From the NCBI GenBank assembly GCA_946490195.1, contig CAMLWN010000001.1, positions 238 to 64,237 on the forward strand: DNA of 64,000 bases, given 5' to 3'. The notes below the pieces were generated by a model that did no database searches, had not been told where the DNA came from, and saw only the letters and a list, made by a program, of their open reading frames with translations. Position numbers and translations under genes: made by a program. The stretch comes from an uncultured Mycoplasmatota bacterium (GTDB taxonomy: Bacteria > Bacillota_I > Bacilli_A > RF39 > UBA660). This document shows positions 1-64,000 of the stretch, piece after piece (the first letter of the stretch is position 1; every line of letters begins with the position of its first letter).

Positions 1-21
1 GAAAAAAAATTAATAATTTTA

Positions 22-186
22 ATGAATAAAAATACAAAAAAAAGAATTATAAAAAAATTAAATAAATTACAAAAAAGAAAAAGTAACAAATATCCTTTAG
101 TTAAAGCAAGCTATAAAGGATATATTATAAATTGTCATTGCAATGGCTTTTTATATAGACATAAATGGTTTAAAAAAGAAACGTAA
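22..186 (+). CDS. small basic protein (54 aa, MNKNTKKRIIKKLNKLQKRKSNKYPLVKASYKGYIINCHCNGFLYRHKWFKKET), hypothetical
   Basis: Open frame from ATG 22 to TAA 184-186, followed by a hairpin terminator. It is too short for the ORF track. Lys-rich with a CxC motif. Confidence 0.25.
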   Translation: MNKNTKKRIIKKLNKLQKRKSNKYPLVKASYKGYIINCHCNGFLYRHKWFKKET

Positions 187-212
187 AAACAGGTGTAAAA
201 AACCTGTTTTTA
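187..212 (+). terminator. rho-independent terminator
   Basis: aaacaggt-gtaaaaa-acctgttt stem-loop followed by a T-run. Confidence 0.5.
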
Positions 213-304
213 AATTGTTTTAAATAGAATTTAAAGTTGTGAATTACTAAGATTTATGTTAAATTATTCATAGAAAATAGTAAAAGTTCTAATACTAAGA
301 ATGG

Positions 305-2041
305 GTGAGAAAAATGAGCAAAACAAAAAAAATAACTTTAGGAGTTATTGGAGTATTATTAATTTTTTCATTAGTAATAGGAATAAGTTATGCTGCTTGG
401 AGATTAACTTTAACTCAAACAAATCAAAACACACTTGCTTCAAGCTGTTTTGATATTACTTTTGAAGAAGAAAATCCGATTCTCCTTGAAAATACTTTTC
501 CAATGTATGATGAAGATGGAAAAACATTAACTCCATATACATTCACAATAACAAATAATTGTAGTGCCTATGCAACATATCAAATTCAATTAGAAATCAT
601 AAATACTTCAACATTAAAGGATGAATATTTAAAGATTATGATTGATGAAAAAAATCCAGTAATTTTAAACACATTACAATCAGGAGAAAAAACACTAAGT
701 GAAGCAAGTAGAGCATACATCATTGACAATAATGCCTTAGATGTTAACGAAGAAAAAACATATAATATAAGAGTATGGTTAGATGAAAATGTTACAACTG
801 AAACAGAAGGAGTACAAAATAGTAGTTGGAGTGCAAAAATTACAATTAATGCACAATATGCCGACCACTTGCCAACAGATTACGAAAAATGTGTAGCCAA
901 CTATGGAGAAGAAAATCCACAATGCCAAATTCTTGCCCAACTAGATACAACAGGAAAGTGTGCTGAAGTAGAAAGTGATGGAACAGTAAATTTAAATAGA
1001 AACTATGAAAATGAAGAAATAAATGAAGGAAATATGCAAACAATAATGAATGAGCTAATAGAAACAGAAGAAGGATATGTTTGCAGTGCTCCAGATGATT
1101 ATGGAACGAGTTATTACTTCAGAGGAAATGTAGAAAATAACTGGGTAAAATTTGCAGATTCCTATTGGAGAATTATCAGAGTAAACGGTGACGGTTCAAT
1201 TAGGCTACTATACAATGGAGAAGCAAGCGTAATAGATGCCCTAGATCCAGAAGTAAAAACACAAGTATTATCTAATGGATATAATGATTCTAGTACGAAA
1301 TATACAATCATTGGAGAAAGCGCATATAATGAATCATACGATGACAATACTTATGTTGGATACATGTACGGAAACGCTGGTTCAAGTAGCTATGAAGAAA
1401 CACACCAAAATATTCATGATAGCACTATTAAACAGTATATTGACACATGGTATGAAGAAAAGATAAGAAATACCGAATATGAAAATTTTATTAACGATAC
1501 TTTATTCTGTAATGATCGAAACTTAATAAGTGAAGAGCCATTTACTTTGAATGATGTAAACTATACCCAATTAGGATATGGAACAGAAATTACTGAATAT
1601 CGAGGAGATGGAGATCCTGGATTTTTCTTGATGGCAGCCATGAAACCAAGTTATGCTGATGTAGTAAATATCGTGACCAAAAATCCAACATTAAAATGTG
1701 CTAGACAAGATGATAGATTCACAGTAAAGGATACCAACCTAGGAAATGGAGATTTAACTTATCCAGTAGCCTTGCTAACAATTGATGAAATCTATTTAGC
1801 AGGAGGATCAACAATATCTCCAAATGAAAATTATTATTTATATAATGGCGAGGCGTATTGGTCTTTGTCTCCTAGCGTCTTCCTCAGTGGTCATGCTAAC
1901 GTGCGGGTCATCAATGGTGATGGTAGTGCGCTCTCCGTCGATGTGGATAACAGTCGTGGTGTTCGGCACGTTCTCAATCTGAAGTCTGGTAGTCTAAAAA
2001 ATGGCTCAGGAACGGCCAATGATCCATATCAAGTATCATAA
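305..2041 (+). CDS. membrane-anchored surface protein, distant member of the DGR-target family (C-terminal CLec-like VR-type domain)
   Basis: N-terminal signal-anchor (LGVIGVLLIFSLVIGISYAAW), likely start ATG 314. It shares the internal YWRIIRV/LWRIIGV module and the C-terminal architecture (SVF...N-V-V...LNLKSG) with the paralogs at 26585 and 49338. The 3' ~140 bp (1861..2000) are markedly GC-rich relative to the rest of the gene. Confidence 0.6.
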   Translation: MRKMSKTKKITLGVIGVLLIFSLVIGISYAAWRLTLTQTNQNTLASSCFDITFEEENPILLENTFPMYDEDGKTLTPYTFTITNNCSAYATYQIQLEIINTSTLKDEYLKIMIDEKNPVILNTLQSGEKTLSEASRAYIIDNNALDVNEEKTYNIRVWLDENVTTETEGVQNSSWSAKITINAQYADHLPTDYEKCVANYGEENPQCQILAQLDTTGKCAEVESDGTVNLNRNYENEEINEGNMQTIMNELIETEEGYVCSAPDDYGTSYYFRGNVENNWVKFADSYWRIIRVNGDGSIRLLYNGEASVIDALDPEVKTQVLSNGYNDSSTKYTIIGESAYNESYDDNTYVGYMYGNAGSSSYEETHQNIHDSTIKQYIDTWYEEKIRNTEYENFINDTLFCNDRNLISEEPFTLNDVNYTQLGYGTEITEYRGDGDPGFFLMAAMKPSYADVVNIVTKNPTLKCARQDDRFTVKDTNLGNGDLTYPVALLTIDEIYLAGGSTISPNENYYLYNGEAYWSLSPSVFLSGHANVRVINGDGSALSVDVDNSRGVRHVLNLKSGSLKNGSGTANDPYQVS

Positions 2042-2047
2042 TTTAAA

Positions 2048-2086
2048 ATGATAAATATTTTAACAAAGATATTTATCATTTTTTTG
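2048..2086 (+). terminator. bidirectional rho-independent terminator between convergent genes
   Basis: Perfect 11-bp stem atgataaatat/atatttatcat followed by TTTTTTG. Confidence 0.6.
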
Positions 2087-2097
2087 TTTTAAAAATT

Positions 2098-3210
2098 TTA
2101 TTTTATCTTCTTCTTAGTACTTTGAAAAATAATCCCTAGAAAGATAAATAGAACAATAGTTGAAGAGCCTCCATAACTAATGAATGGAAGAGGAATTCCT
2201 ATAATAGGAAAGATTCCAATATTCATACTAATGTTAATAAGTTGACTAAGAATAAAAATAACTAAAAATGCATAAAGAAATAATCGATATTCTTTTTTCT
2301 TAATTTTTTTAGCATAATGAATAAAATAAAAATCTAAAAGTAAAAAAGCAAGTAAAATAAGAATATTACCAGTAATACCTAAAACGTTACTTGTCAAAGC
2401 AAATGCAAAATCAGTTGGAGCTTCAGGTATGTAAATTCCTGTTTCAGTAGGTGAAAATCGCCATAAAGGAGCACTTCCAATCGCGATTAAAGCATTTTCA
2501 ATCTGCATCCCACTACCTAACGAAAATAATCGATCCACGCGGTAAAAGAAAGTTGTACCAATTAAAGAGATAAGTAAGTCTTTTTGCCAAAAATACAAAT
2601 AGAAAAAGCCACCTATGAGACTAATTACAAGAATTCCAAAAATAACAAACCATCTTTTATGAATTCGTGAATTCCAAAGTAAAATAAGAGTAATAAAAAA
2701 ATAAAAGATAATCGCTCCAGTATCAGGTTCTAAAAAAACTAAAACAGTTGGAATAGCAAAAAGAAGTAAAACATATAAAAGAAATTTTATTTCATCTCGC
2801 CAACGAAAAAATTTCTTTTTAGAACACAAATAAGCAAGATATAAAGAATAGGAAACTTTCATGAATTCACTAGGCTGAAAACTAAAATATTTCAAATCAA
2901 TCCATGCTTTCGCACCATTGATATTCTTACCAATAAATAAAACTAAAATAAGTAAAAGAACATTAAAAATATAAAAGAATAAACTATATTTGAAAAGATA
3001 TTGAATAGGAAAAAAATGAAAAAAGATAAGCACAAGAAAACCAATTCCAAACCATAAAAGTTGCTTTTCAAAATGATTTTGATAAAGATTACTAACAAAA
3101 CCAGCATGATACATTAAAAGCAAACTAATACTTATTAGAAGTAAAAAAGGAACAATAAAAAATAAATTTTTCCAATCAAATTTCTTTTCCATATTTTTAT
3201 TATGGTACAA
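2098..3210 (-). CDS. SEDS family peptidoglycan glycosyltransferase (FtsW/RodA/SpoVE)
   Basis: Ten-TM profile. The C-terminal motif PLPFISYGGSS and overall SEDS-like sequence (GIPLPFISYGGSSTIVLF). Confidence 0.8.
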   Translation of the reverse strand: MYHNKNMEKKFDWKNLFFIVPFLLLISISLLLMYHAGFVSNLYQNHFEKQLLWFGIGFLVLIFFHFFPIQYLFKYSLFFYIFNVLLLILVLFIGKNINGAKAWIDLKYFSFQPSEFMKVSYSLYLAYLCSKKKFFRWRDEIKFLLYVLLLFAIPTVLVFLEPDTGAIIFYFFITLILLWNSRIHKRWFVIFGILVISLIGGFFYLYFWQKDLLISLIGTTFFYRVDRLFSLGSGMQIENALIAIGSAPLWRFSPTETGIYIPEAPTDFAFALTSNVLGITGNILILLAFLLLDFYFIHYAKKIKKKEYRLFLYAFLVIFILSQLINISMNIGIFPIIGIPLPFISYGGSSTIVLFIFLGIIFQSTKKKIK

Positions 3211-3255
3211 GATAAAAAGATTTAATCATAAAATAGAGTAGAGAGGGGAAATTTT

Positions 3256-3546
3256 ATGAAAGAATTACCAAAAGTATTTGTAAGTCCAATTGAAAAAAAG
3301 ATTCAAAACAACAAAGATTTATTTTATAGTAAATTATTAGGAGATAGAAGTAGTACACGAAACATTTTAAATGATATTGATGCAATTTTTCATAGCAAAG
3401 ACTTTGTTTACAAAAGTCAGGTAGAAATTATAACGAAAGATGGAGTACAAGAAGAAACGTTAGTAGGAAAAACAGGAACATCGCTTTTAACTATGGACGG
3501 TAAAGTGATTCCAATTTCAGAAATTAAAGAAATTAAAAAAATCTAA
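3256..3546 (+). CDS. hypothetical protein
   Basis: ORF with RBS gagaggggaaatttt-ATG. No recognisable motif. Confidence 0.4.
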   Translation: MKELPKVFVSPIEKKIQNNKDLFYSKLLGDRSSTRNILNDIDAIFHSKDFVYKSQVEIITKDGVQEETLVGKTGTSLLTMDGKVIPISEIKEIKKI

Positions 3547-3568
3547 GAACCATGTGTTCTTTTTTTTG
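3546..3568 (+). terminator. weak terminator (agaac..gttct + T8)
   Basis: Short stem plus an 8-T run directly after the stop. Confidence 0.35.
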
Positions 3569-3577
3569 GAAAATTAT

Positions 3578-3607
3578 TATAAAAAAAACATGATAAAATT
3601 CATGTTT
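3578..3607 (-). terminator. rho-independent terminator for the minus-strand gene
   Basis: 8-bp stem aaacatga/tcatgttt with an A8/T8 run on the minus strand. Confidence 0.5.
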
Positions 3608-3924
3608 TATAACAATTGATCAATATATTTTTTTAATTGTTTAGCATCTTTGCCAAAAATAATTTTTAATTGATTATCAATTTCTACGATACCTTTCGCA
3701 CCTAATTTCGTAATACCGTCCTTATCCACTTTAGAAACATCTTTTAAAATAACTTTAAATCTAGACATATTACATTCAGCATTGACGATATTATCTTTAC
3801 CTCCTAAATATCCCAAAAGCTTATTTGCTTCTAAATGAAAGTCTTTTTGCATAAGTTTTACAACGACCAAAGAGATAAAAAGTAAAACAACTGCAATAAT
3901 TAAATATATTAACCATTGATCCAT
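3607..3924 (-). CDS. membrane-anchored PTS EIIB-like domain protein
   Basis: N-terminal TM, then LGGKDNIVNAECNMSRFKVILKD, which resembles the glucose-type PTS EIIB motif LGGKENI...C(I)TRLR. Likely start is MDQW, which has its own RBS. Confidence 0.45.
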   Translation of the reverse strand: MDQWLIYLIIAVVLLFISLVVVKLMQKDFHLEANKLLGYLGGKDNIVNAECNMSRFKVILKDVSKVDKDGITKLGAKGIVEIDNQLKIIFGKDAKQLKKYIDQLL

Positions 3925-4028
3925 AAATATCAACCTCATAAAAATTATACTATAAATTTTATAAAAATGCACGTATTTTAAAAATTTACATAAATTAATA
4001 GTGAGAATACAGGAAAGGGGAATATATT

Positions 4029-4445
4029 ATGTGTAATAATGACGGAACATCTAATTGCATTTCAGAAATACTTAATGTAATTTTGGTTTTACAACAAAAC
4101 GCTTGTCCAAATTCATGCTTAGATTCATGTGATCGCCCAGTATTAGGCGGAGGACCAAATTGTTTGATTTGTAATACTAGACCAATTCAAATCTTTACAT
4201 GTGGATCAAACGGAGTTGCCTTAAGTATGCCAACATCTAAAGACCCAGTAGTCGGTGGTACAACATCTACAGTATTTCGTGTAGAAAAAGTAGATAACAA
4301 TTGTTGTACTTGCCGTGTTTTAGAAGAAAACCCAGATTCAACAAGTTTAAATCCATATGTAGCAACAAACTCATTCTTCACAATTAATTTATCATGTGTT
4401 TGTGCAATACGTTGCTTAACAGATACGTTTGTAGAATGCGTTTAA
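4029..4445 (+). CDS. Cys-rich spore coat/exosporium protein, CotY/CotZ/ExsY family
   Basis: MC..C..EIL..I..LQ..C...C...CDRPVLG...C..TRP...FT..., then FRVEKVDNNCCTCRVL and a C-terminal LSCVCAIRCLTD. This matches the ExsY/CotY pattern RPF..FRVE..DD.CA.LRVL...SC.CAIQCL. Confidence 0.75.
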   Translation: MCNNDGTSNCISEILNVILVLQQNACPNSCLDSCDRPVLGGGPNCLICNTRPIQIFTCGSNGVALSMPTSKDPVVGGTTSTVFRVEKVDNNCCTCRVLEENPDSTSLNPYVATNSFFTINLSCVCAIRCLTDTFVECV

Positions 4446-4513
4446 AAAAGGAGCAAAAGCTTCTTTTTTTTTGAAAATCTCTATGATATAATAAAACAAG
4501 AATAGGTGAGAAT

Positions 4514-6253
4514 ATGATAAGTGTGCTTTTAAACAAAACGGAAGAATTAATAAAAAATTGTGAAAAAATTCCTCAAGAGGAAAAGCAAACAAAAATTATG
4601 GAACAAGAAAAAGATTTACTAGCTAATCCTAAAGAAAAAAAGCCAGATTTTTCCATAAATGACTTTAGAAAAGCTTTGAAAAAAATAGAAGAAGAGCTAG
4701 CTAAAGGCATAAAAGATATTAGAAATACAATAGCTGAAGAGGAAAAAAGAAAAAAAACGGAAGAGCTTTTAAGCTATCTTAGTCAATATTTAGACTGGAT
4801 AGAGGGATGCCAAAAGATAAGCGAACAAATAGAGCTAACAAATTGTTCTAAAATAAAAGAATGCTTCCAACTTGTTCAATTTTTAACAATTTTTAATCAA
4901 AGAAAAAATAATATACACTATACAAATAATGTAGAAGGACAGATTGCAACACTAAAGAGAATTTTGAGAGAAATGAATAAATTTTATCAAGCACTATTTA
5001 GCACTTCAGAAGATCTGATTTCCGAAGATATTTTGCCTAGAGAAAAGAATGTTTATGAAACACTAGAAGAATATGAAAAAGAAATTCAAGAATTTATGGA
5101 AAAAACAACAAAGGAAAAAATAGAGAGTTTTATAAATCAAATAAATAATGCCGAAAAGAATAGAGAAGAAAGCATAAATGAAGTAGTGTCAGAAACGCAA
5201 AGAAATGAACAAAGTTATCTAAAACAAGAAGACAGTGTGTTTTTTGAAGCTGGAAATATAGAATCAACAATTGAAGACAAGTTAAGCTTTATGCCTGAAA
5301 AAGAAATGACTGAAGAGACTATAAATCAAGTCACGTCAAATAAAAATATTCCTGATTTTTTAAAACCTTATGTTCTAAAATCTAAAGAAGAACAAATTCG
5401 AAGAGATAACGAATTTATTCAAAAAAGAATTCAAGCGATTACAAATTATCAAGAAAAATTATATAAGCAAATGAATTTTTATGAGCAACGACGTAAAAGC
5501 AAAAATACTTCTATGGGAGCATCAGAAATTTATCAACTAACCCTTCCTTATCAAGAAGCATGCGCTCAAGAAATTAAAAGACTACATGCTTTAACTGTAG
5601 AAATGATATATAATCCTGAAATCGATTTAAACATTCCTGATGAAAATATACCGGTATATGAAGTTTTAGAAAAGATAATACAAAAAAAGGCTTTAAATAC
5701 CACGAACAATCCTTCAAAAGCTTCTTCACTTTTACATTCCGAAAAAAAGTTGGAATATGTTCCTATAACTAAAAAGTCTTATGAAAAAAAAGGAAAAGCA
5801 AGTCCAAATTTAAAAAGAATTATTAAGCAGAGAATTCGTGAATTAGCATTTGCTTCAGTACTTGCTTTGTTAGCCGGACCATCTTTACCAGCAAAAGCTC
5901 AAACTTTAGAAAAAGGATTATTCATAGAAAAAAATGTAGAACCAGAAATAAATTTTGATGATTACATAAACTTAGGAGATTTCGTTAATTTAAAAAATTT
6001 TAACGTCTTTGCATATAATTCTCCTATCCTTGCCGAAGATACTCGTAAAAAGCCTTTATATAATTCAGAACTCCCAAGAATTGTTGAAAAAGTTTTTATG
6101 GAATCTCCAAACCAAGAAATAATAGAAATTCATGAAGAAAGAGAAAGAAATTATTATTTAGAACAGGGATATAAAATAATTAGTGTAAAGTTGATAGATG
6201 GTTACTATTCAATAAATGACATTAACCTTTTAGAAAAGGAGCGAAAAAGATAA
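4514..6253 (+). CDS. coiled-coil K/E-rich hypothetical protein
   Basis: Long ORF with heavy heptad-like K/E content and no catalytic motif. Confidence 0.4.
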   Translation: MISVLLNKTEELIKNCEKIPQEEKQTKIMEQEKDLLANPKEKKPDFSINDFRKALKKIEEELAKGIKDIRNTIAEEEKRKKTEELLSYLSQYLDWIEGCQKISEQIELTNCSKIKECFQLVQFLTIFNQRKNNIHYTNNVEGQIATLKRILREMNKFYQALFSTSEDLISEDILPREKNVYETLEEYEKEIQEFMEKTTKEKIESFINQINNAEKNREESINEVVSETQRNEQSYLKQEDSVFFEAGNIESTIEDKLSFMPEKEMTEETINQVTSNKNIPDFLKPYVLKSKEEQIRRDNEFIQKRIQAITNYQEKLYKQMNFYEQRRKSKNTSMGASEIYQLTLPYQEACAQEIKRLHALTVEMIYNPEIDLNIPDENIPVYEVLEKIIQKKALNTTNNPSKASSLLHSEKKLEYVPITKKSYEKKGKASPNLKRIIKQRIRELAFASVLALLAGPSLPAKAQTLEKGLFIEKNVEPEINFDDYINLGDFVNLKNFNVFAYNSPILAEDTRKKPLYNSELPRIVEKVFMESPNQEIIEIHEERERNYYLEQGYKIISVKLIDGYYSINDINLLEKERKR

Positions 6254-6492
6254 TGAACGAAGAAGAATTTGAAATAATAGGGATGGATGATAAAGAATAC
6301 GTTATTTTAAAAAAAATTAATTTGAATGATAAAAACTATTTTTTATTAAATGAGATAGAAAATGATACACTAACAGAAAATACACTTGTATTAGAGGAAA
6401 AGGATGGATTTTTGAATAGTGTTGAAGATGAAAAAGAAAAAGTAGAACTAACAAAATATATTTTAAGCGAAATAAAAAGTGTAGAAGAATAA
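6253..6492 (+). CDS. small acidic hypothetical protein
   Basis: ORF translationally coupled to the previous gene (ATGA overlap). Confidence 0.35.
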   Translation: MNEEEFEIIGMDDKEYVILKKINLNDKNYFLLNEIENDTLTENTLVLEEKDGFLNSVEDEKEKVELTKYILSEIKSVEE

Positions 6493-6511
6493 AACTTCTA
6501 CGCTTTTTATA

Positions 6512-7408
6512 TTATTCACAATTATATAAACGATAGAGTGTGATAGAAGGAATATTAAAAAAACGAAAACTAAGATTTTCTGTACCAATACCATTAGAAA
6601 CGTACATTGTAGAATTTCCATTTTCAAATTTTCCAACCTCATAATCACCAACGTTATCTTTTTTTACTAATCCTCCAACAAAAGGAATACGTACCAATTC
6701 TCCTAGAGAATGTCCAGCCAAAACTAAATTTGTTTTTGATTGTACTTGTTTCCAAATAATAGGTTCATGAGTAAGTAAAATTTGAAAAAAATTTCCATCA
6801 ACTTCTTTAGTAAAAGCTTTAGTAAAGTCTTGTCCTCCCTGGGTTACAGAAGGAATTCCACTAAGATAAATAGGTGTAGTATCCTTATAATAAATAGGAA
6901 CATTTAAATTATCTAAAATGGTAAAACCAGCTGCCTGCATAATTTCTTCAAATTTATCAATATGTAAATAATCGCTGTCTCCACGAATCGCATATTTACC
7001 GATAGTCGCGGTAGTTTTACTCAATTCTTCTTTTAAAAAGTTAACATTATCTTCGGAGAGATTAATATAAGAATCAAATAAGTCACCAGTAAAAACAAGT
7101 AAATCAGGTTTAGCAATATTAATTTCTTGAACAACTTTTGTTACTTCAACTTCGTTAGTGGTTCTTCCAAAATGAATATCTGAAAATTGAACAATTTTAA
7201 ATCCATTAAATGAATCAGGTAGAGAAGGATCTACAATAGCAACTTCATGAGTAATGCAAAGTTTAGGTTCAATAAAATACATATAAGAAATCAAAAGAAG
7301 AATAAAAATAAGTAAAATGAAAAAAAACTTAGCAAAAAATCCAAATTTTTTTTTCTCTTCGTTAATAACAACTTCTTCTTCCATACTATACTCCAAAAAT
7401 AACGACAA
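6512..7408 (-). CDS. membrane-anchored metallophosphoesterase (calcineurin-like, YkuE-type)
   Basis: QFSDIHFG, FTGDLFD, GDSDY and LAGHSLGE metal-binding motifs after an N-terminal TM. Confidence 0.75.
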   Translation of the reverse strand: MSLFLEYSMEEEVVINEEKKKFGFFAKFFFILLIFILLLISYMYFIEPKLCITHEVAIVDPSLPDSFNGFKIVQFSDIHFGRTTNEVEVTKVVQEINIAKPDLLVFTGDLFDSYINLSEDNVNFLKEELSKTTATIGKYAIRGDSDYLHIDKFEEIMQAAGFTILDNLNVPIYYKDTTPIYLSGIPSVTQGGQDFTKAFTKEVDGNFFQILLTHEPIIWKQVQSKTNLVLAGHSLGELVRIPFVGGLVKKDNVGDYEVGKFENGNSTMYVSNGIGTENLSFRFFNIPSITLYRLYNCE

Positions 7409-8078
7409 TTACAGATAATGTATTATGAATAATATGTGCAAAAGTACTGGTAAAAATATTGTTGGTTTGAAGATAGGCTTTTGCAAAAAAATATCCAAAA
7501 CCAGCATAGGGAATAATAAATAAAAGTTGTGTCCACTCAAAATGAGTCGGATCAAATGCTGCAAGCAAATGAGCTGCACCAAATAATAAAGAACTAAAAA
7601 TCAAGAAAAACTTGTCATTAGAAAATGCTTCTTTAAAACCTTTTCTAAATAATATTTCTTCCAAAAAAGGTCCTAAAATAGACATGGATAAAATAGCAAA
7701 GATAGGAGAGGCATCAATAATCAACCGATTGCCTTCTTCATTTGCAGCAATTCCACCGGTTAAAGCAATTAAAATTGTATTGGTTAAAAGCATAAAAACT
7801 AAGCCTTGTAACCAATAAGTTATACCAACTTTTCCATAAGAACGGAAGTTTTTCAAAAAATCCTTAAATTCTTTAAAAATAGTTTTTCGATAAACAATAA
7901 GTAAAAGAATAAAACTAATAACATAAACAGACAAATTTAGTGCTATATAGATAATGTCATTAGTAATATCTAAATGAAACGATTGAAAAAGCCTAAGTAA
8001 AACTAAAGGCAAAATGAACATGTAGATAAGAATAAGTACAACACCAATGCATAATTTTTTTAAATTAATGTTTTGCAT
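7386..8078 (-). CDS. CPBP family intramembrane metalloprotease (CAAX protease/Abi)
   Basis: EEILFRKGF and FGAAHL motifs in a polytopic membrane protein. Likely start is MQNINLKK, which has an AGGATG RBS. Confidence 0.75.
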   Translation of the reverse strand: MQNINLKKLCIGVVLILIYMFILPLVLLRLFQSFHLDITNDIIYIALNLSVYVISFILLLIVYRKTIFKEFKDFLKNFRSYGKVGITYWLQGLVFMLLTNTILIALTGGIAANEEGNRLIIDASPIFAILSMSILGPFLEEILFRKGFKEAFSNDKFFLIFSSLLFGAAHLLAAFDPTHFEWTQLLFIIPYAGFGYFFAKAYLQTNNIFTSTFAHIIHNTLSVIVVIFGV

Positions 8079-8182
8079 TATGATCACATCCTGTAAAAAA
8101 ATATACCATAAATAAAAGAGAATATCAATTGCAAAAAAAAGATAGAAAAGGTATAATAAAAAAGAAATAGAGGAGTCTTGAG

Positions 8183-9367
8183 ATGAAAGAAAGAAGCGTT
8201 TTATTTGTTTTTGCTTTATTAAGTACAGCACTTTTAATTTATCTTTCCATTCCTAATTTCTTGGAAAATAAAAAAATCAATGCTTTATTAGAAAAAATCG
8301 ATTTTTTGTCTGAAAACAATGAAGAAAAACCAGGTGGAAAAGTAGATTTCGAAGAAGAAAATAATAATGATAATAAAAATGGCGAGGAAGAAAAAGAAGA
8401 AACAGAGCCAAATAATCCCACAGAGGAACCACCAAAAAAAGAAGAAGAAAAAGAGCCTCCTAATAATGACAATCAACATGAAGAACAATTGCCTTCTAAA
8501 ACAACTTTTCATGCGTATTTTAATGCTAATGGTGCAGAAGGAAAGACACCATCAACTGTAAGCTGTGAAACAACAGGCAACTCATGTACAATAACACTGC
8601 CTAACATGGAAACAGATCGAGAATTTTTAGGGTGGAGTTTAAATAAAGATTCTACAGCACCTACGTTAACATCGGGTACAAGTGTAATACTAAGTGCCAA
8701 TAGAACTTACTATGCAATTACTAGAAAAAACTACACAGTTACATTAGTTGGAAATGGTTCGTTTGTTGGAAACGAAAAAAAAGTTTGCAGTGTCTATAAC
8801 ACGAATACAACATGTCAAATAACTTTACCGGATTTAAAAAAGGATTTCTATACAAGTTGGGGATACAACTTCGATCCAAGTAGTGACTCCATAGAATATG
8901 GAATAAATACAACTTTAAGCGTAAATAGTGACCAAACTCTTTATGCAATAAGAAAAATTGATACATCAATTTATGATAAATATTCAAATGTTGCTTTAGA
9001 TGTATTTAATAAAATAAATGCATTACGAACTTCAAGAGGATTGCCAGCCTTAAACTACAGTAAGTCTTTAGAATTGAGTGCTATGCTCCGAATTTCAGAA
9101 ATTGCTCAAAACTATAACTATACAGTAAATGGAGACCGGCACATAAGAATAAGCAATAATGAGCCATTTTATACAGTAAATGAACTTGCCTATGGCGAGA
9201 ATTATTTTAGAGGATATGGTTGTGATGCGGCATATTTTCATGACTCTTTTGTTGCCTCACCAAGCCATTTAGAAAACATGTTAAGAACAGATATAAATAT
9301 CGCAGGTATAAGCGTTGGAGTAAAGGAGGGACAATGTTATATAGTGGAGTTATTTGGAATTCAATAA
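8183..9367 (+). CDS. secreted/anchored protein with E/K/N/P low-complexity linker, two Listeria-Bacteroides-type repeats and a C-terminal CAP/SCP (YkwD-like) domain
   Basis: Signal-anchor. Repeats (YTVTLVGNGSF...GYNFDP...TLYAI). CAP-like C-terminus (ALDVFNKINALRTSRGLPAL...HLENML...). Confidence 0.6.
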   Translation: MKERSVLFVFALLSTALLIYLSIPNFLENKKINALLEKIDFLSENNEEKPGGKVDFEEENNNDNKNGEEEKEETEPNNPTEEPPKKEEEKEPPNNDNQHEEQLPSKTTFHAYFNANGAEGKTPSTVSCETTGNSCTITLPNMETDREFLGWSLNKDSTAPTLTSGTSVILSANRTYYAITRKNYTVTLVGNGSFVGNEKKVCSVYNTNTTCQITLPDLKKDFYTSWGYNFDPSSDSIEYGINTTLSVNSDQTLYAIRKIDTSIYDKYSNVALDVFNKINALRTSRGLPALNYSKSLELSAMLRISEIAQNYNYTVNGDRHIRISNNEPFYTVNELAYGENYFRGYGCDAAYFHDSFVASPSHLENMLRTDINIAGISVGVKEGQCYIVELFGIQ

Positions 9368-9457
9368 AAAACTTATAATTTACATAAAAGTATTTTATTG
9401 AAATAAATAAGAGGTTGTGATACAATTTTATTATTGAATGATTAGGTTGGTGAAAGA

Positions 9458-10201
9458 ATGAAAGGAAAAGGAAAAATTTTGTTTGCAATTATCTGCTTTT
9501 TTGGGTTTATAGCAAATACGCTCGCAGCTTGTGATTATGAAACACAGGTAAGACTAGCAACTGAAGCATCAAATGTCAATATAACATATGAAATTCGACA
9601 CGAAATTATAAATGCAAATACAGGTCAAATTGCACCAGAAGCTACAGATGAAGATGTAGAATTTGATAGTGAATATACATATCAAGATTTTATTTATATA
9701 ACGATAATGAATGTGACAGAAAACATTTATGTGGAGTTAATTGGAAGCGATGGAAGTACACAAAGTATTTATTTTAGCGACACCAATGAAGGGACAATTG
9801 AATTAGACGGTGGATTAGGAGAAAATATTATTACTTACACTGTAAATATTCGCAGTAACAACTCAAATTGTAGCAGTGATATGTTAAGAACATTTGAATT
9901 TGTTACTCCAAAATGGAATCCATATAGTGCTTTAATAGCATGTGAAGGAATAAATGAATATTACTGTGAACCATATGTGACTTATGAAATTGATTTAACT
10001 GAAGGTGAAATTATCGATCGTGCATCAGAAGCAAAAAAAGAAGAAACAAACGTTCCACAAGATGAAGAAAATTCGAATTGGTGGACAGAATGGTTAAATA
10101 ATAATCCATGGTTTATTCCAACAGCAATTGGAGTAATTGTTTTAGCAGGGGTTGCTACTACCGTGATAATTATTAAAAAACGGAGGAGTAAAGTATTATG
10201 A
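9458..10201 (+). CDS. surface protein with signal peptide and C-terminal TM anchor (KKRRSKVL stop-transfer)
   Basis: Signal peptide ending ANTLAAC, then a C-terminal hydrophobic helix plus basic tail. Translationally coupled to the next gene. Confidence 0.5.
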   Translation: MKGKGKILFAIICFFGFIANTLAACDYETQVRLATEASNVNITYEIRHEIINANTGQIAPEATDEDVEFDSEYTYQDFIYITIMNVTENIYVELIGSDGSTQSIYFSDTNEGTIELDGGLGENIITYTVNIRSNNSNCSSDMLRTFEFVTPKWNPYSALIACEGINEYYCEPYVTYEIDLTEGEIIDRASEAKKEETNVPQDEENSNWWTEWLNNNPWFIPTAIGVIVLAGVATTVIIIKKRRSKVL

Positions 10202-13200
10202 GAAAAAAAATAGTAGGGATAATGCTATTAACACTGAGCTTAATAGTTTTTCCAACAAAAACAAATGCTGAATTATCTTGCGATAGAAGTGTTCAATATA
10301 ACATTACAACAGTAGACCAGCAATGTATTCAATTAAATGGAATAGCATATCGAATGAACCTTTATACAGCAACTTTAAATGGATCACCAATAAAAACATA
10401 CTGTATTGATCCAGTATTAAGAAATGGTTCTGGTGTAAACAGGTGCGTAAGAAGAATAGATCCATCAAGCAATGCAAACGGAGCTTATACACAAGCTTAT
10501 GATGTTGCAGTTACAAAAGCTTATCAAATCCTAACAGAAGATGGAAGAAACACAACTTCAACTGCTGATAGAATACTAGGTGAAGTAATCTTTAGATGGT
10601 TAGGAGCAAATTATGGTCAGATGACAAGCTCATCACATCCAAATGCAGTAGCAACTTCTGGATGTGGATACCGAATCGTACCTTCACAATTAGTAAATAT
10701 TTTTAGCAATCCTTTTCTAACTGCCTATTGGAATACAGGAAACCCTGATTTTGAATATGGAAAATCCGTATTTAGTGAAGCAGTAGCTGCCGGAAATATG
10801 ATTCTAAGTGGCTCTACTTATGAACAGGTAGTTGAAGCAACCAGCTTATGGAATGATGAATATAATTTTAATACGACATATGAAACACGTGACGGCGTAA
10901 CCTATGCAACTGTAAACATGACTTTAGCGAACGATGTTCAAACGGTTTACTGGAGTCAATTTAGAGGCGGATGTAGTAATAACACAGTAAAATGTACAAC
11001 TATAGAAGCTTCAGGAAGTGGAAATACAGGAAAAGTAGTAATTCAAGTTACAGAAGCAGCAAACTATGATGGCCAACCTTATGGAATTTATATAGATTCA
11101 GCAATTTATGATATTAGATCATCATCAGCAAATATGATTATAGTTCAAGGATCTTCAAGAAATCAAAGAATGCTTTTAGTTGCTGATGGTTCATCAAATA
11201 TCACAAGTAATCCGGATTTCCCATCAGGTGGTGGAAGACATCATACCGATGACAATGGAAATAGGAATTACTGTATTTGTGACGAATCAACAGGATATTA
11301 TGTATATACAGATGAGAATGGAAATAAAACACAATGGCCAGAAGGCTCATCAAGACCAAGTAATGTACCAAGTGATGTATCATGTCCAGGAACATGTACA
11401 AAAAATCCAGAAGAAGAAAAACATATATGTGAAATTGTAGATAATCAACATTATTGTGAAGATGGAGAACCATGTGATGAAGAGGAATACATTAAAGATT
11501 GTTTATGTAATCCAGTAGTAACAATTCCATCAGATTGTAACAATTTCGATACTGCCTCAACAGAAAATGGATATATAAGTGATATTGCTACTACGGGTAA
11601 AAATTGTAATAATTCAAATGTTGTAAATCAAATAAAACAATGTGTTATTGATAATGATGATGCAACAGGTGAGTCGTTTGAAGCTACAAATGAATTAAGT
11701 GGCAATCCATATTGTAAAGTTTGGTGCTCAGAGTCATATGATTTTGAACTTCCAACAGCGCAATATTCAACAAGTGGTGGATATTTCACATTATCAACAA
11801 CAATAACAGGCCAAAGAGACTGTTATGTGAGTAGTGCAGATGATCCAACAAAACCAATTGATGAAGAAAAATTTAATCGAGATTTAGAAGAAGCTCAAAA
11901 GGCTGTAATTGATGCTTGGAATACATATGAATACTGGAAACAAGCTGCAGCTATATCTGCTAATGAAGAGGATTCTTCATGTTCAGGACCTGGTGATTCT
12001 TGGGAATGTGGAACTGAAGAATCACCAGAAACTTGTAGCTGTGACGGATGTAGTGCAACAGGAAAAGTAGTTACTAAACATTGGTCTTATAAAAAGTATG
12101 ATTATTCAGGTGATTATGTAGAATTAAGCGATGATTATTCTGATGGTTCAGCAGCTTCATGTAGCACATGTTCATGTAGTGGTTCTATAGGACATAATCC
12201 TGATGCGGATCACAGACAAAACCGTGACCAAGCAAAAAATGCTTTAAAAGATGCTATTACAAATTTAAATAATGTTATTTCTCAATATAATAGTTGTACA
12301 GGAGCTATTAATAACAACTCTAATACAGATTTATCTGATGTAAAAGATGCTTCTTCGACAGACTCATCTAGTTGGGATAATGATATGCAATTTGAACCAA
12401 CTGTAGATTTTGAGTATAACGAAGATTATATGAATCAAATGACCGGAAAATTTAAACAAATTAATGACGATGAATCTTCTGATTACATGTATTGTTCAGG
12501 AGATACTGATAATCAATATAATTGTCAATCTGGAAGTACTTCTTCCATAGTGACATCTCCAAAAAGGGTATTAACATGTGATGATGATAGTTGTAGCTGG
12601 AAAAACTTTAATGTTAGCACGGCTAATTGGATTAGAAAAACAAAAAAACATGAAGCAGATTACATTGTTGATGATCAGTTCTCAACCTATACTCAATATG
12701 GAACTATTAAAGTAAAATGGGATAAATGTAACGGAAATGATTGCTTATGGACAAATCTTCCTGAGGGATCTTTACCAATATCATTAATTACAGAAACAGG
12801 CGTTTTCCCATTTAAATTTACTTTTGGAAATATTGGTCAATCAAATAGTACAACATCTTTAGGACGATTAATTGGAAATGACGTAAGCGTTTTAACTGCA
12901 TATAACAATTTAGATAAAAAATATCAATGTAATGGTGATGTTTCGTCAACAACTGATGGAGGTTATGTATGTCATTACATAAATAACTGTCCAGGATGTG
13001 ACTTTGTTTGTGATGATGATAACAATTGTGAAATTGAAGAATGTGAAGATGGTTACTGTGTCATAACTTGTACTGATGAAAATGACTGTCATTTCATCTA
13101 TGATGGAGCTAATACAACATACAATTTTAGAACCGTTTCTTTAAACAACTTATTCCCAAATGACAGAGATATCGGTTATAACTGGAGTAAAACTTCTAAA

Positions 13201-13605
13201 GCAGAAGCTACTCTTAACGAGATAAGCAAGGGATTAGATGATTCAAATCCAGAAAGTATTTATGAGACACCACAATATTCATTCACTTTAACACCAACTA
13301 ATTTAAGAAATATTCGTGAATATAATGATGAAGCAGGTTCATTTACAAATAGTACAATGCCAGAAGCGGTAAACAATGTGACTGCAGCTACTGTATGTGA
13401 ACAAAAAACAATTAACGGGAAAATTTATCCTGTAAAATGTCAAAGTACTTTCTTAGATTTGATTGAAACATCTGGAAATAAATATGCAACAAATGTTGTA
13501 AGACCAGATCCAGATGATAATAATAGCTGGACTTTATTTAGCGATACTGACTATTGTCCTAACGGAAATTGTTTAGGCGATGGTATAGGACCAGCGTGGA
13601 AGTAG
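10198..13605 (+). CDS. giant Cys-rich secreted protein (1135 aa), candidate adhesin/pilus-associated substrate
   Basis: Signal peptide (..PTKTNA/ELS). More than 60 Cys residues, many in CxC/CxxC clusters. No TM or LPXTG motif. First gene of the Tad-like block. Confidence 0.5.
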   Translation: MRKKIVGIMLLTLSLIVFPTKTNAELSCDRSVQYNITTVDQQCIQLNGIAYRMNLYTATLNGSPIKTYCIDPVLRNGSGVNRCVRRIDPSSNANGAYTQAYDVAVTKAYQILTEDGRNTTSTADRILGEVIFRWLGANYGQMTSSSHPNAVATSGCGYRIVPSQLVNIFSNPFLTAYWNTGNPDFEYGKSVFSEAVAAGNMILSGSTYEQVVEATSLWNDEYNFNTTYETRDGVTYATVNMTLANDVQTVYWSQFRGGCSNNTVKCTTIEASGSGNTGKVVIQVTEAANYDGQPYGIYIDSAIYDIRSSSANMIIVQGSSRNQRMLLVADGSSNITSNPDFPSGGGRHHTDDNGNRNYCICDESTGYYVYTDENGNKTQWPEGSSRPSNVPSDVSCPGTCTKNPEEEKHICEIVDNQHYCEDGEPCDEEEYIKDCLCNPVVTIPSDCNNFDTASTENGYISDIATTGKNCNNSNVVNQIKQCVIDNDDATGESFEATNELSGNPYCKVWCSESYDFELPTAQYSTSGGYFTLSTTITGQRDCYVSSADDPTKPIDEEKFNRDLEEAQKAVIDAWNTYEYWKQAAAISANEEDSSCSGPGDSWECGTEESPETCSCDGCSATGKVVTKHWSYKKYDYSGDYVELSDDYSDGSAASCSTCSCSGSIGHNPDADHRQNRDQAKNALKDAITNLNNVISQYNSCTGAINNNSNTDLSDVKDASSTDSSSWDNDMQFEPTVDFEYNEDYMNQMTGKFKQINDDESSDYMYCSGDTDNQYNCQSGSTSSIVTSPKRVLTCDDDSCSWKNFNVSTANWIRKTKKHEADYIVDDQFSTYTQYGTIKVKWDKCNGNDCLWTNLPEGSLPISLITETGVFPFKFTFGNIGQSNSTTSLGRLIGNDVSVLTAYNNLDKKYQCNGDVSSTTDGGYVCHYINNCPGCDFVCDDDNNCEIEECEDGYCVITCTDENDCHFIYDGANTTYNFRTVSLNNLFPNDRDIGYNWSKTSKAEATLNEISKGLDDSNPESIYETPQYSFTLTPTNLRNIREYNDEAGSFTNSTMPEAVNNVTAATVCEQKTINGKIYPVKCQSTFLDLIETSGNKYATNVVRPDPDDNNSWTLFSDTDYCPNGNCLGDGIGPAWK

Positions 13606-13617
13606 GGGTGATTAGAT

Positions 13618-14055
13618 ATGAGAGAAGCTTATTGGGGATACTGGTTAATTTTATTAGGTATTTTCGTTATTGTAATTATGATGTTAGTATCTAATCTTAC
13701 TACCACAAATACTCAAGACTATTATTTAATTAAAGAAGTAACCGAGGCATCAATGGTCGATGCCGTTGACCTCGCTTACTATCGCCAAAGTGGCGAACTA
13801 AAAATTAATCGTGAAAAATTTGTTGAAAGTTTCTTAAGAAGATTTGCTGAAAATGTTGCCTTAAATACCTATAAAGTTGACTTTTACGGTATTTATGAAG
13901 CTCCACCAAAAGTAAGCGTTCGCGTTACATCTCAAACATCAACATATACAGTTGCAGCTGATCCAACTTCATTTGATATTATAAATGAAATTGATGCCAT
14001 TCTAGAATTAGATAATACAATTACATCTTCAGGAACCCAGGATAATAACATTTAG
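13618..14055 (+). CDS. TadE/pseudopilin-like protein with prepilin-type leader
   Basis: N-terminus MREAYWG followed by a 22-residue hydrophobic helix. It shares the M[RK][EQ]A..G leader with four other proteins in the block. Confidence 0.5.
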   Translation: MREAYWGYWLILLGIFVIVIMMLVSNLTTTNTQDYYLIKEVTEASMVDAVDLAYYRQSGELKINREKFVESFLRRFAENVALNTYKVDFYGIYEAPPKVSVRVTSQTSTYTVAADPTSFDIINEIDAILELDNTITSSGTQDNNI

Positions 14056-14088
14056 TTAAGATGCTTTAACTTAGAAGGAGGAATAAAA

Positions 14089-14943
14089 ATGGGGAATATA
14101 ATGGTAAAAATCAAAAGGTTTTTTCAAAACAAAAACACAGTCACAATTATCTGTGTATTAGCCGGAATTTTAGTTTTGTATGTGGGCTACAATTGGAGAG
14201 TTAATTCAGCAACTGCACCAGTTTCTATTCCTTATGCAAGAAATGTGTTAGAATCTCAACATGTTATTACAAGTGAAGATATTGGCTTTGTAGAAGTAGC
14301 AAATACAGTTTTGGAAAAAATGCCAAACATTATAAGAAGTTCAAGACAGTTGGTTGGACAAGAAGTTGCTTACGGAAATACTATTCAAGCAAATAGCTTC
14401 TTTTTTACCACCGATATAGCTGATCCTGTTACCAATCAAGAAAACTCTTCAAAGCTTTTAGGAATGGAGGATGGATATTCGCCTATTACTATTGAGGTAG
14501 ATCTTCATTCAACCTATGGTAATGCAATGTATCCAGGAAATTACATTGATTTGTGGTTTAGAGGAGAAGATGAAGCAGGAAGATTGATTTATGGAAAATT
14601 CATTCAAAGTATCAAAATCCTTGATGTAGATGATGATGAAGGAAATTCTGTATTTGAATCGACAGCAACTTCTCGTACGCCATCTCAGTTAGTTTTTGCT
14701 GTACCAGATGATCTAAGAGCTTTAATAAATAATGCTCAAGAAATTGGGGAATTAGTACCAGTACCAAGAAATAAATCTTACACAGCAAATCCTGGAGAAA
14801 CAATCGTTGCAAGTACATATTTACAAAATTATATTTTATCTCAAACAGCAATTATTACAGATGATAACAACAATAGCAATAATAACAACAATAATAATTC
14901 AAGTACAAATAATAATACAACGACAGGAAATGAAGGTGAATAA
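14089..14943 (+). CDS. Flp pilus assembly protein CpaB/RcpC-like (SAF domain), copy 1
   Basis: N-terminal TM, then a SAF-like segment (PYARNVLESQHVITSEDIGFVEV). Poly-N/T C-terminal tail. Paralog of the next gene. Confidence 0.6.
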   Translation: MGNIMVKIKRFFQNKNTVTIICVLAGILVLYVGYNWRVNSATAPVSIPYARNVLESQHVITSEDIGFVEVANTVLEKMPNIIRSSRQLVGQEVAYGNTIQANSFFFTTDIADPVTNQENSSKLLGMEDGYSPITIEVDLHSTYGNAMYPGNYIDLWFRGEDEAGRLIYGKFIQSIKILDVDDDEGNSVFESTATSRTPSQLVFAVPDDLRALINNAQEIGELVPVPRNKSYTANPGETIVASTYLQNYILSQTAIITDDNNNSNNNNNNNSSTNNNTTTGNEGE

Positions 14944-14945
14944 AA

Positions 14946-15743
14946 ATGGGAAATTTTATAACAAAAGCAAAGCGCTTTATCAGTAATAAAAATACCGTAA
15001 CCATTATCTGTGTGATTTTAGGAGTACTTGTTCTTTATATAGGATATAATTACCGAGTTCAATCAGCTTTAAATCCAACAAGAGTTCCTTACGCAAAAGT
15101 TCCATTAGAAGCAAGGCATGTAATTGAACCTGAAGATATCGGTTTTATTGAAGTAAATAGTGATGTAATTTCAAGAGCCACTAATTTAATTACGAACCAA
15201 AATGATTTGATTGGTAAAGAAGTTACTTATGGAAATACTATACCTGCGAATGGTTTATTCTATGAAGGAGATGTTACCGATCCAGCTTTATCTCCAGATT
15301 ATGTTTTAAATGATATTCAAGATGGATATACAGCATTTTCTTTATCGGTAGATTCAGCAAGCACATATGGAAATTCTATTCATAAAAGTGATTACATTGA
15401 TTTATGGTTTAAAGGAGAAGATGACACCAACAAAATTATCTATGCTAACTTAGTTGAAAGTATTAGAGTTTTAGATGTTCGCGATGATAATGGAGTGTCA
15501 CTTGAAAATTCTGAAACAGGAATACCTAGTGAATTATTATTTGCGGTACCAGATGATCTTTACAGTTTATTAGTTAAAGCAGAGTCTATTGGCGAACTAG
15601 AAGCTGTGCCAAGAAATAAATCATATACTGCTAATCCAGGGGAAACAAGAGTAGCTAGTGAATATGTAAAAAACTTTATTTTATCAAAATCCGCAACTAT
15701 ACCAGAAGAAAATATTACAAATAATACAACGACAGAAGAATAA
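14946..15743 (+). CDS. Flp pilus assembly protein CpaB/RcpC-like, copy 2
   Basis: Same architecture and clear sequence similarity to 14089..14943. Confidence 0.6.
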   Translation: MGNFITKAKRFISNKNTVTIICVILGVLVLYIGYNYRVQSALNPTRVPYAKVPLEARHVIEPEDIGFIEVNSDVISRATNLITNQNDLIGKEVTYGNTIPANGLFYEGDVTDPALSPDYVLNDIQDGYTAFSLSVDSASTYGNSIHKSDYIDLWFKGEDDTNKIIYANLVESIRVLDVRDDNGVSLENSETGIPSELLFAVPDDLYSLLVKAESIGELEAVPRNKSYTANPGETRVASEYVKNFILSKSATIPEENITNNTTTEE

Positions 15744-15763
15744 AAAGAAAGGGATGAGGAGTA

Positions 15764-16885
15764 ATGAATGATGCAATATTTTCCCAATTAGACTTTGGCC
15801 CTCTTGATGAATTTTTAAAAGATGATAACATTACCGACATTTCCTATAGTAATGGAGGCCAAGTCTGGTTAAAATCTTTGGATAAAGGAGTCTATCAGTC
15901 AAATAGACCAGAAATTAACAATGCACTTATGGAAAAATTAGCTTTTCAATGCGCTAATGTAATGGGAAAAACGTTCAATATGGCTCATCCTTTTTTGGAT
16001 GCTGAAAGTGCAGAACTACGTTTAAATTTCGTTCATGAATCCATCGCAACAAATGGAATTGCATGCGTTATTCGTAAAACACCAGCAAAAATTCGTTTAA
16101 ACAGGGAAAAGTTAATTAATGAAAAATATGTTTCAGCAGATTTATTAGATTTTCTTTTAAAATGTGTTGAAGGTCATGCCAATATTATTGTTAGTGGTGA
16201 AACCGGATCTGGTAAAACAGAACTAGTTAAATATTTAGCTTCACACACAAGAGAAAACGAAAAAATTATTACTATTGAAGATACCTTGGAATTACACTTA
16301 GACCGAATTTTTCCACATAGAGATATTGTCGCGATGAAAACAAACAACATTGCAAGTTATTCAGATGTGCTAGTTACCTGTATGCGACAAAATCCAATAT
16401 GGATATTATTGTCCGAAGTTCGTAGTGCCGAAGCAGTTATGGCTGTTCGTAACTCAATATCTTCTGGACACCACATTTTATCTACAATCCATTCAGATAA
16501 AGCAAGTCTAATTCCAATGCGTATGTTTGCTCTTATTGAAAGTAATATAGATGTTGAACAATTTGTTACGACAATTCATCGTTATGTTCAAATAGGAATA
16601 TATGTTAAAGGATATATGAGTAAAGAATTAGGAAGATTTCAAAGAGAAATTTTAGAAGTTTGTGAGTTTTATGTTGATGACAACAACAAACCACAAGTAA
16701 ATACGATTTTTAAGAAAACTTTAACCGGAGAAATTACTATGAATAATCCAACAAAATATTTAAGAGATTATCTAGGAATCAGTGGAATTACTTTAGATGA
16801 AGATATTTTTCATTTAGATGGCAAAAAAGATGAGTCTTCATCAAGTGCTCCATCGGCTGCCCCAGCAGCAATTGAAACTTTATAA
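15764..16885 (+). CDS. CpaF/TadA-type secretion ATPase (VirB11/GspE superfamily)
   Basis: Walker A VSGETGSGKT, Asp box, RQNPIWILLSEVR and His box SGHHILSTIH. Confidence 0.85.
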   Translation: MNDAIFSQLDFGPLDEFLKDDNITDISYSNGGQVWLKSLDKGVYQSNRPEINNALMEKLAFQCANVMGKTFNMAHPFLDAESAELRLNFVHESIATNGIACVIRKTPAKIRLNREKLINEKYVSADLLDFLLKCVEGHANIIVSGETGSGKTELVKYLASHTRENEKIITIEDTLELHLDRIFPHRDIVAMKTNNIASYSDVLVTCMRQNPIWILLSEVRSAEAVMAVRNSISSGHHILSTIHSDKASLIPMRMFALIESNIDVEQFVTTIHRYVQIGIYVKGYMSKELGRFQREILEVCEFYVDDNNKPQVNTIFKKTLTGEITMNNPTKYLRDYLGISGITLDEDIFHLDGKKDESSSSAPSAAPAAIETL

Positions 16886-16904
16886 AAGAAAGAAGGAGTT
16901 GAAA

Positions 16905-17801
16905 ATGCTTGAATTAATAATATTGATTGGATTAGCGGTTTTTGCTTTAACCTATCGATTTAATAATGGAGAAAATGTTTATAGATTTTTCGTGTCGCAA
17001 GCATCATCTGTATATGATAAATATGCTCCATATAGTTTTAAAGAAGTAAGAGCAAAAACAAAAGAATTAGGACAGGAATATACTCCAAAACAATACATGA
17101 CCCAAGTAATTGTATTTGCAGTTGTCGCATTTGGAATAACATATTTATATTTTTACAATATTATTATTTCAATCATTTACGCATTAATTGCAATTGCATT
17201 TATTCCATATCTTGCTTATCTAAGATGCCAAAAGGTATATAGTGAATTTATATTCGAACAAATTCAAATTTATACAACAAATGTTATTATGGAATTTAAT
17301 ACCACACAAAGTTTTGTTAAAGCTTTAGAAGGTGTAAGAGATTCAGGTATTTTAGAGGATCCTGTTTTGCAAGATGTAAAAACAATGGTCGATATGTCTT
17401 ATCAAAATGGTACAATTGATGAATCGATTGAATTTTTCAACGCAAAATACCCTTATTATATGGTTAAAAATATGAATCAGCTTTTCTTACAAATAACGAA
17501 AGAAGGAGCAAAAGATTCAGGCCAAGCATTAGAAAATATGTCCATGGATATCGATGCTTTAGTAGAAGGTGTTTATCGTGACCAGATTGATCGTAAAGAA
17601 TTTCACCGCCGGTTTATTACTTTCGGTTTAGCCCTTTTTTTACTAGTTATGGCAATGCAGTTTTTACTAGGAACAGATTCCTATATTGAATTATTAGATA
17701 TGTGGTACGTTCAATTAATACTACATGCCATCATCATTGTTAATAGTTTTTTCCTTATAACAGGTGAAAAATTCTATTATGAAGATGTGGGGGTGGAATA
17801 A
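16905..17801 (+). CDS. TadB-like inner-membrane platform protein (T2SS-F domain)
   Basis: TM-cytoplasmic domain-TM topology typical of GspF/TadB. Likely start is MLELII after an AAGGAG RBS. Syntenic after the ATPase. Confidence 0.6.
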   Translation: MLELIILIGLAVFALTYRFNNGENVYRFFVSQASSVYDKYAPYSFKEVRAKTKELGQEYTPKQYMTQVIVFAVVAFGITYLYFYNIIISIIYALIAIAFIPYLAYLRCQKVYSEFIFEQIQIYTTNVIMEFNTTQSFVKALEGVRDSGILEDPVLQDVKTMVDMSYQNGTIDESIEFFNAKYPYYMVKNMNQLFLQITKEGAKDSGQALENMSMDIDALVEGVYRDQIDRKEFHRRFITFGLALFLLVMAMQFLLGTDSYIELLDMWYVQLILHAIIIVNSFFLITGEKFYYEDVGVE

Positions 17802-18589
17802 TGTACTGGGAAGTCTTTGCATTAGCCGGAATTTTACTTTTCTTGCTAAATTATACAGGAAAGATAAGTGCCAATCGTTTTGTTGCCGATAACGAAGTAT
17901 ATTTTCGAAAATTAAAAGAAAGCGACTGGGATTTCTATGTAAAAGCCAAATATGGAGATACTCAAAATCCAGATTTCCTTTTTAATAAACGAATTAAAAA
18001 CGGATTAATTACCATATTTGTGGTGCTATGTTTTATGATTTCAAATTTATCATATATAACTATTTTGTTTAGTGTACTAGCTGGTTATTTAGTATTTAAA
18101 ATGGATTACTCAAATATTAAAAAGTATTACAAAAGACATTTAAATGAAATTGATGCAATGTTACCACACTATTTGAAAAGTTTAGAAATTTTAATTCAAC
18201 ATTATACAGTTCCTGTAGCCCTTGGAAAATCAATTGATGATGCACCAGGAATATTTAGAGAGGGATTACAAGAATTAATTAATCAAATAAATGAAGGCGA
18301 TGATACCATTCAGCCTTATATGCAATTTGCTAAAACCTATCCAGTTCGTGATTCTATGCGAATGATGCGACTTTTATATCGTTTGTCATTAGGACGTCAA
18401 GAACATAAACAAGAACAATTATTAACATTTTCTAGAACAATTTCAAATTTACAGCAAAAAGCAAGAGAATTAAAATACAAACAACGTTTGGAAAAAATGG
18501 AAGGAAAAACCATGAAAATGTTAATAACAACAGGTTTAGGAGTTATGGTTTTACTAATTTTTGCAGTTTTAATGTTAATGAATATGTAA
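17801..18589 (+). CDS. TadC-like inner-membrane platform protein (T2SS-F domain)
   Basis: Same topology as the previous gene. ATGA-coupled to it. Confidence 0.6.
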   Translation: MYWEVFALAGILLFLLNYTGKISANRFVADNEVYFRKLKESDWDFYVKAKYGDTQNPDFLFNKRIKNGLITIFVVLCFMISNLSYITILFSVLAGYLVFKMDYSNIKKYYKRHLNEIDAMLPHYLKSLEILIQHYTVPVALGKSIDDAPGIFREGLQELINQINEGDDTIQPYMQFAKTYPVRDSMRMMRLLYRLSLGRQEHKQEQLLTFSRTISNLQQKARELKYKQRLEKMEGKTMKMLITTGLGVMVLLIFAVLMLMNM

Positions 18590-18651
18590 TTCGTTGATAT
18601 TTTTGAAAAAAAAAGTTATAATAATAAACAGAGTAGGAGGTTTTATAATAT

Positions 18652-18888
18652 ATGAAAGAAGCAACAGGTGAATTAAATATGACAGTTGTAACTGTTGTAG
18701 CAATTGCTGCGGTAGCCGCATTCTTCTATGCATTTATTTGGCCATCAATTCAGGCAAATATTGAAAATAGTACAAAATGTTCAAGTGCTACAAATTGTAC
18801 AGATTGTAATGGAAGCACATGTAAATGTACTTATATGGATGGAGATACAGCAGAAACTGTTACTTGTCCTGACAACTCAAATACGTAA
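18652..18888 (+). CDS. Flp/Tad-type pilin 1 (Cys-rich C-terminus)
   Basis: MKEATG/ELNMTVVTVVAIAAVAAFFYAFIW is a class-III-like leader plus hydrophobic helix. It is 78 aa with 6 Cys in the C-terminal 40 residues. Confidence 0.65.
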   Translation: MKEATGELNMTVVTVVAIAAVAAFFYAFIWPSIQANIENSTKCSSATNCTDCNGSTCKCTYMDGDTAETVTCPDNSNT

Positions 18889-18909
18889 AGCTAAAAGGAG
18901 AATTAAAAA

Positions 18910-19149
18910 ATGAAAGAAGCTACAGGAGAATTAAATGCTACTGTGTTCGTGGTTATAGCCGTAGCTTCTCTTGTAGTTTTTTTCTATACAACTATTTGGC
19001 CACTTATTAAAAATAACTTGAATGAAAATGTTGCATGTAGTCGTGCTATCTGTGCCAGCGAACCGAATTCAGACGGTCGAACTGTTGATTGTTATGTTAT
19101 GGAAAACGGCAAAAAATCGGATGAATTTACGTGTGTTTGGAAAGGGTAA
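18910..19149 (+). CDS. Flp/Tad-type pilin 2 (Cys-rich C-terminus)
   Basis: MKEATG/ELNATVFVVIAVASLVVFFY. Paralog of pilin 1. Confidence 0.65.
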   Translation: MKEATGELNATVFVVIAVASLVVFFYTTIWPLIKNNLNENVACSRAICASEPNSDGRTVDCYVMENGKKSDEFTCVWKG

Positions 19150-19165
19150 TAGGAGGTAGAAAAAT

Positions 19166-19678
19166 ATGAGAGAAGCCATAGGTGGAACATGGTTATTTCA
19201 AATAGTCATTGTTTTTATTCTATTATTTACGGGCTTTATGTGCCTTACTATTAATCGTTCTAAAGCATTTAACGTAAAAGATCAAATTATCCAAACAATT
19301 CAAAGTTATAATGGGATTGATCTCGGATCTTCTGCTGAAAATTCTGAGGCGTTGGCTGAAATAGTAAATTATATCCAAGACAACTCATATCGAACTGCAG
19401 GAAATGTTCCAGCGGATGAAAAAGTTAACGGAGAAAAGGTCCCTTATACTTGCTATAATCGAGACGGAAGAGAAGATAAGGATAATCCAGTTTTTTGTAT
19501 AGCTAAAATGCCGGCAGACAAAGATGCATGCGCTGGAGATACATGTTTTAATGAACTTCCAGATATGAGTTATTACCGAGTAGTTGTATTTTATCAATTA
19601 GATTTACCAATATTTAAAGAATTATTTAGTTTTAAAATTGTTGGTGATACCAAAACCATGTATGGAGGTCCAAAATGA
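19166..19678 (+). CDS. TadE/TadF-like minor pilin
   Basis: MREAIGG/TWLFQIVIVFILLF leader. Confidence 0.5.
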   Translation: MREAIGGTWLFQIVIVFILLFTGFMCLTINRSKAFNVKDQIIQTIQSYNGIDLGSSAENSEALAEIVNYIQDNSYRTAGNVPADEKVNGEKVPYTCYNRDGREDKDNPVFCIAKMPADKDACAGDTCFNELPDMSYYRVVVFYQLDLPIFKELFSFKIVGDTKTMYGGPK

Positions 19679-20160
19679 GACAAGCAATAGGAACAACCTG
19701 GATTCTCCAATTAGTAATCATTTTTATGTTGATTTTCGTTGCATTTCTAGCATTAAGCATTAATTATACAAAAGCATTCAAAATTAAAAATGAATTGGTT
19801 ACTATTGTTGAAAAATACGAAGGAGTAACTCAAGGAGAAAATAGTCCAGTATATCTTTTAAATAACTATTTAAGATATAATAATTATACGGTAATGGGAA
19901 AATGTAACGAAGGAGATTGGGGAAATCAAAATTTAGATGAACCAATATTAGAAGAAGTAAAAACAAATGAGCGTTACTATTATTGTGTGAGAAAGATAGA
20001 CGACTCAACAGAATCATCACCTTATAAAGCTAAGTATAAAGTACGAATATTTTTTAAATTTAGTCTTCCAGTTATAGGAGATATATTTACATTCTCTGTA
20101 GAAGGAACAACTGTTTCAATAAAAGAATCTTCAAATGATATTGATGTAATGAGTGATTAG
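19675..20160 (+). CDS. TadE/TadF-like minor pilin
   Basis: MRQAIGT/TWILQLVIIFMLIF leader. ATGA-coupled to the previous gene. Confidence 0.5.
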   Translation: MRQAIGTTWILQLVIIFMLIFVAFLALSINYTKAFKIKNELVTIVEKYEGVTQGENSPVYLLNNYLRYNNYTVMGKCNEGDWGNQNLDEPILEEVKTNERYYYCVRKIDDSTESSPYKAKYKVRIFFKFSLPVIGDIFTFSVEGTTVSIKESSNDIDVMSD

Positions 20161-20174
20161 AAAGGAAGAAATTT

Positions 20175-21203
20175 ATGAACGTAAAAATCGTAAATAAATA
20201 TGCAAGTTTATTAGCTAATCTTGATTTGGATTTTATTAAAAGTGTTGAAGGAGAATTTACTCCAGAAGAAATTATTATGCAATTTCAAAACTTCTTTTTT
20301 AATAAAATGATTTTAGATATTACAGCTATTAAAAATTATGAAGATATTACAAAAATTCAAGAATTATCTGTAAATATGGATATGAGCAAAGTTATTCTTT
20401 TATTAGATGATTCAGAAATTGTAAATAGTCCAAGATATTTATCACAATTAGTATCTATGGGAATTTATAACTTTACGAGAAATGTAGATGCAATTAAGTT
20501 TTTAATTGACAATCCAAATTCTTATAAAGATGTCGCTCAATATCATCAATTAAATAATGTTATGGTAGCAAATGATTCAACAAATCAAGAAGAAAGTTCT
20601 GGAGGTAAAATGCCAGCTCCAACCGTTATTTATGAACAAAGAGAATTACGAGTAATTGGAATAAAAAATGTCACAGAACATGCTGGAAGTACAACATTAA
20701 CATATTTATTAAAAAAACAATTAGAGAAAAAATACAAAGTGGTAGCCGTTGAAGTAGACGATAATGATTTTGTTTTCTTAAACGATAAAACCCTAAAACA
20801 TACAAGCCATCTAGAACTTCAAAATTTTATTGCATCAAACTATAATTTAGATGTGATTTTAGTGGATTTAAATGATAAAGGTTCAGAATCTTCTTGTACT
20901 GAGGTTCTATACTTAATTGAACCTGGTTTAATTAAATTAAATAAGCTGATTCGTAAAGATCGCAACGCTTTTGAAAAATTAAAAGGTAAAAAAATCGTTT
21001 TAAATCGAAGTGTATTAAACAATACAGATATAGCGGATTTTGAATATGAATCAAGAAGTAAAGTATATTACAATGTTCCTTATGTAGATGATAAATTAGA
21101 AAACAATCATGTTTTAAATGAATTGTTAATTCGCATGGGATTTACAAGATTAGATGAAGAAAATTCAGAAAAAGGTGGCAAATTATTTAGTATTTTTAAA
21201 TAA
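20175..21203 (+). CDS. TadZ/CpaE-like protein (receiver-like N-domain + degenerate ParA/MinD ATPase fold)
   Basis: IGIKNVTEHAGSTTLT occupies the position of the deviant Walker A KGGxGKTT but lacks the Lys. The N-terminal receiver-like segment contains LLLDDSEI. Confidence 0.5.
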   Translation: MNVKIVNKYASLLANLDLDFIKSVEGEFTPEEIIMQFQNFFFNKMILDITAIKNYEDITKIQELSVNMDMSKVILLLDDSEIVNSPRYLSQLVSMGIYNFTRNVDAIKFLIDNPNSYKDVAQYHQLNNVMVANDSTNQEESSGGKMPAPTVIYEQRELRVIGIKNVTEHAGSTTLTYLLKKQLEKKYKVVAVEVDDNDFVFLNDKTLKHTSHLELQNFIASNYNLDVILVDLNDKGSESSCTEVLYLIEPGLIKLNKLIRKDRNAFEKLKGKKIVLNRSVLNNTDIADFEYESRSKVYYNVPYVDDKLENNHVLNELLIRMGFTRLDEENSEKGGKLFSIFK

Positions 21204-21381
21204 AAGAGATTGTTGAAAAACATTCTTTTTTTTTGATGGTAAGAAAAAAATTGAGGAACTTTTTATAATCTAAGATTTTATCATAAAAACAAAGATTAAA
21301 CAAAACCATTTTTGACTGCAAGAACCATGGACTTTAGTTAGACAATTTGTTAAAATAAATACATGATGAGGTGGTGGTACA

Positions 21382-23355
21382 GTGGACGATTTTAATGAAG
21401 AAGAACTTACTGAAGAAGAAATGGCAAATAAGGCCGCAGCAGAAGAAGTACCAGAACCACCTGAAGATACTTCAGAAAATACAGAAGGAGAGTTTGAAGC
21501 AGACACTTTTGGAAAAACTTTAGTTGCTGTAGGAAGCAAAAGTTTAATCAATTTCCTTTTAAAAAAATATAAATTTGTTATTGCAATAGCTTTAGGGGCT
21601 ATTGGATTGTTTTTTATAATATTAGCGGTAATCACTGGTTCCGGAGTTCCTGAATATGAATATGTTGAACCAAATTGTGAACAAGTAACAGTTATATATG
21701 AACCATATGGGTCTGATGAAGAAAGAACCGTAGTTATGGATATGGAAGAATACGTAAAAAAAGCACTTTATGCATATACAGAGGATCTTCCATCAAAGAG
21801 TTTATATTACCTATACTCATCCTTATCAATTGCTCTTCGAACAGAAGCACTAAACAATAACTGCCGAGTAACTTATCGTGATAAAGTATTAAGAGAACCA
21901 AGCGCAAAAGATGCAGATATTGAACGAGCTTTAAAAAATACAGCAGGCGTAGTTATGGTGGATAAAAATAATGACTTTATTAATGCATCTGTATCAGATT
22001 TTTGTTGGAATTCTCAAACTGAGGACAATTATCAATTATATCAAAACTTAGCAGTACCATTAGAATTTGCTGGAGCAAATTTCAGTAACGAAATTTATAC
22101 GTTTTGTCCATGTAACGATGAACAAGGCGATCCAACAGATGAAGAAAATGAATATTCTATGTGTTGGAGTAGTAATGAAGAAGATGCAGAATGGTTACAC
22201 CAGGATGAAACAAACGGCTATAGTGTTTATGGTGCATATTATTTAGCAATTGGATATGCTTACTTAGATGACAATATTCTTAATCATTTTTTTGGTGAAG
22301 ATATTTATTTAAAAACAATAATTAAATCGAATGCAAAAAAAGATGACGATACGCTTGATGTAAATAGTAGTGATTGTATGTGGTGGCCAATCGGTAGTGA
22401 TGAGACTACTACTGAAAATGGAGTAGTACTTGCGAGTGGAAAACCATCTACTACAGCAATCACAAGTTACTTTGGAAACCGTGGTGCTCCAATTGCTGGA
22501 GCAAGTACATATCACCGTGCTATCGATATTGGAAACGGAGTTGAAGGAAAAACCAATATAATTGCCGCTGCATCAGGAAAGGTTATCGCAGTAAACACAG
22601 GATGCACAGCAGGAAACTATTCATGTGGAGGACAATTAGGAAATTATGTAAAAATAGAACATCCTGATGGAACAGTTACCAGATATGGACATATGTATAG
22701 TGTTACTGTTCAAAATGGCGATAGTGTAGTTCAAGGTCAGGTTATAGGGACCATGGGTAATACAGGAAACTCAACTGGTCCACATTTAGATTTTCAGATT
22801 TTAGTAAATGGTACAGCTGTTAATCCACTAGACTATGTAAGTACTACCAAACCAAGACCTACTGGATGTACTTCACATGTTCCTGGATATTCTGGATCAG
22901 GAAATCAAGAGTTTATTGATTTTATTGTGCCTTATGCAGTTGAAGATATGAAAACTTCTAATATTTTAGCTTCGGTAACGATAGCTCAAGCAATATTAGA
23001 AAGTGGTTGGGGAAGTAGTGGACTAGCCAGAAATTACAATAATTATTTTGGAATGAAAGCAGGAAGTTCATGGACTGGAGAAACAGTAGATTTACCAACT
23101 AGAGAATGTAACAGTAATGGATGTTATGCAACAACTGCAACATGGAGAGTCTATTCAAGTCCACTAGAATCTTTAAAAGATCATTCAAGATTATTAGCAA
23201 ATAATAGTCGATACAATGGCGTAGTAGGAGAAAAAGACTATGTCACAGCAATTACGATTATCAAAAATGGAGGCTATGCCACAGATCCAGACTACGTTAA
23301 CAAAATTGTTGCTATCATTGAAAACAACAATTTAACGCAGTATGATAATGGATAA
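21382..23355 (+). CDS. membrane-anchored bifunctional peptidoglycan hydrolase (M23/LytM peptidase + GH73 glucosaminidase), PrgK/VirB1-like
   Basis: GTG start with RBS gaggtggtgg. Acidic cytoplasmic N-terminus, one TM, M23 motifs (HRAIDIG...G..GNTGNSTGPHLDFQI) and a C-terminal GH73 motif (QAILESGWGSS...YFGMK...YATDPDY). Confidence 0.75.
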   Translation: MDDFNEEELTEEEMANKAAAEEVPEPPEDTSENTEGEFEADTFGKTLVAVGSKSLINFLLKKYKFVIAIALGAIGLFFIILAVITGSGVPEYEYVEPNCEQVTVIYEPYGSDEERTVVMDMEEYVKKALYAYTEDLPSKSLYYLYSSLSIALRTEALNNNCRVTYRDKVLREPSAKDADIERALKNTAGVVMVDKNNDFINASVSDFCWNSQTEDNYQLYQNLAVPLEFAGANFSNEIYTFCPCNDEQGDPTDEENEYSMCWSSNEEDAEWLHQDETNGYSVYGAYYLAIGYAYLDDNILNHFFGEDIYLKTIIKSNAKKDDDTLDVNSSDCMWWPIGSDETTTENGVVLASGKPSTTAITSYFGNRGAPIAGASTYHRAIDIGNGVEGKTNIIAAASGKVIAVNTGCTAGNYSCGGQLGNYVKIEHPDGTVTRYGHMYSVTVQNGDSVVQGQVIGTMGNTGNSTGPHLDFQILVNGTAVNPLDYVSTTKPRPTGCTSHVPGYSGSGNQEFIDFIVPYAVEDMKTSNILASVTIAQAILESGWGSSGLARNYNNYFGMKAGSSWTGETVDLPTRECNSNGCYATTATWRVYSSPLESLKDHSRLLANNSRYNGVVGEKDYVTAITIIKNGGYATDPDYVNKIVAIIENNNLTQYDNG

Positions 23356-23367
23356 GAAGGTGAATAA

Positions 23368-24267
23368 ATGCAAGGAGAAAAAAGTAAAATCATTATATGG
23401 GGAGTATTATTACTTTTTGTAGTCATCATAGTTTTAATTGCAATGGTATTTAATAAAGAAGAGACGAACAATGATGATGGACATGAAATTCTGGACAATA
23501 CGTATAATTATTCGGAAGTTTATGATTATAGTACTTATCAAACTGTGTATCAATCTCTTTTTAACTACTATACTCAAGTAAATAGCAATTTTAATCAAGT
23601 ATTACCGCTACTATCAGAAATTTATAAAAAACGTTATAATATTTCATCTGATAATATAGAAAACTATATTGAAGAGGCTTATGGAAATTTTCTTTATCAA
23701 ATAACGGATATTCATGTAATTCAAAATTCATATTTTTCTATTTATTATGTAGAAGGTACGTATGCGATGGAACTTTTAGATTCCAATGCTAATGAAATTA
23801 TAGTTAAAGATCTTGTCTTTTTTGATACTGCTAATAACACATATGCAATATTACCAATTATGAATCAAAATACTACATTCGAAGAAATTATAGAAGAGTA
23901 TGGTTTAATGTCTTATAATCAAGAAATTCTTACGAATGAATACAATACTATTCCTAGTGTAGTAGTCTCTAATTTCAGAGAAGCGAGTGATTATTTTAGC
24001 GAGTTCCTTAATAAAATTCATACGGATTGTTACGAAGCTTATGAATTATTAGGAGAAAGTACAAAAAATACTTATCCGACTTTTGAACAATTTCAAAGTC
24101 TTTGTGAAAGCTATGTAACAGATTATCCATCATCAACAATACAAGATTATCAAATTAATTATGAAAATGAGCAAAAACTTATAACGATAACAGATAATTA
24201 CTCAATAAGATATAATTTTCGTATTCAAAGTGTTAAGAACTATTATGTAGATATAAGTATGAATTAA
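23368..24267 (+). CDS. membrane-anchored hypothetical protein
   Basis: N-terminal TM. N/Y-rich with no motif. Confidence 0.4.
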   Translation: MQGEKSKIIIWGVLLLFVVIIVLIAMVFNKEETNNDDGHEILDNTYNYSEVYDYSTYQTVYQSLFNYYTQVNSNFNQVLPLLSEIYKKRYNISSDNIENYIEEAYGNFLYQITDIHVIQNSYFSIYYVEGTYAMELLDSNANEIIVKDLVFFDTANNTYAILPIMNQNTTFEEIIEEYGLMSYNQEILTNEYNTIPSVVVSNFREASDYFSEFLNKIHTDCYEAYELLGESTKNTYPTFEQFQSLCESYVTDYPSSTIQDYQINYENEQKLITITDNYSIRYNFRIQSVKNYYVDISMN

Positions 24268-24322
24268 TTATTTTAAAATCATATATTTTATAGTATAATT
24301 AAAAGCAAATGGAGGTTTTTTC

Positions 24323-26488
24323 ATGAAATTTCGTGTCTCATCAAAAGATTTTATAATATTTGTAATATTTTGCATTTTTTTACTTTATTTATGTGCAATT
24401 GCTGTTTTGAATTTTTCATCTTTTGCTGAAGATGGTTCTTTCTATGGGCTAAATCCTTTTCCAGCATTTACAGGCGATTATTTATTATTAACCATATTCA
24501 TGTTTGTTGTAGCTTTAATTATTATTTTTTCTAGTGTATCATCTTATATTTTCGATCGAGATAAAAGTGCAAAAAAGCTATTAACAATTGGGGAAAAAGA
24601 AGAAAAAGGGTATTCTAGGTGGGCTAAAGAAAAAGAAATCAAAGAAGCGAAAGATGTAAAACATGTTAAAGCTATTGATCAACATGTTGATGGAGCAGGA
24701 GTACCATTAATTAATAATGGAACAGATATTTGGGTAGATGATGGAGAATATCATACAATGATTATTGGTTCTACAGGTTCAGGTAAAACAGAATGTATCG
24801 TAAAGCCAATGGTAAACCTTTTAGCTAAAAAAGGCGAGAGTATGATTATTAACGACCCAAAAGGAGAGTTATATAAATACTGTGGCGATTATTTAAAAGA
24901 ACAAGGATATAATATTGTTGTTTTAAACTTTCGTGAACCAGATCAAGGAAATTCTTGGAATCCATTAACCATGCCTTATTATTATTTTAAAAATGGAAAT
25001 GTTGACAAAGCAACAGAATTACTAGAGGATATTGCCAACAACATTTTGGTTGATCCAAAAAATAAGGATTCTGCTTTCTGGGAAAAGTCAGGTGCAGACT
25101 ATTTTTCAGGATTAGCAATCGGATTATTTAGAGATGGTAAAGAAAACGAAATAAATTTAAATTCTATCAATTTAATGAGTACAGTAGGTGAAGAAAGATT
25201 AGGCGCAAAAACATATATTCAAGAGTACTTTAATATGAAAGGAGAAGCATCTCCAGAATACATTTTTGCTTCAACAACTTTTAATGCACCATCTGATACC
25301 AAAGGAGGAATCCTTTCAACATTTAGACAAAAAATCCGAATTTTTGCTTCACGTGAAAAACTTTCAGAAATGCTTTCTTACAGTGATTTTGATATGCGAA
25401 GCATTGGAGAAAGAAAGACAGCTGTATTTTTAATTATTCATGATGAAAAAACAACTTATCATAGTTTATTAACTGTTTTCTTAAAGCAATGTTATGAAAC
25501 ATTAGTTGAAGTGGCCCAAGCAAACGGTGGAAAACTAACATATCGAACAAACTTTATTTTGGATGAGTTTGCCAATATGCCACCTTTATCTGATGTAGAT
25601 TCAATGGTATCGGCTGCAAGAAGTAGAAATATAAGATTTTCATTTATCATTCAAAACTTTGCTCAGTTAAATGATGTTTATGGTAAAGAAGTTGCAGCAA
25701 CTTTACGCGGAAACTGTGGAAATACGATTTACTTAATTAGTACCGAAATGGCAGCTTTAGAAGAAATTAGTAAAATGTGTGGAGAAGTAAAAAGTAAAGA
25801 AAAAGATAAAACAGCTTCAACCCCTTTAGTAACGGTAACCGATTTACAAAAAATGAAATTATTTCAAGCCATTATCATGCGTATCCGAATGAGTCCTTTC
25901 AAAACTCAATACGAACCAGACTTTAAAATTAATTGGGGAATTGAACGACGAGAGCTTGCGTTACCAACTAGAGAACAACGACCTGTGGCTACATTCGATT
26001 TAAAAACATATGTTTCAGAAGAAAAAAGAAAACAAATGGCGAACAATGCGCAAAATGGAATTCCTAATCCTGGAGGATTTAATCCGTTCATGCCATCATC
26101 AAATCCATTTATGGGTGGTGGTTTTGGAGGAATGGCCCCAAATCCTTTTATGGGAAATGATTCAAATCCTGCATTTCCATCGCCATCACAAAAGCCGATC
26201 TCTAGTCTAACAAATGATGAAATCGATAAAATGATTGCTGATATTGACAAAAAATTAAAAGAATTAGATGAGGAAGAAGCTAGAGAAAAAGAAAAATTGG
26301 CAAAACAAAACAATATGGAATTACCAAAATTGGAAACACAAAAACCAGTTGAACAGAATATAGAAATGCCACTTCCTAAAACGGAAGAAAAACCAAAAAT
26401 TAATGTGGATGCCGACTCAATTATCATGGATGACAACGTAATCACGGATGATGAGTTCTTTGATGACTTTTTCCACGACGATGAATAA
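24323..26488 (+). CDS. type IV coupling protein-like ATPase (VirD4/TraG/TraD family)
   Basis: Two N-terminal TMs, Walker A IIGSTGSGKTE, Walker B FILDEFANMP, and an all-alpha domain in between. The low-complexity C-terminus carries NPFMG x3. Confidence 0.65.
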   Translation: MKFRVSSKDFIIFVIFCIFLLYLCAIAVLNFSSFAEDGSFYGLNPFPAFTGDYLLLTIFMFVVALIIIFSSVSSYIFDRDKSAKKLLTIGEKEEKGYSRWAKEKEIKEAKDVKHVKAIDQHVDGAGVPLINNGTDIWVDDGEYHTMIIGSTGSGKTECIVKPMVNLLAKKGESMIINDPKGELYKYCGDYLKEQGYNIVVLNFREPDQGNSWNPLTMPYYYFKNGNVDKATELLEDIANNILVDPKNKDSAFWEKSGADYFSGLAIGLFRDGKENEINLNSINLMSTVGEERLGAKTYIQEYFNMKGEASPEYIFASTTFNAPSDTKGGILSTFRQKIRIFASREKLSEMLSYSDFDMRSIGERKTAVFLIIHDEKTTYHSLLTVFLKQCYETLVEVAQANGGKLTYRTNFILDEFANMPPLSDVDSMVSAARSRNIRFSFIIQNFAQLNDVYGKEVAATLRGNCGNTIYLISTEMAALEEISKMCGEVKSKEKDKTASTPLVTVTDLQKMKLFQAIIMRIRMSPFKTQYEPDFKINWGIERRELALPTREQRPVATFDLKTYVSEEKRKQMANNAQNGIPNPGGFNPFMPSSNPFMGGGFGGMAPNPFMGNDSNPAFPSPSQKPISSLTNDEIDKMIADIDKKLKELDEEEAREKEKLAKQNNMELPKLETQKPVEQNIEMPLPKTEEKPKINVDADSIIMDDNVITDDEFFDDFFHDDE

Positions 26489-26493
26489 AATTA

Positions 26494-26521
26494 CTGTTGA
26501 AAAAACTTTCAACAGTTTTTT
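26494..26521 (+). terminator. rho-independent terminator
   Basis: 9-bp stem ctgttgaaa/tttcaacag followed by T6. Confidence 0.7.
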
Positions 26522-26524
26522 AAC

Positions 26525-26553
26525 TTGTAAAAGAAAACGAAAAACGATACAAT
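26525..26553 (+). promoter_or_regulatory. sigma-A-like promoter (TTGTAA-17-TACAAT)
   Basis: Near-consensus hexamers with 17-bp spacing upstream of the 26585 gene. Confidence 0.4.
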
Positions 26554-26584
26554 ATATAGAGAAAATAGAAGAGGAATAAAGGAA

Positions 26585-27862
26585 ATGAAACTAGAAAAAT
26601 TTAAACAAAAAGACCCAAAGAAAATAGGCATAACCACATTTACAGTAGTATGTATTCTATTAATCGCTGGCGTATTTTTCTACACTTCATTTGCTTCCTT
26701 TGAAACTCATGACGAATTTAATATCATTGAAGGTACAGTAGGAGACAATGGAGACCTATATTTCTCTTTTTACGTAGATGATGAAATATCAAAGACAATG
26801 CCTCAGAAAGGAGAAGGGTATGTCTTAGATAAAGAAAAAACAAACTGCACCAAAGGAGCAAGTATCGAATTTAATGAAACAGACTGGTCAGTTAAAGTTT
26901 TAAATATGACTGAAACAAGAACAAAATGTACGTTGTATTTCAGAAGACCAACTTTTAGCGATATTATACAAGCATGTAACGATACAGCAGCAAATTGTTT
27001 AAAGGATAATGCCAATCTAAATACAGTAGAGCTTGCTTATGATGAAACAACAGATAATAATCTAAGATATATTGGAGCAAATCCAAATAATTATGTTTTA
27101 CTTAATAATGAATTATGGAGAATCATTGGGGTATTTAATAATATCGATGATGGCACAGAAAATAAAGAGACTAGATTAAAAATCATAAGAGATGAGTCCT
27201 TAGGAGAATACAGTTGGGATTATGATGCGATTGGAAATTACGATAATGATTGGAGTACATCAACGCTTATGAATTTATTAAATTCTGGAGCATATTATAA
27301 TCGAACAACGGGAAGTTATTACAATGGTAGTACAACTGCAACGAACGTTGACTTTAGTTCTAATGGCTTAACAGAAGAAGCAAAGAATATGATAGGAGAT
27401 GCAATATGGAACCTAGGAGGAACAACAAAGTATACAAGTAGTAGTATGGACTAAGCCACTGGTACACATATGAAAGAAACACAGAAGTATATAGTGGAAG
27501 ACCAACAGAGTGGATAGGAAAAATAGGACTTATATATCCAAGTGATTATGGCTATGCAACAAGTGGAGGAAATACAACAGATCGAGAAACATGTCTAAAC
27601 ACTGAACTATATAATTGGGATGATTATGATGATTGTAGAAATAACGACTGGTTATATGATAGCTCTAATGCTCAATGGATACTAACACCTTATTCAAGCG
27701 ATAAGCACAGCATCTTCTATGTATACAATTATGGGAATGTGAATGGCATCGCTGTGAACAGAGCGTCCAGTGTAGTTTTTCCAGCATTATATCTGGTCTC
27801 TAACGTTAAAATAATTAGAGGAGAAGGAACTTCAAGTAATCCATATCAATTAAGTTTATAAA
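26585..27862 (+). pseudogene. frameshifted paralog of the DGR target gene (decayed VR)
   Basis: The first ~330 nt are ~85% identical to 49338... The reading frame breaks near 27440-27480, where small indels occur relative to the intact paralog, and the remainder continues in another frame to 27862. The VR-equivalent region is AT-rich and does not match the TR. Confidence 0.7.
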
Positions 27863-27934
27863 AATAATAAAAACAACCATTTATTTAGGTATATATTATA
27901 TGCGAAGTGAAAAAAAATGCATACTTTATCATAG

Positions 27935-28198
27935 GTGATAGTTATGAAAAGAATTAAAGTAAGCGAGTATAACAAAAGTATGGGAACACTTTTCGACCTT
28001 TCTAGTCCAGAAACCTTTCTTTTTGAGCATCATCCAGATGCTGTAAATTTTCCTTATCAAAAATTCATGTTATATTATGATCAATATTTAAAAAAAGAAA
28101 CTCCTTATTTCTTTATTTGTTCACAAGGACTTCATAGTGGAAAAGTGGTTAAGATGCTTGAATATTTTGGTTACAATGTTACACAAGTTGTAAAATAA
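27935..28198 (+). CDS. single-domain rhodanese-like sulfurtransferase
   Basis: 87 aa with the active-site loop FICSQGLHSG. Confidence 0.55.
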   Translation: MIVMKRIKVSEYNKSMGTLFDLSSPETFLFEHHPDAVNFPYQKFMLYYDQYLKKETPYFFICSQGLHSGKVVKMLEYFGYNVTQVVK

Positions 28199-28252
28199 AA
28201 AATCTTTTTGTAGATATCCTAGGCTAGGTTTACACAGACCTAGTCTTTCTTA

Positions 28253-29389
28253 ATGAAAATAGTTAAAAAAACAAGTATAATATGTGTAGGATGTGATTTT
28301 ATGGAATATATAATAATTGCCTTATTAGGAGTACTTATACTTTTACTCATATTTTTACTTATTAAAATAAACAAAAACACTCAAAATGATTTAGCAGTAA
28401 CTGAAAAACTAGGAACTTTTCAGAATTCTTTAACGAAAGAAATTGGCGATTTTAAATATGAGTTTTCAAGTAATTTAAAAAAAGATTTTGATGCATTAAA
28501 TGATCGTATGGAACAAAGGCTAATTTTAATAAATGAAAAAGTAAATACAAGATTAGATGAAAATTTTGAAAAAACAAACAAGACATTTACAAACGTTTTA
28601 GAAAGACTTTCAAAAATTGATGAAGCCCAAAAGAAAATTGACAGCTTATCTACAGAAATTGTTTCTTTACAAAGTGTTTTGACGGATAAAAAAACAAGAG
28701 GAATATTTGGTGAAGTAAATTTAAATTATATTTTAACAAGTGTTTTTGGTGAGAAAAATGACCGGCTATATGAAATACAATATAAGTTGCCAAACGGATA
28801 TATTGCCGATTCAATTTTACATGCACCAGAGCCATTAGGAAATATTTGTATTGATTCAAAATTTCCTTTAGAAAATTATGAAAAAATGACCAACAAAAAC
28901 TTATCTAAAGAAGAAAGAGATATGGCTACAAAATTATTTAAAATAGATGTCAAAAAACACATTGAAGCGATAAGCAGTAAATATATTATTGCTGGAGTAA
29001 CTGCAAACCAAGCAATTTTATTCTTACCTGCTGAAGCAATATTTGCAGAGATAAATGCATATCATCCAGATTTATTAAAAGAAGCGTACAACAAACATGT
29101 TTGGATAACTTCTCCAACAACTTTAATGAGTACTTTAACGACACTTGCAATGATTATCAAAAATATGGAAAGAGATAAATACGCAAAAGTAATCCAAGTA
29201 GAGTTAAATAAATTAGCTATAGATTTTCAAAGATATAAAGAACGCTGGGATAAATTATCAAGAAGTATTGATACAGTAAGCAAAGATGTCAAAGATATTC
29301 ATGTAACAACAGAGAAAATTACCAAAAGATTTGATTCAATTAATCAAGTAGAGATTCCAGAAATTTCTTATTCAGAAAACAATGAATAA
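28253..29389 (+). CDS. rmuC: DNA recombination protein RmuC
   Basis: N-terminal TM, a long coiled coil, and a conserved RmuC C-terminal region (FLPAEAIFAEI...WITSPTTLM). Confidence 0.7.
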   Translation: MKIVKKTSIICVGCDFMEYIIIALLGVLILLLIFLLIKINKNTQNDLAVTEKLGTFQNSLTKEIGDFKYEFSSNLKKDFDALNDRMEQRLILINEKVNTRLDENFEKTNKTFTNVLERLSKIDEAQKKIDSLSTEIVSLQSVLTDKKTRGIFGEVNLNYILTSVFGEKNDRLYEIQYKLPNGYIADSILHAPEPLGNICIDSKFPLENYEKMTNKNLSKEERDMATKLFKIDVKKHIEAISSKYIIAGVTANQAILFLPAEAIFAEINAYHPDLLKEAYNKHVWITSPTTLMSTLTTLAMIIKNMERDKYAKVIQVELNKLAIDFQRYKERWDKLSRSIDTVSKDVKDIHVTTEKITKRFDSINQVEIPEISYSENNE

Positions 29390-29393
29390 AAAA

Positions 29394-29427
29394 ATAAGCC
29401 TCAAGAAATAAAAAGGCTTATTTTTTT
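29394..29427 (+). terminator. bidirectional terminator between convergent rmuC and uppP
   Basis: 8-bp stem ataagcct/aggcttat flanked by A and T runs. Confidence 0.6.
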
Positions 29428-30247
29428 AACGGAAATAAAATAATACAAACAAAGATAAAAAGAAACAATAAATAGAAAATTTCCAAAGCTTACCATTTTG
29501 AACAAGTTTAGATAGCCATCGATAAGAAAAGTAGGTAACGATTCCAGCAGCAATTAATCCTAATGTATATGGAATAAATAATGTAGCTAAATTTCCGCTT
29601 TCTAATAAATCAACCACTCCAAGTCCCATAGAAGCAACACTGACTGGCAGATATAACATAAAAGTATATTTTAAAGAAGCTTTACGAGAAATTTTACAAA
29701 GAAGACAACCGACTAACACAGTTCCACTACGACTAATTCCTGGTATCAAAGCAACCATTTGCATAAGTCCAATAATAATTGCATCTTTATAAGTAATATC
29801 GTAATCTTCTTTCTTACCATTACATTTCCTTACTAGGAAAAGCATAAATGCTGTGATCATAAAAGAAATACCTAAAAGTGTCATATTACCTGACCAAGCA
29901 TCAACGGTATCTTTAAATAAAAGTCCAGCTATTCCAACAGGAATACTTCCAAGGATAATAAGTAAACAATATTTAAAATCTTTTTGATACTCTTTTCTTT
30001 TTTTCTTTTGAAAAATATATCCAAAAAAAGCAGTTAAAAGCTTGAAAATATCTTTCCAAAAAATCAAAAAAATCGCAATAAACGAACCAAAATTAACAAC
30101 AATTTCAAAATTCACATCATTTAACATATTTGTATTAAAAAGATTTTTGATCAAGACTAAATGTCCACTGCTTGAAATAGGAAGAGGTTCAGTAAAACCT
30201 TGAATAATTCCCAAAATAATATAAATTAAGTAATCCACAACTATCAC
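29426..30247 (-). CDS. uppP: undecaprenyl-diphosphatase
   Basis: PISSSGHL and GISRSG signature motifs in an eight-TM protein. Confidence 0.85.
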   Translation of the reverse strand: MIVVDYLIYIILGIIQGFTEPLPISSSGHLVLIKNLFNTNMLNDVNFEIVVNFGSFIAIFLIFWKDIFKLLTAFFGYIFQKKKRKEYQKDFKYCLLIILGSIPVGIAGLLFKDTVDAWSGNMTLLGISFMITAFMLFLVRKCNGKKEDYDITYKDAIIIGLMQMVALIPGISRSGTVLVGCLLCKISRKASLKYTFMLYLPVSVASMGLGVVDLLESGNLATLFIPYTLGLIAAGIVTYFSYRWLSKLVQNGKLWKFSIYCFFLSLFVLFYFR

Positions 30248-30305
30248 CTTACAACATTATATACTAAAAAAGGAAAATAAGAAATAAAATATTTAAGAGG
30301 ATGAA

Positions 30306-30509
30306 ATGAAAAAAGTTGGATTTTTAATTTTAGGCATTGTATTGACAATCTTAGGAATTTTTTTTAACGTTTTATATGTCAATATTTTAGTTTTAGGGTA
30401 TAGTTTTGGGGATTATGTTCATTTTATTAGTAATAGAATAGAATTTTATTTTTTATGGTTAGGTATTCTATGTTTAATAATTTACTTGAAAAGAAAGGAA
30501 AGAAAATAA
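30306..30509 (+). CDS. small membrane protein
   Basis: Two hydrophobic helices. Confidence 0.35.
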   Translation: MKKVGFLILGIVLTILGIFFNVLYVNILVLGYSFGDYVHFISNRIEFYFLWLGILCLIIYLKRKERK

Positions 30510-31144
30510 TGCACTATTATTATGATTTATTAGTAAATCTAGATGAAACGCCTTGGGAATTTTATGAATGGGACAAAAGAGATACAATTATTTCTATAAA
30601 AAAGATTCCAATTATAAGAATAAAAGAACAAGATTTTTTAAAAATTTATTGTTATGAAGGACAAATAGAAGAAGAATGGATAAAAATATATCAAAAGAAA
30701 ACGATACTAAAAGGAAATGTCCAAAACCCAACTATGCTTCTAATTTCTTCAACAAAAAATAGCCTAGTTCTTGAAATAGCTAATGATGGAAAAATTATAA
30801 ATCGTTCAAAACTATTAATTGAGGATGAGAATAACGCAAACGAATTAGCAACGACATTAAAAGAAATTTCAATTCCTTTTAAAAAAACAAAGCAAATAAA
30901 AAAAAGAACGGAATTTAGACAAGCTTTAGAAGAAAAAAAATTAATTAAAATAGAATTAAAAACTTTAAAAGAAAAAGAAAACACCTCTAAATGTGCTTAT
31001 TTATATTATGAATGGTTTGGCAAACTAGAAACAGATTTAGATAAAATGATTGAAAAATGTTCACAAGAATTAAAAAAACCATACTCTTTAAAATTTCATG
31101 AAATTGCATCCTTGATTCGTTTATCTTACAAGGAACGATTATGA
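30509..31144 (+). CDS. hypothetical protein
   Basis: ORF with RBS aaaggaaag. Start is MHYYYD. Confidence 0.4.
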   Translation: MHYYYDLLVNLDETPWEFYEWDKRDTIISIKKIPIIRIKEQDFLKIYCYEGQIEEEWIKIYQKKTILKGNVQNPTMLLISSTKNSLVLEIANDGKIINRSKLLIEDENNANELATTLKEISIPFKKTKQIKKRTEFRQALEEKKLIKIELKTLKEKENTSKCAYLYYEWFGKLETDLDKMIEKCSQELKKPYSLKFHEIASLIRLSYKERL

Positions 31145-31650
31145 AAAAATGTGTGGTTGTAGTACTATGCTGTATATTGTTATGTGGATGTACAAAAATC
31201 CATGCAAAAGATGCAGTCATAAGTTATTTAGAAAAATATCGAAATTTTACAACAGAAATAGAACAATCTCTTATAGATACATTAGATGAAGAAAAGTTTA
31301 CTAAAGAACAAAGAGAACAATATATTCTTCTTATGAAAAAACAATTCGTGAACTTAACGTATAAAATAAAAGAGGAAATATATAATGGGGATAAAGCAAC
31401 GATTTTTGTTGACATAACTGTATATGATTATCACCATAGTATCAGAGAGGCTTTAAAAGAAAATAGTGCTGAAGAAAACTATATAAATTTACAATTAGAA
31501 AAAATGAGTAAAGAAAAGAAAAAAACAACTTATACAATCGCTATGAAAACAAGATATGAAGGAAATTCTTGGATAGTGGAACAACCAGACGAAGATACTA
31601 TCAAAAAAATTCAAGGAACATATTATGCTTCAGATGAACTTTTAGATTGA
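31141..31650 (+). CDS. lipoprotein
   Basis: Signal peptide with lipobox LLCGC. Confidence 0.6.
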   Translation: MKKCVVVVLCCILLCGCTKIHAKDAVISYLEKYRNFTTEIEQSLIDTLDEEKFTKEQREQYILLMKKQFVNLTYKIKEEIYNGDKATIFVDITVYDYHHSIREALKENSAEENYINLQLEKMSKEKKKTTYTIAMKTRYEGNSWIVEQPDEDTIKKIQGTYYASDELLD

Positions 31651-32005
31651 TGTGGAAATGGTGCTAGCGACGGAAGTTCAAATACTGCTTATGGGATAGG
31701 ATATGGAAGAGAAATACTAAAAATTTATGAGGATAGGGAATATCCAAACCAAGTTAGAAATTCTTCTGATACAACTGTTTTTTATAAAGTTAGTTTACTC
31801 AAAAAATTATAGATGTTGCCGACATAAATGTTGGTAACTAAAAATTGAGGGTAGCCTTAGTGGTTACTCTCTTTTTTTGTGCGATAAACTTTACTTTCAA
31901 AGCAAAATATGTTAGGGTATGTACACTATTTTATAAATTTACTATTTTTTCATTTTGTAAAATTCAATAAAATATGATATAGTTTAATTAGAATAGGAGG
32001 GCTTA

Positions 32006-32203
32006 TTGATGAACAAACAAGAGTATATTGCTTCTCAAAAGGATTGTGCAAAACTACTCGGAATCTCGCTTGAAGAATATAATAAAAGTTTAAAGCAAAT
32101 AAAAAGTAATCAATTTTTTGAAACGCCTTCTGAGAAGAAACAAAACGAAGTCTTAAAAAAATTAGGACTAACTGAAAAAGATTTAAAGAAAAGAGTGTGT
32201 TAA
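32006..32203 (+). CDS. putative antitoxin of MazEF-like pair
   Basis: 65-aa ORF immediately upstream of the MazF-like gene and ATGA-coupled to it. Confidence 0.45.
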   Translation: MMNKQEYIASQKDCAKLLGISLEEYNKSLKQIKSNQFFETPSEKKQNEVLKKLGLTEKDLKKRVC

Positions 32204-32611
32204 ATGACTAAACCAAGTATAGGGGAAATATGGATAGTTGCCATTCCAATAATATATTATGATGAAAATTCGGATATAATGGTTCAAATACAGAGAAGAC
32301 CAGTTTTAGTTCTTGATGATGGCAGAGGTTTGATAGTTGAAGAAGATAAAAGAAATTTTCATGTATTTAAACTTACTACTCAGAATGATCCATATAAAAG
32401 AATACCAATAAAAAACTGGAAGAAACTCGGTTTAAGATATAAATCTTATGTTAGAATTGAAATGCCAATTAAAATAGAAGCTCAGCAGTTTCAAAATAAA
32501 ATAACAGAAATACCACCAGAAGAGCTTTTAGAGTATTATAAAGAACTATATAATATTTTAAATATTGAAGCCCTAGAAAAAATGGTTAAGTCAGATAAAA
32601 TAGTATCCTAG
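32204..32611 (+). CDS. MazF/PemK-family endoribonuclease toxin
   Basis: GEIWIVAIP...RRPVLVLDD matches the MazF core G(D/E)I(Y/W)xV....RPVLV(I/L). Confidence 0.6.
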   Translation: MTKPSIGEIWIVAIPIIYYDENSDIMVQIQRRPVLVLDDGRGLIVEEDKRNFHVFKLTTQNDPYKRIPIKNWKKLGLRYKSYVRIEMPIKIEAQQFQNKITEIPPEELLEYYKELYNILNIEALEKMVKSDKIVS

Positions 32612-32613
32612 AA

Positions 32614-32643
32614 AGAGAATAGCGAAATCTATTCTCTTTTTTT
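32614..32643 (+). terminator. rho-independent terminator
   Basis: 9-bp stem agagaatag/ctattctct followed by T7. Confidence 0.7.
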
Positions 32644-32752
32644 GAGGTGAAAACTACGATATATATTGTCGAACGACTTTTTTTACAAATTGTATATTAT
32701 AGATTAAGGACTAATTTTTAGTCTTTTTTCATACATTTTTATAGGTGATTTC

Positions 32753-33814
32753 ATGAAAAAAATCCTCTTTTGCTTACTAATTCTTTTTTTTCCAATAACA
32801 GCTCATGCCATAAGCGCAGAAAGCTATGTAGTCATGGACTATGATTCAGGAAGAGTTCTTTTAAGTAAAAATCCCGAAAAAGAAAAATTAATTGCTAGTA
32901 CTACCAAAATAATGACTGCAATTGTAGCAATTGAAAATGGAGACATAAATTCTACAAGAAAAGTAGGTGAAGAGGTATTAAAAGCCTATGGAAGTGCGAT
33001 TTACTTAAGCTTAGATGAAGAAATAACTTTAAAAGATTTATTATATGGGTTAATGCTTCGAAGTGGTAATGATGCTGCAATAGAAATTGCTTATCATGTA
33101 AGTGGAAATATGGAAAAATTTGTGGAATTAATGAATAAAAAAGCTTATGAATTAGGAATGAGCAACACAAAATTTTTAAACAACCATGGTCTAGAAGAAA
33201 GCGATGGTTCTGGAAATACTTCCACTGCTTATGATATGGCTATATTAATGCGTTATGCTCTAAAAAATGATACGTTTAGAAGTATCATCGGTACAGAAAC
33301 ATATGAAGCCAAAACTTCTGGAAAAACTTACGTTTGGCAAAATAAAAATAAGCTTTTAAAAATGTATGAATATAATATAGGTGGAAAGACGGGATTTACC
33401 AAAAAAGCAAAAAGAACATTGGTTACTGCTTCAAAAAAAGAGGATAAAACCTGTATTGTTGTTACTTTAAATGATGGAAATGACTTTGAAGATCATAAAA
33501 ATTTATGCGAAAAAGTTTTTGAAGAATATGAACGAGTAGCAATATTAGATAAAGAATCCTTAGTAATCGATGCTCAAAATCCTCAGAAATATTATATTAA
33601 AAACGATTATTATGCATTATTAACGAAAGAAGAAATGGACCAAGTAAAAATTGATTTTAAAATAAATTCTGAACAAAAAGAAGAAGAGGTAGGTGTAGCC
33701 GAAGTTTATTTAAATAATGAAATCTTAACATCTGAAAAAATTTATCAAAAAATTGAAGAAGAAAAAAAAGCAAATTTTTTTCAAAAATTTTTAAGGTGGT
33801 TGTTTAGATGGTAA
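32753..33814 (+). CDS. dacB: D-alanyl-D-alanine carboxypeptidase (S11), sporulation-type
   Basis: SxxK (ASTTK), SGN and KTGFT motifs. The conserved dacB-spmA-spmB order. Confidence 0.8.
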   Translation: MKKILFCLLILFFPITAHAISAESYVVMDYDSGRVLLSKNPEKEKLIASTTKIMTAIVAIENGDINSTRKVGEEVLKAYGSAIYLSLDEEITLKDLLYGLMLRSGNDAAIEIAYHVSGNMEKFVELMNKKAYELGMSNTKFLNNHGLEESDGSGNTSTAYDMAILMRYALKNDTFRSIIGTETYEAKTSGKTYVWQNKNKLLKMYEYNIGGKTGFTKKAKRTLVTASKKEDKTCIVVTLNDGNDFEDHKNLCEKVFEEYERVAILDKESLVIDAQNPQKYYIKNDYYALLTKEEMDQVKIDFKINSEQKEEEVGVAEVYLNNEILTSEKIYQKIEEEKKANFFQKFLRWLFRW

Positions 33815-34386
33815 GTATTATATGGCTTATATTCATAGCAGTAGGTTCATTTTTCTTTATCGCCACCGGAAATATAGATATTTTAAATGAGGAAATACTA
33901 AAAGGTGGAGCTGGGGGAATTAAACTCTTAACAGAAATGCTTCCCTTACTTGTTTTATGGACAGGAATTATGCAAATCGCTGAAGATGCTCATTTACTAG
34001 ACATTTTTGCCAAATTAGTACGTCCAGTTTTAAGTAAGTTATTTCCAAGTTTGCCAAAAGATCATCCAGCTTTAGGTTATATTGCCAGTAACATAGCCGC
34101 GAATGCCCTAGGATTAGGAAGTGCAGCTACTCCTTTTGGATTAAAAGCAATGGAATGTTTGCAAAAAGACAATCCTAAGAAAGATACAGCGACAGAAGCT
34201 ATGGTCACATTTTTAGTATTAAATACGGGCGGAGTTACAATTGTCCCGACAACAGTAATTGCTCTTCGACTGATGTATCAAAGTGCCAATCCTTCAGAAA
34301 TTATTATCACAAGTATTTTAGCTACTTTGTGTTCAAATGTTTCAGGTCTTTTATTTGACTATTATAAAAGGAGAAAGAAAAAATGA
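33808..34386 (+). CDS. spmA: spore maturation protein A
   Basis: Nucleoside-recognition-domain membrane protein with strong similarity to SpmA (TGNI...LWTGIMQIAE...LGLGSAATPFGLKAM). Confidence 0.8.
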   Translation: MVSIIWLIFIAVGSFFFIATGNIDILNEEILKGGAGGIKLLTEMLPLLVLWTGIMQIAEDAHLLDIFAKLVRPVLSKLFPSLPKDHPALGYIASNIAANALGLGSAATPFGLKAMECLQKDNPKKDTATEAMVTFLVLNTGGVTIVPTTVIALRLMYQSANPSEIIITSILATLCSNVSGLLFDYYKRRKKK

Positions 34387-34901
34387 ATCTATCCAATTAT
34401 ATTGTTCCAGTTTTTGTGTTATTTATCATTCTTTATGGATATCATAAAAAAGTAAATATTTATGATTCTTTTCTAGTCGGAGCAAAAAATGGGTTAATAA
34501 CAGTTTTCAACATTGCTCCAGCAGTGATTGCAATGGTGTTTGCTACCAATCTTTTCCTAAATTCTCATTTTTTAGAATTTGTTTTCTCATTCTTTAATCC
34601 AGTCTTAGAAGCTTTAAATATTCCTGTCAGTGTCTTACCAATGGCGATGGTAAGACCAATTTCCGGGACAGCTTCTTTAGCAATCATGAGTAACATTTTT
34701 GAATTATATGGTCCAGATTCCTTTGTAGGCCGTCTTGCTTCGAACTTGCAAGGATGTACAGATACAACAATTTACGTATTAGCCTTATATTTTGGGTCAA
34801 TAAAAGTTACCAAGACAAAACATGCTTTATCCGCAGGTTTATTTGCCGATGCTGTTGGAATTATTGCAGCATTTGTGATAACTTTTCTCTTTTTTGGCTA
34901 A
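34383..34901 (+). CDS. spmB: spore maturation protein B
   Basis: Follows spmA with ATGA overlap. SpmB-like membrane protein. Confidence 0.75.
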   Translation: MNLSNYIVPVFVLFIILYGYHKKVNIYDSFLVGAKNGLITVFNIAPAVIAMVFATNLFLNSHFLEFVFSFFNPVLEALNIPVSVLPMAMVRPISGTASLAIMSNIFELYGPDSFVGRLASNLQGCTDTTIYVLALYFGSIKVTKTKHALSAGLFADAVGIIAAFVITFLFFG

Positions 34902-35050
34902 AAAAAGAATTCTAAATTCTTCTTTATTTAAAGGAAAAAAGCACAAAAGCAAATACAAATGTACGTGTCAAAAAGTGAAAAAATTTGACATTTCAACATA
35001 AAATATAGTATAATGGTTTCACTTTCCGGAAAAGAGAAGGATGGTTTGAA

Positions 35051-35710
35051 ATGAAAAAATTACCCTCGATTAAAGCTATCTGTTTAGCCTTAATCGTAAT
35101 CTGTAGTATCCAGTTAGTTTCAGCTATAGTCAAAAGCATCACAATCTTATCAATGGATAGTGCAATATTTTCAACAGGAAGTAAACTTGTTGAGTCAATC
35201 ATGGTAAAGAATAAGCGTGCGAGCTTTGAAAAAATAAATTATGAAGATGAAAGCTTAAGACAAGAAATTGAAATTGTTAGTCTAAAAGCTTCCTCACCAG
35301 TTATTGTCTATGATGGCATGACGATGGAAGAACTTGCAGCTAAACTTGAATTAAGCTTAAACAGTGATTTACAAGGTTATGGTATGAGTTTTGCAAAATA
35401 CTCAATTGAATACGGAGTAGATCCATATTTAGCATTAGCTATTACATTACATGAAACGGGATGTACTTGGAATTGTAGTAGCCTTGTGAAAAAGTGTAAT
35501 AATGTTGGAGGTATGAAAGGTTCAGGATGTGGATCTTACGCAGCATTTTCTAGTTTAGATGAGGGAATTGAAGCTATGATAAGAAACTTAGCAAACAATT
35601 ACATTAGTGTAGGTTTAACTACTCCGGAAACAATCGGTAGAAAATATGCGGCAAGTGAAACGTGGCCAGTAAAAATTCAATATTATATGAACAAAATCAG
35701 AAATGCTTAG
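35051..35710 (+). CDS. secreted GH73 glucosaminidase-domain protein
   Basis: Signal peptide plus the FlgJ/LytD-like motif (ALAITLHETG...GGMKG). Confidence 0.55.
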   Translation: MKKLPSIKAICLALIVICSIQLVSAIVKSITILSMDSAIFSTGSKLVESIMVKNKRASFEKINYEDESLRQEIEIVSLKASSPVIVYDGMTMEELAAKLELSLNSDLQGYGMSFAKYSIEYGVDPYLALAITLHETGCTWNCSSLVKKCNNVGGMKGSGCGSYAAFSSLDEGIEAMIRNLANNYISVGLTTPETIGRKYAASETWPVKIQYYMNKIRNA

Positions 35711-35856
35711 GAAAAAAATCCTAAGTTTTTTTATGAAAAATAACCAAAGCATAAATAAAAAATATATCTGATAATTTGATTTATTTTAAAAAATTTTTGA
35801 CTTTGTTATAAAAAACTAGTATAATAATCTCATGTATAGAATAAGAGGGTAGAATT

Positions 35857-37293
35857 ATGAATATGAATAATGAATCAAACAATCAAAATTTTAATGGTGG
35901 CATGGAAAATTTAAGCAATGGAAACAATATGATGAATCAAAATGGAATGCCAAATCCGAATCCTATACCTAATAATCAAGGATTTAACACACCTAATCCT
36001 AACATGATTCCAAATCCTACTCCAATGCCTGAGCAAAATATGGGAACAGGAAATACAAATATTCCAAATCCAATGCCTATTCCACCAGCAGGAGAAAATA
36101 TAAACTTAGAACCCGCTGGAATGGTACCACAAACGCCACAACAAGTGAATAACAATGTGGCACAACCTTTGGAAGCTACTTCATTAAATGCTCAAACTGT
36201 AATGAATCCAGCACCTAATCAAATGGGAATGATGGATCAAAACAATATGGAAACAATGAATAGTGCAAATCCAAATATGATGAATAATACTCCAACAGGA
36301 GCTCCTAACCCAAATAACAATATTGATATGATGGGAGGAATTCCAGTACCACCACCTATTCCAGAAGAACCTAAAAACAAAGGAAAGAAAAAGCCAATTA
36401 ATACTCCATTACTCATTATTTTAATTGTAGTTTTAATTGCAGCGATTGGATACGGAGTTTACTACTTTTTAACGACAAGTAAGTCTGCATCTAATACAGT
36501 AACAGTAACACCAACTTTATCTGAATTAGAATTGGGAGCAGAGATTGGTACAGGAGCAGAATTTTATGGACGTATTTCTCCAAGTTCTGCAGCTAGCAGT
36601 TGTACAGTTGATACAGATTTAGATACATCAAAAGTAGGAACATATGAATATACAATAACTTGCGATGGAAAAACAACAGAGCCTCATATTATAGAAGTAA
36701 AAGATACAATCGCTCCTGAAGTAGAAGTAAAAGAAGTAATCGTAACTCCTGGTACAACAGTAGAAGCAGATGATTTTATTGAATCTGCCATAGATGAATC
36801 AGATGTAACTTTTACATTTGAAGAAGAAATTGACACCAGTGTTGAAGGAGAATATGAAGTAAATATTATAGCTAGTGACGAATACGAAAATACGACAACT
36901 GTAGTTGGACGTTTAATTGTAGATGCAAATGCACCTCAAACATTTATGTATTGTAATAGAGATGAAACTACTGATCAACCTGCTACAGCATATTCTGAGT
37001 ATCGTTTTGGAATTGATAATCAAGGATTATTTTATAACGGTCAAAAAACAATCACTTATGAATTTGAAACAGAAGCCGATTATTTGGCAGCTGTAGAAAC
37101 TATTGAAACTGATGGTTCATTAGACGGATATGAAGGAAGAGTTTACATGGATGATGACAGCTATCTAATTACGATCAAAGTTGATATGAGTGAAGAAGAT
37201 TTAGCAACAGATTTTAATCTAGATACATTCCCTACAGGAGAAGGAGATATAGAAGGGTTATTTGATAGTCCTTGCGAATATGGAGATGAGTAA
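35857..37293 (+). CDS. membrane protein with N/P/M-rich cytoplasmic low-complexity region and extracellular beta-rich domain
   Basis: NPNPIPN / IPNPTPMPE / IPNPMPIPP repeats, a single TM (LLIILIVVLIAAIGYGVYYFL), then an acidic ectodomain. Confidence 0.4.
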   Translation: MNMNNESNNQNFNGGMENLSNGNNMMNQNGMPNPNPIPNNQGFNTPNPNMIPNPTPMPEQNMGTGNTNIPNPMPIPPAGENINLEPAGMVPQTPQQVNNNVAQPLEATSLNAQTVMNPAPNQMGMMDQNNMETMNSANPNMMNNTPTGAPNPNNNIDMMGGIPVPPPIPEEPKNKGKKKPINTPLLIILIVVLIAAIGYGVYYFLTTSKSASNTVTVTPTLSELELGAEIGTGAEFYGRISPSSAASSCTVDTDLDTSKVGTYEYTITCDGKTTEPHIIEVKDTIAPEVEVKEVIVTPGTTVEADDFIESAIDESDVTFTFEEEIDTSVEGEYEVNIIASDEYENTTTVVGRLIVDANAPQTFMYCNRDETTDQPATAYSEYRFGIDNQGLFYNGQKTITYEFETEADYLAAVETIETDGSLDGYEGRVYMDDDSYLITIKVDMSEEDLATDFNLDTFPTGEGDIEGLFDSPCEYGDE

Positions 37294-37359
37294 GCATATG
37301 CTTACTTTTTTTTGGCAATTTTTTAAAAAGTGCATAAACTAGATTAGGAGGAAAAAATT

Positions 37360-38433
37360 ATGAAAGTAATTGTTTATGCTATTGCTAAAAATGAAGAAAA
37401 ATTTGTGGATCGGTGGGTAGATTCTATGCAAGAGGCAGATGAGATTATAGTTTTAGATACAGGTTCTACAGATAAAACCGTTGAGAAATTAAAGAAAAGA
37501 AATGTCAAAGTTTATGAAGAAAAAATTTATCCATGGCGTTTTGATACAGCCAGAAATGAATCACTTGCCAAAGTTCCAAAAGATGCAGATATCTGTGTTT
37601 GTACAGATTTAGATGAAGTATTTGTTCCTGGATGGCGAGCTATTTTAGAAAAGTGTTGGGAACAAGAACATCCAACTAGAGCCAAATATACATTTAATTG
37701 GAAATTAGATGAAAACAATAATCCGCGTGTAACCTTTTTATCTAATAAAATTCATAATCGAACAGACTATCACTGGCAAAATGCTGTTCATGAAGTTTTA
37801 GCAAGTAAAAATGAAGAAAAGGAAATTGAAGTACCGATTACTTTAAATCATTATCCTGATGCAACAAAATCACGAAGCTCATACTTACCTTTATTAGAGA
37901 TAAGTGTTGAAGAAGATCCAGAAAATGATCGAAATTTGCATTATCTAGGAAGAGAGTATATGTATTATGAACGATGGGATGACTGTATTAAACTCTTGCA
38001 TCGCCATTTAAAATGTAAAAATGCAACATGGAAAGATGAGAGATGTGCATCTATGAGATTTATGGGTCGTGCATACCAAGCAAAAGGATATCTAGAAGAA
38101 GCAGAGAATTGGTGGAAATTGGCCATTAATGAAGCACCTTATTTAAGAGAGGGATACATTGAGTTAGCAGGCCTTTATATTTCTGAAAACAAATATAATG
38201 AAGCGTATGAACTATTAAACCAAGCCTATCAAATAAAAGAAAAAAGCAAATCCTATATCAATGAAGAATTTGCTTGGAATGATGCATTTTATGATTTGTT
38301 TTCTCTAGCGGCATTTTACACAGGACATTATAATGAAGCAATTTCCTATGTGAAAACAGCCATTGAAATGAATTCGAATGAAAAAAGATATCAAGATAAT
38401 TTAAATCTTATGATTCCGTATCAGATGAACTGA
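37360..38433 (+). CDS. family-2 glycosyltransferase with C-terminal TPR-like domain
   Basis: N-terminal GT-A motif (IVYAIAKNEEKFVDRWVDS...VLDTGSTD) and TPR-like helices at the C-terminus. Confidence 0.6.
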   Translation: MKVIVYAIAKNEEKFVDRWVDSMQEADEIIVLDTGSTDKTVEKLKKRNVKVYEEKIYPWRFDTARNESLAKVPKDADICVCTDLDEVFVPGWRAILEKCWEQEHPTRAKYTFNWKLDENNNPRVTFLSNKIHNRTDYHWQNAVHEVLASKNEEKEIEVPITLNHYPDATKSRSSYLPLLEISVEEDPENDRNLHYLGREYMYYERWDDCIKLLHRHLKCKNATWKDERCASMRFMGRAYQAKGYLEEAENWWKLAINEAPYLREGYIELAGLYISENKYNEAYELLNQAYQIKEKSKSYINEEFAWNDAFYDLFSLAAFYTGHYNEAISYVKTAIEMNSNEKRYQDNLNLMIPYQMN

Positions 38434-39967
38434 TTCTTTTCGCATGAATAACAAGTCGTTCATTATTACCTGTACAAGTAGATAAAGTTAATAAATAATC
38501 ATCATGAGTAACGGAAATATCAAAATTATGTATACTACGTGATTGTGTCATGGAAATATAATTGTTTTTTTCTTCATCACTACTAAATGACACTTGTAAA
38601 TAATCACTAGTTTTAGGAATAGTGTAGATTGAATATATTTGCCATTTCATAGACTCATACATCGTATCAAAAGTAATAACCAAATTTTCTGGATTTGTAT
38701 ACCAAGAAGAATTTAAAGCACGATGTAAAGTTCCAAACATAACACCACTATAATACATATTATGTCCATAAATAATAGTATTGTCATTTAAGTTTTTATC
38801 AGAGTTTCGAAAATCCATAAAAATCCAACCATTTTTATCATCTTCTTGATATAAATTCTTTTTTAAATAATATTGATTATCATCAGCTGTAACAACTGGA
38901 TAATCCACATTCGTATTATTAACCTTGAGATAACCAATAACATCAGGATTAATCGTTGTTAAAGAAGCTACATAAGGGTTTTTAATAACTAGTCCATCAT
39001 CAGTTTCTCCATTTTCCTCAAAATTTCCACTTTCAATTACAGAAGCTACTTCATCTTGAATAGAACTAACTTCTTGCATAGCATAATAATTTTGAACAAA
39101 AATATAACCCACAGAACCAACAATAAAAAATACAATTAAAAATCCACAAAGTTTTAAAGTATTTAAACAAACTTGCTTCATGAGATTATTTTCTAAATAT
39201 TCTTTAGAATAAACTAAATCGATAACAAGTTTGTTTTTTTTATACTTTTTATTTAAATTTTTTAAATATAAAATATCTTGAGAGGAATTTATATTAACAT
39301 GTAATCTGATTAAAACATTTTTTAAATGATAATTTTTTAGGTTTTCTAGAACAAATTCTAAATCTTCTCGGTCAAAGAGAAAAAAATCAATAATTTTCAA
39401 ATATCGATTAATTTTAAAAAAGGTAAGTAAATCCTCTTGGTCTTCCGTAGATAGTTTTTGATAAATTTTAATTTGTTTTTGATAATATATTTTGGAATAA
39501 TCCTGCAAATTATTTTGTTGCATAAATTGTGAAATATAAAAAACTTCACTATGTGTAGTCACTTTAATGTGATGATTGTCTAAGAAATCAAAAGCAAAAT
39601 TTGCAATAGAATAACAATCAAGTTCCCGAATATTTTTATAGTGAACTAATTCTTCACAAAAAGTATACGAAACAGTCTCATTTTTCTTAATTTTAATTTT
39701 ACTAACAGAAGTATTTTTAAAAAAAGAAAGTAAAAAACTAGCAATTTCTATATTTTGAAAAACAAGAGTATCAATATGATTCATAATACACAATTCTCTG
39801 AAAAAGGGAACTACAATTTTTTGATTTTCAGAAATATAATCATCCGTAAATACAAGCTCACTATCACTAATGATATTGGTGTTCATTAAATCTTCACGAA
39901 TCGCGTGATTCCGTTTATAAGAAAAAAATAGAGAAGAATTTTGAATCAAAACTAGAATTTTTTTCAA
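38408..39967 (-). CDS. srtB: class B sortase with ~290-aa N-terminal cytoplasmic extension
   Basis: The C-terminal catalytic domain has IYGHNM and LTLSTC motifs and is preceded by a TM. The N-terminal domain is of unknown function. Confidence 0.65.
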   Translation of the reverse strand: MKKILVLIQNSSLFFSYKRNHAIREDLMNTNIISDSELVFTDDYISENQKIVVPFFRELCIMNHIDTLVFQNIEIASFLLSFFKNTSVSKIKIKKNETVSYTFCEELVHYKNIRELDCYSIANFAFDFLDNHHIKVTTHSEVFYISQFMQQNNLQDYSKIYYQKQIKIYQKLSTEDQEDLLTFFKINRYLKIIDFFLFDREDLEFVLENLKNYHLKNVLIRLHVNINSSQDILYLKNLNKKYKKNKLVIDLVYSKEYLENNLMKQVCLNTLKLCGFLIVFFIVGSVGYIFVQNYYAMQEVSSIQDEVASVIESGNFEENGETDDGLVIKNPYVASLTTINPDVIGYLKVNNTNVDYPVVTADDNQYYLKKNLYQEDDKNGWIFMDFRNSDKNLNDNTIIYGHNMYYSGVMFGTLHRALNSSWYTNPENLVITFDTMYESMKWQIYSIYTIPKTSDYLQVSFSSDEEKNNYISMTQSRSIHNFDISVTHDDYLLTLSTCTGNNERLVIHAKRISSSDTES

Positions 39968-40109
39968 GATTTATCACCACCAATTCATCCTACTATATTA
40001 TAATACCATATTTTTGCAAAATTATTGTAAAAAAAGAAGAAATATGTAGAATTTTAGTATTTTTATGATATAATAAAACCATAATATGAAAGGAAAAGAG
40101 GTTTATAGT

Positions 40110-40799
40110 ATGAAAAAGAAAAGTCTTGTATTGAGTTTTATTATGTTATTGTGTGTAGCGTTCTACCCAACTGTAGCAAATGCAGCTAGTGGTACAATTT
40201 TCGGTTCAAGTGTAACTGTATCTGATTCAATGGATTTATCAAATACAACATTAAACGGAAATCGAGTAAGTATTGCAAATAACGGGACAAATACAGTAAT
40301 TTATTTAGGATTACAAGTTTCTTCTGGAACAATTACCCGATATAATGCAACATTAAAATTGGGAAATTCAAATTTCACATTTAGAAGCGCAACAAGAAGT
40401 TCAGGATGGAGTGGTACAATTACTCAAGATGAATCAGATCCTTCAATTGTTCATGTAAGTTTAACAAATGAAAGTGGTGTAACAACAGGTCTTCATCAAG
40501 TAGCTACAATTCGTTTAAACGTTAATGAAAGTGCTTCATCTACAGAAACATGTCAAATTGATTTAGAGGTAGCAGATGCTCCTACTAATCCAGAAAATCC
40601 AACTTGTGAAATAGTAGATGGTAAATATTATGATGACAATGGTGTAGAAGTAACTAAAGAAGAATATGAAGAAATTTGTTTAAATCCAGAAAATCCTCAA
40701 ACAGGCTCATTCTTACCATATGCAGTAATCATTGGTGGAATTGTTGTCGCAATTGGTCTATATATGTTTACAAAGAAAAATAAAATTTATCATATTTAA
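40110..40799 (+). CDS. sortase-B substrate surface protein (NPQTG sorting signal)
   Basis: Signal peptide. C-terminal NPQTG followed by a hydrophobic helix and a KKNK tail. Confidence 0.65.
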   Translation: MKKKSLVLSFIMLLCVAFYPTVANAASGTIFGSSVTVSDSMDLSNTTLNGNRVSIANNGTNTVIYLGLQVSSGTITRYNATLKLGNSNFTFRSATRSSGWSGTITQDESDPSIVHVSLTNESGVTTGLHQVATIRLNVNESASSTETCQIDLEVADAPTNPENPTCEIVDGKYYDDNGVEVTKEEYEEICLNPENPQTGSFLPYAVIIGGIVVAIGLYMFTKKNKIYHI

Positions 40800-40925
40800 A
40801 AAGAGGCAATAGCTTCTTTTTTTTATGTCAAAAAGAAAAATGAAGAAGAAATCAAAAAGATAAAATGATTTCTTTTTTAGTATTATTTAAAATTTTTTCA
40901 TCATATACTTTTTTAGGTGAACACT

Positions 40926-43532
40926 ATGCAACTAAATGGACTAAAGGATGTAGAAGTAGAAGTTCAAAGAAAAAAATATGGCTCAAATAGTTTAACAGAA
41001 ATAAAGAAAAAAGGATTCTTAAAACTTTTGATTGAATCCTTAGGAGACCCGATAATTAAAATTCTTTTAGTAGCTTTAGCTGTAAAAGTTGTTTTTTTGT
41101 TTCGAGATTTTGATTGGTTTGAAACTCTAGGGATTCTTATCGCGATTTTTCTTGCATCTTTCATATCTTCAATAAGTGAATATGGTAGTGAAGAAGCATT
41201 TAAAAAGCTTCAAGAAGAAAATGAAAGTATGAAAGTAAAGGTCAAAAGAAATGGTCAAATTAAAGAGGTTAAAATAGAAGAGATTGTTGTTGATGATGTG
41301 GTCTTACTAGAAAGTGGCGATGGCATACCAGCAGATGGCTATTTAGTAGAAGGAGCATTAAGCATTGATGAATCAAGATTAAATGGAGAAACAAAAGAAC
41401 GAAAAAAACTCCCTTTGGGAAGAGAAAAGGAAGAAGCAAAACTCCTTCGTGGATCAGTAGTCTATGAAGGAACAGGCGTGATGATTGTCACGAGCGTTGG
41501 GGATAACACCGTCTATGGTTCACTTGCTAAAGAAGTTCAAGAAACAGAGCCAATAAGTCCATTAAAACTACGTCTTCGAGGACTTGCTAAAACCATCAGC
41601 AAAATAGGATACATTGGAGCAGTTCTAGTAACTCTTTCCTATTTATTTTCAGTAATTGTCTTAGAAAACAATTTTGAGATGGATAAAATTTTAGCAACAA
41701 TCACCAATTTCCCAGTAATGATGGATCATCTAATTTATTCATTAACTCTTTCCGTAACGATTATTGTTGTTGCTGTGCCAGAGGGTTTACCAATGATGAT
41801 TACTTTAGTTTTATCAAGTAATATGAAAAGGATGTTAAAAAGTAATGTTTTAGTAAGAAAACTTGTAGGCATTGAAACCACCGGTTCACTAAATATTTTA
41901 TTTACCGACAAAACGGGAACATTAACCAAAGGAAAATTAGAGGTATTAGAAATTGTCAGTGGAGATTTAACATATTATAAAAAAGAAAAAGATTTAAATA
42001 AAGTTCCAAAATATGAAGAGATTGTCAAAAAAAGCCTAATTTGGAACAATAAGAGTATGCTAAGTGCTGATGGTACTGTAATTGGAGGAAATTCAACAGA
42101 TCGAGCTCTTTTAAGTTTTTTTCAAAATACTCTTTTAGCAAAGCCAAAAATTTTAAAAGAAACACCATTTGATAGTTCGAAAAAATACTCCTCTCTGACT
42201 GTAGAAGAAAATTATGGAAAAAGAACTTTTGTTAAAGGGGCAAGTGAAAAACTATTACCAAATTGTATTCGTTTTCTAAATAAAAATGGAGAAGAAAAGC
42301 CATTTTTAAATAAAAAACACATCGAAGAAGAAATCAATCGCTTAACAACCAATGGCTGCCGTGTTTTAACAATCGCCTTTAGCCATGATGAAGAATTAAA
42401 AAATTTAACTTTTGTTGGCTTAATTGCAATAAAAGATGATTTAAGAGAAGAAGCTAAAGAAGGTGTTTCTTTAATTCAAAATGCGGGAATTCAAGTAGTT
42501 ATGATTACCGGAGATGCGAAAGAAACCGCGACCAGTATTGCTAAAGAAGTAGGAATATTACAAAGTAAAGACGATATAGTTCTTACAAGTAGCGAATTAA
42601 ATAGTATGAGTGAGTTTGATTTAGAACAACTTCTCCCAAGAATTAAAGTAATTGCCAGAGCTCTTCCCCAAGATAAGAGTAAACTAGTGAAAATAGCCGA
42701 GAATAGAGATTTAGTCGTTGGAATGACAGGCGATGGTGTAAATGATGCGCCAGCCCTAAAAAAAGCAAATGTCGGATTTGCGATGGGAAGTGGTACAGAA
42801 GTAGCCAAAGAAGCAAGCGATATAGTAATACTAGATGATAACATTTTATCAATTAGTGAAGCCATACTTTATGGTAGAACAATTTTTAAAAGCATCAGAA
42901 AATTTATTATTTATCAATTAACATGTAATTTTTGTGCGCTATTTTTATCCATCATCGGTCCATTTGTAGGAGTAAATACCCCAATTACTATTATTCAAAT
43001 GCTTTGGATTAACATGATTATGGATACTTTTGCCGGACTTGCATTTTCCTTTGAACCAGCCTTAAAAGAAACCATGCAAGAAAAACCTAAAGATAAAAAT
43101 GAACCAATCATGAATAAATATATGTATTCAGAAATTATTTGGACAGGACTTTATTCAGCATTGCTTTGTTTATTCTTTTTAAAGTCTCCTTGGGTGCGTT
43201 CCTTAATAAGACCAGATGATGATTTTAAATACTTAATGACAGCTTACTTTGCCTTATTTATCTTTATTGGAATAGGTAATGCTTTCAATGCGAGAACACA
43301 TCGTCTAAACTTATTTGCTCATTTAAAAGAAAATATTGTCTTTGTTTTTACAATTATTTTTATTGCCAGTGTTCAAATGATTTTGATTTATAAAGGTGGA
43401 ACCGTATTTAGGACATTTGGTTTAACTCCTTATGAACTCATGTTTGTTATTCTCCTTGCTTTAACAGTTATACCAGTCGATTTTTTAAGAAAAGTTCTTC
43501 TAAAGAAAAAAGAAATAAAATTAGGAGTGTAA
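40926..43532 (+). CDS. Ca2+-transporting P-type ATPase (type IIA-like)
   Basis: DKTGTLT phosphorylation motif, TGDGVNDAPAL hinge and ten TMs. Confidence 0.8.
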   Translation: MQLNGLKDVEVEVQRKKYGSNSLTEIKKKGFLKLLIESLGDPIIKILLVALAVKVVFLFRDFDWFETLGILIAIFLASFISSISEYGSEEAFKKLQEENESMKVKVKRNGQIKEVKIEEIVVDDVVLLESGDGIPADGYLVEGALSIDESRLNGETKERKKLPLGREKEEAKLLRGSVVYEGTGVMIVTSVGDNTVYGSLAKEVQETEPISPLKLRLRGLAKTISKIGYIGAVLVTLSYLFSVIVLENNFEMDKILATITNFPVMMDHLIYSLTLSVTIIVVAVPEGLPMMITLVLSSNMKRMLKSNVLVRKLVGIETTGSLNILFTDKTGTLTKGKLEVLEIVSGDLTYYKKEKDLNKVPKYEEIVKKSLIWNNKSMLSADGTVIGGNSTDRALLSFFQNTLLAKPKILKETPFDSSKKYSSLTVEENYGKRTFVKGASEKLLPNCIRFLNKNGEEKPFLNKKHIEEEINRLTTNGCRVLTIAFSHDEELKNLTFVGLIAIKDDLREEAKEGVSLIQNAGIQVVMITGDAKETATSIAKEVGILQSKDDIVLTSSELNSMSEFDLEQLLPRIKVIARALPQDKSKLVKIAENRDLVVGMTGDGVNDAPALKKANVGFAMGSGTEVAKEASDIVILDDNILSISEAILYGRTIFKSIRKFIIYQLTCNFCALFLSIIGPFVGVNTPITIIQMLWINMIMDTFAGLAFSFEPALKETMQEKPKDKNEPIMNKYMYSEIIWTGLYSALLCLFFLKSPWVRSLIRPDDDFKYLMTAYFALFIFIGIGNAFNARTHRLNLFAHLKENIVFVFTIIFIASVQMILIYKGGTVFRTFGLTPYELMFVILLALTVIPVDFLRKVLLKKKEIKLGV

Positions 43533-43591
43533 ATTGTTGACAATAAGAAGATAATTCTATAAAATATTCTAGCACGAAAGGAAGAAAAAAA

Positions 43592-44104
43592 ATGACTAGA
43601 GAAGAACTATTAAGCATAAGAGAAATAATTAAGAGTGTTCAACAAGAACGCAGTATAGAAAATATGATTTTAGCTTATCAAACAACAATTAATTTAGAAT
43701 TACAATTTGGAAAAGAAAGGTTTTTGAAAGCTTTATTTCAAAGAGGAATTGCTGATGAAGATGCAAGTGTTTTGATGAAAAAAATAGAGAAAGATAATTA
43801 TAATTTTCGAAATCGTATGCTTCATAAATTTTGGCAAGTTATGTTAAACAAACAAAAAATATCGAATTCAGAAAGTAAAATCCTTTTGTTAGAACCAGAT
43901 ATTTGTCCACACGATGATATATTTTCTTTTGAATTTAGTCCTATTCCTGGAGAAAATTCAATAGAAGGATATGTAAGAAAACAAAGACTTTTAAAATCTT
44001 TAGAAAATTTAGGATATACGCCAAATGATTTTACTAGGGAAAACAATCTTTTTCAATTAGAAATTCCTCAAAGTTCAATTTATACGATAAGTCTAAAAAA
44101 ATGA
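43592..44104 (+). CDS. hypothetical protein
   Basis: ORF with RBS ggaag. No motif. Confidence 0.4.
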   Translation: MTREELLSIREIIKSVQQERSIENMILAYQTTINLELQFGKERFLKALFQRGIADEDASVLMKKIEKDNYNFRNRMLHKFWQVMLNKQKISNSESKILLLEPDICPHDDIFSFEFSPIPGENSIEGYVRKQRLLKSLENLGYTPNDFTRENNLFQLEIPQSSIYTISLKK

Positions 44105-44312
44105 GTCAATTATGTTGGCTCATTTTTCATGTGTAATACTTGTGCTTTTTTATCTCCCTCAAAATAAATATCGCTGGTTGTTATGGTAATAAGATAATAA
44201 TTCATATATATCGTAAAAGATAAAACTTCTTACCAGGAATTTTCTTACAAAATTGTCAGGAATTTTTTTTATGAAGTATGCTATAATAGGTTCATGAGCT
44301 GGTGATTTTTAT

Positions 44313-46676
44313 ATGAAAAGATATGAACCAAAAAAAGATATTGGACTTACCAAAGAACAAGTAGCAAAAAGAATTTCCGAAGGATTAGTGAATTATGATG
44401 ATCAACCAAAAACCAAATCCATAAAACAAATCATTGCGAGCAATTTTTTTACGTATTTTAATTTTTTAAATATTGCTTTAGGAGCTGCTGTACTAACCGC
44501 AGGCATTTTAAACAACCAATTATTTGAAGGATTGAAAAACTGCTTATTTATGGGAGTAATCATCATTAATTCGATTATAAGTATTATAGAAGAAATTATA
44601 TCGAAAAAAATTATTGATCGCTTATCCGTAATTTCTGAATCAAAGGTAACAACAATACGTGAAGGAAAAAAAGAAGAACTATCCCTAGATGAACTAGTTT
44701 TAGATGATGTAACGATTCTAACAGTAGGTCATCAAATTGTCGCCGATTCAATCATTTTAGATGGCGAAGTAGAAGTAAATGAATCTTTTTTGACAGGAGA
44801 ACCAGATGCTATTTTAAAGAAAAAAGGAGATATGCTTCTATCAGGCTCTTTTATTGTAAGTGGGAGCTGTACAGCTAAAGTAGAGCACGTTGGACAAGAA
44901 AATTATGTGGCGACGATATCTAAAGAAGCAAAATATCAAAAAAAAGCCAATTCAGTGATAATGGATTCATTTGAAAAACTTTTAAAAATTTTATCTATTT
45001 TTATCATTCCAATTGGTATTATCATGTATTTTAGTCAAGTAAATGCCACAGATGGGAATGTTCCACAAGCGATATTTGGCACCGTAGCTTCTTTAATTGG
45101 AATGATTCCAGAAGGATTAGTGTTACTCACTAGTTCAGTCATGGCTGTAAGTGTAATTAGGCTTTCAAAATATAAAGTATTAGTGCAACAATTATATTGC
45201 ATGGAAACATTAGCGAGAGTAGATGTGATTTGTTTAGACAAAACAGGAACTTTAACAGAAGGGCGTATGCAAGTAGTAGATTTTACACCCGTAGAAAAGC
45301 ACACGAAAGAAGAAATGAAAGAAATCATAAATGCTTTTGCAGAAAACTCATTAGATACAAATGCGACAATGACAGCCATTAAAGAATACTTTACTAAACA
45401 AAGTACTTGGAAAAAATCAAAAGCCATTGCTTTTTCATCGGAGCGAAAGTTTTCAGCCATTTCTTTTAAAGATAAAGATGCTTACTATATAGGAGCACCA
45501 GAAGTTCTTTTAAAAGAAAAAAATAAAGTTTTAAAAGAAATAAAAAAATATCAAACGGATTACCGAGTTTTACTTTTGGGGAGTCAAAAAGTATTAAGTG
45601 ATAAACCAGAAAAAATAGAAGCAATTGGCATTATTTTAATTGAGGATATTGTTAGAAAAGAAGCCAAAGCAACCTTGGATTACTTTAAAAAACAAGGAGT
45701 TATGGTAAAAATCATTTCCGGAGATAATGTATCTACGGTTTTAAATATTGCAAATAAAGTAGGATTAAAAAATGTTAAAGGATTAGATATTGTAGACTTA
45801 AATAAAGACGAATTAGAAAAAGTGGTTCAAGAATATGATGTGTTTGGAAGAGTAACACCAAAACAAAAAAAATGGATTATTGAAATTTTACAAGAAAGTG
45901 GTAGAACAGTTGCAATGACAGGCGATGGAGTAAACGATGTGTTAGCTTTAAAGAAAAGTGACTGTGCTATATCAATCGCGAGTGGCTCAGATGCCGCGAG
46001 AAATGTTTCTCAACTTGTCCTTTTAAACGACAACTTTGATGCTTTACCAGAGGTAGTTGCTGAAGGAAGAAGAACAATAAACAACATAGAAAGATCTTCA
46101 TCACTTCTTTTAGTGAAAACCATTTATACAGTTCTTTTAATTCTATTTAGCATCATCATTTCTTCAAAGTATTTCTTTATTCCAATACAACTTACATTAA
46201 TTACAGGATTTACGATTGGAATTCCATCTTTTATTTTAGCCTTAGAACCAAACAATGATTTAGTAAAAGGAAAATTTCTATTAAAAATTGTAAGCAAAAG
46301 TTTACCAACAGCCTTAACAGTAGTTTTTAATATCATCCTAGTTACAATATTTGCAAATGTCTTTCATTTAGATGAAGGGCTAGAAACTTCTCTCTGCGTA
46401 TTTTTAACAGCAATTACAGGCTTTATTCATTTATACAAAATTTGTAAACCATTTAACGTAATTCGAGTATCTCTACTAACTCTGATGATTTTAGGTTTCC
46501 TATATTGTGCAATTTTTCAAAATGAATTCTTTAGTCTTAGTCCAATGACTGCAACTTCATGTCTGATAGGCTTTGTTTTAACTATTGATTCTCTTTACAT
46601 ATTTAGAAGACTAAATTATTTCATTTCAAAAGCCTTTCATAAATTAGACCCAACAATAAACATAGAGTATGAATAA
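44313..46676 (+). CDS. cation-transporting P-type ATPase
   Basis: CLDKTGTLTEG and MTGDGVNDVLALKKSD motifs. Confidence 0.8.
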   Translation: MKRYEPKKDIGLTKEQVAKRISEGLVNYDDQPKTKSIKQIIASNFFTYFNFLNIALGAAVLTAGILNNQLFEGLKNCLFMGVIIINSIISIIEEIISKKIIDRLSVISESKVTTIREGKKEELSLDELVLDDVTILTVGHQIVADSIILDGEVEVNESFLTGEPDAILKKKGDMLLSGSFIVSGSCTAKVEHVGQENYVATISKEAKYQKKANSVIMDSFEKLLKILSIFIIPIGIIMYFSQVNATDGNVPQAIFGTVASLIGMIPEGLVLLTSSVMAVSVIRLSKYKVLVQQLYCMETLARVDVICLDKTGTLTEGRMQVVDFTPVEKHTKEEMKEIINAFAENSLDTNATMTAIKEYFTKQSTWKKSKAIAFSSERKFSAISFKDKDAYYIGAPEVLLKEKNKVLKEIKKYQTDYRVLLLGSQKVLSDKPEKIEAIGIILIEDIVRKEAKATLDYFKKQGVMVKIISGDNVSTVLNIANKVGLKNVKGLDIVDLNKDELEKVVQEYDVFGRVTPKQKKWIIEILQESGRTVAMTGDGVNDVLALKKSDCAISIASGSDAARNVSQLVLLNDNFDALPEVVAEGRRTINNIERSSSLLLVKTIYTVLLILFSIIISSKYFFIPIQLTLITGFTIGIPSFILALEPNNDLVKGKFLLKIVSKSLPTALTVVFNIILVTIFANVFHLDEGLETSLCVFLTAITGFIHLYKICKPFNVIRVSLLTLMILGFLYCAIFQNEFFSLSPMTATSCLIGFVLTIDSLYIFRRLNYFISKAFHKLDPTINIEYE

Positions 46677-46693
46677 AATCATATTCTTTTTTT

Positions 46694-46802
46694 TGACTAA
46701 TTTAAAATGTATAACCTGACTTTTTTAAAACGAATGTCCCGACTAATTTAAAGTGAATACCCTGACTAATTTAAAACAAACAGTTTGACTTTTTTAAAAT
46801 CA
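46694..46802. repeat. five degenerate ~22-bp direct repeats (YTGACTAATTTAAAR / YTGACTTTTTTAAAA)
   Basis: Visible tandem iteration in the intergenic region upstream of the DUF4143 ATPase gene. It ends at a TATAAT box (46807). Confidence 0.6.
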
Positions 46803-46827
46803 AACGATATAATACAGAGGAAAGAAG

Positions 46828-48051
46828 GTGCTTTTTATGTTTGAAAGAGAAGCAAAAAAGATTATTGATGAGATTAACAACAATTTTAAAATTTTTTTAG
46901 TGACAGGACCTAGACAAGTAGGAAAAACAACTTTATTATTAAGTCTAAAACCTAAAAATATGGAATATGTTTCGTTAGATGATGAAGTTTTACGTAATCA
47001 AGCAAACAAAGATCCAAAATTATTTTTAGAAGAACATCCCTATCCTTTATTGATTGATGAAGCAGAGTATGCTCCAAATCTTTTTACTTATTTAAAAATG
47101 AAAGTGGATGAAGTAGAAGAATATGGGATGTATTGGTTAACTGGTTCTCAACAATTTCATCTAATGAAAAAAGCATCAGAATCCTTAGCTGGTCGTGTAG
47201 GAATCATTAATTTAAATAGTTTTACGTATTCAGAAATAAAACAAAATACAAATAAAACTTTATTTGATCCAACTGATTTAAAAAAAGCTCCACCAATTGA
47301 AGCAAATGAATTATTTGAAATTATTTATAAAGGTGGAATGCCTGAATTATATAAAAATAAAAATTTAAAAAGAGAATTATACTTTCAAAGTTATATCGAT
47401 ACGTATATTTCTAGAGATGTCAGAGAAATCACTAAAATAGGTAATTTAGAAGCTTTCAAAAAATTCATTGTCAGTGTAGCAAGTAGAACGGGTGAACCGT
47501 TAAACTATACTGCTCTTGCGCTTGATGCAGGAGTAACTGTTCCGACATCAAAGGCGTGGCTATCTATTCTTGTATCATCAGGATTAGTCTATTTACTAGA
47601 ACCTTACTTATCGTCGGAATTAAAAAGACTAACCCATATTCCTAAAATTATCTTTATGGATACAGGTCTCGCATGCTTTTTAGCAGGTTGGGAAAGTGCC
47701 AAAGAATTACAATTAAGTTCCAATGCTGGTCATTATCTAGAAACGTTTATAGTAAGTGAAATCATAAAATCTTATAATGCAAGAGGTATCAAGCCTAACA
47801 TAAGTTATTATCGAGATAAAGAAAAAAATGAAATTGATTTGATTTTATATAAAAACAATACTTTATATCCGTTTGAAATAAAAAAAACAGCTTCTCCTAA
47901 CAAAACAATGATTAAGGATTTTGAAAAATTAAATCAATCTAAAAAAAATATTGGAACAGGTGGGATAATTTGTTTTTATGATAAATTATTAAAGTTAGAT
48001 GAAAAGAATTATATTATTCCAATTTCATCGGTAATTAACATTTCAAAATAA
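46828..48051 (+). CDS. AAA ATPase with C-terminal DUF4143 domain
   Basis: Walker A LVTGPRQVGKTTLL. Typical architecture of the DUF4143 ATPase family. Confidence 0.65.
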   Translation: MLFMFEREAKKIIDEINNNFKIFLVTGPRQVGKTTLLLSLKPKNMEYVSLDDEVLRNQANKDPKLFLEEHPYPLLIDEAEYAPNLFTYLKMKVDEVEEYGMYWLTGSQQFHLMKKASESLAGRVGIINLNSFTYSEIKQNTNKTLFDPTDLKKAPPIEANELFEIIYKGGMPELYKNKNLKRELYFQSYIDTYISRDVREITKIGNLEAFKKFIVSVASRTGEPLNYTALALDAGVTVPTSKAWLSILVSSGLVYLLEPYLSSELKRLTHIPKIIFMDTGLACFLAGWESAKELQLSSNAGHYLETFIVSEIIKSYNARGIKPNISYYRDKEKNEIDLILYKNNTLYPFEIKKTASPNKTMIKDFEKLNQSKKNIGTGGIICFYDKLLKLDEKNYIIPISSVINISK

Positions 48052-48118
48052 AAATTGTGTGCACACCCAAACAACATTTAAAAACTCGAGTAGAATACCT
48101 ATGAAGGAGGAAAAGAAA

Positions 48119-48565
48119 ATGTTGTTTGATAACTCAGATTTTGATTATGAAATTAGCTTTTTTAAAATTCCAGGAAGCGATTTTAATAAAGAAATACGAG
48201 AAGAAAAATTTTTAAGTCCTGAAGAAGGATTTTTAAGAGGAAATTTAATGAAAGATGAATATGAGCCATACAAAAATTTAACGTATTTTAAATTGACTCC
48301 TAAAAATGAACAAGAAGCAAAATTATTTAATTTAATGGCTTATTCATTTGCAATCAATGATTTAAATCTTTATTTAGACTTACATCCAGAAGATCAAAAT
48401 GCTTATGAACTTTTCAAAAAATATGCTAAAGAAAAAAATAAGTTAGAAGAGTCCTACAGTGAAAAATATGGTCCAATGACAATAACAGAAACACAAGGTT
48501 CAAAATACAACTGGATAAAAAATCCGTGGCCTTGGGATAATACAGGAGGTAGTATGTATGTTTAA
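48119..48565 (+). CDS. cotJB: spore coat protein CotJA-CotJB fusion
   Basis: The N-terminal part contains the CotJA-like motif (SPEEGFLRGNLMKDEYEPYK). The C-terminal part contains the CotJB motif (LNLYLDLHPEDQNAYELFKKYAKE...KYGP). Confidence 0.65.
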   Translation: MLFDNSDFDYEISFFKIPGSDFNKEIREEKFLSPEEGFLRGNLMKDEYEPYKNLTYFKLTPKNEQEAKLFNLMAYSFAINDLNLYLDLHPEDQNAYELFKKYAKEKNKLEESYSEKYGPMTITETQGSKYNWIKNPWPWDNTGGSMYV

Positions 48566-49115
48566 GTATGTAAAACACCTAAATTATCCAATAAACATTA
48601 AAAAGAAAGATGTAAAAATGGCCAAATATTTACTCACACAATTTGGTGGGGCAAATGGAGAACTCGCTGCTTCATTGAGATATTTCAGTCAAAAATTTTC
48701 CATGCCAGATGAAAAAGGAAAATCGCTTTTAAATGATATTGCTACCGAAGAATTAGGTCATTGCGAAATGATTTGTACAATGGTTCATCAATTGACCGAA
48801 AATGCAACAATTGAAGAACTAAAAGCAGAAGGCCTAGGTTCGATGTACACTGAACACGGAAAAGGAGTATATCCATCTGATTCATTTGGAAATCCATTTA
48901 CTGTAACTTACTTTGCAGTTACAGGAGATGTATTAGCCGATTTATCAGAAGATATGGCAGCAGAACAAAAAGCAAGAGCAACCTACGAAAACTTAATAAA
49001 TATGACAGATGACCAAGATATAATAGGAATACTACTTTTCTTAAGACAAAGAGAAATCGTTCATTTTAATCGTTTCAAAGAACTATACGACTATTACAAG
49101 AAAAAAGGATATTAA
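48558..49115 (+). CDS. cotJC: spore coat protein CotJC (Mn-catalase-like ferritin fold)
   Basis: MFKYVKHLNYPINI...AKYLLTQFGGANGELAASLRYFSQ aligns with the CotJC N-terminus. Confidence 0.8.
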   Translation: MFKYVKHLNYPINIKKKDVKMAKYLLTQFGGANGELAASLRYFSQKFSMPDEKGKSLLNDIATEELGHCEMICTMVHQLTENATIEELKAEGLGSMYTEHGKGVYPSDSFGNPFTVTYFAVTGDVLADLSEDMAAEQKARATYENLINMTDDQDIIGILLFLRQREIVHFNRFKELYDYYKKKGY

Positions 49116-49276
49116 AGGAAAAAATTTTAATCAAGAATAAGTAAAGAAAATAAAGTACTTATTCTTTTTTATTGAAAAAAAATAGGAAACACGTTACAAT
49201 GTATATAGAAAACTATATAAGGATATAATAAAATTGAAACAAAAAAATAAAAATTTTAAAAAAACACCCACACCCA

Positions 49277-49309
49277 TTGACAAATGGGGGGGGGGTTGTG
49301 TGATATAAT
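49277..49309 (+). promoter_or_regulatory. promoter of the DGR target gene: -35 TTGACA, 21-bp spacer containing G10 (49286..49295), extended -10 TGaTATAAT
   Basis: Consensus hexamers read directly from the sequence. The homopolymeric G tract makes the spacing 21 bp. Loss of 3-4 G would give an optimal 17-18 bp. Confidence 0.55.
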
Positions 49310-49337
49310 AAAAACATAAATAGAAGGGAATAAAAAA

Positions 49338-50603
49338 ATGAAACTAGAAAAATTTAAACAAAGAGATCCAAAGAAAATAGGAATAACGATATTTACCGTA
49401 GTATGTGTATTACTAGTAGCAGGAGTATTTTTCTACACATCATTTGCATCATTTCAAACTCAACAAGAATTTAATATTATTCATGGTACAGTAGGAAGTA
49501 ATGGAGATCTTTACTTTGCATTTTACGTAGACGATGTTATATCAAAGACAATGCCCCAAAAAGGAGAAGGATATGTTTTAGATAAAGAAAAAACAAATTG
49601 TACAAAGGGAGCAAGTGTCGAATTTAATGAAAACGATTGGTCTGTGAAAGTCTTAAACATGACAGAAACAAGAACAAAATGTACATTGTATTTTGAAAAG
49701 GAACCAACAGCAGCAGATACTATTTTAGCTAAAGGAGAAACAGAAGAGTTAGCCTATGATGGTACAGTTGATAACAATTTAAGATATATCGGAGCAAATC
49801 CAAATAATTATGTATCCTTCAATAATGAATTATGGAGAATCATCGGAGTATTTAATAATATAGATGATGGAACAGGAAAAAAAGAAACGAGATTAAAAAT
49901 CATAAGAGATGAACCTATAGGAAAATATAGTTGGGATAATAAAGCAAGTGGTACTGGATCATCTACTTCATCATCTGGAAGTAATGATTGGAGTGATAGT
50001 ACCCTACAAATCGTATTAAATGAAGGAGCATATTGGAATCGAACAAGTGGAGAATGTCCATATGGGCGAAACGGAGCTACAACGTCTTGCAACTTTAGTG
50101 CTACTGGCTTAACAGAAGAAGCAAAATCTATGATAAGTAATGCCAAATGGAACTTAGGAGGAACAGCAAGTTATACAAGTAGTAGTAATGGATTAGCAAG
50201 TCATTGGTACACATATGAAAGAGGCACAACGGTATATAGTGGAAGACCAACAGAATGGATAGGGAAAATAGGATTAATGTATCCAAGTGACTATGGCTAC
50301 GCAACAGCAGGAGGAAGTACAACAAATAGACAAACATGTCTAAATACTGAGTTATACAATTGGAGTGGTTATGATGATTGTTTCAATAACGACTGGTTAT
50401 ACACAGGATCATATCAATGGACCTTAACTCCCTGTTCCAGTTATGCGCACAGCGTGTTCTTTATGTACAGTCGTGGCGGCGTGAACGTGCTCGCTGCGTA
50501 CAGCACGAATGACGCGGTTTCCCCCGCCTTATATCTAAACTCTAACGTTAAAATAAGTGGAGGAGATGGTTCTTCTAGTTCACCGTTTATTTTAAGTCTA
50601 TAG
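49338..50603 (+). CDS. DGR target protein: membrane-anchored surface protein with C-terminal CLec-like variable domain
   Basis: Signal-anchor. The C-terminal VR (50426..50528) matches the TR except at TR adenines. The VR is GC-rich in an AT-rich gene. Confidence 0.85.
   Translation: MKLEKFKQRDPKKIGITIFTVVCVLLVAGVFFYTSFASFQTQQEFNIIHGTVGSNGDLYFAFYVDDVISKTMPQKGEGYVLDKEKTNCTKGASVEFNENDWSVKVLNMTETRTKCTLYFEKEPTAADTILAKGETEELAYDGTVDNNLRYIGANPNNYVSFNNELWRIIGVFNNIDDGTGKKETRLKIIRDEPIGKYSWDNKASGTGSSTSSSGSNDWSDSTLQIVLNEGAYWNRTSGECPYGRNGATTSCNFSATGLTEEAKSMISNAKWNLGGTASYTSSSNGLASHWYTYERGTTVYSGRPTEWIGKIGLMYPSDYGYATAGGSTTNRQTCLNTELYNWSGYDDCFNNDWLYTGSYQWTLTPCSSYAHSVFFMYSRGGVNVLAAYSTNDAVSPALYLNSNVKISGGDGSSSSPFILSL
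50426..50528 (+). repeat. DGR variable repeat (VR)
   Basis: 103-bp gap-free alignment to the TR. Of 22 mismatches, 20 fall on TR adenines. Aligned VR codons include TTT, TAC, CGT, GGC, CTC, GCT, TAC, AGC and GAC. Confidence 0.85.
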
Positions 50604-50621
50604 GATACCTAAAAATGGGGG

Positions 50622-50647
50622 CCCAGCCACGTGTAAAAGTGGCAGGG
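50622..50647 (+). other. GC-rich hairpin downstream of VR (candidate DGR homing-associated stem-loop)
   Basis: cccagccac-gtgtaaaa-gtggcaggg, a 9-bp stem with one mismatch. It is the only GC-rich non-coding stretch in the vicinity. Confidence 0.4.
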
Positions 50648-50741
50648 GAACGACTTCAGTTATCCACATCAAGATCAAGAAATGTAATAATACCTTTGAG
50701 TTTTTCAAAGTTATTATAAGGTAAATCTGTTATATAAAGGG

Positions 50742-50844
50742 AACTCCCAATTCCAGTAATTCGAACAACGTGTTCAATGTGAACAGTAATGGCAACGTGA
50801 ACGTGAACAATGCGAACAACACGAATAACGCGGATTCCCCCGCC
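50742..50844 (+). repeat. DGR template repeat (TR)
   Basis: Non-coding and rich in AAC/AAT triplets in the frame corresponding to the VR. It is 81/103 identical to the VR. Confidence 0.85.
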
Positions 50845-50937
50845 AGTCCTTATTATGATGAGTAAATATAGTTAAGGCTATATTTGAGAGTGAATAAGGC
50901 CAAGATTTGTCTTTGGTTTACAACCTAAATATACAGT

Positions 50938-51363
50938 ATGGATGGAGAGTATACGTACAAACCTATACACCATACTTTTTTAGAAAGGATAGAGTTTACT
51001 GTGAGTAAATATATTAAGCTTAAAAGAAAAGGAAAATTTTATGAAGTAAAACATGAAGATGATTATATTTTATGGTATTTATTAAGATATAAAATTCATA
51101 ATAATAAAGTAGGTTTTCCAGAAAGTTCTTTATTTAAAGTATTAGATATTTTAAAAGAAAATCAAGTAGGATATCGTTTATCTTTAGATGATGATTTAGG
51201 TTATATAAAAAGTACTACAGAAAATAAATATAAAGAAATTTTAGAAAAAGCTAAAAAAGAATGGATAAAAGAGAAAAAAGAAAAAGATTTATTAGAAAAA
51301 ATAAAAAAAGCTAAACAAGAAGATTTAGAAAAAGTTTTAAGTTATATAGAAAGTGTCTTATGA
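50938..51363 (+). CDS. DGR-associated accessory protein of unknown function (basic, helical C-terminus)
   Basis: ORF between the TR and avd. K/E-rich C-terminus. Confidence 0.4.
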   Translation: MDGEYTYKPIHHTFLERIEFTVSKYIKLKRKGKFYEVKHEDDYILWYLLRYKIHNNKVGFPESSLFKVLDILKENQVGYRLSLDDDLGYIKSTTENKYKEILEKAKKEWIKEKKEKDLLEKIKKAKQEDLEKVLSYIESVL

Positions 51364-51680
51364 AAGAAGAATTAAAAATATTTATTGAAGCAAAATCTTT
51401 TTTAGAAAAAATAACAGAATATAGTATCTATTTTTCAAAAAGAGAAAATATTTTTAAAAATAAAATTATGGAAACTAGTTTTTCTTTTTTAGAAAATTTA
51501 TATATTTATAATTATAAAAAAGAAAAGATAGAAATTTTATTTAAAGATGTAGCTATGTTAAATTATTATATAGAGTATGCTTATAAGAAAAGAATCATTT
51601 CTCATAAAATAAATAATGAATTAACTAATAAACTTTCTTTTATTTTAAGACTACTTTATGGTTTAAAAAATGTTTCTTGA
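51360..51680 (+). CDS. avd: accessory variability determinant (Avd)-like four-helix-bundle protein
   Basis: 106 aa, helical and basic. It ends in LSFILRLLYGL, which resembles the bAvd C-terminus (IAEVGRILG). It lies immediately upstream of the RT. Confidence 0.55.
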   Translation: MKEELKIFIEAKSFLEKITEYSIYFSKRENIFKNKIMETSFSFLENLYIYNYKKEKIEILFKDVAMLNYYIEYAYKKRIISHKINNELTNKLSFILRLLYGLKNVS

Positions 51681-51740
51681 ATTGTTACATATTTATAAAA
51701 AGAAATCAGAAAAAATACAAAAAATAAAAGAAAAGTTTAT

Positions 51741-52721
51741 TTGTTTGAAATATATAAAATGAGTTATATAAAAGAAATTGAAAATATTTTAGAAAGTAGT
51801 TATACATATAGTTGTAAATATCAAATCTTTTTAATTTTTGAACCTAAAGTAAGAGTAGTAATGAGTTTACCTATTAAAGATAAAGTATTAAATCATTATG
51901 TTACTAGATATATATTGATACCTAAATTGAAAAAATATTTAGATGAAAGAAATGTCGCGACTAGAAAAGATATGGGAGTAGGGTTAGCTAGAAAACTTTT
52001 TAAAAAATATTTGTGTAAAATGAAAAATAAAAATTTTTATATTTTAAAAATGGATATAGAAAAATACTTTTATCGTATAGATCATGAAGTATTAAAGAGG
52101 TTGTTAAAAGACAAATTAAGCGAAAAAGAATTTACTTTAATAAAAGATATTATAGATAGTACAAACAGGGAATATATTCATAAGAAAATTGAATTTTTAG
52201 AAAAGAAATATGGGATAGAGTTACCTAAATATGAGTATGGAAAAGGGTTACCTATAGGGAATATGACAAGTCAATTTTTAAGTGTTTTTTATTTATATAA
52301 ATTAGATCACAAAATCATCCATGATTATCATTTGAAATACTATATGAAATATATGGATGATTTTGTGATACTTCATGAAAATAAACAGTATTTAGAAAAC
52401 ATATTTTTAAAAATAAAAGAAGAATTAGAAACAGTATATAAATTAAAAATAAATAAAAAGAAAAGTTTAATTGTAAATAGTAAAGAAGGGATTACTTTTT
52501 TAGGAATTCATTATAAAATAAAAAAGAATAAAATAGTTGAGTTTTTACCAAATAAAAAGAAACAAGCAATAAGAAAGAAAATCAAGAAAAATTTTTTTGA
52601 ATTTAAGAATAATATGAAAAATATTGAAAGTTTATTTAGTAGTAGAGAATGCTTTTTACATAGTTATAAAGTGAGTAGAAAGTATATAAAAGAATTAATT
52701 TATGAAATGGAAAAGAATTGA
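51741..52721 (+). CDS. DGR reverse transcriptase
   Basis: RT motifs 1-5 are present: PIKDKVLNHYV, LKMDIEKYFYRIDH, GLPIGNMTSQF (the DGR-specific SQ motif) and YMDDFVIL. Size (326 aa) is similar to the Bordetella phage bRT. Confidence 0.9.
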   Translation: MFEIYKMSYIKEIENILESSYTYSCKYQIFLIFEPKVRVVMSLPIKDKVLNHYVTRYILIPKLKKYLDERNVATRKDMGVGLARKLFKKYLCKMKNKNFYILKMDIEKYFYRIDHEVLKRLLKDKLSEKEFTLIKDIIDSTNREYIHKKIEFLEKKYGIELPKYEYGKGLPIGNMTSQFLSVFYLYKLDHKIIHDYHLKYYMKYMDDFVILHENKQYLENIFLKIKEELETVYKLKINKKKSLIVNSKEGITFLGIHYKIKKNKIVEFLPNKKKQAIRKKIKKNFFEFKNNMKNIESLFSSRECFLHSYKVSRKYIKELIYEMEKN

Positions 52722-52974
52722 ATATCTAGAAAAATATTATTATGATAGTGTGATTTTATTTTTAGAAAAAAATAAATTGATAAGTTATGATGAAATATTC
52801 TATTTTTTTAAAACAAAAGAAGAGTTAGAAAAATATCAAATTTCTTATATAATTATTGAAAATTTAAAAATTATTCATTTTACTTTTTATAAAGAAAATC
52901 AATATTTTCTTTATAAAAATCTATTTTATTTATTAAAAAAGGAAAATGAAGTTTTCTTGGGAATATATAAGTAG
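52702..52974 (+). CDS. small hypothetical protein overlapping RT 3' end
   Basis: 90-aa ORF with no motif. Confidence 0.3.
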   Translation: MKWKRIEYLEKYYYDSVILFLEKNKLISYDEIFYFFKTKEELEKYQISYIIIENLKIIHFTFYKENQYFLYKNLFYLLKKENEVFLGIYK

Positions 52975-52986
52975 GAGGAAAACTTT

Positions 52987-53850
52987 ATGAATGAAATTGT
53001 AGAAGAATTAAAAATAGAAAAAATGATTTATGAAATAAGAGGAAAACAAGTGATGCTAGATAGTGATTTAGCTAAACTTTATCAAGTAGAAACAAAAAGA
53101 ATAAATGAAGCTGTAAGCAGGAATAAAGAAAAATTTCCTGTTAGATTTAGTTTCACAATTAGTGAGAAAGAATATAATCTTTTGAAGTCGCAAATTGCGA
53201 CTTCAAAAGGAGGCTCGAGAAAAGGTCATAGAGTGTTTACAGAACAAGGAGTAGCAATGCTAGCAACTATTTTAAAATCGAAAATTGCAACAGAAGTAAG
53301 CATTAGAATTATGGATGCCTTTGTAGCTATGAGAAAATATATTGGAAATAACTTGATTGAACAAAGATATATTAATCATTTAGTTATTGAACATGAAGAT
53401 AAGATTAAACTTTTAGAAACCAGTTTTGAAAAATTAGAAACAAAGAAAAATGAAATTTACTTTAATGGACAAATTTATGATGCCTATTCAAAGATTTTAG
53501 ATATATTAAGTGAAGCAAAAGAAGAAATTATAATCATTGATGGCTATGCAGATAAAAGTGTATTAGATATGATACGAAATACAGAAGTGAAAGTAATCTT
53601 AATTATTAAAAACTGTGGGAATTTAAAAGAGCAAGATATTTTAAAATATCAAGAACAATACAATAATTTAAATATTATTTATGATACTTCTTTTCATGAC
53701 AGATATATCATTTTAGATAAAAAAGTATTTTATCATTGTGGAGCTTCATTAAATCATGCTGGAAGTAAAACTTTTTCTATAAATACATTAGAAGATGAAA
53801 TGGTTCAAAAACTTTTAATAGATAAGATAGGAGAATTAGAATATGAATGA
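52987..53850 (+). CDS. ORF6N-domain protein with C-terminal HDRYIILD/ASLNHAG domain (copy A, intact)
   Basis: IRGKQVMLDSDLAKLYQVETKRINEAV...RVFTEQGVAMLATILKS is the ORF6N signature. The C-terminal domain contains FHDRYIILDKK...YHCGASLNHAGSK. Confidence 0.7.
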   Translation: MNEIVEELKIEKMIYEIRGKQVMLDSDLAKLYQVETKRINEAVSRNKEKFPVRFSFTISEKEYNLLKSQIATSKGGSRKGHRVFTEQGVAMLATILKSKIATEVSIRIMDAFVAMRKYIGNNLIEQRYINHLVIEHEDKIKLLETSFEKLETKKNEIYFNGQIYDAYSKILDILSEAKEEIIIIDGYADKSVLDMIRNTEVKVILIIKNCGNLKEQDILKYQEQYNNLNIIYDTSFHDRYIILDKKVFYHCGASLNHAGSKTFSINTLEDEMVQKLLIDKIGELEYE

Positions 53851-54358
53851 AATTGTAGAAGAGTTAAAAATAGAAAAGATGATTTATGAAATAAGAGGAA
53901 AGCAAGTGATGTTAGATAGTGATTTAGCTAAACTTTATCAAGTAGAAACAAAAAGAATAAATGAAGCTGTAAAAAATAATTTAGAAAAATTTCCATCACG
54001 TTTTTGTTTCATCCTAGACCAAGAAGAAATGTTTTTTTTGAAGTCGAAATTTTCGACCTCAAATACAAAGCAACGTGGTGGACGTAGGTATAATATAAGA
54101 GTTTTTACAGAGCAAGGAGTAGCAATGCTAGCAACTATTTTAAAATCCAAAATCGCAACAGAAGTAAGCATTCGAATTATGGATGCCTTTGTAGCTATGA
54201 GAAAATATATTGGAAATAACTTGATTGAACAAAGATATATTAATCATTTAGTTATTGAACATGAAGATAAGATTAAACTTTTAGAAACTAGTTTTGAAAA
54301 ATTAGAAACAAAAAGAATAAATGAAACTGTAAAAAATAATTTAGAAAAATTTCCTTAA
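53843..54358 (+). pseudogene. ORF6N gene copy B, truncated by internal deletion/recombination
   Basis: N-terminal ORF6N domain intact. After LETK the frame jumps back to the N-terminal sequence RINETVKNNLEKFP and stops. Microhomology at the junction is gaaacaaa.agaataaatgaa. Confidence 0.55.
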
Positions 54359-54400
54359 AGATTTTCTTGGAAATTAACGGATGAAGAAAGCAAAGTTTTT

Positions 54401-54625
54401 TTGGTCGAAATTTTCGACCAAAAAATAGAACGACGTGGTGGAAGATATAAAGAGCCTAGAGTTTTTACAGAGCAAGGAGTAGCAATGCTAGCAACTGTTT
54501 TAAGAACTAATGCAGCAGAAGAAGAAATCATAATCATTGATAGCTATGCATATAAAAAGCGTTTTATCGATGAAATAGTTAAAAATCTTTTAATAAATAA
54601 GATAGGAGAATTACAAAATGAATGA
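54401..54625 (+). pseudogene. ORF6N gene fragment C (central + C-terminal remnant)
   Basis: Encodes RRGGRYKEPRVFTEQGVAMLATVL, then jumps to EEEIIIIDSYAY...KIGELQNE. Confidence 0.5.
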
Positions 54626-55487
54626 AATTGTAGAAGAGTTAAAAATAGAAAAGATGATTTATGAAGTAAGAGGAAAACAAGTGATGCTAGATAGTGATTT
54701 AGCTAAACTTTATCAGGTAGAAACAAAAAGAATAAATGAAGCTGTAAAAAATAATTTAGAAAAATTTCCTGAAAGATTTTCTTGGAAATTAACAGACGAA
54801 GAAGTAAAAGGTTTTTTAGTCAAAAATTTTGACCGAAAAATAGAACGACGTGGTGGAAGATATAAAGAGCCTAGAGTTTTTACAGAACAAGGTGTAGCAA
54901 TGCTAGCAACTATTTTAAAATCGAAAATTGCAACAGAAGTAAGCATTCGAATTATGGATGCCTTTGTAGCTATGAGAAAATATATTGGAAATAACTTGAT
55001 TGAACAAAGATATATTAATCATTTAGTTATTGAACATGAAGATAAGATTAAACTTTTAGAAAATAGTTTTGAAAAGTTAGAAACAAAGAAAAATGAAATT
55101 TATTTTAATGGACAAATTTATGATGCCTATTCAAAGATTTTAAATATATTAAGTGAAGCAAAAGAAGAAATTATAATCATTGATGGTTATGCAGATAAAA
55201 GTGTTTTAGATATGATACGAAATACGAAAGTGAAAGTAATCTTAATCATTAAAAACTGTGGGAATTTAAAAGAGCAAGATATTTTAAAATATCAAGAACA
55301 ATACAATAATTTACATCTTATTTATGATACTTCTTTTCATGACAGATATATCATTTTAGATAAAAAAATATTCTATCACTGTGGAGCTTCATTAAATCAT
55401 GCAGGAAGTAAAACTTTTTCTATAAATACATTAGAAGATGAAATGGTAAAAAACAGTCTTTTAGAAAAACTTGCAAAAATCACTTGA
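54618..55487 (+). CDS. ORF6N-domain protein, copy D (intact)
   Basis: Full-length paralog of copy A (289 aa). Confidence 0.7.
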   Translation: MNEIVEELKIEKMIYEVRGKQVMLDSDLAKLYQVETKRINEAVKNNLEKFPERFSWKLTDEEVKGFLVKNFDRKIERRGGRYKEPRVFTEQGVAMLATILKSKIATEVSIRIMDAFVAMRKYIGNNLIEQRYINHLVIEHEDKIKLLENSFEKLETKKNEIYFNGQIYDAYSKILNILSEAKEEIIIIDGYADKSVLDMIRNTKVKVILIIKNCGNLKEQDILKYQEQYNNLHLIYDTSFHDRYIILDKKIFYHCGASLNHAGSKTFSINTLEDEMVKNSLLEKLAKIT

Positions 55488-55532
55488 CTTAGAGTCTACT
55501 TCAAATGTTATGATTTTATTGGGGATGAAAAA

Positions 55533-55907
55533 ATGACAATAAAAGAAGTTTCAGAACAATATAGTCTTTCAAAGGATACGTTGAGATATTATGAAAAAGA
55601 AGGCTTGATTGGACCAGTTTTAAAAGGAAGTAATGGGCAAAGAGATTATCAAGAAGAAAATCTTCGCCAAATCGAATTTATTAAATGTATGCGGAGTATC
55701 AATATTCCAATTTCAGAACTAAAAAAATATATGGATTTATATGCTTTAGGAGATGAAACATTAGAAAGTCGTAAAGAAATTTTAGAAAGACAAATGGATT
55801 CTATTAATAAACAAATGAAAGATTTAGAACTTGCTAAAGAAAGATTAATAAAAAAATTAAAATTATATTACGAAGAATTAATCAAGAAAAGGAAAGGTAA
55901 ATCATAG
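55533..55907 (+). CDS. MerR-family transcriptional regulator
   Basis: N-terminal HTH MTIKEVSEQYSLSKDTLRYYEKEGLI and a C-terminal coiled coil. Confidence 0.75.
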   Translation: MTIKEVSEQYSLSKDTLRYYEKEGLIGPVLKGSNGQRDYQEENLRQIEFIKCMRSINIPISELKKYMDLYALGDETLESRKEILERQMDSINKQMKDLELAKERLIKKLKLYYEELIKKRKGKS

Positions 55908-55954
55908 ACTTTGCCTTTTTTTTCTGCTATAATTTCTGTAGATAGGAGAGTACT

Positions 55955-56551
55955 ATGGAAAAGAAAAAGATAGAAGAAAAAAAGCAAAAAAATAAAAAGA
56001 AAATGGAAAAAGAAAAAATAAGTGACGAAAAGAAAATTGAAGAATTTTTCTCACCAAATAAATATATTGTCGTGGGCATTCTTTTGCTGGGTGTAGTATT
56101 GGTTGCTTTAACTTTAGCTAGAATTTATGGAAGTACACAAAATATTGATTATTCAAAAAGTTATCTAGTGGATAAAGAAATCGTTCCAGAAATCACTTGT
56201 AATGATTTAGCTAACTCTATAAGCGGAGAAAGAAGTTTTATCTTTGTTACTCACTATGACTCTGAAGAAGAATATGAATTAGAAAAGGATTTAAAAGGGG
56301 TTATTGGAGAATATCGATTAAAAGATGATTTCTTTGTTTTTAAAGATGACCAAGAATGTGGCTCTATTAAAAATATAGAAGAAGGAAGTATTAAAGAAGC
56401 TTTAAAATTATCAGAATCCATTGACACAGTTCCTACCATTTTATATTATAAAGACGGTGAATTTGTTGACTATGTAAAAAGAGAAGATCCTAAGATGATA
56501 GAAGCAGCAGATTTTGTAAAATTATTAGATATTTATGAGATAACGAAATAA
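55955..56551 (+). CDS. membrane-anchored hypothetical protein (K/E-rich N-terminus)
   Basis: Single TM after a K/E-rich leader. Confidence 0.4.
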   Translation: MEKKKIEEKKQKNKKKMEKEKISDEKKIEEFFSPNKYIVVGILLLGVVLVALTLARIYGSTQNIDYSKSYLVDKEIVPEITCNDLANSISGERSFIFVTHYDSEEEYELEKDLKGVIGEYRLKDDFFVFKDDQECGSIKNIEEGSIKEALKLSESIDTVPTILYYKDGEFVDYVKREDPKMIEAADFVKLLDIYEITK

Positions 56552-56581
56552 AGTTATTTCTTTTTTTAAGAGGGTGAACTT

Positions 56582-57112
56582 ATGTTAAATATTGTTTTAT
56601 TTGAACCAGAAATACCGGGAAACACAGGAAATATCATGCGTACTTGTGTAGCAACGCATACACGTCTTCATTTAATCGAACCATTAGGTTTTTCCTTAGA
56701 TGAAAAATATATTCGCAGAAGTGGTGTGAATTATATCGATAATTGTGAGTATACAGTTTATAAAAATTGGGAAGATTTTATTAGTAAAAACAATGGTACA
56801 ATGTACTTTTTTACGAGATATGGTCATCATCCTCATTCAGATTTTGATTATAGTGATACCAAAGAAAATATTTATTTAGTATTTGGTAAAGAAAGTACAG
56901 GAATTCCTAGAAGTATTCTAAAGCCTCATTTACAAAATTGTGCAAGAATTCCTATGACAGATAAAGTTCGGGCTTTAAATTTATCAAACTCGGTAGCTAT
57001 TGTTCTTTATGAAGCTCTAAGACAACAGAATTATTTGGATTTATTTCGAGAAGAACCTAGTGAAGAAGGACATAAAGGAAATCACTTTATTGAAGATTAC
57101 GAAGGAGAATAA
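56582..57112 (+). CDS. trmL: tRNA (cytidine/uridine-2'-O)-methyltransferase TrmL (SpoU/TrmH family)
   Basis: LFEPEIPGNTGNIMRTC...LHLIEPLGF is the SPOUT signature. Confidence 0.8.
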   Translation: MLNIVLFEPEIPGNTGNIMRTCVATHTRLHLIEPLGFSLDEKYIRRSGVNYIDNCEYTVYKNWEDFISKNNGTMYFFTRYGHHPHSDFDYSDTKENIYLVFGKESTGIPRSILKPHLQNCARIPMTDKVRALNLSNSVAIVLYEALRQQNYLDLFREEPSEEGHKGNHFIEDYEGE

Positions 57113-57114
57113 CT

Positions 57115-57378
57115 ATGCATTGTAAAAGATGTGGTAAAGCAATTGGAACCGATCGAGGAATTTGTCCTTTCTGCGGGGCTATGCTATCCAAAGACCAAAT
57201 GGAGATTTATAAACAAGATAAAAAAGAGAATATGTTAAAGCCAGAAATGCTGACCGAAAAATTTGGGGAAAAACCACAATTTTATGAAAAAAGAGAAAAC
57301 AACACAAACTACTTATGGATATTTGTATTCCTTGGTTTAGCCCTTATAATTGGCTTAATCATTTTAATTTTTGTATGA
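57115..57378 (+). CDS. zinc-ribbon membrane protein
   Basis: CKRCG...CPFCG followed by a C-terminal TM. Confidence 0.5.
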   Translation: MHCKRCGKAIGTDRGICPFCGAMLSKDQMEIYKQDKKENMLKPEMLTEKFGEKPQFYEKRENNTNYLWIFVFLGLALIIGLIILIFV

Positions 57379-57418
57379 AATAGAAAAAACTTTCCACACT
57401 AAAAGTAAGAGGGATATT

Positions 57419-57934
57419 ATGGAAATATTTTTACTTTGTGGAAAGATTTTTTTTGCAAGAATTTTAGATGTAACCATTTCAACATTCAGACAAAACATTA
57501 TGTTAAAAGGAAAAAATTTAATTGGTGGCTGTCTAGCTTTTTTAGAAATACTCATTTGGTTTTTTGTGGCTCGTGAAGCCTTACTTATTCCAATCGAAAA
57601 CATTTTTATTCCAATTTCTTATGCATTAGGCTATGCGACAGGAACCCTTTTGGGGGCTTTTTTATCAAAAAACTTAATTAAAGGAGTTATTGGTATCCAA
57701 GTAATTACCGATGAAGATAAAAAAGAACTTGTCAATGCTCTAAAAATAAGAGGATATAGTTTTAATATTCTTGCTTTAGAAAACAATTATAATACAACAC
57801 CCAAAATAATGATTTTTTTAGAAGTAAATAAAAAAAGTTTAAAAAAAGTTCAAAATTTGATTCAAAAAAATGATCCAGATGCTTTTATAGCTATCAGTGA
57901 TACTAAACAAGTTTACAATGGTTCATTAAAATAA
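57419..57934 (+). CDS. UPF0316/DUF2179-family membrane protein
   Basis: ILDVTISTFRQNIMLKGK...GFLEILIW matches the UPF0316 N-terminus, followed by the C-terminal DUF2179 fold. Confidence 0.55.
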   Translation: MEIFLLCGKIFFARILDVTISTFRQNIMLKGKNLIGGCLAFLEILIWFFVAREALLIPIENIFIPISYALGYATGTLLGAFLSKNLIKGVIGIQVITDEDKKELVNALKIRGYSFNILALENNYNTTPKIMIFLEVNKKSLKKVQNLIQKNDPDAFIAISDTKQVYNGSLK

Positions 57935-57993
57935 TTTCCTTTTCTCTTCATAAAATGGTAGAATAAGAAAACCAAAGAAAGGAAGAGGCTTAG

Positions 57994-58656
57994 ATGAGTT
58001 TGATTTATCAGAATATTGGACTAGATTTAGATGGCGTTTTAACAGAACATTCAAAATTTCAATTAGAAAAAGGAATTCCTTATTTTTGTCACAAATACAA
58101 CCTTCCAAGGGATAAAGTAATAAAAGATATCAGAGGAATGGATATAGAAGAAATATTCGGATGCACTCATCAAGAACGTTTCTTATTTTGGGCAAAATAT
58201 ATTTGGGAATATTGTACAATAACTAAGCCAAGAAATGGTGCTAAAGAAGTAACCCAAAAATGGTTAGCAGAAGGCAGAAATATTTTTATAATAACTGGTC
58301 GAAAAGAAAGAGAAGAATTTTTCTTGGTTTCTAAAATGCTTATGCTTCTGACAAAATATTGGTTAAATCATCAGAATATTGGCTATTCAGAAATTGTTTT
58401 TTGCTCAAATTCAAGTTCAGAAATTGAAAAAAAAGCAATTTGCCAAAAATTAAATATTGAAATTATGGCCGAAGATCGCATCAATGTTTTAAATTCTCTT
58501 CAAGAAACTTGTGATATAGTATGCTTTGAAAATATGTATAATATGGGTTTAAATGATAAAATTCCTAATTTCAAAACTTTTTACGAAATGGATGAATATA
58601 TAAGAGAAATAGAGAAAAAGAAAAATATTTTACAAAAAACAAAAAAGCTGTTATAA
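57994..58656 (+). CDS. HAD-superfamily hydrolase (putative 5'(3')-nucleotidase-like)
   Basis: N-terminal GLDLDGVL (the DxDGV motif). Confidence 0.5.
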   Translation: MSLIYQNIGLDLDGVLTEHSKFQLEKGIPYFCHKYNLPRDKVIKDIRGMDIEEIFGCTHQERFLFWAKYIWEYCTITKPRNGAKEVTQKWLAEGRNIFIITGRKEREEFFLVSKMLMLLTKYWLNHQNIGYSEIVFCSNSSSEIEKKAICQKLNIEIMAEDRINVLNSLQETCDIVCFENMYNMGLNDKIPNFKTFYEMDEYIREIEKKKNILQKTKKLL

Positions 58657-58722
58657 TACGTTTATCAGATTTAAGTGGGCAGAAATTCCCACTTTTGTTA
58701 TTGGAAAGGGTGAGGAAGAAAA

Positions 58723-58971
58723 GTGTTAGAAAAAATTAAAGATGCCATTAAAGAGCCTTTAGCCAAAATGGAAATTGTGGTAGACGATATTTCTTTTGAA
58801 AAAGAAGGATCATATTATTTTTTACGAATTACATTAGATAAAGTAAATGGATTGGATTTAGATACAGTAGTTGAAGCAACCAATATTATTAACCCAATTT
58901 TAGATGAACTAGACATAATTGAAGAATCTTACATTTTAGATGTATCAAGTAAGGAAAGAGGAGGAGTATAA
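58723..58971 (+). CDS. rimP: ribosome maturation factor RimP (N-terminal domain only, 82 aa)
   Basis: YFLRITLDK..GLDLDT...LD...ILDVSS matches the RimP N-domain. The position is upstream of nusA. Confidence 0.65.
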   Translation: MLEKIKDAIKEPLAKMEIVVDDISFEKEGSYYFLRITLDKVNGLDLDTVVEATNIINPILDELDIIEESYILDVSSKERGGV

Positions 58972-58972
58972 A

Positions 58973-60094
58973 ATGAATGCAAAAGAATTTATAAGAGCAT
59001 TAGATCATATAACAGCAGAGAAAAATATTAGCAAAGATGTTGTCTTTGAAGCAATGGAACTTGCATTAGCTACTGCTTATAAAAAAAATTTTAATTCAAA
59101 AACAAACGTAAAAGTAAAAATCAATCGAGACACAGGAGACATTCGTGTATATTCATATTATGTAGTTGTAGATGACTATGATGATGGAACAGAAACAACC
59201 GATGAAGAAGGAAATATCGTAAGAATCCCACCAGAGATTAATGTGGACGCTCAAATACTTTTAGAAGATGCAAAGGAAATTGATCCAACAATTAAAGTGG
59301 GAGAAATGATTGAAAAAGAAGTTACTCCAAAAGATTTTGGACGTGTAGCAGCTGGAACAGCTAAGCAAGTATTAACTCAAAAGATAAGAGAAGCTGAACG
59401 GGCAGTAATCATGGAAGAATTCCAAGATAAAGCTGGCGAGATGATGGTTGGAATGCTTGCTATGGAAGATCAAAAAAATTACTATGTAGATTTAGGAAAA
59501 TCAAGAGGAATTTTACCAAAAAGTGAAATGATTCCTGGCGAAGTAGTAAAAATGGGAACAAGCATCAAAGTCTATATTACAAAAGTAGAAGAAACTACTA
59601 AAGGGCCTTTAATTCTTTGTTCAAGAAAACATTATGGCTTTGTAAGAAGATTATTTGAAACAGAAATTCCAGAACTTGTTGATGGAACAATCGAATTGTA
59701 TGCAGTAGTAAGAGAAGCAGGAATTCGTAGTAAAGTAGCTGTCTTCTCAAGAGATGAACGAGTAGATCCAATCGGAGCCTGTATCGGAGCTGGTGGAAGT
59801 AGAATTGCCAACATTTTAAAAGAATTAAATGGCGAAAAAGTTGACTTGATTCGCTATTCAGAAAATCCAGAAGAGTTTATCGCAAACGCGTTATCTCCAG
59901 CTAAAAATGTTACAGTAAATATTATTGACCCAATGAAGAAAGAAGCACTAGCTATAGTAACAGATGACAATCTTTCTTTAGCAATTGGGAAAAAGGGATC
60001 AAATATCAAATTAGCAAGCAAATTAACAAAATATAAAATTGAAATTAAAACTCTTGCTCAAATAAACGAAGAAGGAAATAAAGATAGTGATTAA
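58973..60094 (+). CDS. nusA: transcription termination/antitermination factor NusA
   Basis: N-terminal domain, S1 and KH motifs (GACIGAGGSRI). Start at ATG 58973 after RBS aggaaagaggagg. Confidence 0.9.
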   Translation: MNAKEFIRALDHITAEKNISKDVVFEAMELALATAYKKNFNSKTNVKVKINRDTGDIRVYSYYVVVDDYDDGTETTDEEGNIVRIPPEINVDAQILLEDAKEIDPTIKVGEMIEKEVTPKDFGRVAAGTAKQVLTQKIREAERAVIMEEFQDKAGEMMVGMLAMEDQKNYYVDLGKSRGILPKSEMIPGEVVKMGTSIKVYITKVEETTKGPLILCSRKHYGFVRRLFETEIPELVDGTIELYAVVREAGIRSKVAVFSRDERVDPIGACIGAGGSRIANILKELNGEKVDLIRYSENPEEFIANALSPAKNVTVNIIDPMKKEALAIVTDDNLSLAIGKKGSNIKLASKLTKYKIEIKTLAQINEEGNKDSD

Positions 60095-60096
60095 GC

Positions 60097-61011
60097 TTTT
60101 TACCCATAGGGATGATCCAGATGGCATAGGTAGTGTTATTTTAACACGCATGCTTACAGAAGATTTGATTTTACCTTATGTAAAGGCATAAAAGAGCTAG
60201 ATGAGCATATAAAAGTATTTTTAAAAAATCAAGAATGTAAAAATTATGATCAAGTTTTATTACGGATCTATGTCCAAGTGATAAAACTTTACAAGAGATT
60301 GAAAAAGACCAAAACTTATCTAAAAAACTTAAAGTTTTTGATCATCATCAAAGTTCAATGGATGAAATGACAAAAAAATATTCTTTTGTAACTTCAATGG
60401 TCAAGAAAAAAGATACGCCGTGTTGTGGAACAAGCTTGTATTATGAATACTTACTAAATGAAACCAAAAATGCTCTTTTACAAAAGAAAAGTGTCATGGA
60501 ATTCGTAGAAAAAACAAGATTACATGATACTTGGGAATGGAAAAAAGAAAATGATCTTATTGCCTTTCATTTACAAACTCTTTTTCAAGTATTAGGTCCC
60601 TATGGATATTATTATCATTTTTTTGATAAACTTTCTAAAGCTGATGATTTTTCTTATACAAAACAAGAAGAAAATTGGATAAAAACTCAAGAAAGAACAA
60701 ATCAACAACTAATTGAAGAACTTGCTAAGCAAATATCTTCTAAAAGTTATCAAAATCATCAAGTAGGAATTGTATTTGGAAGTTATAGTGTTCGAAACAA
60801 TTTGGCTGAGTTTTTAAGAGAAAAAAGAAAAGACTTAGATATCTTAATGCTAATTGCAGTAGATAACCAAAGTGTTTCGTTCCGTTCTTTAAAAGATGAT
60901 GTAGAAGTAAGAAGTTTAGCTGAAAAATATGGCGGTGGTGGACACGAAAAAGCCGCATCATGTCTATTTCAAGACATTGAACCTCTTTTACTTGAACGAG
61001 TTTTAAAATAA
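60097..61011 (+). pseudogene. DHH-family phosphoesterase (NrnA-like) disrupted by frameshifts
   Basis: DHH motif I (FTHRDDPDGIGS) is in frame 1 without a start codon and ends at a stop. The motif VFDHHQS lies in another frame. Only the C-terminal 217 aa (DHHA1, GGGGHEKAAS) form an intact ORF (60358..61011). Confidence 0.6.
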
Positions 61012-61029
61012 AAAACAAGGAGGAACCTT

Positions 61030-61305
61030 ATGAAAACAAGAAAAATTCCCATGCGAACTTGTGTTGTGACTAAAGAAAAATACGAAAAAAGAGAGTTAAT
61101 TCGTATTGTCAGAACACCAGAAGGAAATGTTGAAATAGATTCTCATGGTAAAAAAAATGGAAAAGGTGCATATTTAAAGCTTTCAACAGAAGTTATTGAA
61201 AAAGCCAAGAAAACAAAAGCTTTAGATAGAGCTTTAGAAGTACCTGTTCCAGATAGTATTTATGAAGAATTAGAAAGTATGGTAATAGATGAAGAAATAA
61301 AATAA
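61030..61305 (+). CDS. ylxR: YlxR/DUF448 family RNA-binding protein
   Basis: MRTCVVTKEKYEKRELIRIV is the family signature. Position between nusA and infB. Confidence 0.8.
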   Translation: MKTRKIPMRTCVVTKEKYEKRELIRIVRTPEGNVEIDSHGKKNGKGAYLKLSTEVIEKAKKTKALDRALEVPVPDSIYEELESMVIDEEIK

Positions 61306-61328
61306 ATTTTAGAAAGGATGTGTTATTT

Positions 61329-63437
61329 ATGACGGTTAAAGAATATGCAGAAAGCGTATCATTATCAGTAGCCGAAATTTTAAAAAAGTGTGAAAGTTTA
61401 GGAATCGAAGTCCGCGATGCCGAAGATGTATTATCTGATGATGATGTAATTAATTTAGATATTGCAATAAATCTAATCAGTACAGAAAATGATTCGACTT
61501 ATGAAGAAGAGGATAGCATGGATGAAGTCGTAGAAGATTTAGTAGCAAGTACGAATGTTCATACAATGAATCCAGAAACTAAAAAACAAAAACTAAAAAA
61601 ACGTAGTGTATTAGAGTCTAGCAAATCTGAATATTTTAACAAGCGAAAAGAAATGTATAAACATAAAGAAAAATTGATGAATAATCAAGTTCGTGAGGAT
61701 ATAGTTCTTTACAAAAATGGTATGACAGTTTCAGATTTAGCAAATGAATTAAATATCAGCGGAACCGATATTATTAAAAAACTTATGTCTTTAGGATTAA
61801 TGGTCGCATTAAATCAAGAGATAAGTTTCGAAAATGCAGAAATTATAGCTTTAGATTATGGGAAAACATTAAAAAAAGAAGAGACACAAGATATTTCTAA
61901 TTTTGAAGAGTTTGAAGTAACAGATAATGAAAGTGATTTAATAAATCGTCCAGCAGTTGTTACAATAATGGGACATGTTGACCATGGTAAAACAACACTT
62001 TTAGATTATATTCGTCATAGTAAAGTAGTAGATACAGAATTTGGAGGAATTACACAACATATCGGAGCCTATCAAATTGAACATAATGGCGAAAAAATTA
62101 CATTTATTGATACTCCAGGCCATGCAGCATTTACAGAGATGCGTGCCAGAGGAGCAAGTGTAACCGATATCGTTATTATTATTGTTGCCGCTGATGACGG
62201 TGTTATGCCCCAAACAAAAGAAGCCATTGATCATGCTAAAAGTGCTGGAGTTCCAATAATTGTAGCCATTAACAAAATTGATAAACCAAATATCAATATT
62301 GAACGTGTAATGCAAGAAATGAGCGAAAGTGGAATCACACCAGAAGAATGGGGTGGAGATGTTCCATTTGTAAAAATTTCAGCTCAAACAGGTGAAGGTA
62401 TAGACTTGTTGTTAGAAACGATTCAAACCATCAGTGAAATTAATGGATATAAAGCAAATCCAAATAGATATGCGATTGGAACTGTAATTGAATCTAAAGT
62501 AGACAAAAACATTGGAGGAGTCGCGTCACTTTTAATTCAAAATGGAACTTTAAGAATTGGAGATCCAATTGTAGTTGGTACGACATTCGGAAGAGTAAGA
62601 ACGATGAAAAACGATTTAGGAATGTCTATCGTAGAAGCCGGACCATCCATGCCAGTTGAAATAACCGGATTATCAGATAATCCAAGTGCTGGAGATAAAT
62701 TCATGGCATTCGAAACAGAAAGTGAAGCCAAACATGTCGCAGCTAAAAGAGCAGATGCTGCTAAATTAAACAAGAATAAAAAAGATGTAGTATCTCTTGA
62801 CGATTTATTTGCGAAAATCAAATCAGGTCAAAAAGAAATCAACGTTGTTTTAAAAGCTGATGTTCGTGGTAGCGAAGAAGCTGTCAAAAATGCTTTAGAA
62901 AAAATTGATGTTGAAGGCGTACGAATTAATGTTATAAGAAGTGGAATTGGAACAATAACTGAAAGTGATGTAGTTTTAGCCAATGCTTCAAATGCCATTA
63001 TTATTGGATTCAATGTTATTCCATCAGCTATTACAAAAGAAGTAGCAAAAGAATACAATGTAGATATTCGTTTATACACAATTATCTATAAAGTTATTGA
63101 AGAAATGGAATTAGCAATGAAAGGATTATTAGATCCAGAGTTTGAAGAAAATATTTTAGGAAATGCAGAAATTAGAAAAATATTTACTTTTTCAAAAATT
63201 GGCAAAATTGCTGGTTGTTATGTAGCCGATGGTATCATGAAAAGCGGAGCTAATGCTCGAGTTATTCGTGATGGCGTAATTGTTTATGATGGTCGTATTG
63301 CTTCAGTTCAAAGAGAGAAAGATTCTGTAAAAGAAGTAAAAAAAGGCTTTGAATGCGGAATTACTTTAGAAAATTTCAGTGATATTAAAGAAGGAGATAT
63401 CATTGAAAATTATGAAATGGTGGAAATTAAAAGATGA
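61329..63437 (+). CDS. infB: translation initiation factor IF-2
   Basis: G-domain motifs [17 protein letters not shown] and NKID. Start ATG 61329 with RBS aaagga. Confidence 0.95.
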
Positions 63438-63781
63438 GTATAAAAATAGAAAGAATTAATTCTGAAATAATAAAAAATATTTCTGAAATTCTAGCAAATG
63501 AAACCAGAGACAAACTTATGCGTACAATCACAATAACTGCTGCAGACACATCTAAAGATTTATCTTTTTCAAAAATTTATTTTACAAGTATGGAAAACTT
63601 ATCGAAAGAACAATTAGAAAAAGAAATGAATGAAGCAAGTGATTTTGTACGAAAAAAATTAGCTGAAAAAATGGATTTAAGACAAACTCCAAAACTAAAG
63701 TTTATTTTTGATGAATCGATTGAATATGGAAATAAGATAGAAAAAATTATTGAAGAAATTCATAATCAGGAAAAAGCATAG
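63434..63781 (+). CDS. rbfA: ribosome-binding factor A
   Basis: 115-aa KH-like protein directly after infB with ATGA overlap. Confidence 0.85.
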   Translation: MSIKIERINSEIIKNISEILANETRDKLMRTITITAADTSKDLSFSKIYFTSMENLSKEQLEKEMNEASDFVRKKLAEKMDLRQTPKLKFIFDESIEYGNKIEKIIEEIHNQEKA

Positions 63782-63801
63782 AAAAATTTATGCTTTTTTT
63801 T
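63773..63801 (+). terminator. rho-independent terminator
   Basis: aaagcat/atgcttt stem followed by T8. Confidence 0.55.
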
Positions 63802-63874
63802 CATTTTCTAGGATATTCGCCAAGTCAATTTTAGAAATTTGGAATAAAAATATTACTGAAAGGAGAAATTTTAA

Positions 63875-64000
63875 ATGAATTTAGAAGAATATGAAACAGA
63901 ATGTAAAAACGACAGCTTATGCGATGTAGTTGAATGTTTAGTAGACCGTTGTAAAGTAGGACCAACAGGACCAAGAGGACCTATTGGACCAACCGGACCA
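63875..64000 (+). CDS. collagen-like (G-P-T/G-P-R/G-P-I triplet) protein, 5' partial, BclA-like exosporium candidate
   Basis: MNLEEYETECKNDSLCDVVECLVDRCKVGPTGPRGPIGPTGP. It runs off the window. Confidence 0.55.
   Translation, partial: MNLEEYETECKNDSLCDVVECLVDRCKVGPTGPRGPIGPTGP

Follow-up and report, generated by a model that had tools for sequence, protein, structure and literature searches.

A near-perfect, odd-centred DNA palindrome lies at the same codons in all four tandem ORF6N gene copies of the 64 kb stretch of DNA that we analysed (hereafter called the “window”), and it recurs at this place in nearly all of the surveyed ORF6N genes. The two arms covary and pair almost exclusively by Watson-Crick complementarity, and the same core is translated in two different reading frames. 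We propose that the palindrome is a dyad element acting at the DNA level and most likely bound by the ORF6N protein itself, an arrangement that would provide the gene with a portable autoregulation. We estimate the probability of this reading to be about 0.4.

The palindromes of the four tandem copies

Copies A (positions 52987..53850, + strand; 287 amino acids) and D (54618..55487, + strand; 289 amino acids) share one architecture, with an ORF6N domain (residues 13-95), a long helix, and, at the C terminus, a PLD-like fold. Copy B (53843..54358, + strand; 171 amino acids) is truncated and chimeric, and its 3′ end continues into a second KRINE-VKNNLEKFP segment, which is part of copy C. Copy C (54300..54625, + strand) has decayed through internal deletions and, with copy D as the reference, a gaa-to-taa stop at 54356-54358; the open reading frame that is left spans 54401-54625. 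With the Pfam ORF6N profile (PF10543), copies A, B, and D score 106, 121.5, and 101.9 bits, respectively, all above the gathering score of 27.8 bits, while the copy C fragment (21.6 bits) is under this cut-off. In addition, copies A and D match the PADLOC profile PDLC04869 of PDC-S05 over the full length (residues 3-286; E = 1e-90 and 2.5e-91, respectively), and on this profile match they can be assigned to this candidate defence family. One PDC-S05 representative is reported in a preprint to have lowered the plating efficiencies of T7 and T5 about 1000-fold; the assayed protein was described with a RhuM domain and is different from the window protein (doi 10.1101/2024.09.26.614923).

How is the palindrome laid out in each copy? 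In copy A, it occupies positions 53179-53209 (CTTTTGAAGTCGCAA-A-TTGCGACTTCAAAAG; 15+1+15 nt, 100% complementary) and corresponds to codons 65-75, which encode N-L-L-K-S-Q-I-A-T-S-K, with the centre on codon position 1 (type 1 frame). The core in copy B (54037-54063; TTTGAAGTCGAAA-T-TTTCGACCTCAAA; 13+1+13 nt, with a single A.C mismatch) encodes L-K-S-K-F-S-T-S, also in the type 1 frame. In contrast, the centre falls on codon position 2 (type 2 frame) in the pseudogene fragment of copy C (54397-54425; TTTTTTGGTCGAAA-T-TTTCGACCAAAAAA; 14+1+14 nt, 100%), which reads F-L-V-E-I-F-D-Q-K, and in copy D (54812-54840; TTTTTTAGTCAAAA-A-TTTTGACCGAAAAA; 14+1+14 nt, with two non-Watson-Crick positions, 86%), which reads F-L-V-K-N-F-D-R-K. 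The core GGTC-N-[C/A]AA-W-TT[G/T]-N-GACC is thereby translated as L-K-S-Q-I-A-T-S in copies A and B, and as L-V-E-I-F-D-Q in copies C and D. Moreover, a 17-nt core, GTCGAAATTTTCGAC, is identical in copies B and C, and it reads SKFST in the former and VEIFD in the latter.

The preliminary description of this DNA had reported an inverted repeat at one position per copy (around 53180, 54036, 54396, and 54813), and the peptides quoted there were correct. The repeats themselves are longer than the 7-12 bp given there, as the real arms extend over 13-15 nt, and they are not in an inter-domain linker, because codons 65-75 are inside the Pfam ORF6N domain. The split of the reading frame between copies A/B and C/D is likewise a correction to that description.

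As the criterion for chance occurrence, we used a perfect odd palindrome with arms of at least 10 nt. Only the palindromes of copies A and C are of this kind in the whole window, while first-order Markov simulations of 64 kb yielded a mean of 0.28 such palindromes, with arms never longer than 12 nt. The single-stranded DNA folding is strong for copies A (-15.4 kcal/mol, z = -9.8) and C (-12.5 kcal/mol, z = -5.0), and weaker for copies B (z = -2.8) and D (z = -1.7). The rare codons tcg and gcg complete the pairing despite the 30% GC content of the genome. All of the copies in the window are intragenic, and no extra copy was found there in a promoter region.

The palindrome is embedded in a divergent cassette, which comprises about 115 nt in copy A (53117..53231, + strand, limits approximate) and has equivalents at ~53973-54100 in copy B and ~54748-54875 in copy D. 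The flanks of the cassette are 97-100% identical between the copies, and the palindrome core forms a conserved island within it. One explanation of this arrangement is that the palindrome is a structure-specific recombination, nicking, or break site in the form of a DNA hairpin or cruciform, the extrusion of which would create a break or gene-conversion hotspot that diversifies the ~115-nt cassette of a defence-type gene, or would serve a recombinase. The complementarity throughout, the A/T-rich centre that favours extrusion, and the strong folding fit this explanation, as do the hypervariable cassette roughly centred on the palindrome, the mosaic structure of close homologues there, the common occurrence of tandem ORF6N arrays and of chimeric or decayed copies, and the tyrosine integrase adjoining the gene in three of four Legionella plasmids. 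However, the rearrangement between copies B and C, which had been thought to coincide with the palindrome, is away from any palindrome: the junction is a GAAACAAA(A/G)A..AATGAA microhomology at ~54300-54320, with palindrome B ~250 nt upstream of it and palindrome C ~90 nt downstream. Furthermore, the search for a nearby cognate recombinase or nuclease, which had been suggested earlier, revealed no recombinase, HUH nuclease, or other partner conserved beside the ORF6N genes at 80 diverse genome loci, and no conserved gene family emerged when the neighbours at these loci were clustered. The 1- or 3-nt centre also misfits the core sites of tyrosine and serine recombinases, whose crossover regions span 6-8 bp or 2 bp. 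In the same way, the nearby enzyme and the spacer or extrahelical features that characterize attC, REP, IS200/IS605-end, and dif-like sites were not found. We consider a recombination or nicking site, as raised initially, to be rather improbable.

Conservation and covariation across the family

A palindrome score of at least 8 at the fixed place was obtained for 109 of 116 non-redundant ORF6N genes (94%), in a sample that was retrieved mostly via conserved peptide patterns and is not phylogenetically independent. The centre of the palindrome is 42-66 nt upstream of the FTEQG codons, and the hosts are Bacilli, Bacteroidota, Cyanobacteria/Melainabacteria, Campylobacterota, Desulfobacterota, CPR bacteria, archaea, and viral contigs. 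Divergent members retrieved with tblastn, independently of the peptide pattern, carry the palindrome as well, namely those on a Segatella plasmid and Legionella plasmids and in Enterobacter and E. coli prophages. The near-perfect palindrome is 27-35 bp long, with arms of 13-17 bp around one central A or T, and the usual consensus is TTGAGGTC-R-CAA-W-TTG-Y-GACCTCAA. Of 101 sequences, 98 have A or T as the central base, and the complementarity reaches this 1-nt centre; over the family survey, the centre measures 1 or 3 nt between perfect arms. In the enterobacterial ORF6N subfamily, a palindrome of unrelated sequence occupies the same place, indicating that, at the deepest level, self-complementarity is more conserved than sequence. 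No comparable palindrome was found in the relatives HK022 roi and the P1-like ant gene, and the trait is therefore not general to the Rha/KilAC relatives tested. The INPHARED collection of isolated phages contains only five records with an ORF6N domain, all from unannotated metagenomic phages. We found no description of the element in the literature searched on ORF6N, KilA-N/Bro-N palindromes, PDC-S05, or the core sequences.

Could the palindrome be a trivial by-product of the peptide motif L-R/K-S-Q-I/F-x-T-S and codon bias? This motif is conserved in many family members. However, synonymous recoding with the genes' own codon usage lowered the palindrome score from the observed 11.0 to a mean of 5.0; 77% of the genes beat all 200 of their recodings, and p <= 0.05 was reached in 96%. 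Rare tcg and gcg codons are used for the pairing, the second arm is one base out of register with the first arm with respect to the reading frame, and the core yields an unrelated peptide in the second frame. Synonymous positions also follow their non-synonymous pairing partners: in 98 of 101 sequences, the degenerate third position of the Ser codon tcN is complementary to the middle base of the Ala/Val/Gly codon. In Legionella, a synonymous change of gtC to gtG is matched by a change of Gac to Cac, which converts Asp to His.

The alignment of homologs, which had been proposed as a check for covariation, revealed compensatory changes at 11 of the 12 stem pairs. The double-change cells numbered 183, as compared to 39.8 +/- 6.7 in the shuffles, while one-sided (wobble-type) cells numbered only 7. 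Paired cells accounted for 94.7% of the total, as compared to 73.1% after shuffling and merely 25-48% in slid controls. Recoding, codon-partner tracking, and covariation thus refute the by-product explanation, to which we give practically no credence. In particular, the objection that the palindrome trivially follows from LKSQ..TSK is excluded, because the same core is translated in two frames. The initial claim that the nucleic acid is selected, and not a peptide motif, has withstood the recoding and covariation analyses, in the wording “selection, or at least a process”. Among the mismatches, A.C occurs 43 times and G.T 20 times; an assignment of the relevant strand from these counts was rejected as too weak and confounded by the Lys/Arg-Thr codon constraints.

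Besides the pairing, some bases are themselves conserved. With d denoting the distance in nt from the palindrome centre, the positions d = 2, 3, 5, and 6 hardly vary in either reading frame or in the non-coding copies, with A-T at d = 2, C-G at d = 3 and 5, and T-A at d = 6.

The Watson-Crick-only pairing and the fast paired change are compatible with template switching. The palindrome might accordingly be a self-perpetuating quasi-palindrome with no cis function, in which template switching or hairpin repair copies one arm onto the other: an ancient palindrome would lie in a segment tolerating almost any sequence, where the peptide drifts fast and the pairing persists. This process would explain the near absence of wobble intermediates, the complementarity up to the 1-nt centre, and the location in the most variable segment of the domain, where several paired changes separate paralogs with ~99% identical flanks. 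It would also explain the low-confidence loop in the structural model and the different sequence of the enterobacterial palindrome. Quasi-palindrome correction rates measured in E. coli exceed the per-site base-substitution rates by orders of magnitude. However, self-perpetuation leaves unexplained the core bases kept in both frames and in the non-coding copies, the remnant-free isolated copies clustering in 5′ regions and the arrays near genes (described below), and the presence of the trait in 94% of the members of one family among thousands. We consider this explanation doubtful.

Isolated copies and the proposed autoregulatory site

Isolated palindromes, which have no ORF6N homology in their flanks, are concentrated within ~1 kb of ORF6N genes, and their density is 0.33 per kb at up to 250 nt from the ORF6N domain and 0 beyond 3 kb. 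An origin of these copies as ORF6N remnants was rejected, as homology was found around just 4 of 39. Many of them are in 5′ regions or upstream of promoters. At eight related loci (L053, L047, L083, L093, L101, L109, L122, and L202), the sites are in or near the promoter: L109 has three isolated copies in the 5′ region, the copies at L122 and L202 end 2-5 nt before the Shine-Dalgarno sequence, and those at L101 and L093 are upstream of near-consensus predicted promoters. Moreover, the imperfect palindrome of L145 is repeated exactly ~200 nt upstream of the gene, and arrays of mixed palindrome variants are present beside ORF6N genes. The distances between the upstream and intragenic sites (239-387 nt), compared by eye at a few loci, showed no obvious helical phasing.

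The copies ending shortly before the Shine-Dalgarno sequence would also suit an RNA hairpin, in the mRNA and the 5′ untranslated regions, that functions in processing, stability, attenuation, or translational autoregulation by the protein. The transcript would form a stable hairpin, and phage intergenic terminator-like hairpins, flanked by A-runs and T-runs, have the same 21-nt core, some with a G.U pair on the strand carrying the T-run. However, G.U-type pairs are nearly absent from the ORF6N palindromes even where they would be synonymous (the Thr codon opposite a G partner is acC 50 times and acT once; A.C 43 versus G.T 20, as above), the pairing runs into the would-be loop, and the coding strand lacks a U-tract. 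The Rfam 15 search of positions 49000-56000 yielded no match at E <= 1 for the palindromes, and the covariation, despite its strength, is not the G.U-tolerant covariation of a conserved RNA structure of a described family. The mRNA hairpin, another of the initial candidates, is disfavoured because of the near absence of G.U-type pairs and the copies upstream of the predicted promoters at L101 and L093, and we regard it as quite unlikely. A Rho-independent terminator was rejected as well, since the hairpin is present but the U-tract on the coding strand is not; terminators were called nowhere on the + strand, and only weakly on the - strand for copies A and C.

We also scanned IMG/VR for exact motifs. 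The real core gave 53 matches, 13 of them inside ORF6N genes, and two arm-shuffled control palindromes gave 0 matches each. Since a second natural variant, GAGGTTCCAAWTTGGAACCTC, was equally without matches, the scan is uninformative.

We favour the operator among the initial candidates, with the ORF6N protein as its most likely ligand. The palindrome would then be a cis-acting DNA element of the whole ORF6N gene family. It resides where the DNA codes for a helix end and a loop of the DNA-binding domain that are structurally permissive. In the AlphaFold2 model of copy D, the residues of codons 65-75 make up the second, C-terminal half of helix 60-71 and the start of a loop, the residues of which (73-80) have low confidence (pLDDT < 50). 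The helix-turn-helix-like helices (residues 25-45) show high conservation, in agreement with the conserved DNA core. The variability of the domain is greatest in the segment encoded by the palindrome. The best Foldseek matches of the model are TrmBL2 and TrmB, which have a non-catalytic C-terminal domain of the same fold; NucT (6ehi, E = 5e-6) and PLD1/2/3 are matched as well, indicating that the PLD fold is present. The model thus resembles DNA-binding regulators, dimeric or tetrameric, whose C-terminal fold is PLD-like, and the ORF6N protein is predicted to be a dimeric, regulator-like protein composed of the DNA-binding domain, the long helix, and the PLD-like domain. A PDB sequence search with the ORF6N profile found no solved relative. 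The PLD catalytic motif HxK(x)4D(x)6GSxN is absent, as the sequence reads F-H-D-R-Y-I-I-L-D-x6-C-G-A-S-L-N, and the arginine replacing the motif lysine is invariant among 40 homologues. Given this departure, nuclease activity of the protein cannot be assumed.

What is kept in the element is the Watson-Crick complementarity and a few fixed core bases, and the amino acids, and even the reading frame, can vary with it. In the proposed mechanism, the protein bound to the intragenic site, and to the 5′ copies where present, would hinder the transcription of its own gene. Autoregulation would thereby travel with the gene behind any promoter, and the DNA-binding specificity cassette would stay genetically inseparable from its own site. 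The palindrome has both the dyad symmetry and the coding-independent core bases (d = 2, 3, 5, and 6) expected for an operator. On the other hand, a dimer on double-stranded DNA does not need symmetry at all 12-17 positions, and the uncontacted ones should drift; complementarity at all positions is the signature of intrastrand pairing or arm-to-arm copying. This strict complementarity points to a contribution from a hairpin or cruciform form, or from repeated template-switch correction, as well. Other observations speaking against an operator are the different sequence of the enterobacterial palindrome, the window without a promoter copy, and HK022 roi and the P1-like ant gene without a palindrome.

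The binding-site reading can be extended to “self-addressed” ORF6N genes, in which the cassette DNA would be the cognate dyad or hairpin site of the gene's own protein, site and reader would diversify together, and the defence members (PDC-S05) could target phage hairpins. Diversification as a unit would account for the different palindrome variants in the tandem paralogs and for the mixed-variant arrays beside the genes. In this view, the nucleic-acid element has priority over the protein sequence, to the extent that it is read in two frames, and the phage targets would be the terminator-like hairpins with the common 21-nt core. We regard this extension as speculative and rather improbable.

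With the palindrome, a constraint on the nucleic acid dominates the evolution of the protein throughout a widespread domain family; it affects thousands of bacterial, archaeal, plasmid, and viral genes, among them those of a candidate anti-phage defence family. A candidate ligand of 27-31 bp is thereby defined, through which the function of the ORF6N proteins can be approached directly. The palindrome is also a clean natural case in which selection on DNA structure, the co-evolution of protein and site, and the self-maintenance of a palindrome by mutation could be told apart. Ignoring the element would mislead the annotation, the selection models (dN/dS), and the synonymous recoding of ORF6N genes.

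Comparison with known systems

Like the ORF6N palindrome, bidirectional Rho-independent terminators are G+C-containing perfect hairpins. The phage intergenic hairpins with the identical 21-nt core carry flanking A-runs and T-runs, whereas the ORF6N copies have TCAAG/TCAAA flanks, lack the U-tract, are in the middle of an evidently expressed open reading frame, and avoid G.U pairs. Integron attC sites, REP/RAYT elements, and IS200/IS605 ends share with the ORF6N palindrome the conservation of complementarity over sequence, and they are recognised as folded DNA. However, these sites are extragenic and imperfect, with extrahelical bases or guides and an adjacent integrase or HUH enzyme, none of which applies to ORF6N. 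The Rickettsia palindromic elements, which are selfish in-frame insertions, likewise exemplify a palindrome that is tolerated in a coding sequence and imposes its peptide. They are 100-150 bp long and dispersed among unrelated genes, while the ORF6N element is ~30 bp long, ancestral, confined to one position of one domain family, and endowed with conserved core bases. In quasi-palindrome template-switch mutagenesis, the arms are homogenised by copying.

Auxiliary operators within coding sequences include lac O2 in lacZ and gal OI in galE. In work by Clerget and Boccard from 1996, the phage protein HK022 Roi reportedly binds to a site within its own gene; Roi is a relative whose N-terminal domain is Rha-like and whose C-terminal domain is KilAC. 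In all of these cases, as in ORF6N, a dyad-symmetric site is inside an open reading frame. Such a site sometimes co-operates with a promoter-proximal one, and for Roi, the gene that contains the site also encodes the DNA-binding protein, as we propose for ORF6N. Unlike these operators, the ORF6N palindrome is near-perfect over 27-35 bp, present throughout a Pfam family, located in the DNA coding for the DNA-binding domain, covarying, and read in two frames, and it is a candidate for protein binding only. The iterons of the phage lambda ori in gene O provide another parallel, as the sites of the protein are in a permissive stretch of its own gene. In lambda, four direct iterons in an inter-domain linker function in replication, whereas ORF6N has a single palindrome within the domain, with no AT-rich unwinding region, no associated replication genes, and strict covariation. 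In both cases the site is within the gene, and the protein and its site—a candidate site for ORF6N—are therefore inherited as one unit.

Palindromes within the ORF6N array

In the window (G+C 30%), the region 52987–55487 comprises four head-to-tail ORF6N genes with overlapping stop and start codons: copy A (52987–53850, 287 aa), the truncated and chimeric copy B (53843–54358), the decayed copy C, a fragment that ends at 54625, and copy D (54618–55487, 289 aa). All four carry an odd-centred palindrome at the identical codons 65–75, within the Pfam ORF6N domain. The palindromes of A (53179–53209; 15+1+15) and C (54397–54425; 14+1+14) are perfect; that of B (54037–54063; 13+1+13) has one mismatch, and that of D (54812–54840; 14+1+14) has two non-Watson-Crick positions. 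Apart from those of A and C, the 64 kb window has no perfect odd palindrome whose arms reach 10 nt, and arms longer than 12 nt never arose in first-order Markov simulations of 64 kb. The preliminary description had placed these palindromes and read their peptides correctly, and had made the arms too short. The window contains no additional isolated copy outside the ORF6N genes.

The flanks of all copies are 97–100% identical, which suggests that recombination within the array is ongoing; the cassette of about 115 nt around the palindrome is highly divergent, and the same region is mosaic in close homologues elsewhere. A cruciform or hairpin serving as a recombination hotspot or site is an improbable account of the palindrome, and the rearrangement of B and C, said earlier to coincide with it, in fact has its junction in a short homology at about 54300–54320. 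Within 53843–54625, copy B is a chimera that jumps after TTAGAAACAAA into a second KRINE-VKNNLEKFP segment, and copy C is a pseudogene with a gaa-to-taa stop at 54356–54358 and two internal deletions.

A MerR-family regulator gene lies directly 3′ of the array (55533–55907), and a diversity-generating retroelement directly upstream (49338–52721). The latter consists of a target gene (49338–50603) with the variable repeat at 50426–50528, a template repeat (50742–50844) that is 79% identical to it—nearly all mismatches in the aligned core being template A to variable N—a small ORF (50938–51363), an Avd-like ORF (51360–51680; weak NCBIfam match, E = 6e-4), and the reverse transcriptase (51741–52721).

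Covariation across the ORF6N family

We sampled 80 viral loci and 80 genome loci, the latter from one genome per species and spanning Bacilli, Bacteroidota, Cyanobacteria/Melainabacteria, Campylobacterota, Desulfobacterota, Lentisphaerota, candidate phyla radiation (CPR) bacteria, and archaea. The palindrome score is at least 8 in 109 of the 116 non-redundant ORF6N genes, with the centre (1 nt in 76 cases, 3 nt in 32) located 42–66 nt upstream of the FTEQG codons and with arms of 10–17 nt. Because these loci were retrieved through conserved peptide patterns, tblastn matches from plasmids and E. coli genomes (31–41% identity) were added; a palindrome is present at the equivalent position in a Segatella copri plasmid, four Legionella plasmids, an Enterobacter plasmid, and an E. 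coli prophage. The palindrome characterises the entire ORF6N gene family. In the enterobacterial subfamily it occupies the same protein position with a sequence unrelated to the family core: ATTTGCGAGCCACTG-T-CAGTGGCTCACAAAT in the Enterobacter plasmid (fetched locus L220, 1658–1688) and AATTTGCGAGTGACTA-A-TAGTCACGCACAAATT in the E. coli prophage (L222, 2218–2250). Between these two, the inner 7 bp covary fully and a C·A mismatch is common to both. A P1-like antirepressor gene (L221, 2162–3277), a weak blastn homologue of this subfamily at the nucleotide level, has no palindrome. In some ORF6N genes (L050, at 3225 and 3616; L052; L142), the segment that encodes the palindrome is tandemly duplicated within the gene, as in RSQIASSSLKSQNVIS and LRSQIMTAERGTEDETNLRSQFVTS, so the unit can duplicate inside coding sequence.

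The preliminary description had allowed that the palindrome might be a trivial result of a peptide motif. This reading is refuted by a recoding control, by the register of the arms, and by the matching of codon pairs. The 33-codon stretch of each gene was recoded 200 times with that gene's own codon usage, a conservative control because this usage includes the palindrome codons. Recoding lowers the mean palindrome score from 11.0 to 5.0; 77% of the genes beat all 200 recodings, and p ≤ 0.05 in 96%. Because the reading register shifts by one base between the two arms, synonymous sites of one arm pair with non-synonymous sites of the other. In 98 of 101 sequences, the third base of a Ser/Phe codon pairs with the second base of an Ala/Val/Gly/Glu codon; the combinations are S[tcg]-A[gcg], S[tca]-V[gtg], F[ttc]-G[gga], and F[ttt]-E[gaa]. 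In copy A, tcg and gcg, both rare codons, complete the pairing. One Legionella plasmid has a synonymous gtC-to-gtG change that is matched by Gac to Cac, which replaces Asp with His.

Among 76 distinct centre-aligned 31-mers, 94.7% of the cells in the 12 pairs from d = 2 to d = 13 (d, distance in nt from the centre) are paired, as compared to 73.1 ± 0.8% in shuffles, and 11 of the 12 pairs show compensatory changes. Double changes occupy 183 cells versus 39.8 ± 6.7, a value reached by 0 of 500 shuffles; this count is not a probability, because the sequences are related. The slid controls, in which the structure was shifted by 1–3 columns and only 25–48% of the cells paired, are unaffected by kinship, as are the many independent pair types.

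The pattern of pairing favours the DNA over the RNA level. Only 7 one-sided, wobble-type cells occur, as against the 183 double changes, and G·U pairs are avoided where they would be synonymous: opposite a G, threonine is encoded 50 times by acC and once by acT, and G·T pairs are absent at d = 4 and d = 10. A·C mismatches (43) outnumber G·T (20). An RNA hairpin is a doubtful explanation: in two thirds of the cases pairing extends right up to the single central base, which a hairpin loop cannot use, the coding strand has no U-tract at the palindromes, and an Rfam 15 search gave no match.

A core shared by two frames and by isolated copies

Two reading frames cross the palindrome. In type 1 (most genes, including copies A and B), the centre falls on codon position 1 and the translation is L-[RK]-S-Q-[IF]-[AV]-T-S. 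In type 2, a second subfamily to which belong copies C and D, several Bacilli, archaeal, and Margulisbacteria loci, and those of Segatella and Legionella, the centre falls on codon position 2 and the translation is L-V-[TEKA]-[NID]-[CF]-D-[RQ]-K. The core GTCGAAATTTTCGAC is identical in B and C, and is translated as S-K-F-S-T in the former and V-E-I-F-D in the latter. Relative to B, copy C has one base more upstream of the centre and one fewer downstream, which restores the frame on either side; conservation is therefore stronger for the nucleotide element than for the frame across it. The near-fixed pairs are A-T at d = 2 (99%), C-G at d = 3 and d = 5 (about 80%), and T-A at d = 6 (96%), and 98 of 101 sequences have A or T at the centre. 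Except in the enterobacterial subfamily, the consensus core in both frames is GGTC-N-[C/A]AA-W-TT[G/T]-N-GACC.

Palindromes of the same type outside ORF6N coding sequence concentrate beside ORF6N genes. Their density is 0.33 per kb within 250 nt of an ORF6N domain, and falls to 0.09 at 250–500 nt, 0.05 at 0.5–1 kb, 0.03 at 1–2 kb, 0.005 at 2–3 kb, and none beyond 3 kb. They lie upstream (28) or downstream (16) of the nearest gene, with recognisable ORF6N remnants around only 4 of 39, and among all odd palindromes the share with the exact GTC...GAC core is 34% within 1 kb and 11% farther off. Arrays of three or four, spaced by 46–122 nt, adjoin ORF6N genes of uncultured Bacilli, and the members of each differ in subtype. 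The L101 array (3461–3940) has four sites in tandem units of about 120 nt, upstream of a near-consensus TTGACA-17-TAAAAT promoter; these sites have outer arms identical to those of the palindrome in the gene itself, and covary in their inner cores. At L090 (4930–5115), three sites 75 nt apart follow a gene whose own palindrome is degenerate, and L095 has four intergenic sites (1470–1670 and 3580–3735). Elsewhere, an exact copy of the gene's own imperfect palindrome lies upstream (L145), a site stands a few bases ahead of the ribosome-binding site (L122, L202), three sites occupy the 5′ region (L109), or one site precedes the start codon by about 50 nt (Bacteroidota viral contigs of the L053 type). 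In three of the four Legionella plasmids (L216, L217, L219), the ORF6N gene is divergent from an adjoining tyrosine recombinase/integrase gene, and the intergenic region of L216 and L217 contains a separate 14-bp inverted repeat, TTTGGGGTAGATAA-N6-TTATCTACCCCAAA.

IMG/VR contains 53 occurrences of the exact 21-nt core GAGGTCRCAAWTTGYGACCTC, only 13 of them in ORF6N genes; two arm-shuffled control palindromes gave 0 matches each. About 33 of the 53 are intergenic hairpins with A-run/T-run flanks at several different phage-contig loci, where the fetched stretch contains no ORF6N gene. These terminator-like hairpins, such as AAAAAGAGGTCRCAAWTTGYGACCTCTTTTT (L161–L213; for example L169 at 10729, L176 at 5425, and L166 at 2460), follow capsid-like and Hsp20-like genes or lie between two conserved structural genes. 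The recurrence may reflect common recognition or lineage redundancy.

A candidate site of the ORF6N protein

Copies A (52987–53850) and D (54618–55487) match PDC-S05, a PADLOC candidate defence family, over their full length, and phage resistance has been described for one representative (preprint, doi 10.1101/2024.09.26.614923). In the AlphaFold2 model of copy D (mean pLDDT 73), the palindrome codons correspond to the C-terminal half of helix 60–71 and the start of the low-confidence loop 73–80. The whole model resembles TrmBL2/TrmB, with a DNA-binding domain, a long helix, and a PLD-like C-terminal fold (Foldseek E = 2e-7), and also NucT and other PLDs. The PLD motif reads H-x-R for H-x-K, with arginine replacing the catalytic lysine in 40 of 40 aligned homologues.

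These analyses establish that an element with dyad symmetry and partial sequence specificity, kept at the DNA level, is tied to ORF6N genes. We tentatively propose, with a probability of roughly 0.4, that the palindrome is the ORF6N protein's own site. A protein binding its own intragenic palindrome would autoregulate whatever the promoter, and the specificity cassette would stay permanently linked to its target. Such an operator would best explain why the core persists in both frames and also outside coding sequence, why copies lie in 5′ locations, and why the predicted architecture is regulator-like. It leaves the complementarity at every position unaccounted for; this feature suggests pairing within a strand or copying between the arms. 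A quasi-palindrome self-maintained by template switching in a permissive protein segment would supply such copying, and is an unlikely explanation; we place it second to the operator, followed at equal odds by the cruciform or hairpin and the RNA hairpin. A combination is plausible. The element is absent from the searchable literature and from Rfam 15. Intragenic operators, in-frame palindromic repeats, and structure-conserved DNA hairpins are already known; what is new, and surprising to a specialist, is a family-wide palindrome in the coding sequence of a DNA-binding domain that overrides the peptide and is kept in two frames.
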